Origin: Neolecta irregularis DAH-3
Taxonomy: Eukaryota
Length of the DNA: 20,000 bases
Assembly: GCA_001929475.1 (NCBI GenBank)
Contig: LXFE01000976.1
Span: 51,120 to 71,119, forward strand
Reading direction: 5' to 3'
In this document: positions 1 to 20,000 of the stretch, in pieces
How positions within the stretch are numbered: position 1 is the first letter of the stretch
Layout of the letters: each line of letters starts with the position of its first letter
The notes under the pieces: model-generated
What the model was told of the DNA's origin: nothing
Database searches by the model: none
Seen by the model: the letters and a program-made list of their open reading frames with translations, nothing else
Program-made: the position numbers and the translations under genes

Positions 1-1639
1 TTGACAACATCGGTGCCAGGTCGGGTAACAGGTGCCTTAAGCCAATAACTCAGGACAGAGAGAACGCTATAGAATGGTTTCCATTCTGTCTCCCCCTTAC
101 TTCTGTATTGCACTCGACTGAAGAGTTCGGCAACGACGACTAAGTCGATGATCAATGGACTGGCGAGGAGCGAATCTTCGCAGACTGTATGCATGGAGAT
201 GGTCTAGTGATCAGAGGTAAACCAAAAGTAATGTACGTTTCGACCGCCCATCATCAGTTCGGAATGGTATTCATCCATAGCCACTTTGCTGTCTCCGACG
301 GCAGGAACGTATTTTATTACGATACAGTGATCAACGTTCTTTCCAACCTTGTCATTGAAAAGGATTTGGTTAGATGAAATAACATCATCAACGACGGAAG
401 CTTTTGAGATCTCTTTGCTTCGAAATTGTTGGGGAGCCGAGAGATTCTTTCCATCGTTGTTTCCGAGATGGTTGTAACTGACGATACTCAATGGTCGAAT
501 ACCAGCATCAACAAGAAATTGAGCGAGTACAGACTTGATTTTGGTTTGACCAGATTTGAAGTCTGGAGTTAGCATGAAATCAAGGTAGAGGAAAGCACCA
601 TCACCGCCGATGAAAGACCTTTTTTGTTCGGCGAGCTCGATACAGCCGGGAACGAGGGTGTTTTGCGGAGCACCGTTGATGAACGGAACACCTTCAAGGA
701 TACAAGCTAGCGCAAAGATCGTTGAGGGTGCAATTTCGGCGTGACTACTCTTGACAGCTTCGAGTAAGTTATCGGCGGTATCATTAACTCCTGGAATGAC
801 ATCGGCGTATCTCTCAGTGTTTGCAGTCCAAATGACGACGACTCGCTCAAGGCGATTCTTTTGTTTGAAATCTCGAATATCTTTTCGGATATGTTCGAGA
901 TGCGCAGATTTGTCATTTCCAGGGATTAGATTATCTGCTCGATCAGACTGGTTCGCAGCGATGAAGTCCGGATAATAGATACTGGGCAAGGGTTTAATTT
1001 GAGAAAGCTCCTTAGACACCTGTCGCTGAAGGTCGTATTCTAGGACCTTAGCTCGGGACATAGCGTTTGCCAAGTTGGCCGAGTTCTGAAGTCAGCAGTG
1101 ACAACCAATCCCAGTATACAATATCCCATCCGCCGATGACGAGGTCATTTGGATGGACCATTGGGACAATTTGAGAAAAGGGGACGTACACATCTTTCCC
1201 TTGTGCATCGATACCAAGTTTGAGAGTGGAAGATTGAGTAACGCTCCCATAGTAGTTGCTCTCTTGTAGGCCATTCTTTGTTTGAAAGGTTGTCTTGCTT
1301 CGATTGGCAACGATAGTAGCAGTGAGAGTGGAACCATTATTTCCGCCGAGACCGATCATCATCAAGCTGAGAATCAACGAGGATATCAATGGTATCCACA
1401 TACCCCGTTCGCCGGACATGAGTCTCGGTCTTGAATTCGAATGCAGATTTGGTGGGTCGAACAATCAATCTGTCGTTACTCTGAATGACATGGGCGTTTT
1501 CGTAGACATATTCGGACAAGATCTGATTAGCTTCATATTTGACATTTGGAGCATCAACAAAAACGGAAGGATCACGGGCTGCAGAACCATTGGAACTCGC
1601 GCCAATGGAAAGGTCTTGGGGAATAGCATGTGGTGCCAT
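1..1639 (-). CDS. INO1: Myo-inositol-1-phosphate synthase, 3' end beyond the window edge
   Basis: Conserved MIPS motifs [62 protein letters not shown] at 1639. Introns 1367-1403 (37 nt), 1086-1119 (34), 563-598 (36, in-frame) and 204-236 (33) restore a continuous protein. Confidence 0.97.
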
Positions 1640-1681
1640 AGTGAGGGTTGAGATTATATAGGTTTTCGATGTGGTAAAAAC

Positions 1682-1768
1682 TTATTTGGCAGCTCTCGGA
1701 TTAGCAGAGCAGCCACGGCGAGAAGAGCGGAAAGGGTGATGGGGCGAGTTCAAGAGATTTGAAAACAG
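1682..1768 (-). other. Candidate CUG-initiated upstream ORF (28 aa) in the INO1 leader
   Basis: TTCAAA-CTG start with A at -3; reads (M)FSNLLNSPHHPFRSSRRGCSANPRAAK*; stop lies 42 nt upstream of the INO1 ATG; no AUG between the TATA box and the INO1 ATG. Confidence 0.5.
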
Positions 1769-1855
1769 TTTGAATGAGCGCTGGGGCCGGACTACAAGAG
1801 TGGATGGAGTGCTGATGAGGGTAGGTGAGGAACAAAAGAAGTCGGGCAATGAGGG

Positions 1856-1929
1856 TTTTATAGTCTCGGATAGGCGCGAGCCAATAAAACACGACAGATT
1901 TACGGAGCATGTACTAGCAATTGACGTCA
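1856..1929 (-). promoter_or_regulatory. INO1 core promoter elements: TATAAAA (1856-1862), CCAAT (1881-1885, + strand), ATF/CRE palindrome TGACGTCA (1922-1929)
   Basis: Exact motif matches in the expected order upstream of a pyrimidine-rich leader. Confidence 0.55.
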
Positions 1930-2878
1930 GCAGGCATATTAGGGGATGCGCAGCATATAGCATATATTCAGCATATAGGTGGACACTGCCACTGAACTGA
2001 AATAATATGGGAGCAGTATATATGCACGGCATTATCCAACCAGCAGGCAGCGAGCAAGCACTCGCCTCACAATGTTTGAATACCTCTAGTGCTATCGAAT
2101 TCATCTATTAGTACTCTTAGATTGTCTGCAATCATTCCATTCACGGTCTAGCGCTCATTATCCTCGCCTCACCCATTGCACTCGCCTATTTAAGTACTGC
2201 CTGGTACTAATTGTACTCTTCTATTGAGTAATTAATACTACCTAGCACCAACTATACCCCCCTGGCGAGTGTATCCAGCAACATTGTATTCAACTCGTTA
2301 GTACTGTCAGCACTCATTGCACTTGCTTGTCAAATGTTGTCTAGCATCAATTATACTCATCTGTTTAAAATTGTCCAGTAATTCAACATTGCACAAAGCA
2401 ACTCCTTGGTTTTTCTTTTGTGCCAGCTGCCTCATTGGGCAGCTATGCGACTTTGTCTCTGATCACTCCCACCAACTTACTCAGCTTCTTTTGCATTCTA
2501 TGCCCACCGTGTCCTCGACGGTCTCGCTGATTTTTTGTCTGCATTTTCTGCCTCCTACTCTTACTCTTCGCGCTAATCACCATCGATCGCCACTTAGCTA
2601 AAGGTCTGGGACCAAACAGCTAATCATCCTCATATTACCCCTTTTTCTCCGCCAATTCCTTGTTATTGCGCTATTTCCTCCCTTCTTGCCCTTTCTTCGT
2701 TCATTGCATTCCTTCTCTCATCCTGGGGATTGTCCGATTCTCCGTCGGTCAATTAAACTTGTCGCCTCGCCATCCTTGTGTTCCCTCGGCTATCTCGGTC
2801 CCCTCACTGTCCTCCCCGTGCTCGGTCCTTTCGTTTTGCGATCCCTACATTCCTTCCGCTCGTGCAATAAATTTGTCC

Positions 2879-4907
2879 ATGATGGCCCTAGATAATTCCT
2901 CCAGAGTCAGTCATATCCTGCCCATTGTCACCTGCAGTTCTTGTGCCGCCGAGGTCGAACTCTCTATGATGGGGGATCATGTCTGCACACCTTGTGATTC
3001 GCCTCTCTTAATCTAGCTAATGTTGATAGTGCCTCCTATTCACGTTTCAGGAAATGCACTACCCGGTCACCAACATCAACGCCCAACCATTCGTAACCCT
3101 TCTTTCTGTACGCCTTTTCCTTTGTCCTCTTTTTCTGACTTTCTAGCTTCTTATGATTCAAACCATCCATCTAATGCTCGTACTCCTAACACTCCGCCTA
3201 ACGAACGATTTCCTTATCAATATCATCAGCAACCGGTGGCCCCAATGCAAAATTCACACTATCCTAACTTACGAAAAGAGAATAGTCAGACCTCTAATTA
3301 TAATACTAATGACCAACAGCTTGGAACGGGTCGCTTTTCAAGTGCATCTTCGACCAGCAGTATTCTTAAACAGGATCCGCGATTTCCTGCACCACAACGT
3401 TCGATACACGACTTGCTTCAACGACAACTTCCTGGAGATAAGTGGGAGCTCGCTCCACCGAACGAATACGATCGTCTGACTGGAGATAGTGACGACGATG
3501 ACATCCATCCTGGTGCCCGAAAACACCCTCGATCTCACAAAGTTCGAGGTTCACCTGCTCCACCAGTCTTTATCGAGAATGGCGTCAGAGACGATCCCTA
3601 TAGTTCTCTTCGTTCGCAAGAAGCCCCTGCCCGTCCCAGGACGGGAGATCAACATATCCGTCCAATGCATTCTCAGACCCAGCGAGGATTCCCAATACAA
3701 TGGGCCCGAGGGCCTCAGAATTACCGTGATCCGCCTCTGCAAGAAAATGGCAGACCACCGCCTCAAGCATATTCTAACAAACCTCATCAACAACGACCAA
3801 TGACTTCGGATCGCAGATATGATTCCCCTCAACCACATGACATACTACCAAATGGGCAGAACCGCGAATCAAACAGCTCCGCGATGTCATACCGGTCAGA
3901 GGGCGTAAGAGCACCACGACATCCCTCCCTACACGAATCAGCGCCCAGAACAGCCTGTGGCTACCACGAAAGTCGACCAGGCTATCAGAATGATGCTAGC
4001 GACCGTCATCTAATGAATTGGGCTCGTCGTGATGAAGCAGCTCGAGGGCAAGCCTCTTCCACATCCAGCAAACGAACCGCAAGAACACCGCCTCAGCATC
4101 GACGTTTTCCTTCACGGCCCCCCCATGAATATCATTTTGAGAAGAAGTATAGTCGCGGATCCAGTGTTACTTCTGGTAGCGGATCTATGGCTAGCGATTA
4201 TCTGGCGAATTCGAGTGCTGCTTCAAGTAGGCTACCTCACCAACTCATACTGATTATATAGGTCCCCCCATATCCAATATTTCATCAACTGCTCCACGCA
4301 CAAAATTGCAACAGCCTCCTATCGATCGGGGCTTTAATAACATCCTCCAAGACATTGAATCCCAAATGGCACAACTGCAACCTTCTCCGTTCAGTCCCGA
4401 CCAAACCTCCATTTCAACCCACAAGAGAGGAACAGACACTCATTGTAGAGCATGTGGAAAAGCCGTGCAAGGAAAGGGCTTGACCTCATCAGATGGGAAG
4501 CTCTCTGGAAAATATCATAAAGAATGTTTCCGCTGTCTAGCCTGCCACGCTTCTTTCCCTAACTTCGAATTCTATATTTATAAAGATAACCCATACTGTT
4601 CATTCGATTACCACAAACTCAATGGTTCCATATGTCTGACCTGTGGCCAGGGTATCGAAGGGACCTGTCTACAAATCGAAGGCGGTGAAAGACATCACCC
4701 TATTTGTTTCACTTGTTCCGTATCCCCCCATCTTATTCGTGGATGAAAAGTTGACTGTCTTAGGAATGCGGGTCCACACTTGATCAGGACTATTTTGACA
4801 TAAGCGGACGACCTTATTGTGAACGACATGCAATGCGTTTGGCAAAAATGGATATTAAATCAAACCTCCACATGGAACGGAGAAGAACCAGAATAATGAT
4901 GATGTAA
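2879..4907 (+). CDS. Fungal LIM-domain (paxillin-like) protein: N-terminal CxxC...HxC motif, long low-complexity middle, two C-terminal LIM domains
   Basis: N-terminal CSSCAAEVELSMMGDHVC; LIM1 CRACGK...HKECFRCLAC...YCSFDYH; LIM2 CLTCGQ...HPICFTCSEC...YCERH; ends ERRRTRIMMM*. Introns 2994-3029, 3108-3146 (in-frame), 4227-4261, 4720-4763. Confidence 0.88.
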
Positions 4908-5163
4908 CCCTCCCACATCATTTTTGTCATTCTTTGATGTTGTATTTGATTTCGCCATACTTGCCCCTTCTTTCTTTTCATTTCTGGGGAAGGATAGTTT
5001 GGTTTGGCATGTACATTTGTTTTTTTTCTTCTTTTTTATGTTGTGCCATTTGAGGGTATCGGGCTTTTAATTAGGCTTCCTTCATCGTTTGATATTTAAA
5101 GAAATAAGAGAAAATTGTTTGATATCATCACATTCTATATTATACATCCCATATGCTATAGCT

Positions 5164-6960
5164 CTAAAACTTAATTTTGGTTGCTTTTACGGTGTCGTCG
5201 ATATCCTTAAAATGCGCTCCATACGCTGAATGTTCCTTCTTCTTGACGTGGGTACCGAATTTCGTCAGTTCTTCAGGGACCTGGATGGGTAAGTCATAGC
5301 CAACATAAAATAAAGGTACATGTTGCCCGGCTCGTTTCAAGACGTTTACGAGATTCCCAGAATGGCCTTTATCTTGTGAAGTGAACAAGGTAATGGCCCT
5401 TCCCTTCGCCCCTGCTCTACCTGTCCGACCGATTCGGTGCACATAATCTTCAATGGTCAGTGGGAACGTCAAGTTTATGACAATTTCGACTTTGGGGATA
5501 TCGAGACCTCGAGCAGCGACATCTGTTGCAATCAATAGGGGTGTTTTTCCGCTTTTAAAATCTTCAAGCGTTTGCGTTCGTTGAGCCTGGGATAAATCTC
5601 CGTGAATAGCCTTTGCATTGAACCCTTTTCTCTGGAGATTCATTTCGACTCGGCTTGCTTCTTTCTTGTACAATGCAAAGACAATGATTCGATCGTCTTT
5701 TCTCGTCCCGGATTGATGTTCTTTGAGCAATTGATATAACCGATGTTCTTTATCTCGTGGATCTTCAATGACTTCAACTATCTGAGTAACGTTTTGCGAA
5801 GCTGCCAAATCGTCGCTGCCAATTGTAATTTTCACGGGATCAACCATAAATTCATCAGCTAATCTGCGAATACTTTCAGGCCATGTAGCACTCGTCATCA
5901 CCGTCTGTCGTTTTTCTCGGCTAGGACAATTTCGAATGATACGCTTGATTTCTACTTCGAATCCCGTATCCAACATTCGATCCGCCTCGTCAAGGATGAG
6001 GAAACTGATTTTACTCATATCCGCTGCTCCTTCTTCGATGAGATCGTTGATTCGACCTGGTGTACCCACGATGATATTCGCTTTTAACAAGTTCCTGCGT
6101 TGAGCGTCTTTCGCGACTCCGCCGTAAAGACAAACACTACGAACGCCTACTTTTTCTCCAAGTTGAGTGAGAGCTTCGTGAGTCTGCATAGCGAGCTCCC
6201 TCGTCGGTGAAAGTACAAGGACACTGACGCCTTCTAATTCGTTGAGGAGAATATGGTTAATTGCAGGGAGACCGAAAGCCATTGTCTTTCCGGATCCTGT
6301 CTCGGCGATTCCAACGAGATCGGTTCCTGAGAGGAGATATGGCCACGATGCAGACTGAATGGGTGTAGGTTTTTTGTAGTTTGACAGACCAGCTGATAGT
6401 AATGGAGCTACAGAGAGATGCTCAAAAGAAAGAATAGGTGTGAGTTCAGATTTCGCAGCGACTTGGATTATGTGCTTCTTGAAAAATTCGTCAATCTCGA
6501 GGTTTGATACACTAGCAAGAGAGGACTGTTGAATGTAACTGGAAGAAATTCGTGTGCTTGATACTACTGTCGTAGAAGTCTTTCTCTCCTGTGGATCAGA
6601 CATTTCTTTAGCCTCTTGGGCTGCTTCCGAAGCTTTCCTTGCAGCTTTTAACTGAGCTCTTTCCTCGTAGATTTCCTTCATTCGAGGACCACCATTATTC
6701 AATTCTTCTTCGAAATTTTTTTTCGCAGCCTTCTTTGCATCTCTCTCTGCTTTCTTTGCAGCTTTGGTTGCTTTTTTTTCTTCTTTACTTACCCCGTTGG
6801 CTGCATCCGATGTGATCTTAAATTTTGCTTTCAATGCATTTTTCTCTGCCTTACGTTCGCTTTTCGTAGTCATATCTTCGTGTTCGACCTTTGTTTTCTT
6901 GCGTGTCCCATCCGTTGAACGGACTTTCCGTTTTTTGGACGTGGCTTCACTTGTTGTCAT
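5164..6960 (-). CDS. DBP3: DEAD-box RNA helicase, 60S biogenesis (Dbp3-like)
   Basis: Motifs PTPIQ, AETGSGKT, PTRELA, TPGR, DEAD, SAT, ARGLD, HRIGRTGRAG; K/E-rich N-terminus; Dbp3-type tail KFGTHVKKKEHSAYGAHFKD. One in-frame 39-nt intron at 5281-5319, which the ORF track reads through. Confidence 0.93.
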   Translation of the reverse strand: MTTSEATSKKRKVRSTDGTRKKTKVEHEDMTTKSERKAEKNALKAKFKITSDAANGVSKEEKKATKAAKKAERDAKKAAKKNFEEELNNGGPRMKEIYEERAQLKAARKASEAAQEAKEMSDPQERKTSTTVVSSTRISSSYIQQSSLASVSNLEIDEFFKKHIIQVAAKSELTPILSFEHLSVAPLLSAGLSNYKKPTPIQSASWPYLLSGTDLVGIAETGSGKTMAFGLPAINHILLNELEGVSVLVLSPTRELAMQTHEALTQLGEKVGVRSVCLYGGVAKDAQRRNLLKANIIVGTPGRINDLIEEGAADMSKISFLILDEADRMLDTGFEVEIKRIIRNCPSREKRQTVMTSATWPESIRRLADEFMVDPVKITIGSDDLAASQNVTQIVEVIEDPRDKEHRLYQLLKEHQSGTRKDDRIIVFALYKKEASRVEMNLQRKGFNAKAIHGDLSQAQRTQTLEDFKSGKTPLLIATDVAARGLDIPKVEIVINLTFPLTIEDYVHRIGRTGRAGAKGRAITLFTSQDKGHSGNLVNVLKRAGQHVPLFYVGYDLPIQVPEELTKFGTHVKKKEHSAYGAHFKDIDDTVKATKIKF

Positions 6961-7157
6961 TTACGGTGGTTCGTCCGATAAGGAAAAATTTCCAGAATTC
7001 CACAAATAGCAGACCCGAATTCTGTCAAATAAAATTCAATCATCACTACAGCTATTGCGCTTGCCAATAGTCTCTTGTAAAATTATATAGAAAATATCGC
7101 TTTAACCCCGAAAAAACAACTTCATAGACACAAAATATCCAGTTTTTGATGGACCCT

Positions 7158-8577
7158 CTATGAATCTACTTTCACGACAGCTGACTGTGGCACGGCGGTA
7201 TTCGAGATCATCAAATACAATAAATCCGGTGTTGTATCGCCGTACTTGCTCTGCCCTTTCAAAAAGAGTTCTTCATTGCCATCTTCATCGACATCTGTTA
7301 TCGGCTTTTCGGACAATTTGCGGTTGGTTACAAATATGGCATCATTCACTCCTTCCAGTTTCTTCGTGATAGATGGGGGAACATTAGGAATTTTTGACGG
7401 AGGCGGTTTTTTTCGAATGACTTCTTCAGTGATTCCAAATCCTTCGTCTCCAGGCCGTCGCAAGACGAAATATTCGTCCACCCAATCATAGATATCTTGA
7501 ATTGTCTTTCGCGTACTAATGTGCGATTTTTCTTCTTGTTAGTGTTTGTTTTCAGGGCACTCTGCCACCTCTCTTGAGAATCATCTTGTCCATCATACTC
7601 ATAAGATGAAACTTGAGTTCGCCAAGACTTGCATTATTGGCTTTGGAAAAGTTTATGTAGTGTTCAACGGCGCTCCATGGCGGATTCTTGTAACCAGCAT
7701 ATAACGCAGGATTATCGAGAAGCGCTCGCGCTGACATTACGCCTAGGGTCGGCACTTCTTGTGAGGAGTATTATACCATCACAACCAGTATACTTGGCTA
7801 TTCTCAATGCATCTTCGAGCGAGTCGACATCCCCATTAGCAACCACTGGGATCGAGACACTTTCTTTAACAATCTTGATAGCATCGAGATCAACCGGAAC
7901 AGATGACCGTGTATTTTTCGTTCTTCCATGGACAGTAATGTAATCAGTTCCAGCGGCTTCTAGTTGTTTAACAAATTCAACCGTAAGTCTACAGCATCAG
8001 TTCAAAGATCGCAAACTGCCATGCTTCAAATCGCTATGCACTCGAATCTTGACACTCATGCACATTCCAGGAACAGCCTTTTTGACTTCTTTGACCATAT
8101 CACAAACGAACTGGGGTTCGCTCATCAAGTGCGCACCGACACCACTCTGACAAGCCCAGCTCTGAGGACATCCACAGTTTAAATCGATACCGTCAACAAA
8201 CTCCTTGATTCGAAGGGCTGATTTTGCGAGTTTGACGGGATCGTTTGTGGCAAACTGGGCAATTACCGGTCGATCTGCTGCGTTTGTTGTGAATTCTTCA
8301 AATGGCGGACGGACCAGATATCCATCGCAGACCATCATTGGCGTGTAGGTTATATCGGTAGCAAAATTCGATACTAGATTTCGAAACTGTCTATTTAGAT
8401 AAATAAAAAGGTCGTTCATACCGCCAGCTTCGAATACCGCACCATTGGAGCTGCAAAAAACGCAGGTCTACCTTCATTTCGTGCTTTTTCAAATATCTTT
8501 AATGGATGGTGGTCGGGATTTCGTGGTGGACATTCCGGTTGTAAATATTCATGGTCTTCTAATTCTGCTCGAGTCAT
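7158..8577 (-). CDS. DUS4: tRNA-dihydrouridine synthase, Dus4-like
   Basis: APMVRYSKLAFR, GIDLNCGCP, VKIR, ITVHGRT, ANGD, GVMSARALLDNPALYAGY. Introns 8387-8421, 7989-8024 (GC-AG), 7743-7776, and 7532 or 7535 to 7568 (AAG acceptor). The C-terminal tail and the stop at 7158 are less certain. Confidence 0.88.
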
Positions 8578-8647
8578 GATAGTTGGAGTCACAGAAAACT
8601 TTTTCGACTGACTACCAAACTTTATTTTCGCAGATCTGAGTAGTAGC
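8578..8647. promoter_or_regulatory. 70-bp bidirectional promoter region between DUS4 and KTI12
   Basis: Divergent ATGs at 8577 (-) and 8648 (+); contains GAGTCACA (8586-8593) and GAAAACTTTTTCGA (8594-8607). Confidence 0.6.
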
Positions 8648-9683
8648 ATGCCACTCTTGGTGGTTACTGGATATCCATCCTCAGGGAAAACAACGCGGGC
8701 AGAACAGATTAGAGAGGATCTAGTAAGACGGATTGTGGGATCGAAGGAGGATAGAGAGAGGAAGTTGAAAGTTCATATTGTTAACGATGATATCCTCAAA
8801 ATTCCAAAGGACGTTTATAGAAGTATTGTTTACCTGACGATTAAGCTAATGGACCTTTGCAGAAGCGAAGCTTGAGAAAGCCGCGAGAGGGTCTCTGATG
8901 TCATCAACTGGTCGATTACTTACAAAAGACGACATCGTTATATGTGATGGATTGAACTATATAAAAGGCTTTCGATATCAATTGTACTGCGAGTCAAAAG
9001 CCCTCGAAACACCTCATTGCGTAGTAAGTCAATAGTTGCTCTTGAGCTTTACTTATCTCAAGGTCCATGTTGGAGTACCAAAAGAAGTATGTGAAGAGTG
9101 GAACAGGTCAAGAGGAGACGAAGGCTACCCCGAAGACATGCATGTCCAGAACCGAAAACAAGGACTTATCTGGTAGATTCAATGAATTGTTAATGCGGTA
9201 CGAAGAACCTAATTCAGCAGTACGGTGGGATTCACCATTGTTCACTGTCTTACACATCGACGATCACCCGCCGTACGATGCTTTATGGGATGCATTAGTA
9301 CACGCTAAAGTCAAACCTCAGAATGCAGCTACTGTTCTAGTATGTCAATTATTGCTGAAACATTCCTGACAGAATCGAAACCTGCTGCTGCAACAGATTA
9401 CTTGTACGAACTCGACAAAACGTCTCAGGAAATTGTAGATCTAATTATAGAACGACAAGCCATCAATGCTGGTGGGGAAGTTTTGGTGGAGGGTATGGTA
9501 AGAATCCTCAGTTTTAAAAATAGTTAATTGGTATAGATATTACAGCTGCCTGCGCGTAACATTCCTCTGCCCCAACTACAGCGTTATCGTCGTCAGTTCA
9601 TATCTTTAAACCGTATGCATTCGTTTGAGAAGAAGAGAATTAAGGAATTATTTGTAAATTTTCTAAATACCCAGTTTGAGTAA
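8648..9683 (+). CDS. KTI12: Elongator-associated ATPase Kti12 (PSTK-like)
   Basis: MPLLVVTGYPSSGKTTRA P-loop, NYIKGFRYQLYCE, RYEEPNSAVRWDSPLF, YLYELDK, LPQLQRYRRQFI. Introns 8823-8862, 9024-9062, 9140-9176 (GC-AG), 9340-9377 (GT-CG as sequenced), 9498-9536. Confidence 0.93.
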
Positions 9684-9704
9684 ATTCTTTATAATTTTAC
9701 ACGT

Positions 9705-10246
9705 TTACATGTGAGTAATGTTGAAAACCTGCGCATAAATATAGTCAAACCTCCTGAATGTGGTCTTTGAATGAATGCCTTTTCCCACGATTCTACAATA
9801 TCAACACATCAACACAAGATCGTACATATGCAAATGATCGTCTCCTCTTGATTTGCATAGCTGCACTCTTTCCTCAACTTTTGCTTTTGCTTTCTCCACG
9901 TAAAGACCGTGAAGATCAATTTCTTCCCACTGACTATATTCGTTGTTGTGTCGAAATACATAATCTGCTGCTTGTTGATTCAAGCTTCCCATCTTTCGCC
10001 CATGTGCTTTTCCCTGTTCGCTCAGTTCATGAGCCCGCGCTCTGTCTCCATTTCTATATGCCACTTGCGATTGGGAAAAACATTGACTTCGTAAATCACC
10101 TTCTTTATGCGCGAGGTCTCGGATTCGTTTATACTGAATATTATAGACGTCTAAAGCTAATCGCGCAATTCGGCATCATCGGTATGATCTTGAAAATCGG
10201 GCGACGCCAGTCGGTGTGGTAGAGATTGAGGCTGTGAATGTTGCAT
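9705..10246 (-). CDS. Small DUF1771 + Smr-domain protein, possibly degenerate or truncated
   Basis: YKRIRDLAHKE...SQVAYRNGDRARAHELSEQGK (DUF1771-like), EIDLHGLYVEKA and HIIVGKGIHS (Smr). Intron 9793-9825 is canonical; the first intron ends at 10134 but lacks an in-phase GT donor; the sequence after GKGIHS does not resemble the usual Smr end. Confidence 0.7.
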
Positions 10247-11178
10247 GTGTACCTATGGAATCGTACCAACAAATCTGTGACCGTCCTCCCCCAACCTCAC
10301 CACCACCTATGCAACTCACCACTACCTCACTACCACCAGCTGCTAGCCATCTACGCAATGCAAGTAACCTTGAATTCCAAAACTAATCAAGAGTAATATA
10401 CAAATTTCCTTCCATAATACACCTACTACCTCGCCAGTCTTTCTTTAGTAATCCCATATACCCACTTATTAACCTCATTGTAAGTCTTATCTATACCACC
10501 ATGGCATATACAGGTGTGACTTTTCAATATATAAATATGCATCAGAAGTAGAAACAGCCCTTCTATCCTCAGTGAGTTGGTGTGGTGGCGGTGGTTATTT
10601 CCCTTTACGTTTCGTGTATTTTACATTTCGTGCGGAACACATCAGTTACTTGATGAATAATATAAGCATATAGCATTGAAAATAGAACATCCAAGGCTGT
10701 CTCCACTTATGTCCCACTTGTGGTACGAAAATGATATAATAATAGTTTGGATGATTTTATAAAAGGGTTACTTGTTTGGTTGTTCCTTTGGTCAGAGTCT
10801 AAGTTCTATAACCGATGCGGCTATTTCTGTTTCCAAGTAGACGGGTAGGTGCTTGCTTGTAGGACTGGCCAATAATGCTCAATTCATCCCGCAAAGGAAT
10901 CTAACAATCTGTTTTCTTTGTAATTGGGCAGAGATGACAGGAAAGGTGGTAATACAAACATCCTGACTGATAACTGACAATTAACTGTGGGATCGTTCAT
11001 AAAGCAGTTTGAACAATAACGTTCCTAACGCTAGCTTGCTTATACTATCATCACGCATTCTTCTTGACAGGTATTGAGAATCCGAAGGAGCAGATAGAAT
11101 TGCGCCACAAGTTAACTCCACAAGAACAAAGCAGTAGAGTGTTTAAACAATCATAAAACACTTGAGATACTATATAAA

Positions 11179-14100
11179 TCACATCCACCACATAAGATTG
11201 ACAAGCTTATCTGAGATCTTCTTCAAAGGCGCAGGTTCATGATCTCCAGAGGCTCCGCTGTTGATACTCTGGGTCTCTGAATGATGCTGTAAGAGAAGTG
11301 AACCTTGATTGCCAATAACATGAGCATGGTAAATCGGAGTTACTGTGGTCAGTAAATGTGCGTCGGTAGTTGACACACAAATAGAAACAGATGTAGTAGA
11401 TCGGCCAAACGTATGGCACATGGCAAAAATTGCATTTTGAAGAGGTTCTGCCTTGAACCCATTTTCATCTTTGATAACATCTGTATTTGTGAGTCAAGTC
11501 CTGCATCTAGAGAGCATGCTGTAGTAAGTTGGTCGCGCGGTGCCTTGAATGGCAGTATGAGAGTTCAAAACTTGTGAAAGATCAGTAGTAGTTAACATAA
11601 GAACTCACAGAAATCGAAATCCACGGGATGCGTGACGACTTTCTCAATTAAAGTCCCTGGGACAAGATTTCCATTCCTATCGGCTGCTTCGGAAGAGACA
11701 GGGAAAAACCTGGTATGATGACGCTGATGGATTAGTGTAAATAGAGCTCAGGATAATTACTTTGGTCGCAATAACAACAGTAATCCTTGGTCGAGAAATT
11801 TTCAGTTGCGTACATGCATCTTTATCATTGTCATCATTAGAAGTATAGGTATGAACCTTCAATGTCTTTGACCTCAATAGCATTAACTTGCGCATATTGG
11901 CCGTCGGAAACACCATCTCGGAAATAAACAATTCTTTGAGGATGTTTTTTGTTTGAAATGATCCATTGCTGTATAATTTCCTTGGCCATGTCTAAATCTT
12001 TAGCTTAATTGGAGATAAACGAAACTCTTCATGTCGGCGATCATTTCCTGTCGTGATGTCTGAGTTCCAACACGGCCAACCCATTTACAGGTCGCAAAAT
12101 CGATGCATCCAACAACACTAGGGAGAGAAGACTGCTGACTACCAGGAGCAGCTATTGCATAAGAACGCAAATAGAGTTTAAAGAAATTTACCGTGCGAGA
12201 CATCCGCGCCAAGAACAAGCTACTAGATCAGCATTATAAAAACTCTTAATCTCACGGTAGGTTTATCTGCGAACGGAGTATTTGCAACCGGAAGCTTATT
12301 GTTAATACCTCCAAGTTTCTGGTTGACTTTCATGATAACGTTTCGGCAGAGATTGGGTCGGGCCTATTGCTAAATCTAGTTCTAATTGGATTACATACAT
12401 CGCATAAATTTTTAGCAGTAATCACTTGCGAAGTAATCCCAGCTGTATAAAATATGCTTTTTACGAACGGATATAGTTGACTATTCTTGTCTTCGACAAT
12501 GATAAATACCATCCCAATTGGTTTTCCGCTCTTCTTCTGAGTATTAACGAGGAAACTCTTCACATCTTGTGCGAGATCAGCGACTGCAGGATTGAGCGTA
12601 GTGAATGCAGGCGGCGCTGTTCCAAATGACATACCTTAAGTTAATACTGAGTCAAGAGAATTACAACCTGCGTGCGAGGCAGAATTGGTAAGTTGGTCAA
12701 CAAAAGGCTTCGCATCTTCATATCCTCTAATTCTTCGGGCATAGGATATAATTGCCCAGCTTAAGACAGATTTAGGCTAATTCGTGAGATTCTACCGTAG
12801 CGGAAAGACAAGTACCTCGATAAAGGACAAATCTTGCTGTTCTCTATCCCATTTCCCGAAAATAGGCTTGAAGATATGGGATGCACGCGCTTTTCTCGGG
12901 TTTCTAGCGAACTCGAGGCTAGGTGGGCTAAGTAAACGTGCATTTATCTTGACCATATTATGCGAAATCTCCATTCCGAATTCTTTGAGATATGGATCGT
13001 TCTGCCATTTCAATGCTTCTACGTTCTTCTTGATTTCGGCTTTTCTCTTCATGGGACCCTTTAGATTAGAAACTATTAAAAATGACAGAAGAAAGCTACC
13101 ACACAAGCAAATTTGATCAATTCGGCCATTTGAGACGCGTCCGGCTGCGATCCAAGGGCCGTCATCTTGTCAATTAGAGACCTTTCAACTCGGTGATATA
13201 CCCCGTCGATATTCACAAAACATAATTCAAGGGGAATCGCAGTTCGATTTTGATTTTGTACAATCACAACTGGAAGATTGGGATATTTGAGGTTGTATTT
13301 CCATGCATCTTTGAAATGTTGAGCAACGGTGACTTTCTGTTCGTCCTTGATGAACGTGAGCATGTTGGCAGGCCTTCCAAGATTGTTAAAAGTATATATC
13401 TTTTTTAACGAGACATTGTCTCGCTTCATGTATGTTGTGTAAAACTTCATTTTACAAAACAGACTGTTGATTCGTCTGAGCTGATCTTGGGGCATGCCTC
13501 GGGCTGGATCACTGTTGGTAACTCTTTCTATAAGGCTCATCATGGAAACTTCACCGATATTCTGCCAGAAAACTCGGGTGGTGATATCAACGATTACATT
13601 CAGATTACCTGCTGGTAAGCTCCCGGCGTAAATCAGGAGGAAACCCAATGTCGGACGGACTGATTGATAAATGCCTCGCCTTGCCTGTACAAGTCTTGGT
13701 AGTTGTAAGGATTCAAAGTTATCTGGGTAAAAGCCTCTGCCGACAGAAGTAAATCTTTCTGAAGGACGTTGTCGCAATAACTGTGAAATCACATTGACGC
13801 CTATATTGTCAGATAGTCATCCTGTCACATGTACATTGAATAACAGAATCATCTTTGGCGTAATTTCTTTTAAGATATTTGCTGAGAACGTCCATATTGA
13901 TCTCCGCGACCTTTCGAATCGTGACAAGCAAATCTGATTTGCTCGCAATTCCGGATACCGACACAACAATCCCGTTTCCAAATGGCAAAGGTCCCAAGGA
14001 CCAAGCAAGTTTGTTTTCTTGATTGTCAGTAACGAGTAGAAAAGCCTGGTAGATACCATCGTAGATCACACGGCGCTTTTCGAAGGCCGCTTGTACTTGC

Positions 14101-14585
14101 TTTGAGTTCCAGACTTCCTTGCAAAACTCCCGCGGGAGTCGACGTGCCTGCGGACCTTGGTGCTTGCCTGAATCTCCAATTATAACCTAGTTTCAGTCTA
14201 AAGAAATAGCAAATGGGATTTACCTCGTACTGAATAACGGTCAGATTGGACAGGCCTGTGACGGGAAAATGGTTTGCTTCAACCACAACCGATTGCCCCT
14301 GTAGTATGTTAGTGGAAATCAGATCTTCAGTCATGCTGTTTCGTTATAGTTTGGCCGGACTACCATGTCCGTGGTTTTAACATTCCCCAATCCTTTCGTT
14401 ATCTCTGCAACAGGGTCAACTGGCCCAGTCGGACGAACGAACTGCGGTCCAGCATTGTAGTTTGCTCCTCCCCTACCTCCTCCTCCTGCTCCTCTGCCTC
14501 TAAATCCACCCCTTTCTCCCTGCGCACCTCGGAAAGATCCTCGCGGATGATAGTCAGAACCTCGTCCTCGTCCTCGACCGGACAT
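11179..14585 (-). CDS. ago1: Argonaute (RGG-rich N-terminus, N, PAZ, MID, PIWI) with DEDH catalytic tetrad; 18 introns
   Basis: ANHF, YQSVRP, TVAQHFKDAWKYNLKYPNLP, IPLELC, MKVNQKLGGIN, GADVSH, RQEMI, YFRDGVSDGQ, KRHHTRFFP, SHTAIQGTARP, YHAH, C-terminal MWWM. Introns 14299-14336 (GC), 14187-14223, 14018-14056, 13801-13834, 13609-13644, 13166-13201, 13059-13099, 12777-12815, 12635-12667, 12364-12398, 12220-12255, 12152-12191, 11992-12025, 11820-11856, 11724-11760, 11571-11608, 11481-11519 (GC), 11343-11378. The family is certain; the paralog name is not. Confidence 0.95.
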
Positions 14586-14888
14586 GATTATTTGCAATAG
14601 AAGAGGTCCACAAGAGTGAATGTTTAGCAGCTGTATTTCGATGATGTAAGGGTATCCTGAGTAAATGTGGCAAAAGCGTGTTTTATCCAGGTATTACAGA
14701 GTAGGGGAGTTGGTGGCGCCAAATTACCAAGAAATGACGATAAAAGAAACTAATATTATGATATCAGCTAATACCCTAATTTTCAAAAATAAAACCAAAT
14801 TTACAAGTCCGGTTTTGGAATTGCATGATATATTTTCTTGTAGCTGTCGAACGCAGCCAAGTAGTGAATCCAATTTAGCCTGTACCAC

Positions 14889-15757
14889 ATGTCCAATCCC
14901 CCTTTCCTTGAAGCAGTTGCGCTTGATACAATCTCCTCAGTTTCAAACCGCTCCATATTCTCTGCAAAACTCCATTCGTCTTGGTGTATCGGCTCTGTGC
15001 CTCATGGGGGATACCAGTCGTCGATTTTAATTTCAGCTTTACAGAAACATGTTCGACACCACCATTCACAAACACCGGATATCTTCCACATCTCGATTCG
15101 TTTTCCAAACAAATCAGATGTTGGGCCAGCGGAATTTGTGGTCGTCCCGTTAAAACTGGGCCGAACTTACTGTTATTTTCAAGTCAAGTTACGTCAAAAT
15201 AACAAAACAAATATCGAAGCTACCGCCGTTTTTGGAAACTTTGACATAGAGATCGGCCCATCCTTTCCTCCGATTGGCATAACACCCATCAGTATTCGCA
15301 GTAACTGCAAGAAAACTGAACCAGCATTCCAGGATTTTCGAAAAGCAGCGAAATTTCTTGAGTATCGCGTACCCGAAACAGTTGGAGAGCGAGAGATTTT
15401 ACAGTGGGTTCGCTTCAATGATTCCACGCCCATAAATGATACTGGGCTGGGCTTTATCTGCGATATGGTATCCTATTCGGTATAAGCGCATGACTGAAAG
15501 AACAGTTTTCTCCTCCTGATTGGATTGAATCTAACAAGATCCACTGGTTTCCAACACTTGTTTTAGAGATCCAGTTTCGTAAGAGGTTCCAAATGGAATG
15601 GGTGCATGTGTTTTCGAAGACACGGATGATGCAGAATGGGCGCTTTGACCTTGATGTTGAAATTTGCGGGGAGAATGGCGAGTTACTTGCGCTCAGTCGA
15701 CATATGTGCATTGTATTGGATTCTTCTCGAAATACTGGCAATATCTCGCGTCTTTAG
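14889..15757 (+). CDS. Hot-dog-fold acyl-CoA thioesterase-like protein with C-terminal PTS1 (SRL)
   Basis: WCIGSVPHGGY, KLGRTY, LGFICDM, WFPTLVLEIQFRK, NGRFDLDVEI, GELLALSRH; one intron 15468-15505; ends ISRL*. Confidence 0.87.
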
Positions 15758-16225
15758 ATCTTTCCATATTTTTGAGAGCAAATTAATCCATTCCAAGGGT
15801 GTTGTCGCAAATCAAATCTCTCCAAGAACAACTCATCACTGTAGTCAATCCAGCATCCATGTTCGAAATAAATCTCTCGTGTCTCTAGCCCTCCGTTGAA
15901 ATATCTAGAAGAATCATGTATTCAAGAAGTCTTTCTCCACTATAGCTGACAGCAACCGCTTTTTAAACAGGAATTTTTAGTCTAGCGCAAAATATCCGTG
16001 TGAAGATTTGGATGGGAACATCCCAATGGTAATTTATTTCATGACAGGCGCATCTATCCAATATGCCTTTGTGGATAAAGACAAATTCAGCAAAAGAAAA
16101 GAATTGGGCGCTCGTAGTTTCCTTTGGTTACGTCATTTTTCTAAGTGTGGTACTTGCAACTCCTCAAATAATTTACTCAACCTCCTAAACCTCCATCCCG
16201 ATCTTTTTCTCGCCTCTTCGACGAT

Positions 16226-18556
16226 ATGTCTTTTGGAGAGATTGATCAGCTATGCATCAACACTATTAGAGTTTGAACCCTATCTGTATTTTCTGGTTGA
16301 TGAATAGATCCTAGCTGTAGATATGACATTTCAAGCCAATTCTGGCCATCCAGGTGCACCAATGGGGTTGGCGCCAGTTGCTCATGTGCTATTCAACAAA
16401 GTTTCCTCTTCAATTTTTGTGACTCAACTGATGGCCATGTAGTTTATGAAATTCAACCCCAAGAATCCAAAATGGGCCAATAGAGACCGATTCGTTTTGT
16501 CTAATGGTCATGCTTGTGCATTGCAATACATCCTGTTGCATCTATACGGATATGATATGACCATGGAGGATTTAAAAAACTTTCGGCAAGTAAATTCCAA
16601 AACGCCTGGCCATCCCGAAAACCATATATCCGGAATTGAAGTCACCACTGGCCCACTTGGTCAAGGTAGATGTTACTGTTGAGAATTAATAATCTAACTG
16701 GTTAATAGGGTTTTCCAATGCCGTTGGATTAGCTCTGGCTCAAACACATACAAGTGCAACTTTCAACAAAGATCAGTTTGACGTTATCAATAACTACACC
16801 TACGTTTTTACCGGGGATGGTTGCCTCATGGAAGGTGTTGCCTCCGAGGCTGCTTCCCTGGCTGGTCACTTGAAGCTCGGTAATCTTATCTGCATTTACG
16901 ATGACAACCACATCTCTATTGATGGAGATACAAACTGCGCTTTCACGGAAGATGTCGACAAAAGATTTGAGGCTTACGGATGGCAAACCTTTGTTGTCGA
17001 GAAAGGTGACACTGACCTTGAGTCTATCTCTGCAGCCATCGAAAAGGCCAGAAAGGTTCGAGACAAACCATCCATTATCCGACTGAGGACAACTATTGGA
17101 TTTGGTTCCAAGATTGCTGGGACCGGAAAGGTTCACGGAAGTCCGCTCAGCAAAGAAGATGCTATGCATGTCAAATCAATCTTTGGCTTCGACTCTGAGA
17201 AATCGTTCCAAGTCCCCGATATAGTTTACGAATTTTATCGTAAAACTGCCACAAAGGGAGCCAAAGTCGAGAAAGAATGGAATATCCTTTTCTCCGAATA
17301 CGAAAATAAGTATTCATCAGAAGCCGCCCAACTTAAAAGGCGATTGACAGGGAAGCTCCCTGAAGGTTGGGAGAAATCCCTTCCAACCTATTCTCCCGAA
17401 GATAAGGCTATCGCTTCAAGAACTCTGTCTCAGACTATCATTGAGAAACTTGCTCATGTCATTCCAGAATTCATCTGCGGGTCTGCAGATCTTACAGGTT
17501 CAAATCTAACGCGATGGAAGGATGCTGTTGATTTTCAACACGTATGCCGTATCTACTGAAACATCTGCTTACTTGCAGCCATCAACCGGTCTTGGTGATT
17601 ACTCCGGCAGATACGTTCGATACGGAGTTCGAGAACATGCCATGGCCGGATTGATGAATGGAATGGCGGCCTACGGTACCATCATCCCAGCTGGAGGAAC
17701 TTTCTTGAATTTCATCTCTTATGCCGCTGGAAGCGTTCGTCTTTCTGCATTGTCTCACCACCAAGTCATATATATAGCTACCCATGACTCTATTGGACTG
17801 GGAGAAGATGGCCCAACTCATCAACCTATTGAAACAATGGCTCACTTCCGAGCCTTACCAAACATGATGGTCTGGAGGGTATCCAAGAACATTATCTATG
17901 TAGCTGATAATTCAGCCCGCCGATGGAAATGAAACTTCTGCTGCTTACTATATTGCCTTAACAGAAAGAGGAAAACCTACGATTATGGCTTTGTCTCGTC
18001 AGAACCTTCCGCAATTGAGCGGCTCGACTATAGGAAAAGCCATCAAGGGAGGCTACACGCTTCTAGAGACCCACGAGAAGGCAGATATCACACTCATCTC
18101 CACCGGTAGTGAAGTTGGGATTTGCGTCGATGCCGTGAAAATCCTCAAAATGCAAGGAATCAAAGCCCGAGTTGTTTCTCTTCCTTGCTGGGAAGTTTTC
18201 GATACGCAATCCAAAGACTATAAGTATGCATTTGATTTTTATATCTCAAATCTAACTGTCGCTAGACTCTCGGTCCTGCCTGATGATATTCCTATTCTTT
18301 CCGTGGAAGTTTATTCCACCCTCGGATGGGAGAAATATTCCCACGAGCAATTTGGAATCAACACATTCGGTGCTTCCGGGCCATATAAAGATGTATATAA
18401 AAAGTACGACTTCATCCCTGAGGGTATCGCGAAGAGGGCTGCGCAGACGGTTGAATTTTGGAAAGGTATATGTCTGCGAAATCGCCGATCTCTAATAATT
18501 AAGATGTTAAACCCATTCGTAGTCCCCTGAACAGAGCATTTGAGCAATTGATCTAA
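16226..18556 (+). CDS. TKL1: Transketolase
   Basis: [76 protein letters not shown]; ends [11 protein letters not shown]. Introns 16271-16307, 16401-16442, 16666-16708, 17542-17578, 17879-17915, 18224-18265, 18466-18503. Confidence 0.97.
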
Positions 18557-19427
18557 ATCCGTAGTCTGCATGTCAAAAATGAAAATATTGCATACAAGCA
18601 TGATCTTTTGCATATAGCTGAAAAGAAATACCATATCTTAGTTGCCTTGTTGCATAATTTTTAGGAGATCAAAGTTCCGCCTATCTTGTTTTTGTTTTAG
18701 ATTCCATACTAGGTCCCCGAAATACCAGCCAGTACTGCAATCTCTGTGTAAGCTATGCGCCTAGAAGTACGATAAGACCAAGTGTTACAACTAGCCTAAG
18801 TATTCGTAAGGAATATCTAGCTTCCACCTTTATATACTTCCCGTCAAGCCACCTTGCCGTATTGGTAAGATATACCCTGTGTGTATATCCTTACGCTCTG
18901 TGTCACAGATCTTGTTGATAAGGCCCTGTACAGGACATCAAAACTGTTAACACGAAAATTCCTCGCCACTACCCAATTTACCTCTTGAGAAAAGTGACAG
19001 ATCAATTGATGGCACTACAATAAAGAAAATGCAGAATCAGACCAGAAGAGAGGCGTAGCTGGAAAGAAATTCCAAGGCGGGACCAACATTGGGAGTAACT
19101 TGAATGGAATCAAAACAATTCACAATATGTTACCCAGTGTTCGTTGCGCTGTATGCATTTGGATGAAGATTGATGCAAATTCTACAATCGTTCCTGGTAT
19201 ATGATTCGCCATACATTGAATAAACCTAAAAATACAGGATGGCAGTCAAAAGTCGTAGCATCTGGGTATTAGAAAAATGGGTTAGATTTGAAAATCCATC
19301 GACGATTTTGGAGGTGCCAGCAGTCCCTGTGACTTCCTTCGTGTGCAAAATCAACATCATCAAAACAATCCCTCTATCTCTTTTTTTTCCTATTCAAAAG
19401 GCGTACTTATCCGAAATCTCACCAGAA

Positions 19428-20000
19428 ATGGAATCACTGCTTGCTTCTGCCTTTGATAAAGTACTAAATATCCTTCGAGATACCCAGCATTAAACGGTGC
19501 AGTTGTCCTCATATGACCCCTTCGCATTGAGGAAAGGACTTCGTTTAATCGAATCGCTCTTGGCGCAGCTATGCCTAAGGAGCACCCCGACGAAGGACGG
19601 CGTGTTTTACACAAGGCTACCACAGTTGGAAGATGAAGACGATGCTGCAATGCTTGAATTTCTGAGATTGCAAGATGGATTTGAATGGAATGGTAGGGTT
19701 TCGTCAAGAGTGGGCTTCGGTAACATTGATTCAGTCTCAATGCGTTTGATTACATGCTTGGAAAGGTTACTAGGGAAGCAGAGTAGTATGTTTACTATTC
19801 ATCAAAAGTCTTTTGATTTGCTGATGGCTGAAGATCAGCAGACAAATGCCTTGATTTGGTCAACACTAGACTTGCTCCAAGGATTGATGTTGATGCATCC
19901 GGCCTCACAGCGTTTGTTTGCTCGAGAAGTGAATATGACAGTACTGTTAAACTCTAAGAATAATACTCATGTGTCAGATTTTACTTGATCTATTGGAACC
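19428..20000 (+). CDS. cdc14: Septation initiation network protein of the S. pombe Cdc14 type (Sid1 partner, not the phosphatase); continues beyond the window
   Basis: MESLLASAFDKLSSYD...RKGLRLIESLLAQLCL, EFLRLQDGFEWNVSMRL, TLDLLQGLMLMHPASQRLFARE, ILLDLLE. Introns 19461-19502, 19693-19734, 19786-19833, 19941-19977. Confidence 0.85.

Follow-up and report, generated by a model that had tools for sequence, protein, structure and literature searches.

How is inositol synthesis restrained in fungi outside the budding yeasts? Control of INO1, the gene for myo-inositol-3-phosphate synthase, is a textbook case, yet knowledge of it derives almost entirely from budding yeast and its transcriptional circuit; its counterpart in other fungi, which include plant and human pathogens, mycorrhizal fungi and model moulds, is poorly understood. 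The INO1 locus of Neolecta irregularis DAH-3 raises this question in a concrete form. In the 20,000 nucleotides that we analysed (contig LXFE01000976.1 of assembly GCA_001929475.1, positions 51,120 to 71,119; hereafter the window), a short frame opened by CTG lies in the INO1 leader, and a sequence-only reading had proposed that its nascent peptide stalls ribosomes in response to inositol or a derivative. Is this frame a genuine upstream ORF (uORF), and what would it do? Our analysis makes it likely that the segment is a conserved, translated, peptide-dependent cis-regulator of INO1, that is, a conserved-peptide uORF (CPuORF). For N. irregularis itself we infer translation of the uORF, arrest by its peptide and the signal.

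We began with the layout of the leader. On the minus strand, CTG at 1768-1766 starts a frame that runs for 28 sense codons, LFSNLLNSPHHPFRSSRRGCSANPRAAK, and closes with TAA at 1684-1682. The sequence-only reading had described a CTG in AAA context opening 28 codons, a region without AUG between TATAAAA and the INO1 start, a stop 42 nt ahead of that start, and a C-terminal half richer in GC than the AT-rich spacer behind it. Our reading agreed on all of these: the CTG has A at -3, no ATG occurs on the minus strand in 1640-1870, the spacer occupies 1681-1640 ahead of the ATG at 1639-1637, and GC content is 0.50 in codons 1-14, 0.57 in codons 15-28 and 0.36 in the spacer. The main gene is INO1 as assigned, since its product in the window, P0121 (548 aa), carries Pfam domains PF07994 and PF01658. 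The in-frame TTG that had been taken for a second near-cognate start is present at 1753, but it is the codon of a conserved leucine, Leu6, and not an alternative start. The encoded peptide is basic and rich in His and Cys. The only pointer to the 5′ end of the leader in the window is the TATAAAA at 1862-1856, whose position suggests that 1768 is included in the leader. The features of the window are collected in Table 1.

Table 1. Features of the INO1 leader and of the neighbouring genes in the window.
Feature	Position	Strand	Basis
INO1 (myo-inositol-3-phosphate synthase) coding region, running past the window start	1-1639	-	tblastn of P0121; Pfam; homologues at 72-77% identity
INO1 exons: ATG, exon 1, exon 2; later exons follow and run past the window start	1639-1637; 1639-1403; 1365-1120	-	tblastn
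AT-rich 42-nt spacer from uORF stop to INO1 ATG, without ATG	1640-1681	-	sequence reading
Conserved-peptide uORF, 28 sense codons and TAA	1682-1768	-	sequence reading; top HMM match; aligned with 53 orthologous uORFs
uORF stop TAA	1682-1684	-	sequence reading
Variable tail, codons 19-28; sequence drifts between lineages, length kept	1685-1714	-	pN/pS 0.67 (codons 19-27)
Conserved peptide core, codons 2-18, FSNLLNSPHHPFRSSRR	1715-1765	-	invariant N4, S8 and H10; pN/pS 0.26
Near-cognate start CTG (1768-1766) in context TTCAAA (1774-1769), A at -3	1766-1774	-	sequence and alignment
TATAAAA, candidate TATA box 88 nt upstream of the CTG	1856-1862	-	sequence only
413-aa low-complexity S/P/Q-rich ORF, divergent from INO1, no Pfam match	3020-4261	+	
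DEAD-box helicase	5167-6960	-	
Argonaute fragment (PAZ and linker 1 domains)	13079-13816	-	
Acyl-CoA thioesterase	14868-15482	+	
Transketolase, at least two exons	16693-18527	+	

Within the INO1 coding region, a 36-nt stretch at 563-598 (minus strand) looks like a tiny in-frame intron (GTGCTT...GCTAAC...CAG) and is coded as 12 residues in P0121. All homologues read straight across this point without the extra residues, and the other INO1 introns in the window are also only about 34-37 nt long; the P0121 protein model probably retains an intron here.

By itself, the frame in the window is within chance expectation. The leader strand is 65% pyrimidine (C 84, T 67, A 52 and G 28 in 231 nt) and stop codons are rare in it for that reason. 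When 1640-1855 was shuffled with dinucleotides preserved, 1586 of 2000 shuffles contained a closed near-cognate frame of at least 28 codons, and 1058 of 2000 still did so when a purine at -3 was required. Further near-cognate frames of 20-59 codons are also present in the real leader. Because shuffles so often gave equal length, a functionless open frame in a pyrimidine-rich leader was the first reading of the segment. The comparative data described below (HMM matches, alignment, pN/pS and invariant residues) led us to reject it; all of the comparative evidence refutes it, and we now give it next to no credence. What lifts the uORF above chance is its conservation across relatives. The uORF frame stays open for 112 codons further upstream, to an ATG at 2104; the 140 open codons that result (1682-2104, minus strand) are a by-product of the CT-rich strand and would be relevant only if transcription began upstream of the TATA box.

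To survey orthologous leaders, we searched metagenome contigs with an alignment of INO1, which yielded 80 eukaryotic INO1 loci; the taxon labels given to these loci express identity to named INO1 proteins only. A tblastn search with the 28-residue peptide returned plus-strand matches directly upstream of INO1 in many of them. A strict motif was present in 46 of 81 sources, with no reverse-strand match in 435 kb and three off-target matches on the plus strand. We then built an HMM from 36 distinct peptides, which gave 49 matches at E ≤ 1.8e-5, all of them on the INO1 strand and immediately upstream of INO1; the next-best match had an E value of 0.3, and the peptide was found nowhere else in the 435 kb of flanking sequence. 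Built without the window, the HMM still scored the window's uORF frame best when all six frames of the 20 kb were searched as fragments (E 3.2e-5; runner-up 0.13). The window copy is among the more divergent members, with a leave-one-out score of 19.3 bits (E 3.2e-5), and it deviates by S for G at position 15 and by one extra codon. Matches of a looser regular expression, one in the INO1 coding region of locus L006 and others at an unrelated site in L037 and L038, were discarded, as the HMM gave them no score. The segment matched in the L006 coding region (785) has its equivalent at 1120-1170 of the window (INO1 residues about 145-160), which shows a loose likeness to the uORF core (F-S-x-hydrophobic-hydrophobic-x-x-x-H) that is probably a coincidence.

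In total, a complete uORF was found in 53 of the 80 loci, or 54 copies with the window, of which 45 are contiguous and 9 split by an intron. Length is nearly fixed: 39 of the 54 have 27 codons, 48 have 26-29, and six Pezizomycotina-like loci have 31-32, so that the family ranges from 26 to 32 codons. Stop codons vary (TAA in 31, TGA in 21, TAG in 2). The first ATG after the uORF stop begins an INO1-like N-terminus in 54 of 54 cases, at a distance of 2-96 nt that shrinks to 2-5 nt in nine loci, and in 14 cases we confirmed that the main INO1 frame runs uninterrupted for at least 506 codons.

The alignment allowed us to ask what selection has preserved. Among the 45 distinct peptides, three residues never change (N4, S8 and H10), F or Y stands at position 2 in all 45, and L6 is kept in 44, G15 in 41 and R14 in 36, which gives the core pattern [FY]-[SA]-N-x-L-x-S-x-H-[HN]-x-[FYH]-R-G. 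Among 35 distinct 27-codon sequences, pN/pS was 0.39 in frame (pS 0.76, pN 0.30), compared with 0.97 and 1.44 in the two shifted frames. Within the frame, the ratio was 0.26 for codons 2-18 and 0.67 for codons 19-27, and the least conserved residues are those closest to the uORF stop. Invariant sites fall at none of 26 third codon positions, at 4 of 26 first positions and at 6 of 26 second positions. In six close relatives, pairwise differences number 73 at third positions versus 13 and 14 at the others. Even conserved residues change codon family: in 48 distinct sequences the invariant Ser8 has a TCN codon in 17 and an AGY codon in 31, and Arg14 has AGR in 19 and CGN in 20. These patterns indicate that purifying selection is acting on the peptide and not on the nucleotides. 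The sequence-only reading had named amino-acid conservation in orthologous leaders as the result on which it would stand or fall, and the peptide is clearly conserved, under purifying selection, in 53 of 80 loci.

The same data bear on the idea that the conserved feature is an RNA structure or a DNA binding site, with the frame a by-product. The leader does fold better than its shuffles (1637-1830, minus strand; MFE -28 kcal/mol, z -2.6, with 2 of 200 shuffles as good). However, RNAalifold predicted no pairs in 14 diverse uORFs, third positions vary freely, serine and arginine switch codon families, introns interrupt the DNA at three different places, and there is no inositol/choline-responsive element consensus near INO1. 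The sole match to the UAS-INO consensus in the window, with one mismatch, lies at 17167, far from INO1, with 2.6 expected by chance. A nucleic-acid element is thus an extremely improbable account of the conservation, and we dropped the RNA-structure reading for lack of a consensus structure in the 14 orthologues, despite the z score in the window. In the fold predicted for the window, the second half of the uORF pairs with sequence that lies upstream of the frame.

Is the frame read on mature mRNA? Introns bear on this question. One lies after nt 7 of the uORF frame in L001 and L003, the two loci whose INO1 is closest to that of the window. Six loci with an INO1 that begins MAPHAE have theirs after nt 23, with ...FSNLLNS encoded before it and ...HHP[FY]... 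after it. In L029 the intron follows nt 41. The three sites belong to three different lineages, and each time splicing restores frame, motif and length. A frame that depends on splicing is hard to explain unless the uORF is read on the mature mRNA. Transcript-like contigs led in the same direction. L018 is 83-89% identical to the genomic locus L030 and lacks two short introns (54 and 46 nt) of it, indicating that L018 derives from spliced mRNA; the uORF, at 197-280, and an INO1 ORF of 554 codons stand together on it. Several mRNA-sized contigs contain both uORF and INO1, and of 11 transcript-like contigs, 10 have no ATG ahead of the uORF start.

We next examined the start codon. The codon aligned with the window CTG is ATG in 38 of the 54 members, ACG in 12, CTG in 2, ATT in 1 and GTG in 1, so that every member has ATG or a near-cognate codon there, the latter in all 16 non-ATG cases. 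Conservation of the amino acids sets in at residue 2. No in-frame upstream ATG is present in the open frame of 14 of the 16 non-ATG members, and in L010 a stop codon stands one codon ahead of the ATT. In the window, the in-frame upstream ATGs (2104, 2032 and 1963) all lie upstream of the TATA box. These observations support CUG 1768 as the uORF start, as the sequence-only reading had proposed. Context varies with the codon. The -3 base is T in 37 of 38 ATG members and C in the remaining one, and every one of the 16 non-ATG members has A there; for comparison, a purine occupies -3 of the main INO1 ATG in 39 of the 54. The start is weak by design: either a strong codon sits in the worst context or a weak one sits in the best, and both arrangements are expected to give partial initiation. 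That two routes lead to the same partial initiation argues that the efficiency of initiation at the uORF is itself under selection. AUG in poor context is the form found in basidiomycete-like loci. There, TGC nearly always precedes the uORF ATG (TGCATGT; for example L012 1061-1070 and L018 191-200), and sequence further upstream is variable. This conservation exceeds the single -3 position and may be more than a poor Kozak context.

How widely is the uORF distributed? The window INO1 is nearest to those of early-diverging ascomycetes (Blastobotrys, Sugiyamaella and Lipomyces, 76-77%; Saitoella, 75%; Protomyces, 72%). Carriers of the uORF include, by INO1 identity, many Armillaria-like agaricomycetes (75-83%), a Tremella/Cryptococcus-like locus (76%), other basidiomycete-like loci, and Glomeromycotina-like (83-85%) and Mortierella-like (89%) loci. 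Another carrier, L067, is 98% identical to Cladosporium INO1, which places it in the Pezizomycotina. Among the 27 loci without a complete uORF, two (L016 and L039) have a contig end inside the uORF and are not counted in the 54, 11 have at most 39 nt upstream of INO1, three have 69-124 nt, and 11 have at least 164 nt. The last group consists of five Saccharomycotina-like loci, L063, the AT-rich L064 and four others of unclear or non-fungal affinity, for which the best-matching reference protein comes from a red alga or a distant fungus. Neither the HMM nor inspection by eye found a uORF in the five Saccharomycotina-like loci, each with at least 1.1 kb upstream. In L063, a Pezizomycotina-like locus with 1261 nt upstream and an INO1 beginning MAPHAN..., no uORF was recognisable by inspection or HMM (900-1262), and the locus may represent a lineage-specific loss or a strongly diverged copy. 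Absence from 11 loci despite at least 164 nt of upstream sequence means that the uORF is dispensable in some lineages. Judging from this distribution, the uORF looks ancestral to Dikarya and Mucoromycota-grade fungi and lost in budding yeasts.

Together, these results suggest how the element might work. The uORF is the start site that scanning ribosomes would meet first, and the AUG that comes after it is that of INO1. A fraction of scanning ribosomes would initiate at CUG, a weak codon in the best fungal context, and would make the 28-residue peptide, whose N-terminal core is under purifying selection. The nascent peptide would then act in cis, slowing or arresting its own ribosome within the uORF or at its end, and the arrested ribosome would block those that had leaked past the weak start, so that INO1 translation falls; arrest may also expose the mRNA to nonsense-mediated decay. 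A chain of 26-32 residues would, at termination, not yet have emerged from the exit tunnel. The nine loci with 2-5-nt spacers make reinitiation unlikely and favour leaky scanning: in these, the INO1 AUG would lie underneath a ribosome standing at the uORF stop. The tail holds its length despite its drift in sequence, which suggests that the distance from core to stop matters. The poor conservation near the stop is unusual for arrest at termination and counts against it.

Amino-acid conservation alone does not separate an action in cis from one in trans, and the basic, His/Cys-rich peptide could be imagined as a released micropeptide acting, for example, on the INO1 enzyme or an inositol transporter, with any effect on INO1 translation incidental. 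Against this, linkage to the INO1 leader is strict (54 of 54), the HMM finds no other copy in the 435 kb, the starts are poor, the tail is variable, and the 26-32 residues match no domain family in the five peptides scanned. We therefore regard a trans-acting product as quite improbable and favour the cis-acting uORF.

The signal to which a cis-acting peptide would respond is the next question. Since INO1 catalyses the committed step of inositol synthesis, the simplest guess is feedback by inositol or a close derivative, and we offer it tentatively: the sole link of the peptide to inositol is its position ahead of INO1. The main rival is a ligand-independent role. The uORF would then still be conserved, translated and cis-acting, and it would impose a constitutive ceiling through a ligand-independent pause, or couple INO1 to start-codon stringency, to eIF2 under stress or to nonsense-mediated decay. 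A weak start is just what exposes a uORF to changes in initiation stringency. Against this rival, the conserved-peptide uORFs known from leaders of biosynthetic enzymes mostly respond to the product of the pathway, and selection on 17 residues, three of them invariant across several phyla, exceeds what a simple barrier needs. A preprint reports that INO1 is up-regulated in a Cryptococcus neoformans upf1 deletion mutant (10.64898/2026.02.19.706931); the rise fits a uORF-bearing mRNA exposed to nonsense-mediated decay, and it also lends the ligand-independent role some support. Overall we judge that role rather unlikely.

The proposal of inositol feedback was modelled on the arginine attenuator peptide of Neurospora arg-2 and yeast CPA1, in which product-dependent arrest at the uORF stop blocks scanning ribosomes and triggers nonsense-mediated decay. 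The analogy held in part. Both are fungal uORFs, the attenuator of about 25 codons, with a conserved peptide, a weak start that ribosomes can leak past (in the attenuator its poor context lets most of them do so), and a biosynthetic enzyme downstream; the INO1 uORF is also nearly fixed in length. No relation in sequence exists. Pfam presumably contains a model of the CPA1 leader, and five INO1 uORF peptides scanned at E ≤ 10 matched no family. The pathway also differs, the main ORF being INO1 and not the small subunit of arginine-specific carbamoyl-phosphate synthetase; INO1 uORFs often start at a non-AUG codon, and their peptide is best conserved N-terminally. A mode of action like that of the arginine attenuator is, by analogy, reasonable for the INO1 uORF.

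Other systems offered further parallels. The uCC of antizyme inhibitor and ODC homologues is likewise a conserved-peptide uORF with a near-cognate start in good context. It occurs across kingdoms, and a metabolite-dependent elongation pause in it queues ribosomes and so raises initiation at the weak start. Conservation in the uCC centres on a proline-rich pause motif at the C-terminus, and the uCC lies ahead of an ODC homologue, whereas the INO1 uORF lacks such a motif and has a conserved core at codons 2-18 and a variable tail; gene and metabolite differ, and basidiomycete INO1 uORFs use AUG in poor context. The ACG-initiated uORF of plant GDP-L-galactose phosphorylase, an ascorbate feedback element that is reported to mediate feedback by the product, shares the near-cognate start, the conserved peptide and the position ahead of a controlling enzyme of a small-molecule pathway, but it is a plant uORF, longer, with an unrelated peptide and in another pathway. 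Budding-yeast control of INO1 through UAS-INO, Ino2, Ino4 and Opi1, together with the uORF of INO2, concerns the same enzyme and the same need, repression when inositol is available. The budding-yeast INO1 circuit is transcriptional, however, and differs from the present case in that the window has no UAS-INO consensus near INO1 and the five Saccharomycotina-like loci show no uORF. By analogy, then, the INO1 uORF resembles these uORFs in manner and is a sequence member of none. We found no description of an INO1 uORF in the literature; subscription journals and supplementary tables were outside the scope of this search, and uORF catalogues may list one.

A broader proposal is that the uORF is a ribosome-borne sensor of inositol or a derivative, an ancestral fungal feedback that predates the split between Dikarya and Mucoromycota-grade fungi and was replaced in budding yeasts by Opi1-Ino2/Ino4. 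We consider this proposal doubtful. If it is true, the peptide would be a new small-molecule-responsive arrest peptide, in a family where AUG in poor context or ACG, CUG, AUU and GUG in good context reach the same outcome. Responsiveness to a ligand would add it to a very short list of metabolite-sensing arrest peptides in eukaryotes. The family also amounts to a natural experiment on how start codons are tuned, with AUG and U at -3 in some members and near-cognate codons and A at -3 in others. Control of INO1 through the uORF is open to direct study in experimentally tractable Neurospora, Aspergillus, Cryptococcus and Coprinopsis. That the uORF is shared by Mortierella- and Glomeromycotina-like fungi, ascomycetes and mushrooms speaks for an old layer of translational control over inositol synthesis.

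Follow-up and report, generated by a model that had tools for sequence, protein, structure and literature searches.

Intron 4 of the KTI12 gene in the window, i.e., the whole 20,000-nt stretch of DNA that we analyzed, very probably undergoes a real GT-CG splice. The full statement, that this is a U2-type intron with a CG end, that it is precisely removed to give the only productive mRNA, and that its 3′ splice site is selected by a distance mechanism, is in our judgment likely. The sequence-only reading of this DNA had put forward a true CG 3′ splice site set by its distance from the branch point, and this is now supported by a junction in read-derived contigs, by colinearity with the protein family, and by the modal branch-to-3′ distance of 8 nt among the introns of the window.

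The KTI12 gene and its spliced form

KTI12 is an Elongator-associated tRNA-modification factor, and its gene in the window contains five introns of 37–40 nt each, as read from the joints of a single read-derived contig (Table 1). Our profile scan covered the single translations of exons 1, 4, 5, and 6, and Pfam PF08433 (KTI12/PSTK-like P-loop) matched in these at profile positions 1-47, 130-182, 184-221 and 231-271 of 271. Exon 1 encodes GYPSSGKT, the N-terminal P-loop. In intron 5, the proximal TAG (end 9536, +9 from the branch A) is taken and an in-frame CAG 9 nt downstream (end 9545) is unused, so the protein retains ILQ, three extra residues.

Table 1. Window positions of the KTI12 gene, its introns, and the splicing elements of intron 4
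Feature	Position	Strand	Description
KTI12 coding region	8648..9683	+	six exons, 280 aa; ATG 8648, stop TAA 9681-9683
Intron 1	8823..8862	+	40 nt, GT..AG; X2 joint
Intron 2	9024..9062	+	39 nt, GT..AG; X2 joint
Intron 3	9140..9176	+	37 nt, GC..AG, donor GCATGT, end TAG; X2 joint, both = 0
Exon 4	9177..9339	+	ends ...NAATVL; profile 130-182; X2 piece 9177-9339, 0 mismatches
Intron 4	9340..9377	+	38 nt, GT..CG, phase 0; X2 joint 9339|9378
5′ splice site GTATGT, intron 4	9340..9345	+	read from the sequence; donor phase 0
Canonical in-frame alternative, GTCAAT..CAG	9344..9396	+	53 nt; from enumeration; absent from X2 contig
Putative branch motif CTGAC, intron 4	9366..9370	+	candidate branch A 9369, from motif and spacing
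Unused AG, the sole one inside intron 4	9371..9372	+	+3 from branch A; not an X2 joint
3′ splice site TCG, intron 4	9375..9377	+	G9377 is the last intron base, +8 from branch A
Exon 5	9378..9497	+	starts KPAAATDYLYELDK; profile 184-221; covered by X2 contig piece
Intron 5	9498..9536	+	39 nt, GT..AG; X2 joint 9496|9536, cut reported at +1

Two public runs, X1 and X2, carry the region; both belong to one study and both are recorded as “DNA?”, a guessed type. X1 has all of the sampled words and X2 a fraction of 0.69, and the organism labels of the two runs differ (A for X1, B for X2). We aligned their Logan contigs, which come from an assembler separate from the one behind the window, to window positions 8600-9700. 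X2 is represented there by a single contig of 2397 nt (depth 128.9) that is without any of the five KTI12 introns. In this contig, 9339 directly adjoins 9378, reported as “skips 38, GT..CG” with both = 0, i.e., the two sides have no letters in common, which fixes the position of the cut and leaves no microhomology at the joint. All 908 of the 908 aligned exon bases are identical to the window, without gaps or other letters (0 of each), and the depth is 0 in the bin 9340-9376, which means that no X2 contig there keeps intron 4. The missing introns lead us to infer an RNA origin for X2; five segments cut out exactly at splice-type borders indicate that the joined form descends from a spliced message whatever the run label, and it must do so even if X2 were DNA (e.g., a cDNA library). 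A regulated switch between full-length and truncated KTI12, which had also been suggested for this intron, found no support in the contigs, which contain a single spliced KTI12 form but drop rare forms and give no isoform proportions or splice efficiency.

The X2 contig as a whole spans about 7170-9756, extending leftward of 8600 by 1433 nt, into the divergent Dus gene, and past 9700 by 56 nt, and the neighboring KTI12 and Dus transcripts seem either to overlap or to have been merged in assembly.

The base that separates TCG from an ordinary TAG, position 9376, is C in the genomic contigs derived from X1, where the contig covering 9267-9700 at a depth of 426 has zero differences from the window; X1 is possibly the assembly's own source, and its C9376 is in that case not independent of the window. 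Upstream of this contig, the X1 contigs split into short alternatives at 9236-9296 (+), one of which, 60 nt long, has a single other letter. This bubble near 9266, within KTI12 exon 4, has a depth of 122.5 vs 550 and suggests a polymorphism or a repeat at that place.

Splice options of intron 4 and conservation across the junction

Examination of intron 4 identified a GTRNGT-type donor, a YTRAY motif at the usual position, and precise removal, all as in U2-type introns, while the terminal AG of that class is lacking, the intron ending in CG. Its donor is the same hexamer as the donors of the introns INO1 a and AGO 4. CTGAC is the sole YTRAY-type motif in the intron with its A at 25-31 nt from the 5′ end (29 nt), and its A9369 is the putative branch nucleotide. 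A CTGAA further upstream has its A at 9358, just 18 nt from the 5′ end and so out of this range, which makes it an unlikely branch for a frame-shifting CAG ending at 9372. The only Gs located 3′ of the candidate branch A are at +3 and +8. The intron closes with AATCG at 9373-9377, and the exon reopens at 9378 with AAA (K). The donor at 9340 with its phase of 0, the CTGAC, the AG beside it, and the AATCG ending at 9377 had all been picked out in the sequence-only reading, and each lies exactly where it was placed.

Enumeration of the splice options bore out what had been said of the internal AG. Joining GT9340 to AG9372, i.e., splicing 9339 to 9373, shifts the frame and meets a stop after 21 codons, and joining GT9344 to AG9372 creates an in-frame TAA. 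Splicing 9339 to 9378 leaves an open frame for a KTI12 of 280 aa and restores the C-terminal domain, as had been claimed, and this is the join present in X2. These three earlier statements were right, but the list they formed overlooked a canonical in-frame pair, GT9344..AG9396. No other GT-AG pair leaves an open frame; its use would replace KPAAATD by VY, with a loss of five residues.

The join between 9339 and 9378 is colinear with the protein family, the KTI12 profile passing from position 182 to position 184. A search of longer proteins with exon 4 returned 23 KTI12 proteins; every named source among them is a fungus, and the best identity was 63%. None of the 23 contained an exon 4 identical to the one in the window. 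We aligned the 18 of these that were at least 230 aa long (5 shorter ones were dropped) with both gene models. The 19-residue spacing of the GT-CG model, from the conserved N.AT motif to the conserved L..LD/E motif, was exact in 17 of the 18 orthologues, with several ascomycete KTI12 proteins reading ...ATVLKP..S..YLYELD across the junction; the product of GT9344..AG9396 needs a gap of 5 residues against the same 17. The eighteenth protein (P0020) diverges directly after ...QATVL, at the exact site of intron 4, and looks like a gene model that reads through an unspliced intron at this position. This suggests that the position of intron 4 is common to other fungi.

A metagenome scan with exon 4 for the orthologous intron in relatives gave 271 pattern matches, 1 of which was confirmed (L001). 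This candidate was rejected as a KTI12 gene: it is high in GC, carries long uninterrupted ORFs, looks bacterial, and has only a short DDHPPYDA-like stretch in common with exon 4. The protein searches identified no close relatives of the source organism, an ascomycete, the best KTI12 match being the one given above and the named Dbp3 matches, besides the window's own, being 55-65% identical, with the best in Saitoella complicata (65% over 88% of the query).

Introns of the window

Our survey covered 21 introns of the window, 5 of which are transcript-verified (those of KTI12). The other 16 were modelled junction by junction from reading frames, tblastn with relatives, and colinearity with Pfam profiles, and they belong to the genes for transketolase, INO1, Dus, acyl-CoA thioesterase, and Argonaute; a first automatic intron scan, with 107 candidates, was dropped as too noisy. 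The junctions left out as ambiguous were AGO 3 (several donors, all ending at the same AAG), AGO 6 (two options), the third one in Dus, and the stretch 11741-11852 of the Argonaute gene; the LIM, Smr-domain, and CDC14-like genes are also outside the survey.

The intron architecture of the window is unusually compact and uniform, with lengths of 33-43 nt and a median of 37 (n = 21). A heuristic branch motif was assigned in 20 of the 21 introns, the exception being AGO 4. The distance from the 5′ end to the branch A is 25-31 nt (29 in KTI12 intron 4), and the distance from the branch A to the 3′ end is 6-13 nt, with both median and mode at 8 (n = 20), which is also the value in KTI12 intron 4. 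The 3′ ends are AG in 20 introns and CG in one, KTI12 intron 4, in a sample that is biased, as it was this same intron that drew attention to the window. Relaxed recognition of position -2 is thus not general in the window, with 1 of 21 acceptors non-AG. Branch-close AGs are skipped elsewhere, at +3 in TE a and at +5 in AGO 5a, both of which are inferred introns. In TKT a and KTI12 intron 1, TGs in range, at +8 and +10, are bypassed and the splice falls at an AG further on, so that AG is clearly preferred and CG is taken only when no AG is available.

Several individual introns of the survey deserve description. The inferred thioesterase intron at 15468-15505 (+) has the geometry of KTI12 intron 4 with a canonical end: in its tail, CTGAAAGAACAG, an AG at +3 is skipped and a CAG at +8 is taken. 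The first Dus intron, 7989-8024 (-), reads GCATGG..TAG over 36 nt, with the GC donor inferred, as no GT donor fits. GC donors are present in 2 of the 21 introns, a frequency that, in this small sample, is high compared with the roughly 1-2% of GC-AG introns reported for fungi. A supposed second non-AG case, at an Argonaute junction, was discarded when it resolved to a micro-exon flanked by two canonical introns. This micro-exon, 12192-12219 (-), is 28 nt long and encodes the LVLGADVSH motif of the Piwi domain; the flanking introns are 12220-12255 (36 nt) and 12152-12191 (40 nt), and in the former a TAG at +5, the use of which would put a stop in frame, is skipped.

Alternative explanations, proposed mechanism, and comparison with known systems

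The real splice at CG has to be weighed against explanations in which an ordinary site is concealed. The transcript could have come from a minor TAG allele or nucleus (A9376), with the major TCG allele not productively spliced, but we regard this as improbable. The X1 bubble near 9266 does indicate that the sample is not perfectly homogeneous, so that a minor A allele at 9376 is possible, and the organism label of X2 differs and contigs lose rare variants; however, X1 has neither a bubble nor a contig break at 9376, though the contigs do break at the variant near 9266, the X2 exon bases agree with the window throughout, including the major form at 9266, and if the major allele could not produce KTI12, a conserved gene would be lost. 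That position 9376 is in truth an A, making this an ordinary GT..TAG intron, i.e., that the C is the assembly or sequencing error allowed for in the sequence-only reading, is very unlikely. One base change is enough to make the site canonical, and the confirmation from X1 may be non-independent if it is the assembly's own data, but the contigs built separately from the X1 reads agree with the window over the whole of 9267-9700 with no other letters. We give equally little credence to a library or assembly artefact, in which the 38-nt skip would be due to reverse-transcriptase template switching or to mis-assembly. Reverse-transcriptase artefacts are known to yield false non-canonical junctions (PMC7072748), but template switching needs a short repeat and there is none at this joint, the contig is deep and has four further introns precisely removed, and the joint has a consensus GTATGT at its start and gives back exactly the spacing of the orthologues.

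The remaining alternatives accept splicing at this locus but assign it differently, and both are extremely improbable. The productive splice could be the canonical GT9344..AG9396, with the GT-CG form as a by-product, and this pair does stand alone in offering a GT-AG intron with an open frame. It is, however, absent from the X2 contigs, would delete five residues from a segment that does not vary in length among 17 of 18 orthologues, is longer at 53 nt than all 21 introns surveyed, and uses an AG located 27 nt past the putative branch A. The event could also be outside the U2 system, either as a U12-type intron, a class that tolerates varied 3′ ends, or as an Ire1/tRNA-ligase (HAC1-type) intron. 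U12 introns have short branch-to-3′ distances, and TTCCTGAC at 9363-9370 is loosely like their branch consensus. The U12 5′ splice site consensus is RTATCCTT, whereas the 5′ end here reads GTATGTCAA / GTATGTCA and matches the donors of the neighboring introns; the minor spliceosome has reportedly been lost in Ascomycota. As for a HAC1-type intron, the region 9320-9400 folds no better than shuffled sequences (z = -0.33), the twin stem-loops are lacking, and the boundaries carry spliceosomal motifs. An Rfam search of the window gave no match, and with no special fold and no Rfam family there is nothing that indicates another mechanism.

For the genuine GT-CG splice, we propose a mechanism in which KTI12 intron 4 would be an ordinary U2-type spliceosomal intron in everything except its last two bases. 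The introns are tiny and the branch A would be close to the 3′ end, so that after the first step few nucleotides could reach the active site. The sole AG, at +3 from the candidate branch A, would be too close to dock, presumably through steric exclusion, and G9377, at +8, would be the only G in the permitted zone. By docking there, G9377 could keep the known non-Watson-Crick contact of the last with the first intron nucleotide (G-1 with G+1), with C instead of A at -2 being tolerated; the A at -2 reportedly pairs with the branch A in the active site. The CG site would most likely have arisen by an A-to-C change in an ancestral TAG. Such an evolutionary mutation had been raised earlier as an option, and it is a likely origin that is compatible with use of the CG.

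Non-AG acceptors ending in G are also present in animals, where GT-TG/NAGNAG-type acceptors are located within a few bases of a canonical AG and produce alternative isoforms. KTI12 intron 4 resembles these in its non-AG acceptor ending in G but is unlike them in that no usable AG is within range. GT-CG introns are themselves a rare class that is already known, at about 0.02% in curated annotations. For example, the manually curated introns of Ganoderma lingzhi include 19 GT-CG vs 89,855 GT-AG, i.e., 0.0206% (Table 1 of PMC11590231), and Drosophila melanogaster FlyBase r6.04 contains 8 GT-CG introns, 8 of 8 with RNA-seq junction support (Table 3 of PMC4528330). Compared with the introns in these tables, KTI12 intron 4 has the same terminal dinucleotides, with the GT kept, G as the last base, and transcript support. 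It differs from the Drosophila cases, all 8 of which are described in PMC4528330 as having a similar alternative splice nearby, in that its CG is the only productive acceptor, in a conserved gene of single-copy type, with no canonical partner seen. Across 130 fungal annotations, GT-AG introns make up 98.7%, with greater flexibility at the 3′ site than at the 5′ site (PMC7072748).

The closest parallels in spacing are found in yeasts, as described in PMC10711555. Saccharomyces cerevisiae without Prp18 uses “BG” 3′ sites (C, G, or U before G) and sites at branch distances as short as 7 nt, compared with a shortest natural branch-to-3′ splice site distance of 10 nt in this species, and Prp18 and Slu7 are dispensable when that distance is short (PMC10711555). 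Docking via the first intron nucleotide was proposed in this prp18-null study (PMC10711555). KTI12 intron 4 is like the BG sites in having a non-A at -2 and a G at -1 within 7-10 nt of the branch A; it is unlike them in that the BG events are low-level errors in a mutant and mostly non-productive, whereas the KTI12 event is natural, apparently dominant, and productive. In Debaryomyces hansenii, the predicted branch-to-3′ splice site distances are mostly 7-8 nt, comparable to the median of 8 nt in the window, and the part of PMC10711555 covering this species contains no report of a non-AG acceptor, in contrast to KTI12 intron 4. Searches of a limited library for GT-CG, GU-CG, and non-AG sites in fungi returned no paper on a KTI12 intron, and searches of the same limited kind returned none on constitutive CG acceptors in short-intron fungi. 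The KTI12 case stands apart from these systems as the sole productive acceptor of a conserved gene, among ultra-short introns, and in a context that makes the choice understandable.

A wider proposition, that in this ascomycete lineage, which is sparsely sampled, a terminal G and a distance of ~8 nt from the branch A, acting as a ruler, are the main determinants of the 3′ site, with a naturally relaxed reading of position -2, is in our view rather unlikely. If it were true, the organism would be the wild-type equivalent of budding yeast without Prp18, possibly through the alteration or loss of second-step factors (Prp18/Slu7). Non-AG acceptors and GC donors would then be used across the genome at frequencies well in excess of the usual ~0.1-1%, and genes of this kind would be broken systematically by standard gene finders.

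For the splice at CG itself, the significance is that of a natural, productive, and apparently constitutive non-AG 3′ splice site in a conserved housekeeping gene, with a context that accounts for the choice, there being no usable AG and one G at the modal distance from the branch. This supports the view, outside mutant yeast, that a terminal G and the length of the branch tether can suffice for exon ligation. Gene finders restricted to GT-AG introns would truncate or mis-model this KTI12 gene, which argues for permitting non-AG acceptors when annotating fungi with ultra-short introns.
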